A stretch of DNA of 64,000 bases from an uncultured Actinomycetota bacterium (GCA_963808495.1 CAWEGC010000008.1:291577-355576), one strand, 5' to 3'. Positions 1-64,000 are shown, counted from the stretch's first letter. Program-made: numbers and translations. The notes: generated from the letters alone by a model not told the origin.

Positions 1-7
1 GCGTCAC

Positions 8-1409
8 ATGAGTCGCGTCGAATACGCCGATCCTCAAGCGCCGGCTCCGAGTTTCGGCGCACCGGACACCTGGGAGCCCCGACCGTCCTCGCCGCGGGCA
101 ACGCGTGCTGCGCTGGCGTCCACGGTCCCCTTGGCAATCTCGATCGTCGTGTTCGCCATCTTCATCACCTCCTACTGGCTGCCCGAGACGAGCCGCTTCG
201 CTGGGCGCGACTGGTTGCTCACCCAGCTTTCGCCGCTGGTCTCGAAATATCTGACCTCGGCCGGTCAGCCTCTGGTTGACATCCAAGACAACCAGCTGGG
301 CGTCGCCGGCTTTCTGTTGTTGATCTTCGGTTCGTTGATCTTCTGGATGGCGCGTTCTCGCTACTGGATGGCCCGGATGTGGATCTGGGCTCCGGTCCTT
401 GCCGGGGCCGCCGTATGCGTCGCCACCACAGCGGTGCTCGCCATCAGGAACGACCTGAGCCGCACGTCGCTGTCGGTGATCCTGATGATCATTTGGGTGG
501 CCGTCCGCGATTGCGGCAGCGTGGCTCAGCATGGTGGTCGATGTCGAGTCGCTACCGCCGAAGAGCCACGGATCCGGCCTGTTGATCCTGGCCGTGTTCA
601 GCGTGCTGGGTGTTCCGGCCACTGCTGTGGGGCGCCTGTTCTTCGCAGGTGAAGTCCGCCAGGTGGCCGCCGAGCTCCAGAACAACGCCGAGCTCCAGAC
701 CGCGGCGCTGGGCCTCCCGGAAAACGCGTTGATCTACTTCTCCGGCGTCATGGTCGGGGTGGTGGCCTGGCTGGCATACCAGGTGTATCCGGTGCGCCGT
801 GACCGACGAACGGCCGTGCTGGCCGGGGGGTTGGTCGGATCGCTGATCTTCACTCTGATTCTGGGCGTCTTCGTGACTCATCCGGCGGCAGTGAACCAAG
901 TCGATCGGTTACGGACCGAGAGCCCGAGGGATGACCTGAGGTCCTGTGTCTCGTGGATCATCGATCCGACGGCTGAGGTAAACGAGACGGTTGCCATCGA
1001 CGAAACCGACTGTCGCCGCATGATCCGCTACGCCGGCTATCTTCAGCAGGATCTGAGCTACATCCCCGAGCCGCTCTCGCCGATCAACGCAAAAACCCCG
1101 GAGGGCGTTCAAATTCAAAGCGACGTGGTCTCCGCCCGCTACGACACGATGGTGGTGGTCGCGACGAGCACCGAGGGCGACAGTCGCGCATCCGCTGTGC
1201 GCGGGCTGCAGCTCAGCGACGGTGCCCAGGTGTGGAAGTGGAGCTGCCCGGACCAGAGTGAGCTCACGCTGCGCTTCGCCGGCGTGCCCACCGGCGACGA
1301 CGCCGCAAAGGGTTACGTCACCATCGCCGGAGAACCGCGTTCGGTGGTCGTCGGCTGCCCACAGCTGATCAAGCATCTCGATCCGCGTACCGGACTGGGC
1401 ATCCCATAA
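8..1409 (+). CDS. Multi-pass membrane protein with C-terminal extracytoplasmic domain (split by one frameshift near 505)
   Basis: ORF 8..652 has several hydrophobic helices; the reading ...AIAAAWLSMVVDVE in another frame joins ORF 531..1409, which has more TM helices and then a soluble domain. Confidence 0.6.
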
Positions 1410-1432
1410 TCGGCGACCGAAGCCGCTGTCCC

Positions 1433-3803
1433 TCAGCCTCGCCGCTGCGTAACGGCACCGAGTGATCCCTCACGAAGGGTGACTGCCACCGAGCCCTGGG
1501 TGTCCGTACGGAGCAACGTCATGCCGAGTGAGCGGACCAGGGCGACGGTTCGAGGCGCTGGATGTCCGTAATCGTTGCCGACACCGGCACTGGCGATCGC
1601 TACCTTGGCGTGCGTCGCGGCCAGAAAGTCCACCTCCTGCCGGGCCGACCCGTGATGCGGAATCTTGAGAACATCGGCACGCAGGTCGGCACCGCTGGCC
1701 AGGATCGCCTGCTGTCCCGGTGGCTCAACATCACCGGTGAGCAGCAGCCGGACGCCCCGAATCTTCATCGCCACAACCAAGCTCGAGTCGTTCTCGACCG
1801 CTGACTCGCTGCCTTCGAGCTGCGGCCCGCCGCTGCTTTCGAGCTCGTGCTCCCCGACCGGCCCGAGAACCGACCACGCAGCCTCGCCGACGATGCCTTC
1901 GCTGCCGACCGCTGGCACCCGGACCGGCACTCCCCGGCGGGCGGCCTGCTGCTGAACGGCGGACGCCTCGTAGCCCGGCGACGGTAGCGGACCGGTCCAG
2001 ATCTCGCCGACCCTCCGATCTGCCAGCACCCCCGACAAGCCGTCGACATGATCGGCATGGAAATGAGTCAGGATGAGCAGCGGCACGGCGGCCACCCGAA
2101 GTTGATCAAGGCATCGTCTCATCGCAGCCGCGTCCGGCCCGGTGTCGATCACAACGGCCGCGCGCCGACCGACGCGGAGCACGAGCCCATCGCCCTGCCC
2201 GACGTCACAGGCGACCAGGACCCAATGTCGTGGCGGCCAACCGGGCTGCGCCGGCACCACCAGCAGGACGCCGATCAGCACCCATGCCAGCGCAGCAGCA
2301 AGCAAGGGGTGACGGAGCACCCGGCTCATGCCGACCCCTGCGGCAAGTGAGAAAGCACCGAGCAACGTCAGCGCCGGGAATGACGCCGGCCAATGCCACG
2401 ATGCGCCCGGCAGCCGAGCAGCCAGCGACGCGATCCAGATGATCACCTGCGCCGACCAGGCCGCCCCGAAGCCGGCGCATGCGGCCAGCGTGCCGTTCAA
2501 CACGCGAAAAGCCGGCGGCAAGGAAACCGAGCACCGTCGCCGGTGGCACCAGCGGTCCGGCGGCGGCGTTGGCCAGCACGCCGACGACGCTGACCTGGCC
2601 GGAAATGGCCGCAACAACGGGCAGAGTAGCCAGATGCGCGGCCAGCGGCACGGCCAGCGACTCAGCGAAAACTCTGGGCATCCACCGACGGAGCCGTACG
2701 GTCCATCCTGGGGCCCATCCGATGATGCCGGCACTCGCCAGCACCGACAACGTGAAGCCCACCGAACGGCTGAGGAATGGGTCGATCATGATCAAGATCA
2801 CCGTGGCGAGGCAGAGGTTGCGCACTCCGGCGCGACGTCCCCCGGAGCCCAGGGCGGCCAGGGCGACCAACCCCATCGCCGCCGCACGAAGGACGCTGGG
2901 TTCAGTCCGGCAAAGCCCCACGAAGATCACCACGCCGGCCACGCCGACGAGCCGCAGAGCCCAACCCCGCAACCCAACCCAGCGGGCCGTGATCAACAAG
3001 AAGGCCAGCAGCAGGGTCAGGTTGGCGCCGGACACGGCCGTGAGGTGAGTCAGCCCTGATGTCGCGAAGTCGGTGGTCATCTCCGGCGTCATGGCCGAGG
3101 TGTCCCCCAGGACCAGCGCCGGAACCAGAGCACGAGGTTCGGTCGCGCGGCCCTGGACTGCGTTCCGCAAGCCATGGCGAACATGGTCGACCGACCGCAG
3201 CCATGGCGAGGGAGGGGCGACGACGAGGCTAACACCGCGCACCCGAAGCACAGCGGCCAGCCCTGACCGAGGCCGAGGCGGTACAAGGCGACCGTGTACC
3301 CGCCAGTGTGTTCCGACTGGTTCGCTCGCCCAGCGTCGGGATTCGGCCCCACTCACAGTGAGCAGAATTGGCAGCCGGGTGCTCCAGTCACGGCCGCGTC
3401 CGCTCACCACGGTCAACGTGCCGGTCATGGTGAGGAACTCCGGTCGGAAACCACCGTAGGCGTGCACATTCGGGTCACCCGTGGTCACCACGTCGCCGAC
3501 GACGGTGCCTTCACTGGCCACCAGCTCACCCACCGGTCCAGCGCTGAGCCGATGAGCGAACATCGCTCCTCCGAAGATGCCCATGCCGAGCACGAGGGAG
3601 GTGGCGAAAAGCCATCCAGATCCGCGGATGGCTGCTAGGACACCGACGGCAAGGACGGCGCATACGCCCGCTGTGACGGCTGTCGCGTTGCTGGCGGTGC
3701 CGAGCCACGCACCCGCCCATGTCGCCAATGCCAACGGCACCAGCCGCAGGTCGCCGAGACCGACTTGAGGTTCCTCTGCACTCTCATCATCAGCGTCAGA
3801 CAC
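1433..3803 (-). CDS. comEC: ComEC/Rec2 competence protein with C-terminal metallo-beta-lactamase domain (frameshift near 2500)
   Basis: Competence-domain motifs GLTHLTAVSGAN, PSVLRAA, GFTLSVLA in ORF 2205..4640; MBL motifs DVGQGD, THFHADHVDG, PHHGS, YGHP in ORF 1433..2734; GTG start at 3803 just after the comEA stop. Confidence 0.9.
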
Positions 3804-3805
3804 CG

Positions 3806-4640
3806 TCAGACCCGCACGTGGGGCGCGATGTCGGCGTAGGTCTTCGGCCCGATACCCTCCACCTCCTGCAGTTCCTCCACCCGCCGGAAGCTTCCGTGCT
3901 CGGTACGCCAGGCCAAGATCCGCTCGGCCGTCACCGGGCCGATGCCCGGCAAGGAGTCCAGTTGCGTTGCCGTCGCGGTGTTCAAGTCGACCTGCTGGTG
4001 AAGAACTGGCGCTGCTGCCTGGGCCACTGCCACCATCGCTGAGCCGGCCGCCGGGATGCGCCCGCGATCCGACGACCATCTGCTGACCGTCCGTGAGGAT
4101 CTGAGCGAGGTTCAACTCACCCGGCGCCGCGGAGCTCAGCAGGCCGCCGGCGGCGTCAATCGCATCCTGCACGCGGGAGCCTTGCGGCAGCCGAACCAAC
4201 CCCGGTCGGCGCACCGCTCCCAATACATGGACCACAATGCGGGGGCGAGGGGAGGAAAGAGTTGAGGCCGCGGGCGATGCAGCGCTCGACGGATGCGTCG
4301 AAACTGACACCGGCAGGCTCTGCGGCGTAGCCAACGCCACGGGACGCGCGCGTAGCACGGCCAAGGCGGCGAACACCAGGCCGAGCAGCACCAGGCAGCA
4401 CACCACCCCGACATGCAGCCGGCTGAACCTCGGTCTGGCGGGCGGTCGGGCTTCCCCCAGGTCGGCCGCTGTCAGCGTCGGGTCATCGGCTCGCTGCGCG
4501 TGAGCCTCCGGCTCCCATCGCACCTCCGCCGACCCGCCGAACCCCGCCGCGCGGCGCGGTTGGTGTTGTCCAAGCACATGGGCCAGCCGGTCCGCGACAA
4601 CCCGTGATTCGACAGTGTCGTGACCACGACGAGATCTCAC
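3806..4640 (-). CDS. comEA: ComEA DNA-uptake protein (TM, SLBB, HhH; frameshift near 4000)
   Basis: VVHVLGAVRRPGLVRLPQGSRVQDAIDAAGG (SLBB) in one frame; VDLNTATATQLDSLPGIGPVTAERI...LQEVEGIGPKT (helix-hairpin-helix) in ORF 3806..4036. Confidence 0.9.
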
Positions 4641-4728
4641 GCGGTGAAGTTAAAGACGCGAACTCCCGAACGAACGCCTCGCAGCCGAGACTGTGGACAC
4701 CCGATCCGCTCCCGCCAACCGTGGGGAG
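4641..4728 (-). promoter_or_regulatory. Putative leaderless comEA promoter with upstream TGTGG boxes
   Basis: TAACTT (4647-4652, minus strand) lies 6 nt before the GTG at 4640; CTGTGGACAC at 4691-4700 and CCGTGGGGAG at 4719-4728. Confidence 0.4.
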
Positions 4729-5024
4729 AACTTCCCTTCAAGGGCGAGGCACGACGACGACCCCCTCCCAGGCCCGACATGACACCCACTACGCATTCAA
4801 CTCCGAGAGCACGACCTCGGCCCCGATGACCAACGGGCCAGTCAATTGGTTTATTGCAGGAAGTCTTCGGTCACGAGGTAGTCGCCCAGCCTCTCGCGAA
4901 GCCGGAAAATTCCCGCCGCCGCTATTTTGGGCTTTTCGGGACGATCTAAGTCCGGACGGCGTATCAATCTGGCCGCGGTCGACCTCTAATGAACAAGATG
5001 CAACCTGATCCGAGGGGAAACGTC

Positions 5025-5836
5025 ATGTCAGGAGAAACCATGGTTGTCGTTAACCCTGCCGACAGGGACGTGGCGCCCAACCGGGTCATCGGCCGGGCTG
5101 TCGAGGGCGCCCAAACAGAAGACAGCATCCGGCTCGAGCGCCCAAACGTCTACAAGTCCTTCCTTCTACCCGGCTGCTAGTGGGGATCGTCGGGGTCATG
5201 CTCCCTACATTCATTCTGGCGTGGGATTTGATCAGCGACGCCGCGAAGCAACGTCCGCTGGCGCTGCGAGGCTCGTTGAGCGCGTACTACTACCACACGA
5301 GCCCGCTGAGCGACTGGTTCGTAGGCAGCCTCTGGGCCATCGGCGTTGGACTCATGGTTTACATGGGGACCCGCAGGAGCAGCGTCGCCAACACGATCAG
5401 CTGGATCGCCGGCATCGCCGCTATCGTCGTCTCGCTCTTCCCGACGAACGACGGTGAGACGCCACCAACAGTGATCTCCGCGATGCACTTCGGAGCGGCA
5501 GCTGTCGTTATTGTTGGCCTGGGTCTGCTCTGCGTGGGTTTCGGAATCTACGATAACGAGCGAACTGATAGAAATGCCGCCAGGAAAAGGTGGCGCTGGA
5601 TCCACTACCTGGCCGCTTATTTGATTTTCGCCTCGGTCTTCTTCGTCATTGTGAATAGCTGGTTCTTCGAGATTTGGCCCAGCCACGGCTTGCTAGCGGC
5701 CGAAGTATGCGCCGTCTACGCTTTCGCCCTCTCCTGGTTTGTTAAGGGCTGGGAGCTGGTTGAGTACAGCCGAAAGAACCGCGACAGCTGGCCGACTCCG
5801 GTGAGTGAGCCTGACTCCTTGCAAGCTGTGCGGTGA
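5025..5836 (+). CDS. Integral membrane protein, DUF998-like (frameshift near 5170)
   Basis: ...YKSFL joins RLLVGIVGVMLP... after removing one base; SLSAYYYH motif, MHFGAA and about 6 TM helices. Confidence 0.55.
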
Positions 5837-6113
5837 GAGCCGCTGTCAGAAAAACTCGAATGACACTTGAGCTCGACTTCCCGCAAGTCAGGGGTGAATG
5901 GGAAGCCCAGAATGACTGACAGGCAGGCAAGACCGCCCTGGCTGCGCACTGGCCCATCGGCTGCGGGCTAGTTACCACGACTTCCAGTGGTTTGTGTCCC
6001 TCGAAAAGACACCCCCGCCTGGAGGCGCCCAGACCCTCGCCCTTCGGCGACCGACTTGACCCTTGCCTGCCTGAACCGGCTCTTCCGGAACGCACATCGC
6101 CGATCATGGAAGC

Positions 6114-7670
6114 ATGGATACGCTCACCGATGCCGTCACGGTCGGCGCGGGACCGCTCTCCTTCGCTGACGTCGTGCGCGTGGCCCGTGAGGCCGCGCCG
6201 GTCGAGATCGCTCCGGAGTCGTGGGCCGAGGTGCGACGCAGCCGCGCGGTGATCGAGGCGCTGGCCAACGACGACGCGCCGCACTACGGGGTGTCGACGG
6301 GCTTCGGGGCCCTGGCCACACGCCACATTCCTGTCGAGTTGCGCACCCAGCTGCAGCGCAGTCTGATCCGCTCACACGCGGCGGGGTCGGGACCCGAGGT
6401 GGAGCCGGAGGTCGTTCGGGCCCTCATGCTGCTGCGAATCTCCACCTTGGCCACCGGACGTACGGGTGTACGGGCGGAGACGCTCGCCGCGTACGTGGAC
6501 CTGCTCAACGCCAAGATCACCCCCGTCGTCCCCGAGTACGGCAGCCTCGGGCTGCTCCGGTGACCTGGCTCCGCTGGCGCACTGCGCCCTAGCCCTGATG
6601 GGCGAAGGCGTCGTCCGAACTTCGGTCGGCGAACGGCAGCCTGCGGCCGAGGCGCTGGCGGCGGCCGGTCTCGAGCCGATCATTCCGGCCGAGAAGGAGG
6701 GTCTGGCGCTGATCAACGGCACGGACGGCATGCTCGGCATGCTTGTGCTGGCGATCACCGACCTGCGCGAGCTGGTCAAGGTGGCCGACATCACAGCGGC
6801 GATGAGCGTCGAGGGCCTCCTCGGCACCGACGACGTGTTTGCTGCCGACCTGCACACCCTGCGGCCCCACCCGGGGCAAGTCGCCTCCGCCGCCAACCTC
6901 CGAGCCCTGATGGCCCGAAGCGAGATTCGCGAGAGCCATCGCACCAAGGCCTGCACCCGGGTTCAGGACGCGTACTCCCTGCGCTGCTCGCCGCAGGTGG
7001 CGGGCGCGCGTCCGTGACACCATCGCGCATGCGGCCGCTGTCGCCGAGATCGAGCTCGGGGCGGCGATCGACAACCCGGTGATCACCACGGACGGGCGCG
7101 TGGAGTCGAACGGCAACTTCCACGGTGCGCCGCTCGCCTACCAACTCGACTTCCTGGCCATCGCCGTGGCCGACCTGGCGAGCATCGCCGAGCGGCGGAC
7201 CGACCGTTTCCTCGACCGCGCGCGCAACTCCGGGCTGCCGCCGTTCCTGGCTCGACGACGCCGGCGTCGACTCCGGGCACATGATCGCCCACTACACCTC
7301 AGCGGCCATCGTGTCGGAGCTGAAGCGGCTGGCGGTGCCGGCTTCGGTCGATTCCATCCCCAGCTCGGCGATGCAGGAGGACCACGTGTCGATGGGCTGG
7401 TCCGCGGGACGTAAACTCCGGCGGGCCGTGGACGGGCTGACCCGGGTGCTCGCCGTCGAGTTGCTGACCGCCGCCCGCGGCATCGAGCTTCGCGCTCCGC
7501 TCACTCCCGCGCCCTCTACCGGAGCGGTGATCGCCGCACTCCGCGCCGCCGGGGTGCCCGGACCAGGAACGGATCGCTGGCTGGCACCCGAGATCGAGAT
7601 CGCCGTCGAGTTGATCACCAGTGGCGCGGCCGTCGCGGCCGCGGAGTCCGTGGTCGGCCCCCTGGCCTGA
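6114..7670 (+). CDS. hutH: Histidine ammonia-lyase (3 frameshifts, near 6550, 7010 and 7250)
   Basis: [20 protein letters not shown] (MIO-forming tripeptide as C-S-G), [32 protein letters not shown] across consecutive fragments. Confidence 0.93.
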
Positions 7671-7701
7671 GAATCCCAACCCAAGAAAGGTGATGATCAG
7701 C

Positions 7702-9378
7702 ATGGAGGGCGCACGACCCGTACGGGCGCCGCGGGGCGCCGCGCTGACGGCCAAGAGCTGGGCCACCGAAGCTCCGCTGCGGATGCTGATGAACAACCTG
7801 GACCCCGAGGTTGCCGAACGACCGGACGACCTGGTGGTCTACGGCGGCACCGGCCGGGCGGCCCGGGACTGGGGCGCTTTCGACGCCATGGTCCGTACCC
7901 TCACCACGCTCGAGGCGGACGAGACGATGCTGGTGCAGTCTGGCCGGCCGGTCGGCGTGATGCGTACTCACGAGTGGGCGCCCCGGGTGATCTTGGCCAA
8001 CTCCAATCTGGTGCCGGACTGGGCGAACTGGCCGGAGTTCCGACGGCTCGAGAAGCTCGGCCTCACCATGTACGGGCAGATGACGGCGGGATCGTGGATC
8101 TACATCGGGACCCAGGGGATCGTGCAGGGAACGTACGAGACGTTCGCGACCGTCGCGGAGAAGCGGTTCGGCGGCACGCTGGCCGGGACGCTCACCTTGA
8201 CCGGCGGCTGCGGCGGCATGGGCGGCGCCCAGCCGCTCGCGGTCACCCTCAACGACGGCGTCTGCCTGATCATCGACGTCGACCGCGGCCGGCTGGAGCG
8301 CCGGGTGGGGCACCGCTATCTGGACGAGATCGCCGTTGACCTGGACAGTGCCGTGGCGACGGCGTTGCAGGCCAAGACCGATCGCCGGGCCTGGTCGATC
8401 GGAGTGGTGGGCAACTGCGCCGAGTTGGTCCCCGAGCTGCTCCGCCGGGGCGTGCCCATCGACATCGTCACCGACCAGACCAGCGCGCACGACCCGCTGT
8501 CCTACCTGCCCGAGGGCGTCGCAGTCGAGGACTGGGCGGACTACGCCGAGCGCAAGCCTGAGGAGTTCACCGATCGTGCCCGGGCCTCCATTGCCCGGCA
8601 CGTGCAGGCCATGGTCGAGCTCGCCGACGGCGGGGCCGAGGTCTTCGACTACGGCAATTCCATCCGGGACGAGGCGCGCAAGGGCGGGTATGAGCGCGCC
8701 TTTGAGTTCCCGGGCTTCGTGCCGGCCTACATCCGGCCCTTGTTCTGCGAGGGGAAGGGCCCGTTCCGCTGGGTGGCTCTATCCGGTGATCCGGCAGATA
8801 TCGAGGTGACGGACCGAGCGGTGATGAAGCTGTTTCCCGACCACGACCGGTTGCAGAAATGGTTGCGCGGCGCGCGGGAGAGGATCACCTTCCAGGGCCT
8901 GCCCGCGCGGATCTGCTGGCTGGGCTACGGCGAACGCGACCGGGCTGGCCTGGCCTTCAACGACCTGGTGGCAAGAGGGCAGATTCGCGCGCCGATCGTC
9001 ATCGGTCGTGATCATCTGGATTGTGGGTCAGTCGCAAGCCCGTACCGGGAGACGGAGGCGATGGCCGACGGCTCCGATGCCATCGCCGACTGGCCGCTGC
9101 TCAACGCCATGATCAACACAGCGTCCGGAGCTGACTGGGTCTCGATCCACCACGGTGGCGGCGTGGGCATCGGGCGGTCGATCCACGCCGGTCAGGTGTC
9201 GCTGGCCGACGGCACGGAGCTCGCGGCGCAGAAGCTCGCCCGGGTGCTCACCAACGACCCCGGGATGGGGGTGATCCGGCATGTCGACGCCGGGTATGAA
9301 TTGGCGGATCAGGTTGCGGCGGAGCGGGGCCTACGGATACCGATCAAGGAGATCGACGCGGTGACCGGGTCGACATGA
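7702..9378 (+). CDS. hutU: Urocanate hydratase
   Basis: [66 protein letters not shown]. Confidence 0.97.
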
Positions 9379-10574
9379 CGGAGAGCTTCGACGAACTCTG
9401 GTCGGCGATCGTGGAGGTCGGCTGCTCGGGCACGCCGGGCGGCTACCACCGGTACGCCCTGACGAAGGAAGATCATCTACTCCGGGAGTGGTTTGCCGGG
9501 GAGGCCGGGGCGCGTGGCCTCACGCTGACCGAGGACCGGATGGGCAACCAGTGGGCCTGGTGGGGTGACCCCGATGAGCGGCCCGGCGTGGTCACCGGCT
9601 CTCATTTGGACAGCGTGCCGGACGGTGGCGCCTTCGACGGACCGCTCGGCGTGATCAGCGCGTTGGCCGCACTCGACCGGCTGCGGGAACAGGGGTTTCA
9701 GCCTGATCGGCCGATCGGCGTGGTCCACTTCGGCGACGAGGAAGGTGCACGCTTCGGCGTCGCGTGTGCCGGATCGCGGGTGATCACGGGGGCGTTAACG
9801 GCCAACCGGGCCCTTGCCCTCGTCGACCGGGACGGCATCACCATGGCAGAGGCGTTGAGGTCAGCCGGCCGGCCCTTGGAAGAAGTCGGCAAGGATGACG
9901 AGGCGCTGCGCCGAGCGCACAGTTTCGTCGAGCTTCATATCGAACAGGGCCGCGGGCTGGCGGACCTCGGCCAGCCGGTGGGCATCGGCACCCACATCTG
10001 GCCGCACGGGCGATGGCGTCTGGACTTCCCAGGCGAGGCGAATCATGCCGGCACGACTGCCATGGCCGACCGCCGGGACGCGATGATCCCGCTGGCCGAA
10101 GCTGTGCTCGCCGCCCGCGGGGCAGCGCGGGCCGAAGGCTGTTTGGCGACGGTCGGCCGGATCGACGTGCGACCGGGTGGCGTCAACACCGTCCCGGGTG
10201 CCACGACCGCCTGGCTCGACGCCCGCGGCGCCGACGAAGAAGCGGTACAACGGACCGTGGCCGCCGCGATCGCGGTGGCGGACACTGCCGACGGCACCGT
10301 CAGAGAAGAGTCCTGGACTCCGGTCACTCGCTTCGATGGCGAATTGATCAAGCGCCTGCAGAATGTGCTGCCCAACGCGCCACAGCTCGGCACCGGTGCA
10401 GGTCATGACGCCGGAATCCTGGCTAACGCGGAAATCCCGGCCGCGATGATCTTCGTCCGCAATCCGTCCGGGATATCCCACTCGCCCGCGGAGTTCGCCG
10501 AGCGCGACGACTGCCTTGCCGGCGTTGAGGCCCTGGCCGATGTCCTGTGGGCGCTGGCCGGAGACGCCGGATGA
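9375..10574 (+). CDS. M20 family Zn amidohydrolase (allantoate amidohydrolase-like), probably acting on N-formylglutamate
   Basis: [49 protein letters not shown]; start overlaps the hutU stop. Confidence 0.85.
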
Positions 10575-11893
10575 GCACGTACTGGGCGGAGCATGTCCAG
10601 CTGCCGAGCGGGCTCGCTTCCCGAGTTCGCTTCGAGGTGACTGACGGGCGCTTCGGCGCGGTCGAAGCCGGCGTCGACCCCGAGTCCGGCGACGAACGGT
10701 TCGACGGCGTGGTGCTGCCGGGCTTCGCCAACGCCCACAGTCACGCCTTCCACCGGGCGCTGCGCGGGCGTACTCAGGCGGATCGGGGGTCGTTCTGGAC
10801 CTGGCGGCAACAGATGTATGCAGTCGCAGACCGGCTCAACCCCGACTTGTATCTGGCGCTCGCCCGTGCGGTCTTCGCCGAGATGGCGCTGGCCGGGATG
10901 ACCGTGGTCGGTGAGTTTCACTACCTCCACCATGACCGGAGTGGTCGGCGCTATGCCGATCCGAACGCGATGGGCATCGCGCTCATTCAGGCCGCGCAGG
11001 AAGCCGGAATCCGAATCACCCTGCTGGACGCCTGTTACCTCAGTGGCGGCCTGGACGGCAACGGGCACCGCCCCCTCGATCCGGCGCAGCAACGGTTCAG
11101 CGACAGCAGCGTGGCGGCGTGGGCCGAGCGCGTGGCCGTACTGCCCGAGAGCCCAACGGCCCGAATCGGGTCGGCACTGCACTCAGTTCGGGCCGTACCG
11201 GAAGCAGCACTGGCCGAGGTTGCTGATCTTGCGGCGCCTCGGCCAATGCAGGTCCACCTCAGCGAGCAGCCGGCCGAGAACCACGCCGTACAGGCGTTCT
11301 ACGGCTGTACGCCGACCCAATTGCTCGCTCGATACGGGCTGCTTGGCCCGGAGACGACCGTGGTCCACGCGACCCACGTGACCGGCTCGGACATCACGCT
11401 GCTCGGCGACGTCCGAACCATCGTCTGCCTCTGCCCCACCACGGAGAGCGACTTGGCCGACGGCATCGGCCCGGCTCGCGCGCTCGCTGACGGTGGAAGC
11501 CCGATCTGCTTGGGCTCCGATCAGCACACGGTGATCGACATGTTCGAAGAGATCCGCGGGCTCGAGGCTCACGAGCGGCTGCAGAGCCAGGAACGTGTCC
11601 GGTTCACCTCCGCTGAACTAGTCACTGCTGCGAGCTCCGCGGGGTACGGGAGCCTCGGCTGGAACGGCGGCCGGATCGGCGAGGGCGCCTTGGCCGACTT
11701 CGTCGTCGTGTCCACCGACTCCGTGCGTACCGTCGGCAGCCGCCCCGACCAGCTGGTGTACGCCGCCACCGCCAGCGACGTCTGCCGGGTCGTGGTCAAT
11801 GGCGAGACCCTGGTCGAGGACGGCGAGCATCGACTGGGTCCGGTCGCACCCTTGCTGACGAAAGCCCTTGCCCATTTGGATGATCAGCCGTGA
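10571..11893 (+). CDS. hutF: Formimidoylglutamate deiminase
   Basis: [44 protein letters not shown]. Confidence 0.9.
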
Positions 11894-13056
11894 CCAGCAT
11901 CGTCATTACCGGCATCGGCGAACTGGTCACCTGCGACGGCACGGGTGCCGACGGCCTCGGTATTCAGACCGGCGCTGCGGTGGTTGTGAACGAGGACCGG
12001 ATCGCCTGGATCGGACCGGCACGCTCTGCCCCGGCCGCCGATCGGCAGGTCGATCTCGACGGGCGGACCTTGATCCCCGGCTTCGTGGACTCCCACTCGC
12101 ACTTAGTCTTTGCCGGCGACCGGGGGGCCGAGTTCGTCGCTCGGATGGCTGGCGAGCCGTACGACGGTGGCGGCATCGCCAGCACGGTCGACGCGACCCG
12201 CTCGGCCTCCGCCGACGAGCTGGCCGCGCTGGTGGCTGGCCGGGTCGCCGAGATGCGCGCCCAGGGAACCACCACCGTGGAGATCAAGAGCGGCTATGGC
12301 CTCAGCGTCTCTGAGGAGGTCCGCAGCCTTACCGTCGCGAGGCAGTTCACCACCGAGACCACCTTCCTCGGTGCTCACGTCGTGCCGCCCGAGTGGCAGG
12401 GTGACCGGGCCGGCTACCTCGACCTGATCACCGGGCCGATGCTCGCCGCCGCGGCGCCCCTGGCGCGTTGGATCGACGTCTTCTGCGAACCGGGATCGCC
12501 CCACGCGTTCGGCGTCGACGAAGCTCGTGCGGTGCTGCTCGCCGGAAGGGCCGCCGGGCTGGGTCTTCGGCTGCACGGGAACCAACTCGGCCCCGGACCA
12601 GGCGTTCAGCTCGCCGTTGAGCTGGGCGCGGCCAGTGTTGATCACTGCACGTATCTCAGAGACGCCGATGTCGACGCCCTGGCCGACGCCGCAGGGACCA
12701 CCGTCGCCACGTTGCTGCCCGGCGTCGAGTTCTGCACCCAATCCACCTACCCCGACGCAGCCCGGCTCTTGCGGGCCGGCGTCTCGGTTGCGCTGGCCAC
12801 CGACTGCAATCCGGGAACCTGCTACTCGTCCTCGATGTCGTTCATGATCGCCCTGGCCGTACGCGAGATGGGCCTGACCCCGGCCCAGGCCTTGTACGCC
12901 GCAACGGCCGGCTCCGCGCGATCACTGCGGCGCACCGACATCGGCCAAATCGTGGTCGGCGCCCGAGCCGACTTCGCCGTCATCGACGCACCTTCCTACA
13001 TCCACCTGGCCTACCGCCCCGGTGTCCCCACCGCCGGCGCGCTTTTGTTCGACTGA
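11890..13056 (+). CDS. hutI: Imidazolonepropionase
   Basis: [42 protein letters not shown]. Confidence 0.93.
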
Positions 13057-13208
13057 GCGAGGCGGCCACCGGGGTCGAAGGCCAACAGCCGAGTGTCCGT
13101 CGTTGTGGATGTCCGGGTTGCGAGTCAGCCAATGACACCGAACAGCCCTCGGCCATGCACGACCTTCATCCGCAACTCCCGACCTGGGTGGCCGTCACCA
13201 AAACCTCC

Positions 13209-14068
13209 TCAGGGGCGAGGCGCAATGACTACTCCCACCGTGCCAGGACCGACGTGACCACCGACCACGGCACTCAACTCCGAGATCATGATCTCGCCCG
13301 GGATACGCCAACGCGGCCGGACAAATCACCAGCCAGTCGCTCCGCAGCCTCCCGATTGTCGAGGTGGTGCACCGCGATGTCGACGCCAGTGCTCCGGGTC
13401 GCGGCCCGAGCCAGGGCCGCCAATCCCAGTTCCTCCAGGCGAGCGACCGCCTTCGACGCGGTCCGCACCCGCTCGTGCAGCCTGATCTCGCCGTCGACAA
13501 TGGTCAGCAGCGGTTTCACCGACAGCGCAGTGCCGATCAGCGCTGTACCAGCTTTGATTCGCCCGCCGCGACGAAGGTGGTCGAGGTTGCTGACGTAGAA
13601 GTACACCGTCGAGGCCTCTGCTCGCGCTCGAATGGTCGCCGTGACATCTGCGACGTGGCCGCCGCGGGAGGCGCACTCGGCACCGGACAGCGCAGCGAAA
13701 CCGGTAACCATGCCGAGCGAGCCGCTGTCCACCACGGCGACCGGGATCGGGGCGCCGTGCGCCGCGAGTTCTGCCGCTTCGCAGGTACCGCTGATCTTTG
13801 CGCTGAGATGGACTGAGACAACCGCTTCGTGGCCGGCGGCCGCCAGGGAGTCGTAGACGGCAGAAAAAGCTTGAGGACTGGGTCGGGACGTCGTCACCCG
13901 CCTGCCCTCGCGAAGTGCCGCAGCCACGAGGCGAGGATCCACCTCGCTCTCTGGCCGGCTGCGACCGTCGATCACGACCTGGAGCGATATCACGGTGATC
14001 CCGCTGCGGTCGACGGCCTTGCTGGTCAGGGAGGACGTAGAGTCGGTCACCACTGCGACGCCTGCCAT
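13209..14068 (-). CDS. degV: DegV family fatty-acid-binding protein (frameshift near 13305)
   Basis: VVTDSTS, TTSRPSP, HLSAKISGT, LRRGGRI; the true C-terminus ISELSAVVGGHVGPGTVGVVIAPRP* lies in another frame ending at 13209. Confidence 0.88.
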
Positions 14069-14113
14069 TGCCACAGGGTAAGGACTGGGTAGATCGAGAC
14101 GGACGAAGGGCGG

Positions 14114-15073
14114 ATGACGGTGCCGAGCAGACGTGTGTGGCGTGCGGGGCTACCCACTCTGCTGATCGTGGGGATCTTGGCCGGAGTGGTCGGCATCGCT
14201 CTTCCCGTCCTTGCGTACGTCATCTACCGTCGCGAGCAGTCGCCGTGGCTTCCTGTCGCTCTGCTCGTACTCGCGGTGCTCACCCTGCTCTACGCCTGGC
14301 GCTACGGGCTTCACCCGAAGATCTCGACGCGCGGCCACGTGCTGCGAATCGACAACCCTTTCCACCGCTACGAGTTCGACTGGGACGACGTCACCTTGAT
14401 CGCTCCGGGCGAGAACGGGCTGGTGGTGGCCTCGGAGGACCAAGTAGCCGAGGCGTGGTGCGTCCAAAAGTCGAACGCCGCCACCAGAAAGGGACGGTTC
14501 ACCCGGGCCGACCGCATTGCGTCTTCGCTGCTCGACACTCTGGAGCTCTACCATCCCCCGATCAGCGACGAGGAAACCGGTCTCCGAATCCGGCGGGCCC
14601 GGCCGCACGAAAGCGCGGTGCTGACGCGCATCGAACGGGCCACCAGCAAGCTGGGCCTGGCACATATCTTTCCCGCCGAGCAGTTTCCGTATCCGACCGA
14701 CGCGGTGGCGCAGCGTTGGCGGCAGGTGCTGCACGATCGATCATGCCGGGTGCACATCTTGGAGTGGCACGAGCAGCCCGTCGGCTATGTTGCTTTCACC
14801 GACGACACGATCATGCATCTTGGGGTAGACCCAAAGCATCAACGACGGGGCTACGGGTCGGCGCTGCTGGAGTTCGCCTCGCTGGAGATCTTCGACGCCG
14901 GCATTTCCGAGGCACAGGCGTGGGTACTGGTCGACAATCATGCTGCGCGAGCGTTCTACCGATCGCACGGCTGGCGGGACACCGCTGACCGCCGGGACTG
15001 CACATACCCACCCCGACCGCAGGAACTGAAAATGACGCGCCAGAACCCCTCGGCGCCACGGCGCAGTCGATGA
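14114..15073 (+). CDS. Membrane-anchored PH-like domain fused to a GNAT acetyltransferase
   Basis: Two N-terminal TM helices, a short beta-rich segment (LRIDNPFHRYEFDWDDV), then GNAT motifs QRRGYGSALL and NHAARAFYRSHGW. Confidence 0.7.
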   Translation: MTVPSRRVWRAGLPTLLIVGILAGVVGIALPVLAYVIYRREQSPWLPVALLVLAVLTLLYAWRYGLHPKISTRGHVLRIDNPFHRYEFDWDDVTLIAPGENGLVVASEDQVAEAWCVQKSNAATRKGRFTRADRIASSLLDTLELYHPPISDEETGLRIRRARPHESAVLTRIERATSKLGLAHIFPAEQFPYPTDAVAQRWRQVLHDRSCRVHILEWHEQPVGYVAFTDDTIMHLGVDPKHQRRGYGSALLEFASLEIFDAGISEAQAWVLVDNHAARAFYRSHGWRDTADRRDCTYPPRPQELKMTRQNPSAPRRSR

Positions 15074-16071
15074 GCGGCCCCAGGAGCTGGGACAGTCCCC
15101 TGCCACCGCGACCAGGTACCGCTGTCTTCGTGGTCGCCGGAGTGTTCTTCGCCGTGCCGGGCTTGGCGATGACCTTCCTTCGCATCGTTCCGCCGCGTGA
15201 CGACGCAACTGCGCTGTTGGCCGCATTCATTCCGTACGGGGTCATCGGTTACGCCCTGGCTCTCCTCTGCTTGGGCGTTGCCCTGCTGTTGGCTCGGCGG
15301 CGAACTGCCCTGATGCTCGTCTCGGTGATCGTCGCGGTGTTGCTCGCCCTCCATCTGAGCTGGATCGCACCGTTCTTCGTACCTGACAGACGCCCGGCGA
15401 CCACGAAACCGTTTACGGTCTTCAGTCTCAACATGCACCACGGGCAGGCGGATCCGACGCAGGTCGCGCAGCAGGCATCGACCGCCGACGTGGTGATCTT
15501 GGTCGAGGCGACTGCGTCCGCGTTGCGGGCCCTGAAGGCGTTCGATTGGGACGCCCGTTTCCCGTACTCGGTCGGCGATGTGCCCGGCAGCATCAGCGAC
15601 ACGGTGATCTACTCGCGCTTTCCTCTGACCGACACTGCCTCACTGCCAGGGACCTCGTTTCAGCAGCACATCACCACGGCAAGCGCGCCCGGGATCCCAG
15701 ACCTACGCATCATCGCCGCTCACCCGTGCAATCCCTATTGCGGCCGTGGCCTCTGGGCAAGCGAGCATGCCATGCTGCAATCGTCCGTTGAGCAGAACCT
15801 GGACCAGCCGCTGATGGTGGTCGGCGACCTGAATGCGGTCAATGATCATGGGCCGATGCGCGCCCTCCGTCGAGCCGGAATGACAAGCGCGACCGACGTG
15901 GTGGGCGCCGGGTGGCTGCCCACCTATCCGGCAAATCGGCGGGTTCCGCCACTGCTGCCTATCGACCACGTGCTGATCAACGACCAGCTGACGGCGACGT
16001 CGATCTCGACGGTTCACATCGACGGGACGGACCACCTCGGATTGGTGGCCGCCGTCGCGGGGGCGGGCTAG
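15070..16071 (+). CDS. Membrane-anchored endonuclease/exonuclease/phosphatase family protein
   Basis: Three TM helices, then VFSLN, ILVE, VGDLN, PIDHVL, TDHLGL. Confidence 0.85.
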   Translation: MSGPRSWDSPLPPRPGTAVFVVAGVFFAVPGLAMTFLRIVPPRDDATALLAAFIPYGVIGYALALLCLGVALLLARRRTALMLVSVIVAVLLALHLSWIAPFFVPDRRPATTKPFTVFSLNMHHGQADPTQVAQQASTADVVILVEATASALRALKAFDWDARFPYSVGDVPGSISDTVIYSRFPLTDTASLPGTSFQQHITTASAPGIPDLRIIAAHPCNPYCGRGLWASEHAMLQSSVEQNLDQPLMVVGDLNAVNDHGPMRALRRAGMTSATDVVGAGWLPTYPANRRVPPLLPIDHVLINDQLTATSISTVHIDGTDHLGLVAAVAGAG

Positions 16072-16079
16072 CCGCAGCG

Positions 16080-18620
16080 CTACCGGGGGACGATGCTGAC
16101 CAGCTTGGGAGCGCGGACGATGACCTTCGCCACGTCCCGGCCGGCCAAGGCTCGCACCACGCCGTCCTCGGCCAGGGCCAGCGAGCGCAGCTCCGCCTCC
16201 CCGATCGTGGGCGGGACCTGCAAGCGGGCCCGAACCTTGCCCTGCACCTGAACGACGCAGGTCACGGCATCGGTCACCAGCAGCGCGGGATCGACGGCGG
16301 GCCAGGCGGCGTTGGCCACCGACGGCTGATGCCCCAGTAGTTCCCACATCTCTTCCGCGACGTACGGAGCGACCAGACTGAGCGCGATCGTCACCACTTC
16401 GGCGGCTTCCCGGACCGCCGGATCGGCCGCGCCCGCGCCGGCCTTGCCGTCGCCAGAGGAGCTGTGACCGTCGACGACTCTACGGCTGGCGTTGACCAGC
16501 TCCATGATCCGAGCAACGGCGACGTTGAAGCGTTGGCTCTCGATGCTCTGCTCGATGTCCGACAGGAGCCGATGCGTCTCCCGTCGCAGAGCCACATCTC
16601 CGCGACCTGGGTCGACGCCCGGTTCGCTGCGAACGTCGACGGCCAGCCGATGGGCCCGCTGCAGGAACTTCAGCGAACCAGAGGGCGACAGGTCGGCCCA
16701 GTCGATGTCCTCCTCCGGCGGTCCAGCGAAGACCACCGTCAGGCGGATCGCGTCCACGCCGAACTGATCGATCTGGGCACCCAGATCGACTCCGTTGCCC
16801 AACGACTTGCTCATCGCCTTGCCCTGGTTGATCACCTGTCCCTGGTTCATCAGTCGGCGCATGGGTTCTTGGAAGTCGACCATGCCCATGTCGTACAAGA
16901 CCTTGGTGAAGAACCGCATGTACAGCAGGTGCAAGATCGCGTGCTCAACCCCGCCCACGTATTGGAAGACCGGCATCCACCGCCGCACGTCCGCGGGATC
17001 GAACGGGACATCCTCCCGGCCGGGTGAGCAGTAGCGGAAGAAGTACCACGACGAGTCGACGAACGTGTCCATCGTGTCGGTGTCCCGCTTGGCCGGTCCG
17101 TCGCACTGCGGGCAGGCGACGCTCACCCAGTCGGCCGCCGAGGCCAGCGGTGAAGTTCCCTTGGGGGCGAGATCCGTGCCCGTCAGATACGGCAGTTCAA
17201 CCGGCAGTTGATCATCGGGCACAGGCACCTCCCCGCACTTTTCGCAGTGGATGATCGGAATGGGAGCGCCCCAATAGCGCTGGCGGCTCAATAGCCAGTC
17301 GCGCAGACGGAAGATCGTGGCCCCGTGGCCGACTGCCCTGGCCTCCAACTCCTCGATGATCACCGACACGGCCCCGGTCTTGTCCGTCAGACCGTCCAGC
17401 AGAGGCGAGTTGACGTACGTACCGTCACCTGGGGTGGCGACGCCGGATTCCGCCGGATCGGCTTCGCCCGTGTCGATGACCATCCGCACCGGCAGGTCAT
17501 GCGCCCTCGCGAAGTCCAGGTCACGTTGATCATGAGCCGGTACGGCCATGATCGCTCCGGTGCCGTACTCGGCTAGCACGTAATCGGCCGCGTAGATCGG
17601 GATCTTCTCGCCGTTGATCGGGTTGATCGCATGCACTCCCAGGAACACACCGGTCTTCGGGCGCTCCGTCGACTGGCGCTCGATCTCGGTTTCCTGCTTG
17701 GTCTTCTCCAGGTAGTCCTCGAACTCCGCGCGGCGATCATCAGTGACGATCTCCGCCGCCAGCGGAGCCTCAGGGGCGACCACGAAGAACGTCGCCCCGT
17801 ACAAAGTGTCGGGCCGGGTGGTGAACACGCTGACCGGCTGATCCCGGTTCTCGATCGCGAATTCGACGTAGGCGCCGTCGGAGCGGCCGATCCAGTTGCG
17901 TTGCATCGTCAGGACGCGCTCCGGCCAGGCGCCGGACAGCTCGTCCATGTCGTCCAGCAGCCGCTGGGCGTAGTCGGTGATCTTGAAATGCCACTGAGTC
18001 AGCTGCCGTTTGGTGACCACCGCCCCACAGCGCTCGCACAATCCGGCAACCACCTGCTCGTTGGCCAACACGGTCTGGTCCTGGGGGCACCAGTTGACAT
18101 AACTTGCCTTCCGGTAGGCCAGACCCCGTTCGCGGAAGCGCAGGAACAGCCACTGAGTCCAGCGGTAGTACTCCGGATCGGAGGTGTGCAGCCGCCGCGT
18201 CCAGTCGAAGCTCAGGCCATAGCGCCGGAACGACGTCGCCTGGGTCTCGATGTTGGCGTAGGTCCACTCCGCCGGATGGGCATTGCGTTGAATGGCAGCG
18301 TTCTCTGCGTTCAGTCCGAAGGAGTCCCAGCCGATGGGGTGCAGGACGTCGTAACCCTTCAGTCGCAGATAGCGGGCAACGACGTCGCCCATCACGAAGG
18401 CTTCAGCGTGACCCATGTGGAGGTCGCCGGAGGGGTAGGGAAACATGTCCAGGACGTAGCGTCGTTCCGCCGACCCGTCGTCCTTGGGCAGGAACGTCCG
18501 GTCCGCCTCCCAGAACGCCTGCCAGCGCTCCTGAGCAGCCGTCGCGTCGTAGCCGCGGGCCGGCCGAGTGCCCTCGGTTGTGGGCTCGGCAACCTCCGTC
18601 CGCTCTACCTGGTCGGTCAT
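16080..18620 (-). CDS. leuS: Leucine--tRNA ligase
   Basis: [13 protein letters not shown] (HIGH), AMSKS (KMSKS), editing-domain FTTRPDT and [15 protein letters not shown]; ATG at 18620. Confidence 0.97.
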
Positions 18621-18672
18621 TCCTCTGTGATCCCTTCGGTATCCGTTCCAACGCCCATTTCCCGCGGGCATG

Positions 18673-18703
18673 AAAAAACCCCTCGCCGTCGAGGCACGAG
18701 GGG
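18673..18703 (-). terminator. Intrinsic terminator (attenuator) in the leuS leader
   Basis: On the minus strand, a CCCCTCG...CGAGGGG stem is followed by TTTTTT, about 50 nt upstream of the leuS start. Confidence 0.85.
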
Positions 18704-18729
18704 CTGCCGCGCAGGTGCTACCTGCGCGG

Positions 18730-18756
18730 CTAGGTAAGGAGCGCAACTCGATACAT
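18730..18756 (-). CDS. leuS leader peptide MYRVALLT
   Basis: ATG TAT CGA GTT GCG CTC CTT ACC TAG with tandem Leu codons; -10-like TAGTCT 6 nt upstream; a 10-bp perfect hairpin (18706-18730) and the terminator follow. Confidence 0.75.
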
Positions 18757-18842
18757 GAGTTCAGACTAGCGCAACCGTGCCATCGCATTTCCCACGTGCA
18801 GGGTGGCTGCCGCCGCAAGCCGCCATCAGTAGCGTTGCGCGC

Positions 18843-19984
18843 ATGCGCCGCCTCACCGCTGACGAGCTTCGCCGTCGCACGCTGCAGCGGCAATTCCCGT
18901 CGATCGACAGCACAAGGCCGGATGCGGTATTGGAGCTGTTCAACCGGCTGGGCCCGATCCAGTCCCAGGTGCCTCGAGCCCCATTTCTCACCGCCGCCTC
19001 TCGGCTGCCGGGAGTCTCGTACAAGACCATCAACGGCCTGTTCGAAGAGCACCGGTTGCTCAAAACCAGCAATCTCCGCGGAACGGTCCACACCAGCACG
19101 CGGGATCAGTTCGGCTGGCTCGACGCCGTGGCCAGGCGCAGCCGAGCGGCGCAGCTGCGCAACTATCTGAAACTCGACCGTCTCGATCCTGAGGATGTCG
19201 TCACCGAAGTGGAGGCGTTCACCGACGCGGAGTGGCGCACACGCGCGGATATCGTCGCTCACCTGCGTGAATGGCTGGTCGAACGCGAGTCGACCCACCA
19301 GTGCGGGGGCGGTGCGGGACGCCTTGCCGGAGAGCCTGCTGTGGGGTCATAGCGGGCTGTTACGCCGCCCGCGCGACCACCGCTGGGAGAAACGAACCGA
19401 CATCTACCACCGGCGGGCCCGCAGCGTGCTACCCGAGATCCAGACCTACGAGTTTTCGACAGCGCTGACCGAACTCGTCCGCATCCACCTCGGCTCCTAC
19501 GGACCAGCCACTCGGGAAGACCTGTCCTTCTTCTTCGGTACGACGCTGCGGGCCGTGGACACAGCCGTACGCGATCTCGGTGACGACGTCGTCCAGCTCG
19601 AAGGACCCGAGGAGAAGCAATACCTCGATGTTGCCGACGCGCCGACGGACGGCCTGGAGGATCCCGGGCTGCGGTTGTTACCGGAATACGACGGCCTCTT
19701 CGTCGGCTACGCCGGCACGAATCGCACCCGATTCCTGACCGCCCAGCAGCTGCCGTCGGTCTGGGCCAAGGTCAACGGCCTGTTCTCACCGATCGTGCTT
19801 CATGGCGGGCAGATCGTCGCCACCTGGAAGACACTCGCTGTCGGCAAGCGAACCGCAATCGAGGTGCGGATGCTCGACCCGCATCACACCCCCACCTGAG
19901 CATCAGTTTGCGGACGCCGTCGCCGCCACTGAAGAAGTTCTCGCCTTGAGAATCAGCGACCTGCGTGTGCTGGCCGCACACTAG
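18843..19984 (+). CDS. AlkZ/HTH_42 family DNA glycosylase-like winged-helix protein (frameshifts near 19300 and 19895)
   Basis: LGPIQSQ (QxQ motif), [36 protein letters not shown]. Confidence 0.8.
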
Positions 19985-20163
19985 TCCCGGATTACGAACC
20001 TGCCGATGACCTCGGCGCCGCTCGCACTGGCCACGAGCCAATTCGATCTCCAACCGCACATGTCTGCCGGCGGGGTACTGGCACGACCCATGGGCAGCCG
20101 GCTGCCGCCACGAATAACCGGAGATCGACATGGCTAGGCTGAGCCGGCGGGAGGAGGCCGGAC

Positions 20164-21147
20164 ATGGCGTGGTTGGTCACCGGCGGCGCGGGCTACATCG
20201 GCTCGCATGTCGTACGAGCGTTCGTGGAAGAAGGCATCGAGGCCGTGGTCCTCGATGACCTATCCAGCGGCCACCGAAACTTCGTAGCGGAGAGCGTGGC
20301 CTTCCACCAGGGCAGCATCCTCGACCGGGACATGCTCGACTCTGTCTTCGGCACGCACTCGATCACTGGTGTCGTTCACCTGGCGGGGTTCAAGTACGCC
20401 GGGGTCTCGGTGAGCCAGCCCCTGCACACCTACAGTCAAAACGTCACGGGCATGATCATTCTGCTCGAGACGATGGCCGCTCACGCCGTGGACAAGGTGG
20501 TCTTCTCGTCCAGCGCTGCCGTGTTCGGCACGCCGGACACCAGCGTGGTCACCGAGGAAAGCCCGACCCGTCCTGAGTCACCGTACGGGGAGTCGAAGCT
20601 GATCGGTGAATGGTTGCTCCGGGATCAAGCGCGGGCAACCGCGTCGACAGCCAAACCCTTGCGGCACACGTCGTTGCGCTACTTCAACGTGGTGGGCTCA
20701 GGATTTCCAGACTTGTATGACACCAGCCCCCACAATCTTTTCCCACTTGTGCTCGAGGCCTTGATCGCCGGCAAGACGCCGCACATCAACGGCGACTCGT
20801 TTCCGACACCCGACGGGACCTGCGTCCGCGACTATGTGCATGTCTCGGACCTGGCCGCTTCCCACGTCAGCGCCGCCCAAGCGCTTGAACAAGGACGAGC
20901 GCTGGAACCGGTTTACAACCTCGGGAGCGGAACGGGCATCTCCGTTCGGGCGATCATGGACGCGGTGGCCAGGGTCACCGGCATCGCGTTCACACCTGAG
21001 ATCCGACCACCTCGTCCGGGTGATCCGGCTCGGATCGTCGCCAGCGGCGATCTGGCCGCTCGGGATTTGAACTGGCAGATGCGGCACAGCCTCGACGACA
21101 TGGTGGCGTCGGCCTGGCAGGCTCGCCGGGCGGTGGCAGCAGCATGA
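20164..21147 (+). CDS. galE: UDP-glucose 4-epimerase
   Basis: LVTGGAGYIGSH, SSSAAVFG, YGESK, LRYFN, DGTCVRDYVHV; RBS GGAGG. Confidence 0.92.
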   Translation: MAWLVTGGAGYIGSHVVRAFVEEGIEAVVLDDLSSGHRNFVAESVAFHQGSILDRDMLDSVFGTHSITGVVHLAGFKYAGVSVSQPLHTYSQNVTGMIILLETMAAHAVDKVVFSSSAAVFGTPDTSVVTEESPTRPESPYGESKLIGEWLLRDQARATASTAKPLRHTSLRYFNVVGSGFPDLYDTSPHNLFPLVLEALIAGKTPHINGDSFPTPDGTCVRDYVHVSDLAASHVSAAQALEQGRALEPVYNLGSGTGISVRAIMDAVARVTGIAFTPEIRPPRPGDPARIVASGDLAARDLNWQMRHSLDDMVASAWQARRAVAAA

Positions 21148-21233
21148 TGCGCTCGGTTTCCCGCTAGGGATTGCCTGCGGACACGCTGCCAACGCAGCGA
21201 CGACGCGATCATGCACCGCGGACCATTTTCAGC

Positions 21234-21280
21234 GAAACCTGGCCGTCACATTCGACGGTCAACTGTCACTCGGGTGTAAC
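21234..21280 (+). promoter_or_regulatory. Putative GlnR boxes upstream of amt
   Basis: GAAAC-n6-GTCAC (21234-21249) and GTCAC-n6-GTAAC (21265-21280) resemble the actinobacterial GlnR consensus gTnAc-n6-GaAAc. Confidence 0.6.
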
Positions 21281-21396
21281 GCCACGCCGCTTTGGCGCAA
21301 CACAGGACGAGCAGAGTTCTTCATAGCCTCGCGTGCCTCGGATCCAGGTGCGCCCGGCCATCGCCAACGTCCAGTCTTTTCACCGAAAGAAGCGAC

Positions 21397-25578
<4,182 letters not shown>

Positions 25579-25581
25579 GCG

Positions 25582-26532
25582 TCAGCCCACGCGGGCGCTG
25601 GCGACGAGCTCGTCAACTTCGGCAGCCGTTGGCGGGTTTGCCCCTCGCCGCGAGCAGACAATCGACGCCGCGGCCACGCCCCGGCTCAGCGACTCCGCCA
25701 ATGGCAACGCACGATTGATCCGGGAGTCCAGAAAGCTGGCCATGAAGGTGTCGCCCGCGCCCACGGTATCGACCACGTCGGTAGGAACGCCCGGAACCCG
25801 CGTCTGCTCGCCGTCGGCCTCGATCCCGACGGCACCGTGCGCGCCAAGCGTGATGACCGCCAAGCTCAGGCCGTACGTCCGCACCCACTCGGCGGCCACT
25901 GCGAGTGGATCATTGTCGGACCGACCATGCGGCAGGAAGTTGATGTCCTCATCACTGGCCCGGACGATGCCTCCGTGCCCTCCGATGACCTGGAGCCAAG
26001 GCTCGACCTTGCGCCAGTAGAGCACTGGATCGCTGATCACATTGGGTCGGACGTTGATGTCATACGAGACGCCTGCCCGAACGGTCTGCATCCACTCCAA
26101 CAAGACCTCGGCACCTGGGCTCACGACGCAGGACAGCGAGGCGATATGGAGCCAGTCGTCGGCGGTGAGAGAGGGCAGCTCGTCAGGCTGCCAGCCGAAG
26201 TTGGCCGTCTCGGCAAAATGAAAGGTGTAGCTCGCGACCCCCTGCTGATCGAGGCTGACGATCGCCAGCGAGGTGGCTTGTCCGGATTCGGCCGCCAGGT
26301 CGAGCTCGACCCCGGCACCATCGATATAGCTCCGCAGCTGCTGGCCGAACGTGTCCGTGCTTAGTCGGCCAAGGAAATGGGTGGGGACTCCGAGACGTCC
26401 CAGCGCGACCGCCGAATTCATTGGGCCACCGGCCGAGAGCGCCGACCACGTGCTGCCGGCCGCGTCCTGCGGACCGTCGGGCGCCCGGATGAGATCGATG
26501 AGTGTCTCGCCACAGACCACGAACCGCGTCAT
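25582..26532 (-). CDS. PfkB family carbohydrate kinase (fructokinase-like)
   Basis: GETLIDL, GGPMNSA, DINVRP, VDTVGAGDTF. Confidence 0.9.
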   Translation of the reverse strand: MTRFVVCGETLIDLIRAPDGPQDAAGSTWSALSAGGPMNSAVALGRLGVPTHFLGRLSTDTFGQQLRSYIDGAGVELDLAAESGQATSLAIVSLDQQGVASYTFHFAETANFGWQPDELPSLTADDWLHIASLSCVVSPGAEVLLEWMQTVRAGVSYDINVRPNVISDPVLYWRKVEPWLQVIGGHGGIVRASDEDINFLPHGRSDNDPLAVAAEWVRTYGLSLAVITLGAHGAVGIEADGEQTRVPGVPTDVVDTVGAGDTFMASFLDSRINRALPLAESLSRGVAAASIVCSRRGANPPTAAEVDELVASARVG

Positions 26533-27536
26533 GACGACAACCTAGTGGAGGACACGATCGTCACCTGACCATCGATCGCCGTTGCATTTTTCGCCGGGCC
26601 GAACTCATCCCACAGCTGCGGAGGAAGCGCCTGCTGGCTGATCCTGGCAAGCAGTTGTCCGAAGGAATAGTTCGGATCGACATCGCTCACGCGCTGGACA
26701 CAGCAATTCATCATCGCACCGTCACCGCAGATCCAGGCGCAGAATCCCAGCAGGCACAGCGGCGCCGCCTCCAGCGGAGGGACTGTCCGTGCCACCACAC
26801 GCGCCCACACCCGACGATGCTGCTCTGCGTCCTTCGAGTTGATCATCGCCCAGGCCACGTCCCGGACCTCGACCTCGCGGGCCAACAACCCCAGCCGCGC
26901 GCACGTGGGATCATCCAGTGGCGCCTGCTGTGCCAAGGACGCCATGACGATCGTTCGCATGAGGTCGCAACGCGCTGTCGAAGCAAGCCCGTCGATATAC
27001 GGTGACTCCTGCTCCACGAGCCGCAAGAGCTCCGGGTGTTCGTCCTCGGCCGGGCCGCTCACATCCGCTTCCAGTGCTCGCCGGTCGGGACGGGCAGCCA
27101 ACCCCGCGTAGACCGCTTGAGCAGCGACTGAAGAGGAACGGGGGTCGTACGGCTGGCCGTCCGATGGACAGCAGCCGCCGACGCACATCAACGACCACCA
27201 CCGCCGGCCATCGACGAGCAAGACGTCCTGCAACCCGGACGGAGTGAGCTCTCCCGCCATCTCCATCAGCAGCTCGCGAACCTGAGGATTGACGCTGTAG
27301 CCGATCAGGACCACGTGCTGGGCGCAGTGCTGGACGACCAGCCGCGCAATCTGTGCTGCAAGGTCGGCTGCGGCTGCCGGCGGCGGCAGGTCAGCCCGGA
27401 TCGTGAGCACGACCCTGCCCGATCGCAGCATCACGGCAACGACAGATTCATCCGGATGAAATCCCACCAGGTAAGGCACCACCCCGAGAATGTCGCCAGG
27501 GCGAGACAGAGTAATTCGTGCCTTCCTTCGTCTCAT
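26529..27536 (-). CDS. DUF4192 family protein
   Basis: PGDILGVVPYLVGFHPDES, RWWSLMC...CC, VRDVAW, AWICGDGA are typical of actinobacterial DUF4192. Confidence 0.8.
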   Translation of the reverse strand: MRRRKARITLSRPGDILGVVPYLVGFHPDESVVAVMLRSGRVVLTIRADLPPPAAAADLAAQIARLVVQHCAQHVVLIGYSVNPQVRELLMEMAGELTPSGLQDVLLVDGRRWWSLMCVGGCCPSDGQPYDPRSSSVAAQAVYAGLAARPDRRALEADVSGPAEDEHPELLRLVEQESPYIDGLASTARCDLMRTIVMASLAQQAPLDDPTCARLGLLAREVEVRDVAWAMINSKDAEQHRRVWARVVARTVPPLEAAPLCLLGFCAWICGDGAMMNCCVQRVSDVDPNYSFGQLLARISQQALPPQLWDEFGPAKNATAIDGQVTIVSSTRLSS

Positions 27537-27585
27537 GCCCTCTACATTGCGGATCGCCACCCTGGTCGTGCACCCGCGGTCGGAT

Positions 27586-27625
27586 CTGTGGACGGCGGCA
27601 GACCGGACTCATCGTCTGTGGAGAG
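27586..27625 (-). promoter_or_regulatory. Pair of CTGTGGA boxes upstream of the DUF4192 gene
   Basis: CTGTGGACGG at 27586 and CTGTGGAGAG at 27616, 50 and 80 nt upstream of the ATG at 27536. Confidence 0.35.
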
Positions 27626-27735
27626 CGGCGACCGTTTCTGGACGGATTGCGGCTCTGTACCGGCTGCCTGGAGCGGCTCTGGCCATCGCTCAGCAAGGTC
27701 GGCTGCGATACCGTGGTCGTACATGTACGGTCCTG

Positions 27736-28416
27736 ATGAGGCGGACTCCGGCGAAGGCCGAGAGTCCGCCCGAGTCGAGCCGGCAGGAATGGGCGCCAAT
27801 CCGAGCGGGCCAGAGTTCGTGCCCGCCAGCGCCGCCGACATCGGAACCTCCTCCGTCGCTGGGAACGACCGATGCTTGGCGCGCCGAGACCGCGCGGCAC
27901 CGGCGCTGGCCAGGCGTCCTCAGTGTGAGCCTGATCGTGGTCGTTGCTCTGGTCGTGCTGGTGGCGAGCGCCGTGGCGCGGTACCGGGACACGCACGTCG
28001 TCGCTCCGCCGCCGGTCACTGTGCCGACGATTCGGGCCGATCCGCCCAATCATGGCGAGATCGAGTTCACAACGCCAGACGGCAACGGCAGGCTGATCCT
28101 CCTCAGCCGCAGCTGGCGAGAGACGGGGCGCGAACAGCCCCTGAACGGAACCTACCTTCTGGTCGAGGTCAAGATCGTCTGCACCGGTGGTCGCTTGGGT
28201 TACGACCCGTACAACTTTCAAGCGTTTGATCACACCGGTGGATTGTTCGATGTCGCGGAAGCCGGTGCCTCGCGTCAGGTACTGGGCGTAGGCCAGCTTT
28301 CTGAGGGACAGAGCACGCGTGGATTCTTGGCCTTCGACATCCCGCGCGGCGAGGTGACGTTGCTGATGAGCGACGATTCCGACCAGTCGATCACTGCGCT
28401 GAAGATTCCTGCCTGA
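27736..28416 (+). CDS. Single-TM protein with DUF4352-like Ig domain (start uncertain)
   Basis: Pro-rich N-terminus, TM helix, then YLLVEVKI...YDPYNF...LSEGQSTRGFLAFDIP. Confidence 0.6.
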   Translation: MRRTPAKAESPPESSRQEWAPIRAGQSSCPPAPPTSEPPPSLGTTDAWRAETARHRRWPGVLSVSLIVVVALVVLVASAVARYRDTHVVAPPPVTVPTIRADPPNHGEIEFTTPDGNGRLILLSRSWRETGREQPLNGTYLLVEVKIVCTGGRLGYDPYNFQAFDHTGGLFDVAEAGASRQVLGVGQLSEGQSTRGFLAFDIPRGEVTLLMSDDSDQSITALKIPA

Positions 28417-28444
28417 CGGCAGACCAGCGCGACGCTCGAGTTCG

Positions 28445-28852
28445 TCAACGAAGCGTCTTCCGGATGACCAGTTTCAGCCCCGACCAGGTCTGGTCAATTG
28501 CGCAGACCTTGACGTCGACCAAGCCGGTGGGAAGCACAATCTCGCGAATGACGTTTTCGGTCAGGTCGGTCGGCATCTTGCTCGCCCGCTTCGGCCAGAC
28601 GACCCAGACCATCCCGTCCGGCGCCACAGCCGACTTCAGGGCCAGCACCTTTGTCGACAGGTCCGCGGCGTACTGAACGAAGATCAGCACGACGTCCGCG
28701 GAACGTGTCAGTCGGCGGCTGACCTTGACTCCGCTTGGCATCTCCCCAAGCAGATCTGAGAAGTTCGGCGGGGCGTGCAGCAGGACCACGGACATGTCAG
28801 GCGCGAATCCGAGCTTCTTGACCAGCGGTGTATCGGAGTAGCCAACGGCCAT
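28445..28852 (-). CDS. DUF3052 family protein
   Basis: GYSDTPLVKKLG, WVVWPKRASK, GLVDVKVCAID. Confidence 0.85.
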   Translation of the reverse strand: MAVGYSDTPLVKKLGFAPDMSVVLLHAPPNFSDLLGEMPSGVKVSRRLTRSADVVLIFVQYAADLSTKVLALKSAVAPDGMVWVVWPKRASKMPTDLTENVIREIVLPTGLVDVKVCAIDQTWSGLKLVIRKTLR

Positions 28853-28907
28853 CAGCCCATCTCCCTCCGCGCCTCAGCATGCCAGCCCCGAGAGCGAGGA
28901 AGGCAGC

Positions 28908-29075
28908 GGTGGGCTGGCCAACCGGCTCACGTGGCTCCGTGCCGGCGTCCTCCGCGACGGCAACGTCTCGGTAGCGGCCCGGGCGGTCGTGGCAAGTGCG
29001 ACACCCGGCCTGGCCTCCCGGTCTTGACCGCGGTCCTCCTGGCCTGGTCGGCTGGCAGTGGTTGCTGGCCGTGTT
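28908..29075 (+). pseudogene. Degraded 5' fragment of a VIT1/CCC1 transporter gene
   Basis: Translates as GGLANRLTWLRAGVLRDGNVSVAA..., resembling the VIT1 signature RLNWLRAGVLGANDGIVS with a deletion, substitutions and an early stop. Confidence 0.55.
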
Positions 29076-29396
29076 GGCCGTAAACGCTCGTGCCTCCCGC
29101 CATTGACGAGAGGCACGAACACATTCCCCGAGCTTCGCGGCCGTAGGCCGCCGCGGCGAGTACCCCGCTCGCTGACTGCGAGGTGCAGCCAAGCAGCCTC
29201 ACAGTCAACGTGCGAGGCACTCACCGGGCCAAATCCGCCGATCCCTCCCCCTTCGAGAACCCTGCGGACGAACAATGGTGTTCGGGCCCTTGGCGGTCAA
29301 GTGCTGTTGCCCAGCGCTTGATCCCTCAAGCAAATTAGCTGCGACTCCTTGGAGTGTCGACCCCGGACCCGCGGATTGTCGCCTATTGGCCATGTC

Positions 29397-29425
29397 AAAA
29401 ACCGGACACTTCTAGTCGGGTGTCC
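29397..29425 (-). terminator. Possible intrinsic terminator after the SNF2 gene
   Basis: GGACAC...GTGTCC stem followed by GGTTTTT on the minus strand, about 20 nt after the stop at 29446. Confidence 0.45.
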
Positions 29426-29445
29426 TAACGGTTCGGTTGCAGACC

Positions 29446-32400
29446 CTAGCTGACAAGGGCCCGGATCTCGGTCACCGACAGCGGCACGCCGGCCAGCGCG
29501 TCGTCACCAAACATGGCGGCGAACAGTTGCTCCTTGCGCTCCTTCAGCTCCATGACCTTCTCCTCAATGGTGTCACGAGCCACAAGGCGATAGACCAGCA
29601 CCGTCTTTGTCTGGCCGATGCGGTGCGTACGGTCGACGGCTTGCGCTTCGGTGGCGGGATTCCACCAGGGATCGAGCAGGAAGCAGTAGTCCGCCTCCGG
29701 CAGATTGAGCCCAAATCCTCCAGCCTTCAGGCTGATCAGAAAGACCGGAACCCGTCCACTGCGGAAGCGTTCGACGGCGACCGATCGATTCCTCGTCCGG
29801 CCGTCCAGGTACGCGTAGTCGATGCCCTCCTCCTCGAGCCGAGCTCTGATCTTGCTGAGGAAACTCGTGAACTGGCTGAAGACCAGTCCGGAATGGCCCT
29901 CGGCCACCAGCTCGCGGAGCTGCTCACAGAGCACCTCGATCTTGCTCGCCGGAACACCGGCGTGGATGTCGTCGACCAGGCTCGGGTCAAGACTCAACTG
30001 CCGGAGCAGAGTCAGTGAGCGGAGGATGGTGAATCGGTTCCGGTCAAGATCATCGATGAGACCCAGCACCTTCTGTCGTTCACGCTGCAGGTGAGTCTGG
30101 TAGATCCGCATGTGTTTCGGTTGCAGGACGACCTCGACGACCTGCTCCTGCTTGGGCGGCAGCTCGGACGCCACGCGTTCCTTGGTCCGACGCAGCATCA
30201 ACGGCGAGATCCGGCGCCGAAGTCGGCCCATCAGTTGTGGGTCCTGGGCCCGTTCGATGGGCCGCCGGTAGAACTCCGAGAACCTGTCGGGGTGGGGGAA
30301 CAGTCCGGGTGCGGCGATGGAGAGCAGGGCCCACAGTTCCATCAGGTTGTTTTCCAGCGGCGTGCCAGTGATCGCGAGCTTGAAGTCCGATCGCAGCCGA
30401 CGGGCACTCTGGTAGGTCTTGGCCCGATAGTTCTTGACGAACTGAGCCTCGTCCAAGAGCACCCCGGCCCAGGGCAGTTCAGCATAGGAATCGGCGTCGA
30501 TTCGCAACAGCGTGTAGGACGTGACCACGACATCAGCGCCGGCAACCGCCTCGGCCAAGGACTGTCGGCGACGGGCCTGGGACCCTTCGATGGTGATCAC
30601 CGAGAGGTCCGGGGCAAAGCGGTCTGCCTCAGCGGCCCAGTTCGACACCACGCTCGTCGGTGCGACGACGAGAAAGGGCGGATCTTCGGGCCCCGCCAGC
30701 CGGGCATGACAGATGAGCGCGAGCGCCTGAATGGTTTTTCCCAGGCCCATGTCGTCGGCGAGGATGCCACCCAGGCCATGGCTCCAGAGCATCTGCAACC
30801 AGCGAAATCCCTCGACCTGGTAATGCCGCAGGGTTGCCTTGAGCGTCGAAGGTGTAGCCACCGATTCCGGAATTCGGGTCGCTTGATCCTCGCCCGACAG
30901 CGCCCGGACGGAAGCTGATCCACCTCTCAGCCTGTCCGACCACGACGCCGAGTTTGATCAAGTCATCCCAGAGCCCCGCCTGGAACTTGCTGATCCTCAA
31001 GCCTGGCCGGTCCCGGTCCTGCAGCGCCCGAGCCTCTTCGATGAGATCTCGCAGTTGATCAAGCTCCGGTCGGTCGAGGGAAAAGTAGACGCCGGTATCC
31101 AGGATCAGATAATCCTGCCGCTGGCTGAGGGCGACGAACAGTGCTTCGAAAGGAACCACCTCGTTCTCGAGTGAAACGGCGATGTGTAGGTCGAACCAGT
31201 CCGAGTCCTCGTCGTTCTCTGCAGTGGAGACCTCGATCACCGGCTGCGCTCCGGTCTCGCGGTAGTCCAGAACGTCGCCGAGGAGGGTGACCTGTACGCC
31301 AGCTCGCTCGAGCGATGGAAGGACCTCGGCGGCACACAGGGCGGCGTGCACACCGCCCAACAGGACGTGCGCTAGGGGACGGGGGCGGCCGCCGACCTCG
31401 GCGAGCTGAGGAATCTTGTCGTACGGCAGGGGCAACTGCTCCAGCTGTCGCTGCTCCTCGGCGACATCCCTGACGGACGGCCGCCTGACTGGCTCATCGA
31501 GGTCGAACGTCGCCACCGAATCACCGATCCGGTACTCCCACGCCCAGTCGAGGCGGAGTCGGTGCTCCTCTTTGAACGTGGCGAGGAGGGTGAGAACCGG
31601 AGGCTGATATTCGGGCAGCGAGACCGATCCGTCGGTTGAGATGATCGCGACTTTCTGGCGGAGCTGCGGCAGGTAATCGGTGGTGAACCGGTGTTCGTCA
31701 GCGGGAGGAACGGTCAGCGAAGGGCCATCGGTGAGAAGCTGGCGCAGCTCTCTGCTGAGCGGCTGGGTGAGCTGAAGCAGACTCAAGGTGGGGGTTGCGT
31801 TGGGCGCCGGTCCCCAATGAAACAGGCCATGTGCCGGATCGCCGAGCAACCCGATGCGCGGCAGCTGGAGTTCACGACCCTCCTGAAGCACGGCGGGAGA
31901 CACGACGAGCGCGCCTTCGTCGGAGCGCCGCACGTTCAACACCACCGACGCGTTGGTCTGGCACAGCTGGGGGGCGTTCGCCGAACCTGCAACCAGTAAT
32001 GTGAGCCCGCTCTCCGCGGCCTGCTCCAGCAGGGACCACCAGACGCTGGTTACCGAGCTGACCGAGAGCCACGGCGTGCGGGGAAACATGTAGCGAGCGC
32101 TCGCGCCGGCCGCGGCCCGAAACTGCAGAAGCAGATCGACATGGGTTGGCAGATAACTGCGGCTGGCATAGTCCAGGTCCTCCCATCCGATGCCGGTGCG
32201 AATCCACTTTCCGCTCTTACCGGCGCGCAGCGGTCGGATGCGCAGGTCGATCCGACCAGGTTGTCCTCGGTAGGTCGGCATCTGCTCGACCTCAAACTCC
32301 AGGCCCAGCCGGTCAGTCGCGACCGGTGGCGGATCCGGTGCGATCGCGACCTTGCGGAGAGTCCGCTCCCACGCTGGTTGCGCCAGCTGGGCGGAAACAC

Positions 32401-32707
32401 CTGCCATGCTGCGCGCCACGATCAGCACCGCGGCGGCATGCTTGCAGTCCATGGCGACCGGACAGGAGCAGACGCCGCGATGTGCAGTGAGCGCACCCGA
32501 GGCGGACTGGGCCAACTGAATGGAGGTGGCGTAATCGTCGCGGTAGCTTCCCCGAACCCGGCCACGAATGATCAGGCTGGGTTCGTCGAGCTCGACATCG
32601 GTCACCCGACCGTTGCGCGCGTACACCATGCCCCGAGCGAATGCCTCGTGGCCGACCATCTGGACGATGGCATCGTTGCCGAGCATCGATGTCCAGGATC
32701 CGGCCAT
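29446..32707 (-). CDS. SWIM zinc finger plus SNF2-family helicase (frameshift(s) near 30880-30920)
   Basis: CSCPVAMDCKH (SWIM); LADDMGLGKT, DEAQ, TGTPLEN, SLKAGGFGLNL, DPWWNP, QAVDRTHRIGQ. Confidence 0.92.
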
Positions 32708-32736
32708 GATTCGCATGCTAATCCTCGGTGAGGACA
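32708..32736 (-). promoter_or_regulatory. Leaderless promoter with a PafBC/RecA-NDp-like element
   Basis: TGTCCT-N10-TAGCAT-N7-ATG on the minus strand; the PafBC consensus is TGTCGG-N10-TANNNT. Confidence 0.4.
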
Positions 32737-32871
32737 CCACCTGCCAGTTGCAGCGCGGCAACAGCCACCCCACTGTACCTGGGTCGGATCGGCGGTGCCA
32801 CAGTTAGCTCTACGACGCCGGCGGGGCGCCGTGCGATCGAGCCTGCGGCTCACCAACAGATGGAGGGATCT

Positions 32872-33584
32872 ATGAGCGAATCAACGCCCACTCCCAGCGA
32901 GGGTTACGAGAAGCTGGAAGGAATAGCCGACGGCGGCGCTGACGGTGTTCCGGGCATCCAAGACGGCGGCGCTGACGGTGGTGCGGACAGCGGCGCTGAC
33001 GGTGGCGCGTCGGACAGGGGTGCCGATAGGGGCTCGGATCTTGGTGCAGATGTGGGCGCGGGATCGGGTTCGGACCTCGGTGCGGACCTCGGGGCGGGAT
33101 CAGGCTCTGACCTTGGAGCGGATGCCGGAGCCGGCGCCCGAGCAGACAGCGGCGCCGATGGTGGGGCCGCGGAGACGGGGGCGCAGACAGTGGCGCATTC
33201 GGGGACGGCGGAGCCGATAGCGGGGCCGACGGCGGTGCTCGCGGAGACAGCGGCGCATCCGGGGACGGCGGAGCCGACCGAGGTGCCGATCGCGGAGCCG
33301 ACGGAGGGGCCGACGGCGGAGCAGACAGCGGCGCCGGGGACGATGCGTTCGGCGCTGACCGGGGTACTGGGTACGACAGCGACGTGGCCGGCGCCGGAGG
33401 AGTTGCCGGATCGCAAAGTGGACCCGACGGCCCGCAGACTGCGGCCGGAGCCAGTGGAGCCACCGGAATGGCGGACGGCGGCGCCGATGGTGGCGCTGAC
33501 GGCGGAGCTGATGGCGGCGCCGAAACGAGCTACGGGGCTGACCGCGCGGCCACAGATCCAAACCTCGATCGCGACAATCTCTAA
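32872..33584 (+). CDS. Asp/Gly/Ala-rich protein of ~30 D-x-G-A repeats (~237 aa after restoring one C near 33168)
   Basis: RBS GGAGGG at 32862; MSESTPTPSEGYEKLEGIADGGADG...; after GCC(C)GC the repeat register continues RGDGGADSGA...MADGGADGGADGGADGGAETS...DRDNL* to the TAA at 33582-33584. Confidence 0.75.
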
Positions 33585-33601
33585 CGGTGGATTGATTCCT
33601 A

Positions 33602-34843
33602 TTGACTCCACCTCGTGACCCAGGCGGGGTGCCCGGAAGTCAAGCCGGGCACCCCATGCTCACTCAGCTGATCAGCATCGACTCCGAGCGTTTCGCGAGC
33701 GACTACTGGGGTAGGCAAGCCCTGCTCTCCCGAGCCGCGGAACTGCCGGGCGGCTTCGCTGCGCTGTTGAACAGCGAAGCCATCGACGAACTCGTTTCCC
33801 AGCGCGGACTCCGGACACCATTTCTGCGGGTGGCCAAGAACGGGTCGACACTCGCCGAGAAGGCCTTCACCGGACCCGGCGGCGTGGGGGCCACAATCGC
33901 CGACCAGGTCAGCGACGACAAGCTCGTCCGCCTCTTCGCGGATGGGTCGACGCTGGTTCTCCAGGCACTGCACCGGGTCTGGCCGCCGATCATCGAGTTC
34001 TGCCAGCGACTGGCGACCGAGCTCGGACATCCGGTTCAGGCCAATGCCTACGTCACTCCCCCGCAGAACCAGGGCTTCAGTAACCACTACGACGTACACG
34101 ACGTCTTCGTCCTCCAACTTGAAGGGTCGAAACGCTGGCAGATTCATTCACCGGTGCTGGAGGCGCCGTTGCGTGACCAGCCGTGGAACGATCGCCAGGC
34201 GGATGTCGAGTTGCGGGCCGCTGAGCGTCCGCTGATCGAGGCCGTGCTGGAGCCGGGCGACTGTCTCTACCTTCCGCGCGGCTTCCTGCACGCCGCCAAA
34301 GCCTTGGGTGGCGTCAGCACACACCTGACCATCGGCGTCCATTCCTGGACGCGCTTCGCCCTCGCGGACGACATGCTTCGACAGGCGTTGCAGGCTGTGG
34401 CCCGAGATCCAGAAATCCGTCGCTCGCTGCCGCTGGGCGTCGACTTCACTGATCCGGGGCCACTGAGCCGTGATGTCGAGCTTGTCCGGCGTTCCCTGAT
34501 CCGTGCGCTGGAGACCGCCGATCCGGAAGAGATCCTCAGCACGCTGCGCCGTAACGTCCGCGGCACTCAGCGCGCTGCCCCCATCGGCCCACTACGCCAG
34601 CTTCGGGATGCCAACCGCATCACCGCCACCGCCAGGGTCGCGCTGCGGAAGCACTTGGCCGCATCCGTTGATCAGGTCGGTGGGCGAAGTACGGTTCGCA
34701 GCCGCGCAGGAGACTTTCCGCTGCGGGAGGAAGACGTCGCGCCGATGAGGACCTTGCTCGAAAGCGGTTCCGCACGAGCCGATGATCTTGGTCTGGACCT
34801 CGCCCGGCGATTGGTGCTGGCTGGCCTGGCCACCGTGGAGTGA
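33602..34843 (+). CDS. JmjC/Cupin_4 2-oxoglutarate-Fe(II) oxygenase (YcfD/RoxA-NO66-like)
   Basis: NAYVTP, HYDVHDVFVLQLEGSKRW (HxD plus 2OG Lys), LEPGDCLYLPRGFLHAA (distal His), C-terminal helical/winged-helix region. Confidence 0.88.
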   Translation: MTPPRDPGGVPGSQAGHPMLTQLISIDSERFASDYWGRQALLSRAAELPGGFAALLNSEAIDELVSQRGLRTPFLRVAKNGSTLAEKAFTGPGGVGATIADQVSDDKLVRLFADGSTLVLQALHRVWPPIIEFCQRLATELGHPVQANAYVTPPQNQGFSNHYDVHDVFVLQLEGSKRWQIHSPVLEAPLRDQPWNDRQADVELRAAERPLIEAVLEPGDCLYLPRGFLHAAKALGGVSTHLTIGVHSWTRFALADDMLRQALQAVARDPEIRRSLPLGVDFTDPGPLSRDVELVRRSLIRALETADPEEILSTLRRNVRGTQRAAPIGPLRQLRDANRITATARVALRKHLAASVDQVGGRSTVRSRAGDFPLREEDVAPMRTLLESGSARADDLGLDLARRLVLAGLATVE

Positions 34844-35764
34844 GGCAGCATCAGGCGCGCTTCCGTTGCGCGGACGCGGCACGCGAGCGGGGCGATCCGA
34901 TCGCCGGCTCCGCCCCGCAGACCCGTCGTTGGCTGCTGCTTGAGCACCTCGGCCCGTGGTCGATCGACGCTGTCGCCGGTTCTGGCATCGAGCCTGCCAT
35001 CCTCGAGCGGCTGAGTGATGCGGCACAGCGGACCACGACCAGAATTTTGCTGGTCCGTCGGCACGGCAGGAAGAGTCGAGGGCTGGACCGGCGATGGATC
35101 CTGGCCGGTCTGGACGCAGCCACGGTGCAAGGCACGTGGCAGAGCGACACCGACTTGGCTTCCGCAGCCGATGCCTTGATGACTGAGGCGCCGCGCGCCA
35201 CCACCGAACCGGAGCCGATCATCCTGGTGTGCACCCATGGAGTGCACGACACCTGCTGCGCTTTACGCGGCCGCCCAGTTGCCGCCGCGCTGTCCGCTCA
35301 GTGGCCGGAATTGGTCTGGGAGTGCAGCCATGTGGGGGGTGATCGCTTCGCTCCCAACGTTCTCGTGCTCCCCGACGGTTTCTACTACGGCAACCTCGCG
35401 CCCGATGAAGCGGTGACGACGGTGCAACATCACCTAACCGGCGCTGTTGCTCATGAGTACCTTCGCGGCGTCGTTCGCTACCCGCCTCCGGTGCAAGCCG
35501 CGGTAGTCGCAACGTACGAGCGCTGTCCTCCCTTGGGCCCCGGTCAGATCACTGTGCGATCGGTCAACCAGATCGGTCCGCACGACGGGCACGGCTCGGA
35601 GACCGATTGTTGATCTTGAGGTACCGACGTTGCGCGCGGACTTCCGAGCGGAGATGCTGTCGGTTCGCCGTCCGGAGGCCAAACTGACGTGCCGCGCCGA
35701 TCGGGAGACGCCCGCCACGGAGTACCGGCTTCTACGCTTCGAGCAGGCAACTCCGGATGGATAG
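34840..35764 (+). CDS. Sucrase/ferredoxin-like (Apd1/Aim32-type thioredoxin-like [2Fe-2S]) protein (frameshift near 35605)
   Basis: WLLLEHLGPW, RILLVRR, LVCTHGVHDTCCALRG, WECSHVGGDRFAPN; the C-terminus ...AKLTCRADRE...QATPDG* lies in the shifted frame; GTGA overlap with the cupin stop. Confidence 0.85.
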
Positions 35765-35795
35765 GGTCGCGGGTGAGTGTTTGCGTGAGGAGCGC

Positions 35796-36224
35796 ATGAT
35801 GCCGACCATCCACGTTTCCGTCGTCACATCCCTGAGCCCTCAGGAAGCGATCCGGCGGCTCAGCGATTTCGGACCCAATCGCGCGGAGACCTGGCCGAAC
35901 GTCGATCCAGAAGGCGTCAAGGTTCACCAACAGGGACCCGACTGGGCCGATGTCACCGAGGGCAACCGCTTCGCCTGGGAGCGCGAACGCTACGAGTGGG
36001 ACACCGAAGCTGGGACCGTCTCCTCGGTCACCACCGACTCCAACGTGTGGCAAGCGGGTCCGGCTTGGAGTTACCGGCTCATCGCCCAACCGGAGGGCAC
36101 CCGCGTCGACGTGACGGCTCGCCGGGAAGGCAAAGGCGTCAGAGGAAAGATCGTCGGTGCGCTGCTGTCGATCGTCGGCAAGAGAATGATCCGATCCAGC
36201 ACTGCTTCGGCCCTCAGGCCCTGA
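35796..36224 (+). CDS. SRPBCC/polyketide-cyclase-like protein
   Basis: RBS GAGGAG; about 142 aa with a helix-grip-like pattern (WERERYEW, GTRVDVT). Confidence 0.6.
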   Translation: MMPTIHVSVVTSLSPQEAIRRLSDFGPNRAETWPNVDPEGVKVHQQGPDWADVTEGNRFAWERERYEWDTEAGTVSSVTTDSNVWQAGPAWSYRLIAQPEGTRVDVTARREGKGVRGKIVGALLSIVGKRMIRSSTASALRP

Positions 36225-36232
36225 GCTGCTCC

Positions 36233-37402
36233 TCAGAGACTGACTCGCAGGATCAGATCGTCGTCGCGTCCGGGCGCGGTACGGCCGTCGGTGTTGCTGG
36301 TCGTCATCCACAAAGTCCCATCCGGAGCTGCAGCCACGCTTCGAATCCGACCGTAATCCTCGGTGAAATAGGCTCTCGGCTTGCCCGCGGCAGTGCCCCT
36401 GAGTGGCACGGCGAACAGGCACTGCCCGCGCAGCGCACCGACGAACGCTGTCGAGGCGGTGATCGCGAGACCGGCGGGCGAACAGCTACTGGTGGGTGAC
36501 CACGTCAGCTTCGGTGCCTCCAATCCGGATTCGTCCGAGCGTCCCTCAACGCGCGGCCACCCGTAGTTCCTGCCCTTGACAATGAGGTTGAGCTCATCCG
36601 ACTTCTGCTCGCCGAACTCGGTAGCCCATAACCGGCCCTTTTCGTCGAACGCCAGGCCCTCCACGTTGCGATGGCCGTAGCTCCAGACCCGATTGCCGTA
36701 CGGATTGCCGGGGGCGGCCCGACCGTCGGGGCGAATCCGCAGAATCTTGCCCAGTATCGAATCCTTGTCCTGCGCAGCAGAGGAATTCCCGGCATCACCG
36801 GTGGCGACGAACAGCATGCCCTGCCGGTCGAACAGCAGCCGACCGCCATGATGGCGAACGCCGGTGGGGATGCCGGTCAGAATCTCTTTGGGCCGTCCCA
36901 GCCGACCGCGCGCCAAACTGCAGCGGACGACACGATCGTCGCTTCCAGTGGTGATGTGCGCGAACAATGTCTCCTCATCGTCTGGCGCAAGAGCGATGCC
37001 CATCAGCCCGCCCTCGCCGAAACCGGAGGGTGCGACGACCCCGGCAACGTCGCCGACTGAGCTGACCTTGCCTCGGTTCGAGATCCGCACCACCCGGCCT
37101 GAGTTCCGCTCCGAGACGAGCGCATCGCCGGAACTCAGGAAGGCGATCCCCCAAGGAACGTTGAGGTTGTCGGCAATGATGCCGGTGACCTTCGGCCTAG
37201 GCGCCGCGGTCCTCGACGGTGACGCTGAGGGCGTTCGTGCGGAGCTGGGGGAAGTTCGCGTTGGACTCGGCGTTGCCCCCGATGGGACCGCCTGAGGCGA
37301 TGAGCTTGATGGACTTTGGCTGCCAGCCGTAGCGGAACATCCAGAAGCCACACCCAGAGCAGCACCAGCCGAGCCAAGAAGGAGCGTTCGTCGAGAGACC
37401 AC
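36233..37402 (-). CDS. Tat-exported lipoprotein, PQQ-dependent sugar dehydrogenase (GSDH family)
   Basis: SRRTLL twin-arginine signal, lipobox-like ASGC; PWGIAF, GEGGLMG, HHGGRL, YGHRNVEG, GRNYGWP, GRIRSV. Confidence 0.88.
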   Translation of the reverse strand: MVSRRTLLLGSAGAALGVASGCSATAGSQSPSSSSPQAVPSGATPSPTRTSPSSARTPSASPSRTAAPRPKVTGIIADNLNVPWGIAFLSSGDALVSERNSGRVVRISNRGKVSSVGDVAGVVAPSGFGEGGLMGIALAPDDEETLFAHITTGSDDRVVRCSLARGRLGRPKEILTGIPTGVRHHGGRLLFDRQGMLFVATGDAGNSSAAQDKDSILGKILRIRPDGRAAPGNPYGNRVWSYGHRNVEGLAFDEKGRLWATEFGEQKSDELNLIVKGRNYGWPRVEGRSDESGLEAPKLTWSPTSSCSPAGLAITASTAFVGALRGQCLFAVPLRGTAAGKPRAYFTEDYGRIRSVAAAPDGTLWMTTSNTDGRTAPGRDDDLILRVSL

Positions 37403-37550
37403 GCTGAATTGTGGCGCGCTGGCGAAGGGCGTACACAGAATCGAGCCTCAAGACCATGCCGCTATGCACCCGGTCGTGCCGAAAACGGGGCCATGAAGAA
37501 CAGCCCCGGTCCGGTTCGGCTGATTTTGCGGGTGGGGTGCATGGTTGGAC

Positions 37551-38129
37551 TCAGATGTGCAGGGTGGGCCGGTAGACGAGCTCTTGGATGTGGCCGTCGA
37601 GCGTCCGGCTCTCGATCAACTCCAAGTCGAAGTCGGCCGCACCCTGGAAGATCGGATTCACTCCGGTCTGACCGGTGATGACCGGGAACAACGTCACTTG
37701 CACCCGGTCGACCAGGCCGGCGGCCATCAGCGCCCGGTTCAACGAGAGGCTGCCGTGCGAGCGCAACGGCACCTCGGACTCCTCTTTGAGCCGGGCGACG
37801 ACGTCGACGGCGTCACCGCTCACCACGGTCGCATTCGGCCAGTCGAGGGGGCCTGCCAGCGTCGTCGACACCACCGTTGCCGGCATGCTCCTCATCCGGC
37901 TGAACCATGGGTCGCCCACGTCGGACCCCTCGGTGCTCGGGCCCAGCAGCTGCACGAACTGCCGATAGGTGTTGGCGCCGAAGACCATCCGTTGCTCCGC
38001 GCTGAACAACCCAAGGCGGTGCTCGAGCAACTCGGGGCCTTGCTTACCCCAGTAACCGCCCCAGTCGCCCCTGTGGGAGCCGTAACCGTCGAGGCTGGAA
38101 AAGATGTCGAAGGTGTAGGTAGCGGTCAT
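37551..38129 (-). CDS. Dihydrofolate-reductase-like (RibD_C) protein
   Basis: SSLDGY, FGANTY, HGSLSL, GLVDRV, FPVITG. Confidence 0.85.
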   Translation of the reverse strand: MTATYTFDIFSSLDGYGSHRGDWGGYWGKQGPELLEHRLGLFSAEQRMVFGANTYRQFVQLLGPSTEGSDVGDPWFSRMRSMPATVVSTTLAGPLDWPNATVVSGDAVDVVARLKEESEVPLRSHGSLSLNRALMAAGLVDRVQVTLFPVITGQTGVNPIFQGAADFDLELIESRTLDGHIQELVYRPTLHI

Positions 38130-38400
38130 GACGCTCTCCTCGAGTGCGATTCATCGGGTCTGGGGCGACAGACCGGGAACTACGGCGAAACTCATCGCCG
38201 TTGGACGCTTGAAGTCCGGGCTCCTGGGATGCGGCCCAGGGCTTGACCTAGCCAAATCGCAAAGCGAAGGTCAGGTGGCCACCGACACGACGGCGGAAAA
38301 GGCGTGGCAGGGCGGTCCACAGGTCTTGACTATTCCTCCTGAAAGGCCGAAACGTGTGCCGAGTGTGGAACCTGAGCATCGCTTCCAGTGTTAAGGCATT

Positions 38401-38958
38401 ATGTGGCGAGCTGCATTGGCGACCGGCCTGCTGACCTCGGCAGCTGCGCTCACCACCTCGGCATGCAGTGCGGGCGGGCTAGACAGTGGCGGGGCGCTAT
38501 CTCAAGCCAGCGTCGATCCGGCCGCTGATCGTGCCATGGGCGGGCAGGTCGTCCGGACTTGCGGGAGCCACTACGCGACGGACTTCGAGCCTGGCCTGGA
38601 GTCCCGGATTGTCAACTCGGGCGCCGTGGCGTTGCTGGGCTTCCGCGTTTCTCCGGTGCCCTCTGAGGGTGCTCCAGTCCGGACATTCAAGGTCATGGTG
38701 CGGGTCAATGCGGGCACCGATGCAGAAATCGAAACCGCGACAGCGGGCACCTCATTGCTCTATGACCGTGCCCGCTTCAACACGGGCAACACCTATCAGT
38801 TGAGCGACGGTGATCGCCGCGTCCGATTCATCGGGTGCCCGGACAACTCCGCGGTCTTCAACGGCGCCGTACTCACCTCGGGGCCTCGGAAGGTTGAGCT
38901 CCGAATCACGATCGACGGGCGAACGGCGCCAATCCTGGTCACCGCCTACGGTGGTTAA
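38401..38958 (+). CDS. Hypothetical lipoprotein
   Basis: Signal-like N-terminus ending TSAC, then a beta-rich domain. Confidence 0.5.
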   Translation: MWRAALATGLLTSAAALTTSACSAGGLDSGGALSQASVDPAADRAMGGQVVRTCGSHYATDFEPGLESRIVNSGAVALLGFRVSPVPSEGAPVRTFKVMVRVNAGTDAEIETATAGTSLLYDRARFNTGNTYQLSDGDRRVRFIGCPDNSAVFNGAVLTSGPRKVELRITIDGRTAPILVTAYGG

Positions 38959-38991
38959 GCCCTGATGAGGACAAGGTTCTGGTCCTGGCAG

Positions 38992-39984
38992 CTATGTGCG
39001 CCATCTGCGCGTCGCCTGATCGAGCTCAGTGATCTCCGCGGAGGTAAGCCTGAACGAGAGCGCGCCCGCATTGTGGGTCGCCTGCTCCGAATTCTTCGCT
39101 CCCGGAATCGGAACGACACCCTCTTGCTCAAGGAGCCACCGCAGCGCAATCTGTCCCGGTGATTTCCCGTACCCCTCACCGATCTCCCGCAGCAGCCCTA
39201 CGACGGGGCGGAGAGCATCCAGGCCTGCCCTGCGAAAAGTCGGCTGGAATCGGCGAAGGCCCGACGGTCGCGCGCCATTGCCATATTTCCCAGTGAGGGC
39301 GCCGCTCGCCAGGGGTTGGTAGGCGATGAGGGTGACGTTGAACTCTTGGCAGGCGTCCAGAACGCCGTCGACTTCGGGCCGTCGATGCAACAGGGAATAC
39401 TGCACTTGATTGGAGGCCAGCGAATGGCCGCGCCGTGACAACGCTTCGATCGCGGTTCGCATCTGTGCGCCGGTGTAGTTGCTGACGCCCACCGCACGAA
39501 TCTTGCCTGCTTCTACTGCGTCCGCCATCAACCCCATGAGCGTTGGGATGTCTACTCGACGCGACGGGAAGTGGTGCTGGTAAAGATCAACAGATGGTCT
39601 CCGTAGGCGGCTGAGGCTGGCATCAAGGGCTGCCGGCATGTCCTCAGCGCGTGATACCGGGCTGGGCGGGAACTTCGTGGCGATAACGACGTCCTTGGAC
39701 TCCGCCAGCTCCCCCAGCCGACGCTCGGACGCCCCACCGCTGTACATCGCCGCCGTGTCGAAAAAGTTGACGTCAGCAGCCATGCTCGCCACGAATGCTG
39801 CCTGCTCCTCAGCTGAGATGGCCCCACCGTAGGCCGCCTTGGCCGGCATCAATCGATGAAACCTGCTCGCCTCGCCCCACGTCATGACACCCAGCCCAAG
39901 TGCCGGCACGAAAACGTCACTGCGGCCCAATCTCGTCCTGCCAGCCACATTGACCTCCGAGAACAGCGCGTCCACTACCCACAT
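38992..39984 (-). CDS. Aldo/keto reductase
   Basis: LGLGVMTWG, FDTAAMY, ATKF, AVGVSNY, PIPGAK. Confidence 0.9.
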   Translation of the reverse strand: MWVVDALFSEVNVAGRTRLGRSDVFVPALGLGVMTWGEASRFHRLMPAKAAYGGAISAEEQAAFVASMAADVNFFDTAAMYSGGASERRLGELAESKDVVIATKFPPSPVSRAEDMPAALDASLSRLRRPSVDLYQHHFPSRRVDIPTLMGLMADAVEAGKIRAVGVSNYTGAQMRTAIEALSRRGHSLASNQVQYSLLHRRPEVDGVLDACQEFNVTLIAYQPLASGALTGKYGNGARPSGLRRFQPTFRRAGLDALRPVVGLLREIGEGYGKSPGQIALRWLLEQEGVVPIPGAKNSEQATHNAGALSFRLTSAEITELDQATRRWRT

Positions 39985-40191
39985 TCACGCTAACCGCTGT
40001 GCAACGAAATCAGATGGAATTCCATGATCGATTGGAAGATGGAGCCAGCCGCTTGACCACCGTGCAGGCGCGTACGGTGGTCAAACCTTTGGACTCGTCG
40101 GACCGCCGAGGGCTCGACGTCAAACGCTTCAGCGCCGAGTCGGAAGCGGCATTATTTATCAGCTGTCGCTTGCTGAGGTTAGAGTTAAGCG

Positions 40192-43100
40192 GTGAGCGCC
40201 TGGGAACCCGGGCTGTCGGCGCTCTCGGAGGGCCCGGCCTCGATGGCCTACGTGCCACGGCTGTTGCCGCCGTGGGCAGCCGCCGACCCGGAGCCCGCTC
40301 ACCGAGTCGTCGACGGCAGCCTTGTCTTTTTCGACATCACGGGTTTCACTCCGCTCACTGAACGGCTTGCTCGCAAAGGCCGCGAAGGTGCGGAGGAGCT
40401 GAGCAACCTCCTGGACACCGTCTTCGGGCGGCTTCTGATGGGCGCCGAGGACGAGGGCGGTGACCTGCTGAAGTGGGGCGGTGACGCCCTTCTGCTTCTC
40501 TTCGACGGTCCCGACCATGCCCGCCGAGCTGGGCGCGCGGCGCTCGGCTTGCAGCGCGATCTGGCCCAGATGGGACGCGCCAAGACTTCCATCGGCCGAG
40601 TCGTGCTGCACGCTTCTGCTGCTGTCGAATCTGGTCCGATCGATCTCATCCTCGGCGGTAATCCGGCCGTCCACCGCGAGTTGGTTGTCCTCGGGCCGAC
40701 GGCAACGCGGGTGACGATGCTTGAGCACGCCGCCGGTAAGGGTGAGGTGCTTGTCGGTGACGCGACAGCTGAGGCGGTAGGTGCGAGCGCCATACGACCT
40801 CGCGTCGGCTGGGGTCACCTCTTGGTGGGCGCACCGGCGACTCCCAGAAGTGCGCGACAGCCGGAGCCCCAGCCAGAGCTCGACGTGTTGGAGCAGTTGC
40901 TACCGCCGCAACTCCGCGACTACCTCTCCCAGTCGTCCCGAGAGCCGGAGCACCGCACGATTGCCGTGGCCTTTGTGTGCTTCGACCATACCGACGCCAT
41001 CCTGGCTGAAGAAGGGCCACAAGCACTCACGACCGCCATCCATGAAGCGCTGCAGGTTGTGCAGAACGCTGCCGCCGCCCATGACGTCTGCTTCCTGGGC
41101 ACCGATGTCGACGTCGACGGCGGAAAGATCATCCTTCTCAGCGGCGCACCCCGCAGCGCTGGTGACGACACTGACCGGCTGCTTACCGCAGTGCGGGAGG
41201 CCGTGAGACGAGCCGGCCGATTGCCATTACGCGCCGGTGTTGCGCACGGTCGGGTGTTCACCGGCGACACGGGGTCGCCGACCCGAAGGACCTACTCGGT
41301 CAAAGGCGATGCGGTGAATCTTGCCGCCCGGCTTGCCGGACATGCGGATCTGGGGTCAATCCTCATGGCCGCCGACGTGCTGGACCACACCAGGCGCTAC
41401 TACGCGGTCAGCGAAGCACCGGCGGCCACCCTGAAGGGCAAGAGTCAACCAGTGCCAGTCGTCACCCTCGGTGATCCACTCGAGCCGCGGAGGCAACAGA
41501 ACCCAGACGACATGCTCGTCGGCCGTGAAACTGAATTGGCGACACTGACCGCCTCCATGGAGCGACTGGTGAATGGCTCCGGCGCGGTGCTCGAGGTGGT
41601 CGGTGAGCCAGGAATAGGCAAGACCCGGCTTGTCGACGGGCTCGTGGCGCGCGCTAACGAGATCACGGTGCTTCGCTGTGATTGCGAGCGGACGGGAGCC
41701 GGGACCCCGTTCACCCCGGTGCGGCGCCTGCTCCATCGCGTGCTCGGCACCACCAGCGCCACCGACCCGGACACCGTCGCCCGGTGCCTCGAGGAGTGCG
41801 TGGCCAAGTCTGCTCCCGACCTGCTTCCGTGGGTCTCCTTACTCGGTGTCGTACTCGACGTCACCTTGCCAGCCAGTCCGGAGGTCGCGGAACTCGAGGA
41901 GATCCACCGCGCCGAACGGGTGCCCGAACTCTTCTCCGACTTGCTCGAGCGAATGGTGCCAAGCCCGGCGATTTTCGTCATCGAGGACGCACACCTGGCC
42001 GATCCGGCCAGCGCGGACGTGTTGGCCGCCATGACGCGGCGGGCGTCACAGCAAGCCTGGCTTCTCTTGGTGACCCGCGATGAGCGCCCAACCGAGTGGA
42101 TGCCGGAGCCGCTCGAGCGAATCGAATTGGGACCGCTCGCGATGGCCGCATCGGTCGAGTTGGCCGAGATGGCGACGCCGGAGCGGCCACTGCCGCCGGC
42201 GATCGCCGAGGCGCTCGCGATCCGCTCAGGGGGACATCCTCTGCTGTTGCTCGAACTTGCCCGCGCCATCGGCCGGGGCGAGGACCCGGACGATCTCCCG
42301 TCGAGCGTCGAGGAGCTGGCGGCCGCCCAAATCGATCGGCTCGCGCAGGCGGAGCGCTCTCTTCTGCGGCGTGCCGCAGTCCTCGGCGACGAGTTCGACG
42401 GCGAACTGCTTCTGCGGATGGTCGAGGATGTGGCGCCCGGGCAGTCTGTGCCCCAGCTGCTGGCCGGGCTCGAACGGGCTTGTCGTTGCGGCGGGTCACC
42501 AACTGCGCTTTCGTCACCCGCTTCTTCGGGAAGTCGCGTACGCAGGGCTTCCGTACCGGCGACGACGTGAGTTGCACGCGCATGCTGCTGAAGTGCTGGA
42601 GGCCAACACCTCCGTGGCGGAGCGTCGTCCAGAGATCCTCGCCCTGCATTACTTCGTGGCCGGCCGTTACGACAAGGCGATGGACTACGGCTGGCGGGCG
42701 GGCGAACGCGCCATGGCGCGCTATGCACCCGCCGCTGCGGCCGATGCCTACGGAAGGGCAGCCGAAGCTGCCCGTCACTCATCGGTCGTAAGTCCGAGCG
42801 AGCGGTCGTTCTACCTCGAGGCACTCGGAGATGCCCAGTTCCTGGCGGGCAGGTCCAATGAGGCTGCCACCGCCTACCTCGAAGCGCTCCGAGGCGTGCG
42901 CGGCCAGGCGCTGCGGGAGGCTCATCTGGCGCTCAAGCAAGCCCGAGTTGAGCAACGCCGCGGTCGTTACACCAACGCACTGCGTCGGGCGAGTCTGGGC
43001 TGCGTGCCTGTGCGCAGCGCGACGGGACCGGAGGCCGGCGCCGCCCGTGCCCGTTGCAAGCCCGCTACGCGGTCTGCCGGCTCAGCCAGGGTCGCTACGC

Positions 43101-44023
43101 CGATGCCCGCCGATGGGCGGAGCGAGCCCTCGCCGAAGCAGAGGCGGCCAATGAGCTGACGCGAAGGCACAGGCGCACCTCGTCCTGGACGTCGTAGAGC
43201 TGTGGTCGGGCGGATCCAGGGCGAGCAGCATGGGGAGACGGCGCTGCGCATCTTCGAGCAGCTCGGGGACCTCGGCGGGCAGGCCCATGCGTTGAACAAC
43301 TTGGCCTTGTCGGCGCATTTCGAAGGCCGTTGGCCCGATGCGCTGCCTATGTTCGCCCGGGCGGCCGAGTCAGTTCCGCCGGGTAGGCGACGCCACCAAC
43401 GCCGCTAACGCGGACTACAACCGGGCCGACGTCCTGGTACGGCAGGGCCGATCGGACGAGGCCTTGCCGTTGCTGCAGAACACGCTCCGAGTCGCCCGCG
43501 CTGTCGGCGACGAGGAACTTGTGGCCCTGGTCGTGAAGGAGCAGGGTCGGGCCCAGAAGCCGGGCCGGCGACGTGCAGACAGGCTTGAAGTTGCTCGAGA
43601 GGCGCGCGCTCAGCTGACCAGACTCCGAGAACCACAAGAGGTGGTGGATGCGGACATCGCCGTCCGCGGAGGCGCACCTGCTGGCCGGCCAGCCTGAGCA
43701 GGCACTGGCCATGGTCATCGGGAGCGCTACCGAGGCTGCCTCCATCAAGGCCGCGGCATTGTTGCCCTCGGCGTACCGCGTGCAGGCCGCGGCACTGTTT
43801 GCCAAGGGTGACGTCGCGCAGAGCTCGGACGGCTCTGGCCGAGGGCTTGCGGCAGAGCTCCTCACCCGACGTCGCGCACGAGCGGGGCTTCCTGCTTGCT
43901 CTGGCTGCCCGGATCGCACGCCAGGACCATGATCCCGACGCGGACCGGCTGCGAGAACGAGGCCACCACGCCCTCAGTCGCTGGGCGTCGTACGGGTGCC
44001 ACTACGTCGAGTTCGCCGGCTGA
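40192..44023 (+). CDS. Tandem class III adenylate/guanylate cyclase + STAND NTPase + TPR protein (many frameshifts after 42475)
   Basis: FFDITGFT...KWGGDAL (cyclase 1), GDAVNLAARL (cyclase 2), LVGRETEL, GEPGIGKT, FVIEDAH, SGGHPL, FRHPLLREVAY, then TPR-like helices. Confidence 0.82.
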
Positions 44024-44026
44024 GCT

Positions 44027-44972
44027 ACGGATGGCTCGGCCGAGCGTCGAAGTCGAAGAGCACGATCCAGAGTAGAGGTCGCCTTGCTGACCGCTTGCTC
44101 TGGACGTAGTCGACGCAAACCTCCGGGTCCGGCCGAGTATGCCTTTGCGACGGGCACGGCGGCGCCGTCTGTCCAGGTCACCGTTGTTGTCGAGGGTGTA
44201 GATCACTGGAAGCTCGGCACGCCGTTGCAGTCTCACCGACAAAGGTCCTTGTCGCAGGCGACGACAGGGTGGCGGTGGAGGTTGCTGTAGAGCGGGTTCC
44301 CCGGCGGGTCCTTGATGATCTCGCGATGGCGGTGACGACCAGCGCCTGCGGTGCCGCGACGATCGGGCAGAGCCAGGCCATCGCAGGAGCCGACCGACAG
44401 GGTGACGTGGCCGCTGGCACCGTTTGGAGGAGCAACTGGCCACAGGTGGGCACCTCCGCAGTTGGGCGCTCCGCACAGTTCGGATCCGTGAGATTCAACG
44501 GCGTCGCCGCGAGCTGCACTCTCTACCGACCGCCGTGAGAGCGAGTCGCACTGTTATCTTGTCGGGCTCGAGCTGCGACTCCAGATGCCACTCGAACACG
44601 CAGCGTGACGCCATTCCCGAATCGCTGTACGTCGCGCCCGAGAATGGTCGCCCCGGAGCCGTTACGTGGAATGTCTGCGCGTTGTCGTGCCCCCCAGCCC
44701 GCCGGGGCCAGAGCTTCTCCAGAACAATCGTCGTGGCCTTGGTCACAGTCGTGGGCTGCCCCGGCCCTGTCGAGCGACCCGAACGGGGACGGTGAACGGC
44801 CGGTTCTGCGACCGGTCCGCCCAGGCCGGAGCAAGTATCGGTAACCGAGACGATGTCCAGGGAGCCCTTGGCCGGTGCGGCACTTGCGGGAACCGAGATT
44901 CCGGCGATCCAGGACTCCAGCCAGCAGGGCGGCGATCATCACCGCAAGGAAACGTCGAACCGGCGGCATCAT
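44027..44972 (-). CDS. Secreted Cys-rich protein, heavily fragmented by indels
   Basis: Signal peptide MMPPVRRFLAVMIAALLAGVL...; fragments across frames such as GSLDIVSVTDT, LTDPNC...PTCGQLL, VACDKDLC, VCVDYVQSKR. Confidence 0.45.
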
Positions 44973-45339
44973 GGGCAACGCCTTTCCTGGGAGATCTTTA
45001 TGCTACGACGGCGAAGCACCGGGCAAGAAAAATTCACCTAAATGCCTGGTGAAAGGTTGGTCGTTAAAACCACCATTCGGCCGGTGTGCTGTCGGCTTGG
45101 CCTCGGGTCAATCGTGGACGCGGGGAAAGGTCGACGGCCGTTGCGCAGGCTCGCGGCGATCGCCGTCATCGACATCGTGGTCATCGTCCGACGGAAACGA
45201 CGAGGTGAGCCCGGCTGAAGCAACGTCTCACCTGCTTCGGCGGCACCGAAGCGTGATGCTGAATGCGGCCCCGCTCGGTGAGCCGGAAGACGTGCGGCCT
45301 CGACCGAGCGCATCACGCAACTCGAGCCTGCCAAACGCG

Positions 45340-47409
45340 TCAGGACGGTATGCCGACCAGCAGCGCCATCCCCTGATAGGGGCGGAGGCGGACGGTGAAG
45401 CTGGACGTCTTGTCAACCTCGGTCAGAACGTGATTGGTGAACATGTCGATGAGTTTTCCGCCGGGTGGGAGATGTTCTGAGCTGACGGTGCCGCGTACCG
45501 GGTCGCCGGAAAAGTTCAAGACCGTGACCTGCATGACTCCGCTATCCAACCGATGCACCATGACAAGCATCGCCTTGTCGGACACAGGTGGCACATCGAC
45601 CTGGGTACTGGTCGCGATGCCATATCGCGCTCGCACCGCCAAGATGTCGCGCAGCCGCGAAACGAACGAATTCACGTCGTTGAGCTGCTCCGGCAAGGAT
45701 CCGTACAGGCTGACAGCACGTGGCAGCTTCGACTCCGACTCGACTGCATCACGCTGGAAATCCATCAGGTCGTAGGCCCCCCGATTGATCCAGCGGGTGT
45801 CACCAGTGGCCAGCAGCCGTGGCACCTGGGATGGCTCGAGGGTGAGCAGCCCGCCCAGGTCCCATCCGGAAAAAGCGAATACACCTGGTTGAAATGCGTT
45901 GAACATGGCCAATAAAAGGTGCGCCTGCTTGACCTTTTCGATCAGCTGCCGGTCCAGCTTCGAAAGGTCCGTGACGCCGAGTGCCGCAGTGATGACAGTC
46001 GCGGTGGTGGAAGCAATGCCGTTGGTGGTGAAGATGGCGTTGTACGGGCCCGCATCACCGGTGAGCCGCTCAATAAGCTCGCCGCGGATTGTGATGGCGA
46101 GCTCGGCTCCCGTCAAGTTAGCACCGCGGAAAGTGAATAGATCGTTTGCGTGCGCGGCGGCAAAATGCACAAGTTCGTACGTCAGCTCATCGTGATTCTG
46201 GAGCCCATGCACCAACGAAATGGGTTGCAAGCCACTCTCTAATGCGATGTTGAGGGTCAACCGTAAGAACTCGGTGTCGGCGACGGCCAAGGCATGGTGG
46301 TAAGCCGGTCGATTGACGAAGTCGTAGGACAGATCGGCCCCGCGCTGAGCGGTGTTCCTGATGTCATCGATGGCCAGATTGAGTTCCTGAAATGTGAAAC
46401 CGCCGACCTTCCGTACCATGCTGGCGATCATTTGGTTGACCGCCTCCGACAGTGGGTGTCCCTCCGACCAGGCGGGACCATCTCCGTCTGCACTCTTCTC
46501 CAGTCCGAGGAAGCCGTTGGCGTCCAGCCTCAGGGCGCCCGCGCCGAGCGCATGCAGCGAGTGCAACGCGTCGCCCATCACCAGCCGCATGCCGGCGCTG
46601 GTGGGATCCAACCAGTTGATGGATGGCTGCCCCTGCTTGAAGTAGTGCAGGTACACCCAGCGCCGCTCGATCCCGTCCACACCGGTGACCGGTGCCGTCG
46701 CGCTCCAATTCGTGTCCTTGACGCCGGGCTCCCTGAACAGCACCCGCTGCATTCGTCCGATGATGTACCCGGCCTTTTCCAACAGCTCCTCTGCATCCGC
46801 ATCGAGGTTCACGGAGTCAAGGCCGCTAGGGACCATAGGCAAAAGGGACCAGTCCTCCGGCAGTATCTCCACCATGTGGTAGATACCGGGATAATCGCCG
46901 ACTTTCCTTTCCGCCAGACGAAAATCGGGACCTTTGCCGGTGTGTCCCGGCACGATGTCGTCGATGATGATCCCGCTGTGGGCAGCTGCCACCTGGCACG
47001 TGGTGCGAAACTCCTCCTCTGTGCCGAATGCGGGGTCAATTTGAGTGCTGATCCGATCAAACTGACCGTCGACACTCGGAGTTCTCTCCCATCCGGAAAT
47101 GCCACCCGCCAATTTGACCGGACCGGTGTGGATGGCATTGATTCCGATAGTTTCGAAGAGGCGCCACAGCCCCTCGTCTCCAACGGTGCGGAGAAAGGAC
47201 TGGCCCGGCTTGGTGATCATCGAGATCGGATATGCGGTGAACCACACCGAGGCCTTCTCGATCGCCGCGCGAGGATTGGGATTCGCGTACGGGTTTTGCC
47301 ACATGCCGGGCGATCCTGAGAACTGAGCGGCAACCGCGCCAGCGCCGGCGAGCATCGACTGCTCCTGCAACCAGCTGACGTAGTCCTCCTGCGTCGAGCT
47401 CTCGCTCAC
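45340..47409 (-). CDS. treS: Trehalose synthase / maltose alpha-D-glucosyltransferase (Pseudomonas-type TreS, GH13)
   Basis: [62 protein letters not shown]. Confidence 0.9.
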
Positions 47410-47557
47410 TGCTCCCCCGCTCCATCAATCCGTGCAAAGTCCACGACCTTGCCAGTCAAAACACCCACAAGAGCCGCCCATCATGCGTGATCCGCGGCGA
47501 CAGCGTTCCGCCTGACTGTCGACCGTCCGCACTCAGGCCGGGTATCCCCACAGCTCG

Positions 47558-48061
47558 TTATGTCTCCAGGGACACAAGTCTGCCCTCCGTGAGGAAATGG
47601 TGGACGGCATAGACGGTGAGCTCCGGGTCCGGAAGACGCAGCGCGCTGACAGTTGGCAGTACTTCTTCACGTAGGAAGAAATCAAACAGCTTGAGGTTGC
47701 GCCAGACTTCAGTGGCACGGACTCCATCCGGTGTGCTCGCCGCCCAGTGGAACAGACACCCTGGGAGCGCTGATCCCTCACGAGACATGTCCGACATCAG
47801 GTCGTCGTACTGGCTCAGGCCGACACCGATGAAGTCCATGACGACCGCGACAGGAGCATGGAGTCCCCAGATGGACCGCAAAGGGTCCGATGAGACCTCA
47901 TCCTGGGCTGCCGAATCTCGCTCGTCAATTCTGGCGGGGACAGGACTCGACGACCCTGTGCTCACTCCCCTCAATCTGATGAGCTTGCGTTCCGCGGGGT
48001 CGCCGATCACTGCCCGCCGGGGTCCCACCTTCCGGCGGGCAGTGATACTCGGCTCGGTCAT
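47558..48061 (-). CDS. Hypothetical protein with C-terminal dimeric alpha+beta-barrel-like domain (start uncertain)
   Basis: VVMDF.GVGLSQYD...PGCLFHWAA...GVRATEVW pattern. Confidence 0.5.
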   Translation of the reverse strand: MTEPSITARRKVGPRRAVIGDPAERKLIRLRGVSTGSSSPVPARIDERDSAAQDEVSSDPLRSIWGLHAPVAVVMDFIGVGLSQYDDLMSDMSREGSALPGCLFHWAASTPDGVRATEVWRNLKLFDFFLREEVLPTVSALRLPDPELTVYAVHHFLTEGRLVSLET

Positions 48062-48197
48062 CTCAGGCCTCCAGCGTCGTTCGGGTTGTGCTCAGCCGGG
48101 GGAGCGGCGCTACCTGAGATCTGCCGTCCCAGTACTGAAGACGCCAACCACGCAGGCACATGACGTGCCGCGGAGCTGGAAATGCGCGGCAAGCGAC

Positions 48198-48489
48198 TCA
48201 GGGCTTCGCCGGGTAGCCGCGGCGGGTCATCTCGTACGTCGCCAACACCTCGATCAGAAAGTCCGACGCGACGGCAGTCACGTCATCGAGCTGCTCGCGC
48301 CGGCTGTGTTCTAAGCACTTCGCGCAGGACATCGTGGTGGACCTGAGCAAGATCGAGGATGCTCAGCCCGTCCGTTACCGCCGATCGGCCGATCTGGTAG
48401 CCCGCATCGAGAGCCTTCTCGTCGCGGCCCGGCAGATACCCAAGAAAAGCTGCGCGATAGTTGCGGTGAAGCCGCTCAAGGGCGTTCAC
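48198..48489 (-). CDS. Stand-alone RsbU N-terminal-domain protein (frameshift near 48300)
   Basis: YRAAFLGYL...ALDAGYQIGRSAVTDGLSILDLAQVHH, continuing in the shifted frame as ...ASDFLIEVLATYEMTRRGYPAKP*; GTGA overlap with rsbS; no PP2C domain follows. Confidence 0.75.
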
Positions 48490-48890
48490 GAGCCCGGATC
48501 GCGGTGCACGCCGCCGCGCGCCGGCATGCGGACAGCGCTGAGATACTCCAGGCCCTCCTCCAGGTCCAGAGCCGAGTGGACCGAGCCAGTACCCAATCCG
48601 AGTTCGACCATCGAAAAGGCAACATCCGGCTGGATGCCCACAATCACGGTTTCTGCTCCGCGCAGCCGTGCCATCTCCGCGATGGAGCGAAGCGTCAAGG
48701 ATCCGAATGAATCAAGAACATCCAGTGCGGCAACGTCGATGATCACGCCCCGGGACCGATGCTGGCCGATCTGCTCGATGAGATTCCGCTGGAAGCGGAC
48801 CATTTCCGAGTCATCCAACGCAGTGTGGATGGATGCGATCAGGTTGTCGCCCTGTCGCAAGATCGAGACCAGTGCCGGCCCTGAATCCAC
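48486..48890 (-). CDS. rsbS: Stressosome STAS protein RsbS
   Basis: LIASIHTALDD, GVIIDVAALDVLDSF (conserved phospho-Ser), GIQPDVAFSMVELG, ALDLEEGL. Confidence 0.88.
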   Translation of the reverse strand: MDSGPALVSILRQGDNLIASIHTALDDSEMVRFQRNLIEQIGQHRSRGVIIDVAALDVLDSFGSLTLRSIAEMARLRGAETVIVGIQPDVAFSMVELGLGTGSVHSALDLEEGLEYLSAVRMPARGGVHRDPGS

Positions 48891-49792
48891 TATCCGACCG
48901 TTCCGTCCGGGCCCGGGCTGTATCCGAGCAGCCGCTCGGCCTCCTCGAGGCCGCCCTGCAAATCGCCGACCGTGTTCATCTTGCTGAGATCCACACCGAT
49001 AGTCACCAGGGTTTCAGCAATCTTCGGTGAGAGCCCAGTGATGATGACGCTCGCGCCCATCAGTCGTGACGCGTCGACGGTCCGCACGAGGTGATTGGCC
49101 ACTGCCTCGTCCACGTCGGGCGCACCGGTGATGTCGATCACCACGACCTTGGCGCGATGCGTACGAATACCAGCCAGCAGCTGCTCTGTCAGCTGGCGCG
49201 CGCGTTCGGTGTCCAAGACACCGATGATCGGCAGTATCAGCAGACGTTCCCGTACGGGGAGCACGGGAGTGGAGAGCTCGCGGATCGAATCTTGCTGTTG
49301 CCGAATGATCCGTTCGCGCTCCTCGACAAAACTGACGGCGACGGTGTTGGCGATACGGTTGGCCGCCGGCTCATAGGCGTCCAGCACGCGATTGAGCAGC
49401 GAGAAGTCTTGCTGGTACTTCTCGAACAACGACCTCGCGAGGACATCACGCAGAAGCAGGACGATGCCGACAACCTCGTGGGTCTCCACGCCCCGAGGGA
49501 TGATCCGTTCTGACAGATCGCGGGCATAGTGCTGTAACGCCTCAACACTGCCGGTTTCCAGCACCTCCACGTAATTGTCGTAGACCGAACGTGTCTCGTC
49601 TGCCGTCTCTTGTGTAGTCATCGCTTCGAGCAGGTGCGCTTCATGTATTCGACTCGCCCACTCTTCACGCAATTGGCTGCGGTGTTGACGCAGATGTGAC
49701 ACGAGTTGGGGGAGCAGCTGCGCCTCGTCCTCCCGATCAATCGCCGGGAAATCCTCCGCCGGTTTCTCCGCCGTCTGTGAATCCTCACTCAT
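48890..49792 (-). CDS. rsbR: Stressosome sensor RsbR (N-terminal globin-like domain plus STAS)
   Basis: Helical N-domain, then QQQDSIRELSTPVLPV, IGVLDTERA, IDITG, RLMGA, TGLSPKIAETLV. Confidence 0.88.
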   Translation of the reverse strand: MSEDSQTAEKPAEDFPAIDREDEAQLLPQLVSHLRQHRSQLREEWASRIHEAHLLEAMTTQETADETRSVYDNYVEVLETGSVEALQHYARDLSERIIPRGVETHEVVGIVLLLRDVLARSLFEKYQQDFSLLNRVLDAYEPAANRIANTVAVSFVEERERIIRQQQDSIRELSTPVLPVRERLLILPIIGVLDTERARQLTEQLLAGIRTHRAKVVVIDITGAPDVDEAVANHLVRTVDASRLMGASVIITGLSPKIAETLVTIGVDLSKMNTVGDLQGGLEEAERLLGYSPGPDGTVG

Positions 49793-50871
49793 CGTTCATC
49801 CTTCCGTTCCCACTTGGTCATCGTCACCGTCGTTCCGACGTCGATCTCTGATGAAATCGTGAATTCGTCCATCAGGCGACGCGCACCCGGGAGACCTAAA
49901 CCCAGCCCGTTGTATGTGCTGTAGCCATCGGATAGGGCCAGGTCAACGTCACGTATCCCCGGGCCTGTATCGCGGGCCACGATCCGAATCCCCGGCCGCG
50001 GTTCATCGAGAAGCTCGAGGAAGATCTGGCCATTTCCGGCGAAGCGAACGATGTTTCGAGTGATCTCCGACACCGCTGTGGCAATCAACGTCAGGTCTGT
50101 CCGCGAGAATCGAAGCTGCGTTGCCAGTTCACGGGCTTTCTTGCGCGCCGCCACAACGTCGGCGTCGCGCTGGATTCGGATAATGACTTGGTTTTCGTCT
50201 TGCGGCGCACGCTGCAGAAGCGGCTCGCTCAGCTCGGAGCAAAAGTCACATTCCAACAGATGTCGCGCAGCGTCGACTTCCCGCTGACGACGACGGTCAG
50301 CGCTTGACAGGGCATAGAGGACCGCCCGGCAGCGGTCGGTCGGCGGTTCCGCGCCATTGAGGGCGAGCAGATACTCCACGCGCAACCGAGCGCGGCTCCG
50401 ACTGAGTTGTGCAGCGACGGCGCCAGCCGAGGAATTGAGTTCGGCTGCCAGCGATTTCATGTCCTGCCCGGATACCTCGTGGGCAACGAGGGTCCGCTGT
50501 TCGCGGTCGGTCAGGCGCTGCAACGCTGCGGTTATCGCCGCCCGCTCCTCGTCTTTGAGGATGCGCTCATCGGGGGCGTCTGGATGCGCCATGTCGAGGA
50601 CGCGATGCTGGTTCCTACGGTGCGCATCTCGAGTTCGCCACATGGAGGTGACGAGGTTCCGAGCCGTGGTGATCGCGTAGGGCTCGATCAAGCCAGGTTC
50701 CACGCGATTGGCGGCGGCAAGCACTTTGACAAGGGTCTCCTGGACGAGATCCTCAGCAACAGCTTCATCAGGCACACGGGAGAAGACGATCCGTCGAACC
50801 ATCGGCAGAAGCGCCGCGACATCGACGTCCTCAAAGTCGGGCCGAGCTCCATCGAGCTCAGCGCCGGCCAT
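49789..50871 (-). CDS. ECF sigma factor - ZAS zinc finger - RsbT kinase fusion
   Basis: Sigma2 AEDLVQET...TARNL; sigma4 ALQRLTDREQ...LAAELNSSAGAV...SRSRARLR; C-x22-H-x3-C-x2-C; RsbT TAVSEITRNI, DTGPGI, DGYST, GLGLGLPGARRLMDEF, GTTVTMTKW; one uninterrupted ORF. Confidence 0.85.
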   Translation of the reverse strand: MAGAELDGARPDFEDVDVAALLPMVRRIVFSRVPDEAVAEDLVQETLVKVLAAANRVEPGLIEPYAITTARNLVTSMWRTRDAHRRNQHRVLDMAHPDAPDERILKDEERAAITAALQRLTDREQRTLVAHEVSGQDMKSLAAELNSSAGAVAAQLSRSRARLRVEYLLALNGAEPPTDRCRAVLYALSSADRRRQREVDAARHLLECDFCSELSEPLLQRAPQDENQVIIRIQRDADVVAARKKARELATQLRFSRTDLTLIATAVSEITRNIVRFAGNGQIFLELLDEPRPGIRIVARDTGPGIRDVDLALSDGYSTYNGLGLGLPGARRLMDEFTISSEIDVGTTVTMTKWERKDER

Positions 50872-50963
50872 GAACGCACACTACGCGGGGTGGGCTCGGT
50901 CAGCTACGGCAGCCACTCCTCGCGCGCGAGCGCAGCCCAGTCTGCGGAGCCATCGGGCCTTGA

Positions 50964-51947
50964 CTAGGCAGCCACCGGTACTCGCTCGTCCAGCAACCCT
51001 TCAGCGCAAAGATCACGCCACAGCTGACCGGGTACGCCCGCCGCGAAGAAGGCGAGGTTCTGCCGGACCTCCTCGGCTGACCGCATACCCAGAACGACGC
51101 CGGCTATCGCCGGGTGTGTCAGCGGGAACGCCATGGCCGCTTGTGGCAGGGTCACGCCGTGCACCGCGCACATCGCGGCTATGCGATTGGCTTTGTCCAG
51201 GACCGCTGACGACGCAGTCTGATAGCCAAACATCGCTCCCGGCCCAGGTTGACGCTGGGCGAGCACTCCGGAGTGGAACACCGCCGCGGCGATCACCGAT
51301 ACCCCACGCTCCTGGCAGGCCGGCAACAGCTGGTCGAGAGCCGACTGGTCGAGCAGGGTGTACCGACCGGGCAACATCAGCACGTCGACATCGGTCTCCC
51401 GGACGAGCTCAGTCAGCAAGCCGGCATGTTCCATCCCGGCACCGATCGCGCCGACGACGCCTTCCCCCCGGAGTTCGGCCAGGGCGGGGTACCCGTGGTG
51501 CAGCGCGGCCTCGAAGTGTTCACCAGCGTCGTGAAGGTAAAGGACGTCCACCCGGTCCAGGCCCATCCGAACCAGCGACTCCTCCAAACTTCGACGAACG
51601 CCATCCCGGGAGAAGTCCCACACCCGGCGATGCGTGGCCGGGACCTGGAAAGCCTCGTCGGTTCGCCCCGCAGGGTCCTGTTCGACGAGGAGCCTGCCGA
51701 CCTTTGTCGACAGCGTGAAGGCATCCCTGGGCTGCTGGCGGAGGAACTCCCCAAACCGGCGCTCCGACTGCCCTATCCCGTAGTGAGGTGCGGTGTCGAA
51801 GTAGCGGATGCCGCCATCCCAAACGGCGCCCAACGTTGCAGCAGCCGCATCGTCATCCACAGGCTGGAACAGCCCACCCAGCGGACCACCGCCCAAGCCC
51901 AGCTCAGTCACTTCGATCCGACCGCCGTGCAGGCGATTCGTCCGCAT
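50964..51947 (-). CDS. Aldo/keto reductase (D-threo-aldose/L-fucose dehydrogenase-like)
   Basis: GLGGGPLG, FDTAPHYG, LSTKVGR, YLHD, GRYTLLDQ. Confidence 0.88.
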   Translation of the reverse strand: MRTNRLHGGRIEVTELGLGGGPLGGLFQPVDDDAAAATLGAVWDGGIRYFDTAPHYGIGQSERRFGEFLRQQPRDAFTLSTKVGRLLVEQDPAGRTDEAFQVPATHRRVWDFSRDGVRRSLEESLVRMGLDRVDVLYLHDAGEHFEAALHHGYPALAELRGEGVVGAIGAGMEHAGLLTELVRETDVDVLMLPGRYTLLDQSALDQLLPACQERGVSVIAAAVFHSGVLAQRQPGPGAMFGYQTASSAVLDKANRIAAMCAVHGVTLPQAAMAFPLTHPAIAGVVLGMRSAEEVRQNLAFFAAGVPGQLWRDLCAEGLLDERVPVAA

Positions 51948-52282
51948 ACCCGTTCACCTTCCTCGTCCCATGGGTGGCTTCGCCGCCCGAGCTGGTTAGC
52001 AGATGCCACATACCCAGCCCACCGCGTGAACCATCTCGAGTCGAACTGGATCACCTGTGACTTGCCGGTCGAGGTGGGGCACGACGTCGTTGCGGACGAT
52101 ATGACGCTCTGCCATCCGAGATGCTCCACCGATTGAGGCGGGTTGGCTTGACGTCAACCACCACGAACAGCGTTACTTGGTGTCGCCCCCAGGGCCGGTG
52201 TTCCCGCCTGACCGCTCGCCCTGGGGGCTCTTTCCCTGCTTCGGGGACCAAATCCGTCCGACCGCCGGCTAATCCGCGCCCC

Positions 52283-53302
52283 TTAAACCAAGGTTCGATT
52301 CTGGTCGGACACCGATGATTCTTGGACTGCGGGCTGCTGCCTCGGTGTTCCCAGAGTCGCCCTGCCAATGGCAGTCAACAGCAGACCGATGATCGCGTAT
52401 CCGAGCAACACCGCCAGAGGGGTGGTGGCACCGGCTCCATCGAAGAAGGCGGTGGACCGCAACAAGGTCGCGCCGGCGCCCACTGGCAGGTACTGGCCGA
52501 TTTCTCCCCATGGTTGAGGCAGCAGTTCTGGGGCGCTGGCAACTGCGGATAGCGGGTTACCAACCAAGAACACGGCGATGACCCCTAGCGCGATGCCTGC
52601 CCGGCCCAGCAGCGCGCCCAGTCCAGCAAGGGTTGCGCTCGTTGCGATGGCAAACAACCCGATGGCACCAGCGTTCAACAGATAGCTACCGGGCAGCAGG
52701 CCAAGCCACAGCTGCAGTACCGCCGCCGCACCGAATCCGGCGAGGACTGCGAAGGTGACCAAGCCCATCAGCTTGGCGGCTCGATTACGGAGCAGGATCG
52801 TGAGTGCGATTCCCGCGACCATCCCAGTAAGGGCGAGAGGAAGGAAACCTGATGCGAATCCAGCCCCGAGCGGGTCGTCCGGATCCGCCGGCACCACGGC
52901 GACGACTGGCACCGGCCGACCACCTCCCAGTGGAGCCGTTGCCTGAGTGAGGAGAGCGGCCACCGCCGGGCTGGCGCCTGGCGCCGTATGCAGAGACACA
53001 CCCGGAGGCTCGACGATCAGCGCGCCGTACGCCTCTCGATCGCGCAACGCCTGGTCGGCCGCAGCTGCGTCGGGAAGTTGGGTGACCTTGAACGCACCAG
53101 GTTCAGCGCCATTCAGGGCTGCACTCAAGGCGGCTGCCGCCTGGGGCTGGCCCGCGACCACAAGTGGCAGATCACGGGGAGCCAGGTTTGCCGCGGGAGC
53201 GGCGAACAAGGGAACCATGAGCACCTGAAGCGCGAAGACCAGAACCGCGATTGCGACTGCTTGAAGCAGCGCTGGGGGCCTTCTCTGCCCTGTTGACGAC
53301 AT
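52283..53302 (-). CDS. ABC-2/YhgE-Pip-like membrane protein
   Basis: TM1, extracellular loop (PRDLPLVVAG, REAYGA), five more TM helices, GQYLPVGAG. Confidence 0.75.
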   Translation of the reverse strand: MSSTGQRRPPALLQAVAIAVLVFALQVLMVPLFAAPAANLAPRDLPLVVAGQPQAAAALSAALNGAEPGAFKVTQLPDAAAADQALRDREAYGALIVEPPGVSLHTAPGASPAVAALLTQATAPLGGGRPVPVVAVVPADPDDPLGAGFASGFLPLALTGMVAGIALTILLRNRAAKLMGLVTFAVLAGFGAAAVLQLWLGLLPGSYLLNAGAIGLFAIATSATLAGLGALLGRAGIALGVIAVFLVGNPLSAVASAPELLPQPWGEIGQYLPVGAGATLLRSTAFFDGAGATTPLAVLLGYAIIGLLLTAIGRATLGTPRQQPAVQESSVSDQNRTLV

Positions 53303-53314
53303 TCTCAGCTCCTT

Positions 53315-53393
53315 AAAACGAGAGTTCGTTCGCCTAGCTCAATCTTCGGTCCTCACGGCTCCCATCGTCAAGAGCGAGCGTTCGTTTTATGAT
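53315..53393. promoter_or_regulatory. Two TetR operator-like palindromes plus a -10 element
   Basis: AAAACGAGAGTTCGTTCG (53315-53332) and AGAGCGAGCGTTCGTTTT (53371-53388) match the perfect palindrome AAAACGAACGTTCGTTTT at 14/18 and 15/18; TATGAT at 53388-53393 lies 7 nt before ATG 53401. Confidence 0.65.
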
Positions 53394-53400
53394 GACTCCT

Positions 53401-54007
53401 ATGCCCCGTGTAACCGACGACCATCTCGCAGCCAGGCGTCAGCAGATTCTCTCCGCCGCTCAGACATGTTTTCGGCGCAACGGCTTCCACAGCACGTCAA
53501 TGCAGGATGTCATCGCGGAGGCCGGCCTGTCCGTCGGCGCGGTGTACCGATACTTCAAGAGCAAGGACGATCTGATCACGTCAATTGCCGAAACGGTGCT
53601 CGATGGGGCAGATCAGATCTTCGAGGACCTCGCCTCTCACAATCCGCCCGAGTCACTGCTCGAAACCATGGCTCGCGCGCTCAGTTTCGTCGACACCCAG
53701 ACCGGCCCCGAGGGGATATTTCCCCTCGCGCTCCAGGTGTGGGCAGAAGCGCAACGTGATCCAGTGCTGGCCGATTTCGTAGCCGAGAAATACACCACGA
53801 TTCGGCAGCACTTCGTCGCGGCGGCGGTCCGTGCCCGAGACGCCGGGGAACTTCCGGCGGACGCCGATGTCGCTGCCGATCGGGGCGGTGCTCTTCGGCA
53901 TGCTTCCCGGCTACGCTCTGCAGCGCATCCTCGCCGAAGGGCCAGACAAGGACACGTACCTTCACGGCGTAAAGACCCTCATGCTGACCGCTCATCGATG
54001 CGAATAA
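53401..54007 (+). CDS. TetR/AcrR family regulator (frameshift near 53878)
   Basis: RRQQILSAA...GFHSTSMQDVIAEAGLSVGAVYRYFKSKDDL; C-terminus IGAVLFGMLPGYALQR...* in the shifted frame. Confidence 0.88.
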
Positions 54008-54102
54008 CCGGGCGCTGCACTTCGGGTCTCAGTCGGTCGACTTGTGCGCAGCTCGACTTGTGCCGGGTGATCCCAGCCCTGCCCGGATACCGCCTCTCGG
54101 CC

Positions 54103-56203
54103 TTACCCGGCCGAGCCCTCTTGGCGCGGGAATGACAACGATCCCGCCGAATCCGGGACGTCACCTCGTTGCTCCTGTACGGACTTGCGATGTCCGAGCG
54201 CACGGAGCATCGCTACGAGGACGATATGGAGCCGGTCAGCTCCTTCGATCTGCTCAGCGGGCAGAACCCCGGCGAGCGCTCGCGGGGTCAGCAGAACGGC
54301 GCGGTCCTGCCACCCGCCAAGACCGCCATGCGCACCGACGAGAGGTTCGAATGCCGCGATGTCGAGAGTGATGTCGTCGACCCGGCTGTTGATGTACAGG
54401 TCTGGCGCCTCCGGCATGGCGACGGCCCGGCCAAGCACCCGGAGAGCGTGTTCACCGTACGGCTGCAGCGGGTTTCGTCCGACGACATCACCGGTGTCAA
54501 GCCGCACACGACCGTGGGCATCAACCGCCCACGGCACCGCTGCAGAGTCCAGACCCGCGATGAACCCGATGCCCTCGTGTGCGCACAGGCCGGGGATGAG
54601 GTTCGGCCAGCGCTGCTCCAACTCCTCTAGGGTCAACCGGATCTTCGAGTGCACATACAGCAAACCGAGGTTGCCTGACCCCAGTACCGAGATGGGAGCC
54701 GTGGTTCCGGCTTCGGCACCCTCGTCGACGTGTCGTCGGCTGGTAGCGGCAGCGCGGCCGGCCGCTCGGCCGGTAAGACCGCTGCCCGAGAGGTCTTCGG
54801 CGAGCGAGTCGACGCGTCCCCACGTCTCGACCGGAGCGTCGATCGAGGCCACTTCCTGCTCCATGAGCCGCGTGCACAGCTCGCCGAGATCACTGCCGAA
54901 GCGATCGCGAAACGTCTGACCCTGAGACTGACCGTGGTCGGAGAGCACCACGATGTGGTACCGCCGGGGAGCGTGCGCCGCCAGAGTCTCCAGTGTGGCA
55001 AGAACCCGATCCAACCCGTCGAGGGAGGCGAGCGACTCGGGACGGAACATGCCGGCATGGTGGGCGATCTCGTCGTAGTCGACGTAGTCCACGTAGATGC
55101 TCTTGGTTCCCTTCTGCATTTCCTCCGCAATAACCGCGGTGTTGAAATCGCGCTGCATGACGTTGGTGGCGGCGCGAAGAACGGCGAAGGTCCATCCGCG
55201 GTGGACGCGCGGCAGGATGTTGAGGCGGTTCTGTCGGGCGGCTTGCCACCGCTCCTTCATCAGCTCCGCAACCGTCCGTACCACTCCCCGAGTGAACCCT
55301 TGAGGATTGGTCAGGAACCAGGCGAACGTGCGTCGTGCAGCAGCGGAGTCACGCGCTTGGCCGAGGTGGCTCATCGTCAGGATGGCGCGAGGCGCGTCAC
55401 CGGTGAACAGATTGCCGAGGGCCAGCCCGTCGTCGGCAAGCAAGCCGACTCCGGTGGTCGCGCGCTGCTCGATGATGGCGGCATCGGGGCCCCGGTTGGC
55501 GATCAGGACCCGACTCAGCTCCCGGTCGTACCATCGGAAAGCCGGGACGCCCGCCACCGTGCCGTGCAGGATCCCCAGCTGACTCGCCGGCGTGGTGCAC
55601 GGAAACTGTGGTGTCCACTCTCGGAGCACATACTCACCCGACGTGACCCAGCGTCGCAGGGTGGTTACCCGGCCCGCCTGGACAGCCCACCTGAGGACTG
55701 GGAACGGGACGCCGTCCAACTGGACGAAGACAACACCGTCGACCTCGGGGTCGGTGACTGGGTCGCCGGTCGCACGACGTCGCAGCAACGAGGACGTGAA
55801 CGAGTCATCAGTGCCGGCACTCCCCAGCCAGGCGGCTGCGGTGCCAACCCCAGCGACGATCCACGACGCCCAGAACGCAGACCAGAAGGTGGCGGTGATC
55901 CCCGGCGCGACCCAGATCGCGGCATAGACCACCAGCGCGTGTCCGACAAGGCCGGCAAGAAGGACCGCAACCCAGCCGATCCGACTGGTCACCAGGACGA
56001 CAGCTGGCCGGAATACCAGGCCCAGCAAACCGCCAACCGCCGTAGCCGCCAGGTATGCCCACCATGCCTGGGCTGTCAGGTCGGGTAACAGCAGGTCTGC
56101 GATGGCCAACGCCGCCGACGAGACGAGCCACACCACGACCAACCGGACGAGATCGCTCGGGACGAAAACCCGCCCGAGGATGAGCTCGCGCTCGTTTGGC
56201 CAC
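54103..56203 (-). CDS. 4-TM phage-holin-family domain fused to an alkaline phosphatase/phosphodiesterase domain
   Basis: Four N-terminal TM helices; VQLDGV, TTPASQLGILHG, YDEIAHH, VLSDHGQSQG, GAHGGLGG. Confidence 0.8.
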
Positions 56204-56386
56204 GTCAGCCACCCACCTTCCCGCGGACGGCAACGCCGCATCGATGGCTAGAGCCGCAGCTGGCTCACACCATGCCGGGCAGCTCGGGATTCAATAGTGC
56301 ACTACGAACATCTTGAGTACGGAGGCCTCTGTAGCAGGGTGCATCGCCGGCGACAGCCGTCGGCACGATGACTGCAACGCACTCCC

Positions 56387-56759
56387 CTACACCGAGCTGG
56401 GCGGCGTGAGGAGCCGTGAGATGGAGACGAAGGTTGCCGGCACCAGCTTGTAGTACGCCCATTTTCCGCGCTGTTCGCGTTGGAGCACGCCGGCGTCGAC
56501 GAGAATTTTGAGGTGATGGGAGACAGTGGGCTGACTGAGGCCGACTGGCTCCGTCAGATCACAGACGCAGGCTTCAGCGTCGGCATGCGCGGCGACGAGG
56601 GACACGAGGCGCAGCCTGGTTGGTTCGGCAATGGCCTTGAGCACGGCGGCCAGCGACTCCGCCTCGGTCACCGTCATCACGTGCCCGACCACCGGCGAGC
56701 AACATTCGGTCAAGACGAGTGGCAGAACCGTCCCGCTGCTGACCAGGCATCGACAGCAT
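56387..56759 (-). CDS. arsR: ArsR family repressor (probable frameshift near the 5' end)
   Basis: CCSP N-terminal pair, KAIAEPTRLRL, EACVCDL, LSQPTVSHHLKIL, GKWAYY; CAGGAT-6nt-ATG supports a start at 56759. Confidence 0.85.
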
Positions 56760-56777
56760 GACGCCATCCTGTCACAT

Positions 56778-56828
56778 ATTGACAAATCTCGATGTGAGGG
56801 GATTACAGTTGCATCGACGAGTTTCGAT
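56778..56828. promoter_or_regulatory. Two ArsR operator-like inverted repeats and a TTGACA element
   Basis: ATTGACAAATCTCGAT (56778-56793) and ATCGACGAGTTTCGAT (56813-56828), both followed by GTGA, between divergent arsR and arsM. Confidence 0.65.
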
Positions 56829-56842
56829 GTGAGAAGGGTGCG

Positions 56843-57646
56843 ATGACTGGATCGGATGAATTGCGGGAGCGCGTGCGAGAGCGGTACGCGGAGGCCGCCA
56901 CCACCGTCTTGGAGGGCCGTGGGTCGGCCTCGTGCTGTGACTCAGAGTGCGGCGGCACGGTCTCCACGAGTAGTTCGGCGTCATGCTGTGGCCCAACGGT
57001 GCTTGAGGTCGATGAGACATTCGGCGGTGCGCTCTACAGCCGCGGCGAGCGCGACGAGCTGCCGGTGGCCGCCGTCGCGGCCAGCTTGGGGTGCGGCAAT
57101 CCCACCGCCGTGGCGGAACTTCGGGAGGGCGAACGGGTACTCGACCTGGGCTCCGGCGGGGGCATCGATGTGCTGCTCTCGGCGCAACGCGTGGGGCCGA
57201 CCGGCTTCGCCTATGGGGTCGACATGACCGACGAGATGCTGGAACTGGCACGCGGCAACGCCGCCAAGGCGGGCGCGTCCAATGTCGCGTTCCTGAAGGG
57301 AATCATCGAGGACGTACCGTTGCCGGACGGCTCGGTGGACGTCGTTATCAGCAATTGCGTCATCAACCTGTCCACCGACAAGCGCAAAGTCATCACCGAG
57401 ATCTACCGGGTGCTCGTGCCGGGGGGCCGGATCGGCATCAGCGACGTCGTCGCCGAAGATCACCTCACTCCTGCTGAGCGGGCCGAACGCGGGTCCTACG
57501 TAGGCTGCATCGCGGGCGCATTGTCGCGAAGCGAATATCTCACAAGTCTGGCAGCTGCCGGTTTCGCCGACGGGTCGGTGGTTTTCACTCACCGAACCGC
57601 CGACGGCATGTACAGCGCGATCATCCAGGCCACAAAGCCGCGGTGA
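56843..57646 (+). CDS. arsM: Arsenite S-adenosylmethionine methyltransferase
   Basis: N-terminal CC pairs, SLGCGNP, LDLGSGGGID, ISNCVINL, GCIAGA. Confidence 0.9.
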   Translation: MTGSDELRERVRERYAEAATTVLEGRGSASCCDSECGGTVSTSSSASCCGPTVLEVDETFGGALYSRGERDELPVAAVAASLGCGNPTAVAELREGERVLDLGSGGGIDVLLSAQRVGPTGFAYGVDMTDEMLELARGNAAKAGASNVAFLKGIIEDVPLPDGSVDVVISNCVINLSTDKRKVITEIYRVLVPGGRIGISDVVAEDHLTPAERAERGSYVGCIAGALSRSEYLTSLAAAGFADGSVVFTHRTADGMYSAIIQATKPR

Positions 57647-57668
57647 CGGCACCTAGACCGAGGACAGC

Positions 57669-58139
57669 ATGAGCCCCACTGACATCCCAGCTGAGCGCCC
57701 CACTTCCGATGCGATGGCTGATGGACCGGGCGACAGCGACCAGTCAAGGCCCTCCGTGCTGTTCGTCTGCGTGCACAACGCCGGACGGTCCCAGATGGCC
57801 GCCGGATACCTGAAAGAGCTGTCGGGCGGTGCCATCGAGGTCCGATCGGCTGGCAGCGAACCGGCCGACAAGATCAACAGCGTTGCTGTTCAGGCGATGG
57901 CCGAGGACGGCATCGACATCGCCGCCGAGCAACCCAAGATCCTCACCAACGACACCGTCAAGGCCTCCGACGTGGTGATCACCATGGGCTGCGGTGACAC
58001 TTGTCCGTACTATCCCGGCAAACGTTACGAGGACTGGACCCTCGACGACCCGGCCGGACAAGGCATCGATGTGGTGAGACCCATCCGCAATCAGATCCGC
58101 CAGCGCGTCGAACAACTGATCCGAGAGCTGCAGGAATGA
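57669..58139 (+). CDS. arsC: Arsenate reductase (LMW-PTP fold)
   Basis: CVHNAGRSQMA, TMGCGDTCP, DDPAG. Confidence 0.9.
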   Translation: MSPTDIPAERPTSDAMADGPGDSDQSRPSVLFVCVHNAGRSQMAAGYLKELSGGAIEVRSAGSEPADKINSVAVQAMAEDGIDIAAEQPKILTNDTVKASDVVITMGCGDTCPYYPGKRYEDWTLDDPAGQGIDVVRPIRNQIRQRVEQLIRELQE

Positions 58140-58361
58140 ATCAGGCCTGAACTTTCGGTGCCGCGGCATTTTGGTCGCTTTCTCTCATGGTGACGCGGCC
58201 TGTTGATCGTCCGAACGGTCGTGGCTACATGAACCGCTTGACGAAGCGCGAGGGCCGTTTCGGCTACTCAGCCGCCGTTGTCGATGGTGAGGGCGTGACC
58301 CGCGATTCTTGATCTTGACGATCTCAGTGACCGCTGTTGTTGTGCAATGCGGCTCACCTCA

Positions 58362-59414
58362 TTACAACCAATGTACTTTTTTGAAGACCAGGTAGAGAAT
58401 GACGCCAGTTGCGACCATCGCAAGAATGGCCATCGGATAGCCGAATTGCCATCGCAGTTCAGGCATGTGGTCGAAATTCATGCCGTAAATAGTGCCCACC
58501 AGGGTAGGGGCGAACAAAATAGCGGCCCACGCCGAGATGCGTTTGACTTCCTCATTCTGACTGAGGCTGGCCTCCGTGAGTGACCGCATCTCCTCGTTCT
58601 GCTGCTGCGCGACCACGGCGGTATGAACGGTCAGGGCGTTCTGCAAGAGCGCTCGGAAGGAGTCCACGCGATCCACCACCCTGATGACATGGTCCTGGAC
58701 ATCGCGTAGGTCGCGGCGCAGTTCAACATCGACGTTGTATTTGTCGAACCCCGCTTCCAACGCGGCCAAGATGTTCAGCAGCGGCCGCGTGGTGCGCTGG
58801 AACTCAATCACTTCCCGAGTCAGGTCGTAGATCCGGCGGGACACGGCGGGATCCCCGCTGAAGAGCTGATCCTCGATCTCATCGATGTCGTTCTCCAGTC
58901 CGGCCACCACAGGACCGTACTCATCGACAACCTGATCCATGATGGCGTACAGCACCGCTTCCGGACCGAGGCGCAGCAGCGCAGCGCTGCCCTCTAGCCG
59001 GCGACGAACCTTTGCCAGATCCGGTGACTCGGCGTGCCGGATCGTGACCACATAATCGGGACCGAGGAAGACGTGCAGCTCACCGAATTCGACCTTCTCC
59101 TCCTGGTCGAGGTAGCGAGCTGGACGGAGCACAGTGAAGAGCAGCGCGCCGTACCGCTCCAGCTTGGGACGTTGATGGGCTGCAATCGCATCATCGACCG
59201 CCAGCGGGTGCAGGTCGAACTCGGTTGCGACCGAGAGAATGTCATCTCTGGTCGGGCGATACAGCCCGATCCACGCCATCCCCCTTCGTTGCCGCAGCAA
59301 CTCATAGGTCTCCTCGAGATTCGCCGGGTCGTCGGTGCGACGGCCATCGACATAGATGGCGTTGTCGACCACGCTGCGGCGCTGCGACCTGTCCAGCTCC
59401 CTGCCCGTATCCAC
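58362..59414 (-). CDS. corA: CorA Mg/Co transporter
   Basis: LHPLAVDD, HQRPKLE, YGMNF signature, two C-terminal TM helices; GGAG before GTG 59414. Confidence 0.92.
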   Translation of the reverse strand: MDTGRELDRSQRRSVVDNAIYVDGRRTDDPANLEETYELLRQRRGMAWIGLYRPTRDDILSVATEFDLHPLAVDDAIAAHQRPKLERYGALLFTVLRPARYLDQEEKVEFGELHVFLGPDYVVTIRHAESPDLAKVRRRLEGSAALLRLGPEAVLYAIMDQVVDEYGPVVAGLENDIDEIEDQLFSGDPAVSRRIYDLTREVIEFQRTTRPLLNILAALEAGFDKYNVDVELRRDLRDVQDHVIRVVDRVDSFRALLQNALTVHTAVVAQQQNEEMRSLTEASLSQNEEVKRISAWAAILFAPTLVGTIYGMNFDHMPELRWQFGYPMAILAMVATGVILYLVFKKVHWL

Positions 59415-59427
59415 AACGACTCCGGTA

Positions 59428-60288
59428 TCAAGCTCTGCCGGCGTCGCGCCAGCCGTGCGCGGGTTGGTAGCCAAGCAGCCGTCTGGCCTTCTCGATCGAG
59501 AGCAGCGTTTCGTGCTCGCCGAGGTCGCCGCGGACCTCGACGTCAGGATAGAACTCGTTGACCAGCGCCGCGTTCGCTCGTGACGTGACGGTGTCGGCGT
59601 TGGCAATGATGAAGATCTCGGTTCCGGTCAGATCGGACTCGAGCGCCAAACGGACGGCCTGCGCGCCGTCTCGGGCATCGATGTAACCCCACAGGTTCCA
59701 CTTCCGCGAACCCGGGTCGTCGTTGAAGGCGGGAAAGCGTGCGTAGTCGGCCGGCTCCATCACGTTCGAGAACCGCAGTCCGATCATCTTCAGGTCCGGG
59801 TTCCAGCGGCATAGCTGAACGGCCATGGCCTCTTCGAGGGTCTTGACCAGCGAGTAGGTGGACTCAGGCCTGGGCGGGTACTCCTCGTCCACGGGAATGT
59901 ACGGCGGTGGGGTGTCGAACGGCAGCCCGAGCACGGTCTCGCTGGAAGCCCACACGATGTTGGTCACCGCCGCACGGCGCGCCGCGCTGAAGACATTCCA
60001 GGTGCACCCGATGTTGTTCATGAAGGTCAGGTGGTCGGCCACCCTCCCCGGCGCGGGGACCGCGGCGAGATGCACCAGTGCGTCGATCCTGGCGTACCTC
60101 TCCTCGACCCCCAGCATCGCGTCCAGCACCTGTCCGTAGTCGGTCAGGTCGATCGGAATGAACGCCGCACCCTCCGACGCCGGACGCACCCGATCGAACA
60201 CAACCACGTCCCACCCATGACGTATCAGCTCATCGACGCAGGCCCGCCCGAGCTTGCCCGCCCCACCAGTCACGACCACACGTGCCAT
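59428..60288 (-). CDS. NAD-dependent epimerase/dehydratase
   Basis: VTGGAGKLG, VHLAA, ASSETVLG, YSLVK. Confidence 0.88.
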   Translation of the reverse strand: MARVVVTGGAGKLGRACVDELIRHGWDVVVFDRVRPASEGAAFIPIDLTDYGQVLDAMLGVEERYARIDALVHLAAVPAPGRVADHLTFMNNIGCTWNVFSAARRAAVTNIVWASSETVLGLPFDTPPPYIPVDEEYPPRPESTYSLVKTLEEAMAVQLCRWNPDLKMIGLRFSNVMEPADYARFPAFNDDPGSRKWNLWGYIDARDGAQAVRLALESDLTGTEIFIIANADTVTSRANAALVNEFYPDVEVRGDLGEHETLLSIEKARRLLGYQPAHGWRDAGRA

Positions 60289-60371
60289 TGCCCGCCCTCC
60301 CTCGTTGAACCCACGCGGTCACCTTCGGGGGCGCGGCGAGCCGCCCCCACCATCACCAGCTCCGAGACCGC

Positions 60372-61371
<1,000 letters not shown>

Positions 61372-61550
61372 GGCTCATGCTCCTGTCGTCGTCTGAGGAA
61401 ATGGCCGCTCACCGACCGTCCAAGGACATGATCCACCCGGCCGGCCGAGCCTGCTCAACCGCTCAAACATGGCGGCATCTGCAGGAGCCGACTTGAACGA
61501 GTCTTGGGCCGGGCTACGTCGTCACGTGACCTGCCCAGGTCGGCGGTCGC

Positions 61551-62927
61551 TCAGTGCCCTGGTCCGGTGATGATCTTTTGGCGTTCGGATTCGTGGGCGC
61601 CACCTTTGCGGGCCAGCGTGGTGCACGCTTCGTCGATGTCTCGGGCGAGCGTTTCGACCTGTTCACGGCTCAGAGTCTCTTTGACCAGAGCCCGCATGAT
61701 CGAGACGTCCTGGGCGTTCGGAGGCAGGGTGTAGGCAGGCACCATCCAGCCTCGTTCGGCCGATAGCTGCCAGGCGAGGTCGAACTCGTCGAAACCCTCG
61801 TCGGACGCCAGCCGGAAGGAGACGAGGGGGAGCTGTTCCTCATCGGCGCCGATCAACTCGAACCTGCCGAGCTCTTGCAGCCGCTCGGCGAGGAATCTGG
61901 CGTTCTGCTGCATGTTCTTCATGATGTAGCTGTAGCCGGCGCGACCGTACCGGACGAGGTTGTAGTACTGGGCGAGCACCATGGCCGAGCCGGTGGAGAA
62001 GTTCAGGGTGAAGGTCGCGTCGGTCTTCCCCAGGTAGTTCTCCTCGAACACCAGATCGTGGGCCAGGTCAGATGTCTCCCGGAAGATCAACCAGCCCACG
62101 CCGGGGTAGACCAGCCCGAACTTGTGTCCGGAGACGTTGATGGAGCGCACCTGGTCGAGGCGGAAGTCCCATTCGGAGTCCGGGTACAGAAATGGCCAAA
62201 CGAATCCGCCGCTCGCGCCGTCGACGTGCAGGGAAATGTCGAGTCCCCGCTCGTTCTTCACCTGGACGAGCAGGTTGTTGATGCCGACGATGTCGTCCTT
62301 GTGCCCGGTGAATGTGGTCCCGAGCACGGCCGCGACGCCGATGGTGTTCTCGTCGAGGTGGGGACTGACATCGTCAGGGCCGATCGTGTACTTTCCGGGC
62401 TGGAGCGGCACGATCCGCGGTTCCACATCGAAGTAACGACAGAACTTCTCCCAGACGACGTGCACGTCGCCGCCGAAGACGAGGTTCGGACTTGTCGTCG
62501 GCTGTCCGGCCGCCTGGCGGCGCTCCCTCCACTTCCACTTCAGCGACAGCGCACCGAGCATGATCGCCTCCGATGATCCCTGCGTTCGTGCCCCCGTCGT
62601 CTCCCCAGGTGCATGGAAGAGGTCGGCGAGCATCCGGATACAGCGCTGCTCGATCTCGGCCGTGCGCGGGTATTCAGCGTGGTCGATGAAGTTGCGGTGC
62701 AGGTTGGCGGCGATGATCCGCTGTGCCTCCGGCTCCATCCACGTGGTGACGAAGGTGGCCAGGTTGTGCGCCGGGTCGCCTTCGATCGCGAGGTCCTCGA
62801 ACACCAGCCGCATCGCGTCGGCCGCGGGCATACCTTCGACCGGAAACTCACGGCTGGGGACGTCCTGGGTAATGAAGCGATTACCGAACAGCGCTGTGTC
62901 TGCGTCGGTGTGGGCTTGGGCGGTCAT
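61551..62927 (-). CDS. gadB: Glutamate decarboxylase
   Basis: NLATFVTTWME, GSSEAIML, WEKFCRYFDVE, HVDGASGGF, SGHKFG (PLP Lys), GWMVPAYT; RBS GAAGGAG before ATG 62927. Confidence 0.93.
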   Translation of the reverse strand: MTAQAHTDADTALFGNRFITQDVPSREFPVEGMPAADAMRLVFEDLAIEGDPAHNLATFVTTWMEPEAQRIIAANLHRNFIDHAEYPRTAEIEQRCIRMLADLFHAPGETTGARTQGSSEAIMLGALSLKWKWRERRQAAGQPTTSPNLVFGGDVHVVWEKFCRYFDVEPRIVPLQPGKYTIGPDDVSPHLDENTIGVAAVLGTTFTGHKDDIVGINNLLVQVKNERGLDISLHVDGASGGFVWPFLYPDSEWDFRLDQVRSINVSGHKFGLVYPGVGWLIFRETSDLAHDLVFEENYLGKTDATFTLNFSTGSAMVLAQYYNLVRYGRAGYSYIMKNMQQNARFLAERLQELGRFELIGADEEQLPLVSFRLASDEGFDEFDLAWQLSAERGWMVPAYTLPPNAQDVSIMRALVKETLSREQVETLARDIDEACTTLARKGGAHESERQKIITGPGH

Positions 62928-63028
62928 TCGCTCTCCTTCGGTCGGCTCATCTGGACGGATGCGCAGCTTGGCTGGCTGGGATGGTGCTGCGGGTCCACAA
63001 GGGTGAATGTTGATCACCGGCTCTCCGG

Positions 63029-63728
63029 TCATGGGTTGGTCGGGCGCACGACAGCCGCGGCTCTGCACTGACTGCCTCCACGCCGGAAACATCAGTGCGG
63101 CTCCGATCAAGAAACACAAAGCGCCGAGCAGAGTGCCGAGGACGGTGATCCGAACGCTGACAAGATCGCCCGTGGCGGGCAGCACGAAGCTGCCCAAGGC
63201 TGAGGCCATGAACAGGATGGATCCGATCATGTTCAGCCACGCGATCTGCCACGGGACTGATCGCGGCTGAAAACTCCAGAAGCGGCCCACGGCGAGGATG
63301 CCGAACACGCTGGCCACGAGGAATAGCGTCGAGCCGTAGACATCGGGCCGCCACACGTGCCGGTCCTGCTGCTGGACAGTGGCGTTCTGGGCCAGGGCGG
63401 CCAGGGTGCTGATGTTGAAGAACAGTGTGCCCGGAAACTGCGTGATCGCTGCGAGCCAACCGCGGTCATGCGGAAGCCAGCGCCAGATCGCCACCGGCTC
63501 CGGCGTGTTCTGCTGGGTGTCGTCGACCTGCGTCATCGACGGGTTCTCCGACTGCAGGAGTTGCAGGAATGACGCAGACGTGAAGAAGATCGATCCCACG
63601 AAGTAGGTGACGCCGTCCGCGACACCCCCAACCGCGTTGATGTAGGCCGGCACCGATCCCAGCACGAAGCACGTCGAGCCCACGACGAACAAGGTGGCGA
63701 TCGCCGCGTTGAGTCGAACCGGCCGCAT
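63029..63728 (-). CDS. YrhK-like multi-TM membrane protein (reads in frame into gad as assembled; end approximate)
   Basis: About 6 TM helices with repeated GS/GT-x-x-F motifs (FVVGSTCF, FVGSIFF, FPGTLFF, YGSTLF, IGSILF, LGALCF). Confidence 0.65.
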
Positions 63729-64000
63729 CCTCACGCTGTGCCTCCCACCGGGCAGAACATCCAGCCTCAGGCACGATCTCAGCTTCCGACTCACCCGCGG
63801 AGGGTGGAATCGGTGGTCTGCCCATGTCATCGAGACGGAGGTCATCAATGCGACGGCTCGTCCAGCATGAGTTGGGTGAGGCCTGGAGCGAGGGAGCACA
63901 GTTGATCATTTGCCGTCGCCTGTCGGTGCTTGCTCGAGTCGGCGCGGGGCCTGGCGGCGAAGGCTGATGGCAATCGGAGGGAACACGATGACGGAAAGCA

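What the first reader, a model, noticed from the sequence alone, without database searches (positions are those of the whole stretch)
32872..35764. D-x-G-A repeat protein + JmjC oxygenase + Apd1-like ferredoxin: candidate peptide-modification (RiPP-like) system
Seen: three co-directional genes (17-nt gap, then a GTGA overlap). The first has a short unique leader followed by ~30 D-x-G-A units; the second has an intact HxD...H and Lys 2OG-oxygenase site of the YcfD/NO66 type; the third is a thioredoxin-like Fe-S protein. Established: JmjC/ROX enzymes hydroxylate protein side chains, related 2OG enzymes beta-hydroxylate Asp/Asn, and beta-hydroxy-Asp is an Fe(III) ligand in many siderophores. Inference: the repeat protein is the dedicated substrate and becomes poly-hydroxylated on Asp, giving a ribosomally made metal-binding polymer, with the ferredoxin reducing or releasing bound metal or keeping the oxygenase reduced. 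No signal peptide, protease or exporter is visible, so the product may be intracellular.
Basis: partly seen in the sequence, partly recalled or inferred. Interest (0 to 1): 0.85.

Follow-up and report, generated by a model that had tools for sequence, protein, structure and literature searches.

The report
Aspartate-repeat peptide with dedicated hydroxylase
A small aspartate-rich repeat protein is encoded directly in front of an iron-dependent oxygenase, usually followed by an iron-sulfur-type protein with an altered metal-binding motif, across many actinobacteria; the oxygenase likely hydroxylates the aspartates of the repeat protein, but nobody has tested this.

Summary
The three genes are real, but the repeat gene and the ferredoxin gene each carry a frameshift here, probably assembly errors. 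The 29 D-x-G-A units lie in two frames (14+15). The cassette is conserved: 63 of 69 actinobacterial oxygenase loci have an Asp-rich peptide directly upstream (control 5 of 55) and 54 have the ferredoxin downstream. No protease or exporter recurs. The oxygenase resembles human NO66 but has Gly for its histidine-binding Ser421; only Asp, Gly and Ala occur in all 64 peptide cores. Two further results: (1) where the peptide lost its acidic leader (four lineages, including this one), the oxygenase lost conserved residues only in its C-terminal winged helix, pointing to a leader-binding site; (2) all 29 oxygenase-adjacent ferredoxins lack the family's fourth His ligand (28 Asp, 1 Cys). Best reading: processive Asp beta-hydroxylation of the peptide (about 0.55); the product's role is open. 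The iron-chelator story has no support: no iron-regulator box, a housekeeping-type -10 element. Ten literature searches found no description. This scan reported the cassette before on other DNA (12 notes seen).

The parts
32872..33584 (+). Asp/Gly/Ala repeat protein, about 237 codons when read across a frame break near 33165-33180; 29 D-x-G-A units (14 + 15); lacks the LxD(D/E)D(I/M) leader of most of the family
   Evidence: intact homologues of 280-317 aa in L001, L003, L008, L110; leader analysis
33586..33655 (+). Structured intergenic RNA: one hairpin pairs the GGUGGA Shine-Dalgarno-like element and covers TTG 33602; a second 11-bp GC hairpin without U-tract ends at ATG 33656
   Evidence: z = -3.76, 0 of 200 shuffles as stable; nearly invariant in L008 and L110; z < -2 in only 14 of 61 family loci vs 3 of 61 controls, so not universal
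33602..34843 (+). NO66/ROX-fold JmjC Fe(II)/2-oxoglutarate oxygenase (start TTG 33602 or ATG 33656); H144, D146, H212, K159; invariant H148 and G227
34613..34843 (+). C-terminal winged-helix domain (about residues 320-395), the inferred leader-binding site of the family; degenerate in this leader-less clade
   Evidence: model topology; full-length match to NO66; covariation with leader loss
34840..35764 (+). Sucrase/ferredoxin-like (PF06999) protein, C131-x8-C140...H164-x-G-G-D168; one extra base near 35605 cuts the assembled frame at 35613
   Evidence: three contigs in runs X1 and X2 lack one base at 35605-35606

Best explanation
The repeat protein is likely the dedicated substrate of the neighbouring NO66-like oxygenase, which would beta-hydroxylate many of its aspartates (probably at A-D-G sites) inside the cell, while the altered iron-sulfur protein likely serves as an accessory electron donor. 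Shown: gene order, conservation, catalytic residues, remodelled substrate pocket, ligand change. Inferred: in most of the family an acidic N-terminal leader docks on the oxygenase's winged-helix domain as a RiPP leader docks on an RRE; in this window's clade both leader and docking residues are lost, so recognition would rest on the repeats themselves. The ferredoxin-like protein is predicted to hold a Cys2-His-Asp [2Fe-2S] cluster of lower potential than the Cys2-His2 Apd1 type, suited to re-reducing the oxygenase's iron or iron bound to the product. My split: peptide is a physical partner 0.85; Asp beta-hydroxylation 0.55-0.6; product acts as an intracellular metal binder about 0.3.
For: Linkage: 63 of 69 loci vs 5 of 55 control loci; 67 of 67 metagenome loci with enough upstream DNA, by eye (13 of 80 too short); 28 of 28 loci of close relatives. 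Target residue: of 64 peptides, only A, D and G occur in every core; His in 16, Asn 18, Lys 21, Arg 32; D-G in 59, A-D-G in 52. Pocket: NO66 binds its His substrate by Tyr328 and Ser421 (PMC4556315, PMC9994133, passages); the Tyr is kept (Y132) and the Ser is Gly227 in 56 of 56, with an invariant His148. That His/Gly pair is shared by distant relatives behind other Asp-containing peptides (L255, L256, L258, L259, L289, L292) and is Gln/Ser in the one relative in a thiopeptide-type cluster (L290). Leader covariation: basic residue at 352 in 68 of 71 leader-bearing and 0 of 50 leader-less enzymes; 5 of 122 conserved columns lost in at least 3 of 4 leader-loss lineages, all 5 among the 27 winged-helix columns; 1365 control sets of four leader-keeping clades gave at most 3 columns and at most 1 in that domain. 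Precedents: SmaO hydroxylates Asp in G-D-G and needs the following Gly (PMC12186529, sections 6 part 1 and 11); MppG is an Fe/2OG hydroxylase with a C-terminal RRE (bioRxiv 10.64898/2026.10.04.756588, passages). Distant relatives lie in annotated RiPP clusters. His ligands raise [2Fe-2S] potentials (bioRxiv 10.64898/2026.10.21.760712, passage).
Against: No biochemical or expression data. The leader covariation rests on four lineages; only 3 independent pairs on well-supported branches, sign test p 0.5, the tree is FastTree, and the control clades are not matched in branch length. Gly and Ala are as universal as Asp. The His148/Gly227 pair also occurs in L291 (LanM cluster) and L075, L078, where I saw no Asp-rich peptide. 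5 of 64 cores lack D-G. No iron-regulator box. 12 of 40 Asp-type ferredoxins are not beside an oxygenase, and 5 of those 12 genomes have no oxygenase hit at all, so the Asp ligand is not exclusive to the cassette. This copy has two frame breaks; the one in the repeat gene is not bridged by any listed contig.
Confidence: 0.55

Rival explanations
1. The acidic peptide is a non-substrate partner (metal buffer, inhibitor or nucleic-acid mimic), and the oxygenase modifies another cellular protein, as ribosomal oxygenases do.
For: Full-length ROX architecture, Z 30.3 to NO66 over 374 residues; peptide length (49-317 aa) and repeat type vary widely; no processing or export genes.
Against: Patchy distribution (70 of 401 genomes) unlike a housekeeping ribosome modifier; His-binding Ser lost; relatives sit in RiPP clusters or behind other short peptides.
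Confidence: 0.17
2. Two-step tailoring: the oxygenase makes hydroxy-Asp and the ferredoxin-like protein, with a labile carboxylate at its reducible iron, is a second enzyme that dehydrates or cleaves it, as SmaX does after SmaO.
For: Fourth ligand is never His in the cassette (29 of 29) and varies among Asp, Glu and Cys; co-varying H136, N173 and T283; SmaO/SmaX precedent.
Against: The gene is missing beside the oxygenase in several full-scoring loci (L014, L017, L038, L052 and others) and lies elsewhere in six genomes of one family; the domain's only clear structural matches are electron-transfer ferredoxins.
Confidence: 0.12
3. The oxygenase attacks Gly or Ala rather than Asp, for example Gly alpha-hydroxylation leading to backbone cleavage, which would release short repeat units without a protease.
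For: Gly and Ala are also in all 64 cores; no protease recurs; many peptides are exact multi-core repeats.
Against: ROX enzymes and SmaO hydroxylate side-chain C-beta; Gly-poor, Asp-rich cores exist (L020, L034, L067); Asp is the most abundant residue (24%).
Confidence: 0.08
4. This particular copy is a decaying operon: both frame breaks are real.
For: Two of three genes are broken as assembled; the repeat-gene break was not bridged by any listed contig.
Against: The upstream SNF2 gene is split the same way against four intact relatives; three contigs in two runs lack the extra base in the ferredoxin; sequence after the repeat break still shows third-position divergence in the family frame; other few-contig genomes show scattered breaks at other places (G529, G538, G546, G552).
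Confidence: 0.1

Closest known systems
Ribosomal oxygenases (ROX): human NO66/RIOX1, MINA53/RIOX2, E. coli and Rhodothermus YcfD
   Same: JmjC + dimerisation + winged-helix architecture, HxD...H triad, 2OG Lys, NxY motif
   Different: NO66 Ser421 is Gly and Arg297 aligns with Val; extra invariant His148; own Asp-rich partner gene; patchy distribution
SmaO/SmaX (Asp to hydroxy-Asp to aminomalonate), PMC12186529
   Same: Fe/2OG enzyme hydroxylating Asp in Gly-rich D-G motifs of a precursor, followed by a second iron protein
   Different: SmaA has a double-glycine leader, an ATP-grasp enzyme and two sites; SmaX is an HD-domain enzyme. Homology of SmaO to this enzyme was not tested (no sequence at hand)
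MppG/MppE (bioRxiv 10.64898/2026.10.04.756588), CzlI (PMC11575548), BipG (PMC12707348)
   Same: Fe/2OG (CzlI and BipG JmjC) hydroxylases acting on RiPP precursors; MppG is leader-dependent with a C-terminal RRE
   Different: They are tailoring steps on Trp, Phe or ornithine in clusters with class-defining enzymes; here the oxygenase is the only recurring modifier and the substrate is a repeat polymer
Apd1/Aim32 sucrase/ferredoxin-like proteins (PF06999)
   Same: C-x8-C and H-x-G-G motif, thioredoxin-like ferredoxin domain
   Different: Second His ligand replaced by Asp (rarely Glu or Cys); C-to-H spacing 23 rather than 24-75
'BatC protein' (automatic UniRef and Atlas label)
   Same: Label given to members of the peptide family
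   Different: A name only, no Pfam or NCBIfam family over cut-off; that it is borrowed from the Bacteroides aerotolerance operon is my recall

Membership tests
ROX / JmjC_2 oxygenases | HxD...H iron triad and 2OG-binding Lys | tested here: met
   H144, D146, H212, K159 invariant in 56 of 56
ROX / JmjC_2 oxygenases | JmjC + dimerisation + winged-helix architecture | tested here: met
   model pLDDT 94; Z 30.3, rmsd 4.6, 374 aligned to NO66
NO66/MINA53 histidyl hydroxylases | Tyr328/Ser421 pair binding the substrate His | tested here: not met
   Tyr kept, Ser is Gly in 56 of 56
ROX / YcfD | Hydroxylation of a ribosomal protein | not testable with these tools
   needs biochemistry
Apd1/Aim32 bis-histidinyl [2Fe-2S] proteins | C-x8-C-x24-75-H-x-G-G-H motif (PMC11138216) | tested here: not met
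   H-x-G-G-D in the window and 42 of 42 aligned cassette copies
PF06999 Suc_Fer-like | Score over the curated cut-off | tested here: met
   76.4 bits vs 34.9
PF06999 Suc_Fer-like | Bound Fe-S cluster | not testable with these tools
   needs spectroscopy
RiPP system | Ribosomal precursor gene linked to a modifying enzyme | tested here: met
   63 of 69 loci vs 5 of 55 control
RiPP system | Conserved leader recognised by the enzyme | tested here: inconclusive
   leader in 71 of 126 pairs, absent in this window's clade; covaries with winged-helix residues in four lineages but not significant by independent pairs
RiPP system | RRE (PqqD-like) domain | tested here: inconclusive
   three strands then helices at the C-terminus; no PqqD/RRE Pfam hit in 56 members; domain not folded and searched alone
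RiPP system | Leader-removing protease or exporter in the cluster | tested here: not met
   no third family in more than 10 of 78 loci of 4.5 kb or more; housekeeping enzymes elsewhere are not excluded
RiPP system | Demonstrated post-translational modification | not testable with these tools
   needs mass spectrometry

The most novel reading that the evidence does not exclude
A widespread actinobacterial minimal system makes an uncleaved, intracellular poly-(beta-hydroxy-aspartate) protein, a ribosomally made metal-binding polymer, with a ROX-fold enzyme whose winged helix is a leader-recognition element and a partner carrying a Cys2-His-Asp [2Fe-2S] centre that reduces the bound metal or carries out a second modification; NO66-type ribosomal oxygenases would then have peptide-modifying bacterial relatives as their nearest solved-structure-linked kin.
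Probability: 0.22. Interest if true: 0.87.

Novelty: new variant of a known kind. Interest (0 to 1): 0.66.

Why it matters
About one in six sampled actinobacterial genomes (70 of 401) carries a relative of this oxygenase, and nearly all the well-scoring ones have their own Asp-rich peptide, yet I found no description in the searchable literature. It offers a three-gene, directly testable system: a likely processive Asp hydroxylase close to human NO66, natural leader-dependent and leader-free versions of one enzyme, a hypothesis for what the ROX winged helix does, and a predicted Cys2-His-Asp [2Fe-2S] variant of the Apd1 family with natural Glu and Cys counterparts.

Tried and rejected
Complex prediction of the oxygenase (alignment A1) with the first 50 residues of the window's peptide: no answer, score 0.01; not evidence either way. 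Expression: no RNA holder listed. Stress-sigma promoter: GGGTA-type elements at shuffle level (8 of 64, shuffle mean 6.5; bipartite form 3 of 64, shuffle max 3), whereas TANNNT occurs in 44 of 64 vs 7.5; the window itself has no exact TANNNT in that interval and no sigma-70 or terminator hit. IdeR- and Zur-like boxes (consensus recalled): no better than shuffles. NCBIfam: only sub-threshold low-complexity MSCRAMM hits. Atlas: only unnamed or 'BatC' clusters. Viral contigs: no relative. A possible 'start-less' oxygenase in family f15: an in-frame ATG lies 23-26 nt before the peptide stop in 9 of 10 such loci, so overlap explains it; four other loci (L031, L039, L045, L072) have no convincing start nearby. 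No PqqD/RRE structure appeared among the 50 rows, which the catalytic domain filled. The careful ferredoxin tree did not finish; the quick tree was used. Paper searches without a description of the cassette: (two were for background); subscription journals are not covered, and no supplements were read (the SmaO, CzlI and MppG sequences there would allow a homology test). Occurrence outside Actinomycetota was not tested beyond plasmid records.

Full report
Observation. The region holds three co-directional genes. The repeat gene starts at ATG 32872; frame 1 gives 14 D-x-G-A units and leaves register near 33165-33180, and a second frame gives 15 more up to TAA 33582-33584. The ferredoxin-like gene stops at 35613 as assembled, and its C-terminus continues in another frame to 35764. 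The ferredoxin break is very probably an assembly error: three contigs in two laid soil or rhizosphere runs lack one base at 35605-35606, and the neighbouring SNF2 gene is split likewise against four relatives. The repeat-gene break was not bridged by any listed contig, but both halves diverge from L008 and L110 mostly at third positions in the family frame, and L001, L003, L008 and L110 carry intact 280-317 aa versions. Nearest named relatives are Propionibacteriaceae MAGs at 87-95%. The genome has one JmjC_2 gene, one PF06999 gene and one such repeat (84.5% complete).

Conservation. 70 of 401 Actinomycetota genomes, the window's included, have an oxygenase hit. I read 69 loci from 68 genomes (one unpublished genome, G048, not fetched; unpublished G088 is one of the rows). 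63 of 69 have an ORF with at least 12% Asp in its last 45 residues ending directly upstream, against 5 of 55 stand-alone ferredoxin loci tested the same way; 54 have the ferredoxin downstream, 53 have both. Of the six without, one is at a contig end and five are among the six weakest hits. The 80 best of 561 metagenome matches gave a DGGA-type peptide in 67 of 67 with over 250 nt upstream, by eye; 28 of 28 loci of close relatives have it, frame-broken in two. Clustering ORFs of 78 loci of 4.5 kb or more found no third recurring family (at most 10 of 78, the SNF2 neighbour). Kin are not independent, so these counts show inheritance as a unit, not repeated origin.

Peptide. Cores range from DGGA repeats to DADGTD-type repeats. 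Of 64 peptides with an assigned start, 24% of residues are Asp, and only Ala, Asp and Gly occur in every core; His, Asn, Lys and Arg occur in 16, 18, 21 and 32. D-G occurs in 59 and A-D-G in 52. Most carry an N-terminal LxD(D/E)D(I/M) motif; the window's clade does not. An oxygenase start lies between -4 and +20 nt of the peptide stop in 46 of 61 loci, and in the window a hairpin covers the Shine-Dalgarno-like element and TTG, which suggests translational coupling (inference).

Oxygenase. Nearest solved relatives are NO66 (E 4e-24), MINA53 (2e-19), then YcfD (5e-6); the model matches NO66 over its whole length. NO66 holds its substrate His with Tyr328 and Ser421 (PMC4556315 and PMC9994133, passages). 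Counting along the alignment from the Asn326-x-Tyr328 motif, Tyr328 is Y132 and Ser421 is G227; G227 and H148 are invariant in 56 of 56. Distant relatives behind other short Asp-containing peptides share H148/G227; the one in a thiopeptide-type cluster has Gln/Ser; but L291, L075 and L078 share the pair without a peptide that I could see.

Leader recognition. Earlier notes of this scan proposed that the enzyme grips the leader; I tested this by comparison. In 126 enzyme rows (125 pairs with a full-length enzyme and an assigned peptide start, plus the window) the leader is present in 71, absent in 50, ambiguous in 5 (left out), with four changes on a tree built from the first 300 columns. Position 352 was picked from the window's clade alone and then held in three further lineages: basic in 68 of 71 leader-bearing and 0 of 50 leader-less enzymes. 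Of 122 conserved columns, five are lost in at least three of the four lineages, all among the 27 in the winged helix; 1365 overlapping control sets gave at most three columns and at most one there. With only three well-supported independent pairs the sign test cannot be significant (p 0.5). MppG, an Fe/2OG RiPP hydroxylase with a C-terminal RRE, is the precedent (bioRxiv 10.64898/2026.10.04.756588, passages).

Ferredoxin-like protein. Apd1/Aim32 use C-x8-C...H-x-G-G-H (PMC11138216, passage; PMC8482512, section 6). All 42 aligned cassette copies have Asp at the last position. In an independent family search (91 of 151 genomes, 97 places) I read 89 places (left out: one unpublished, seven already read as cassettes). 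The 29 beside an oxygenase have 28 Asp and 1 Cys, no His; the 60 others have 43 His, 12 Asp and 5 unread. Metagenome copies add two Cys and two Glu, which fits a retained metal ligand. The Asp type falls in one clade (SH-aLRT 94, quick tree) that also holds three His rows, so it is probably one event. Seven of the 12 genomes with a stand-alone Asp type have an oxygenase hit elsewhere (six strong, all one family, each with a peptide), against 2 weak of 39 His-type genomes. His ligands raise the potential, so a lower potential is predicted; that is inference.

Mechanism and odds. Most likely the oxygenase beta-hydroxylates many Asp residues of the uncleaved peptide in the cytoplasm, as SmaO does at G-D-G (PMC12186529, abstract, section 6 part 1, section 11), with the third protein as an accessory reductant (0.55). 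JmjC enzymes acting on RiPP precursors are known (CzlI, PMC11575548; BipG, PMC12707348; passages). That beta-hydroxy-Asp binds Fe(III) in siderophores is established knowledge, recalled, but I found no iron-regulation signal, and the upstream element is housekeeping-like (44 of 64 vs 7.5). Rivals: non-substrate partner (0.17), second tailoring enzyme (0.12), Gly/Ala chemistry (0.08); separately, about 0.1 that this copy is truly broken.

Novelty. The parts belong to known families and the logic is RiPP-like, but it fails the NO66 and Apd1 signature tests and lacks RiPP processing genes. Searches found no description; PMC6006756 (passages) does not mention actinobacterial homologues; PMC13060819 (passages) was not relevant. 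This scan has reported the cassette on other genomes; those notes are not independent evidence. The word HxGGD occurred in none of them. Verdict: new variant of a known kind, interest 0.66.

Noticed in passing
window 29446-32773 (-): SWIM-SNF2 helicase gene, divergent from the cassette, split by a frame break at about 30914; intact (about 1110-1140 codons) in L001, L002, L003, L006
   Followed up: partly
L255, L256, L258, L259, L292, L074: Sister group: related oxygenase with the same HxDxHD motif behind a short peptide with a different leader and an Asp/Gly/Ser core, followed by an aldo/keto reductase (Pfam-confirmed for L292, plasmid pSV2); looks like a second undescribed RiPP-like family (paper search empty)
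   Followed up: partly
L289:3781-7128 (Streptomyces clavuligerus plasmid): 48-aa acidic peptide with a leader resembling LxDEDI, the oxygenase, and a convergent S9 peptidase: the only case seen with a peptidase alongside
   Followed up: no
L249-L254 (family f94): Peptide and oxygenase are separated from the Asp-type ferredoxin, which lies elsewhere in five genomes; G414 has both a full cassette with a Cys-type ferredoxin and a stand-alone Asp-type copy
   Followed up: partly
L070, L072, L077, L014, L052: Cassettes without a downstream ferredoxin carry atypical peptides (His/Asn/Glu-containing TEDDEN-type repeats, GDAA repeats)
   Followed up: no
L023-L029, L032, L033, L035: The oxygenase start overlaps the last 7-8 codons of the peptide gene (ATG at -23 to -26 in 9 of 10)
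   Followed up: yes
window 35799-36224 (+) and 36233-37402 (-): SRPBCC/polyketide-cyclase-like gene (below Pfam cut-off) and a PQQ glucose/sorbosone dehydrogenase-like gene; shared only with close relatives, not part of the cassette
   Followed up: partly
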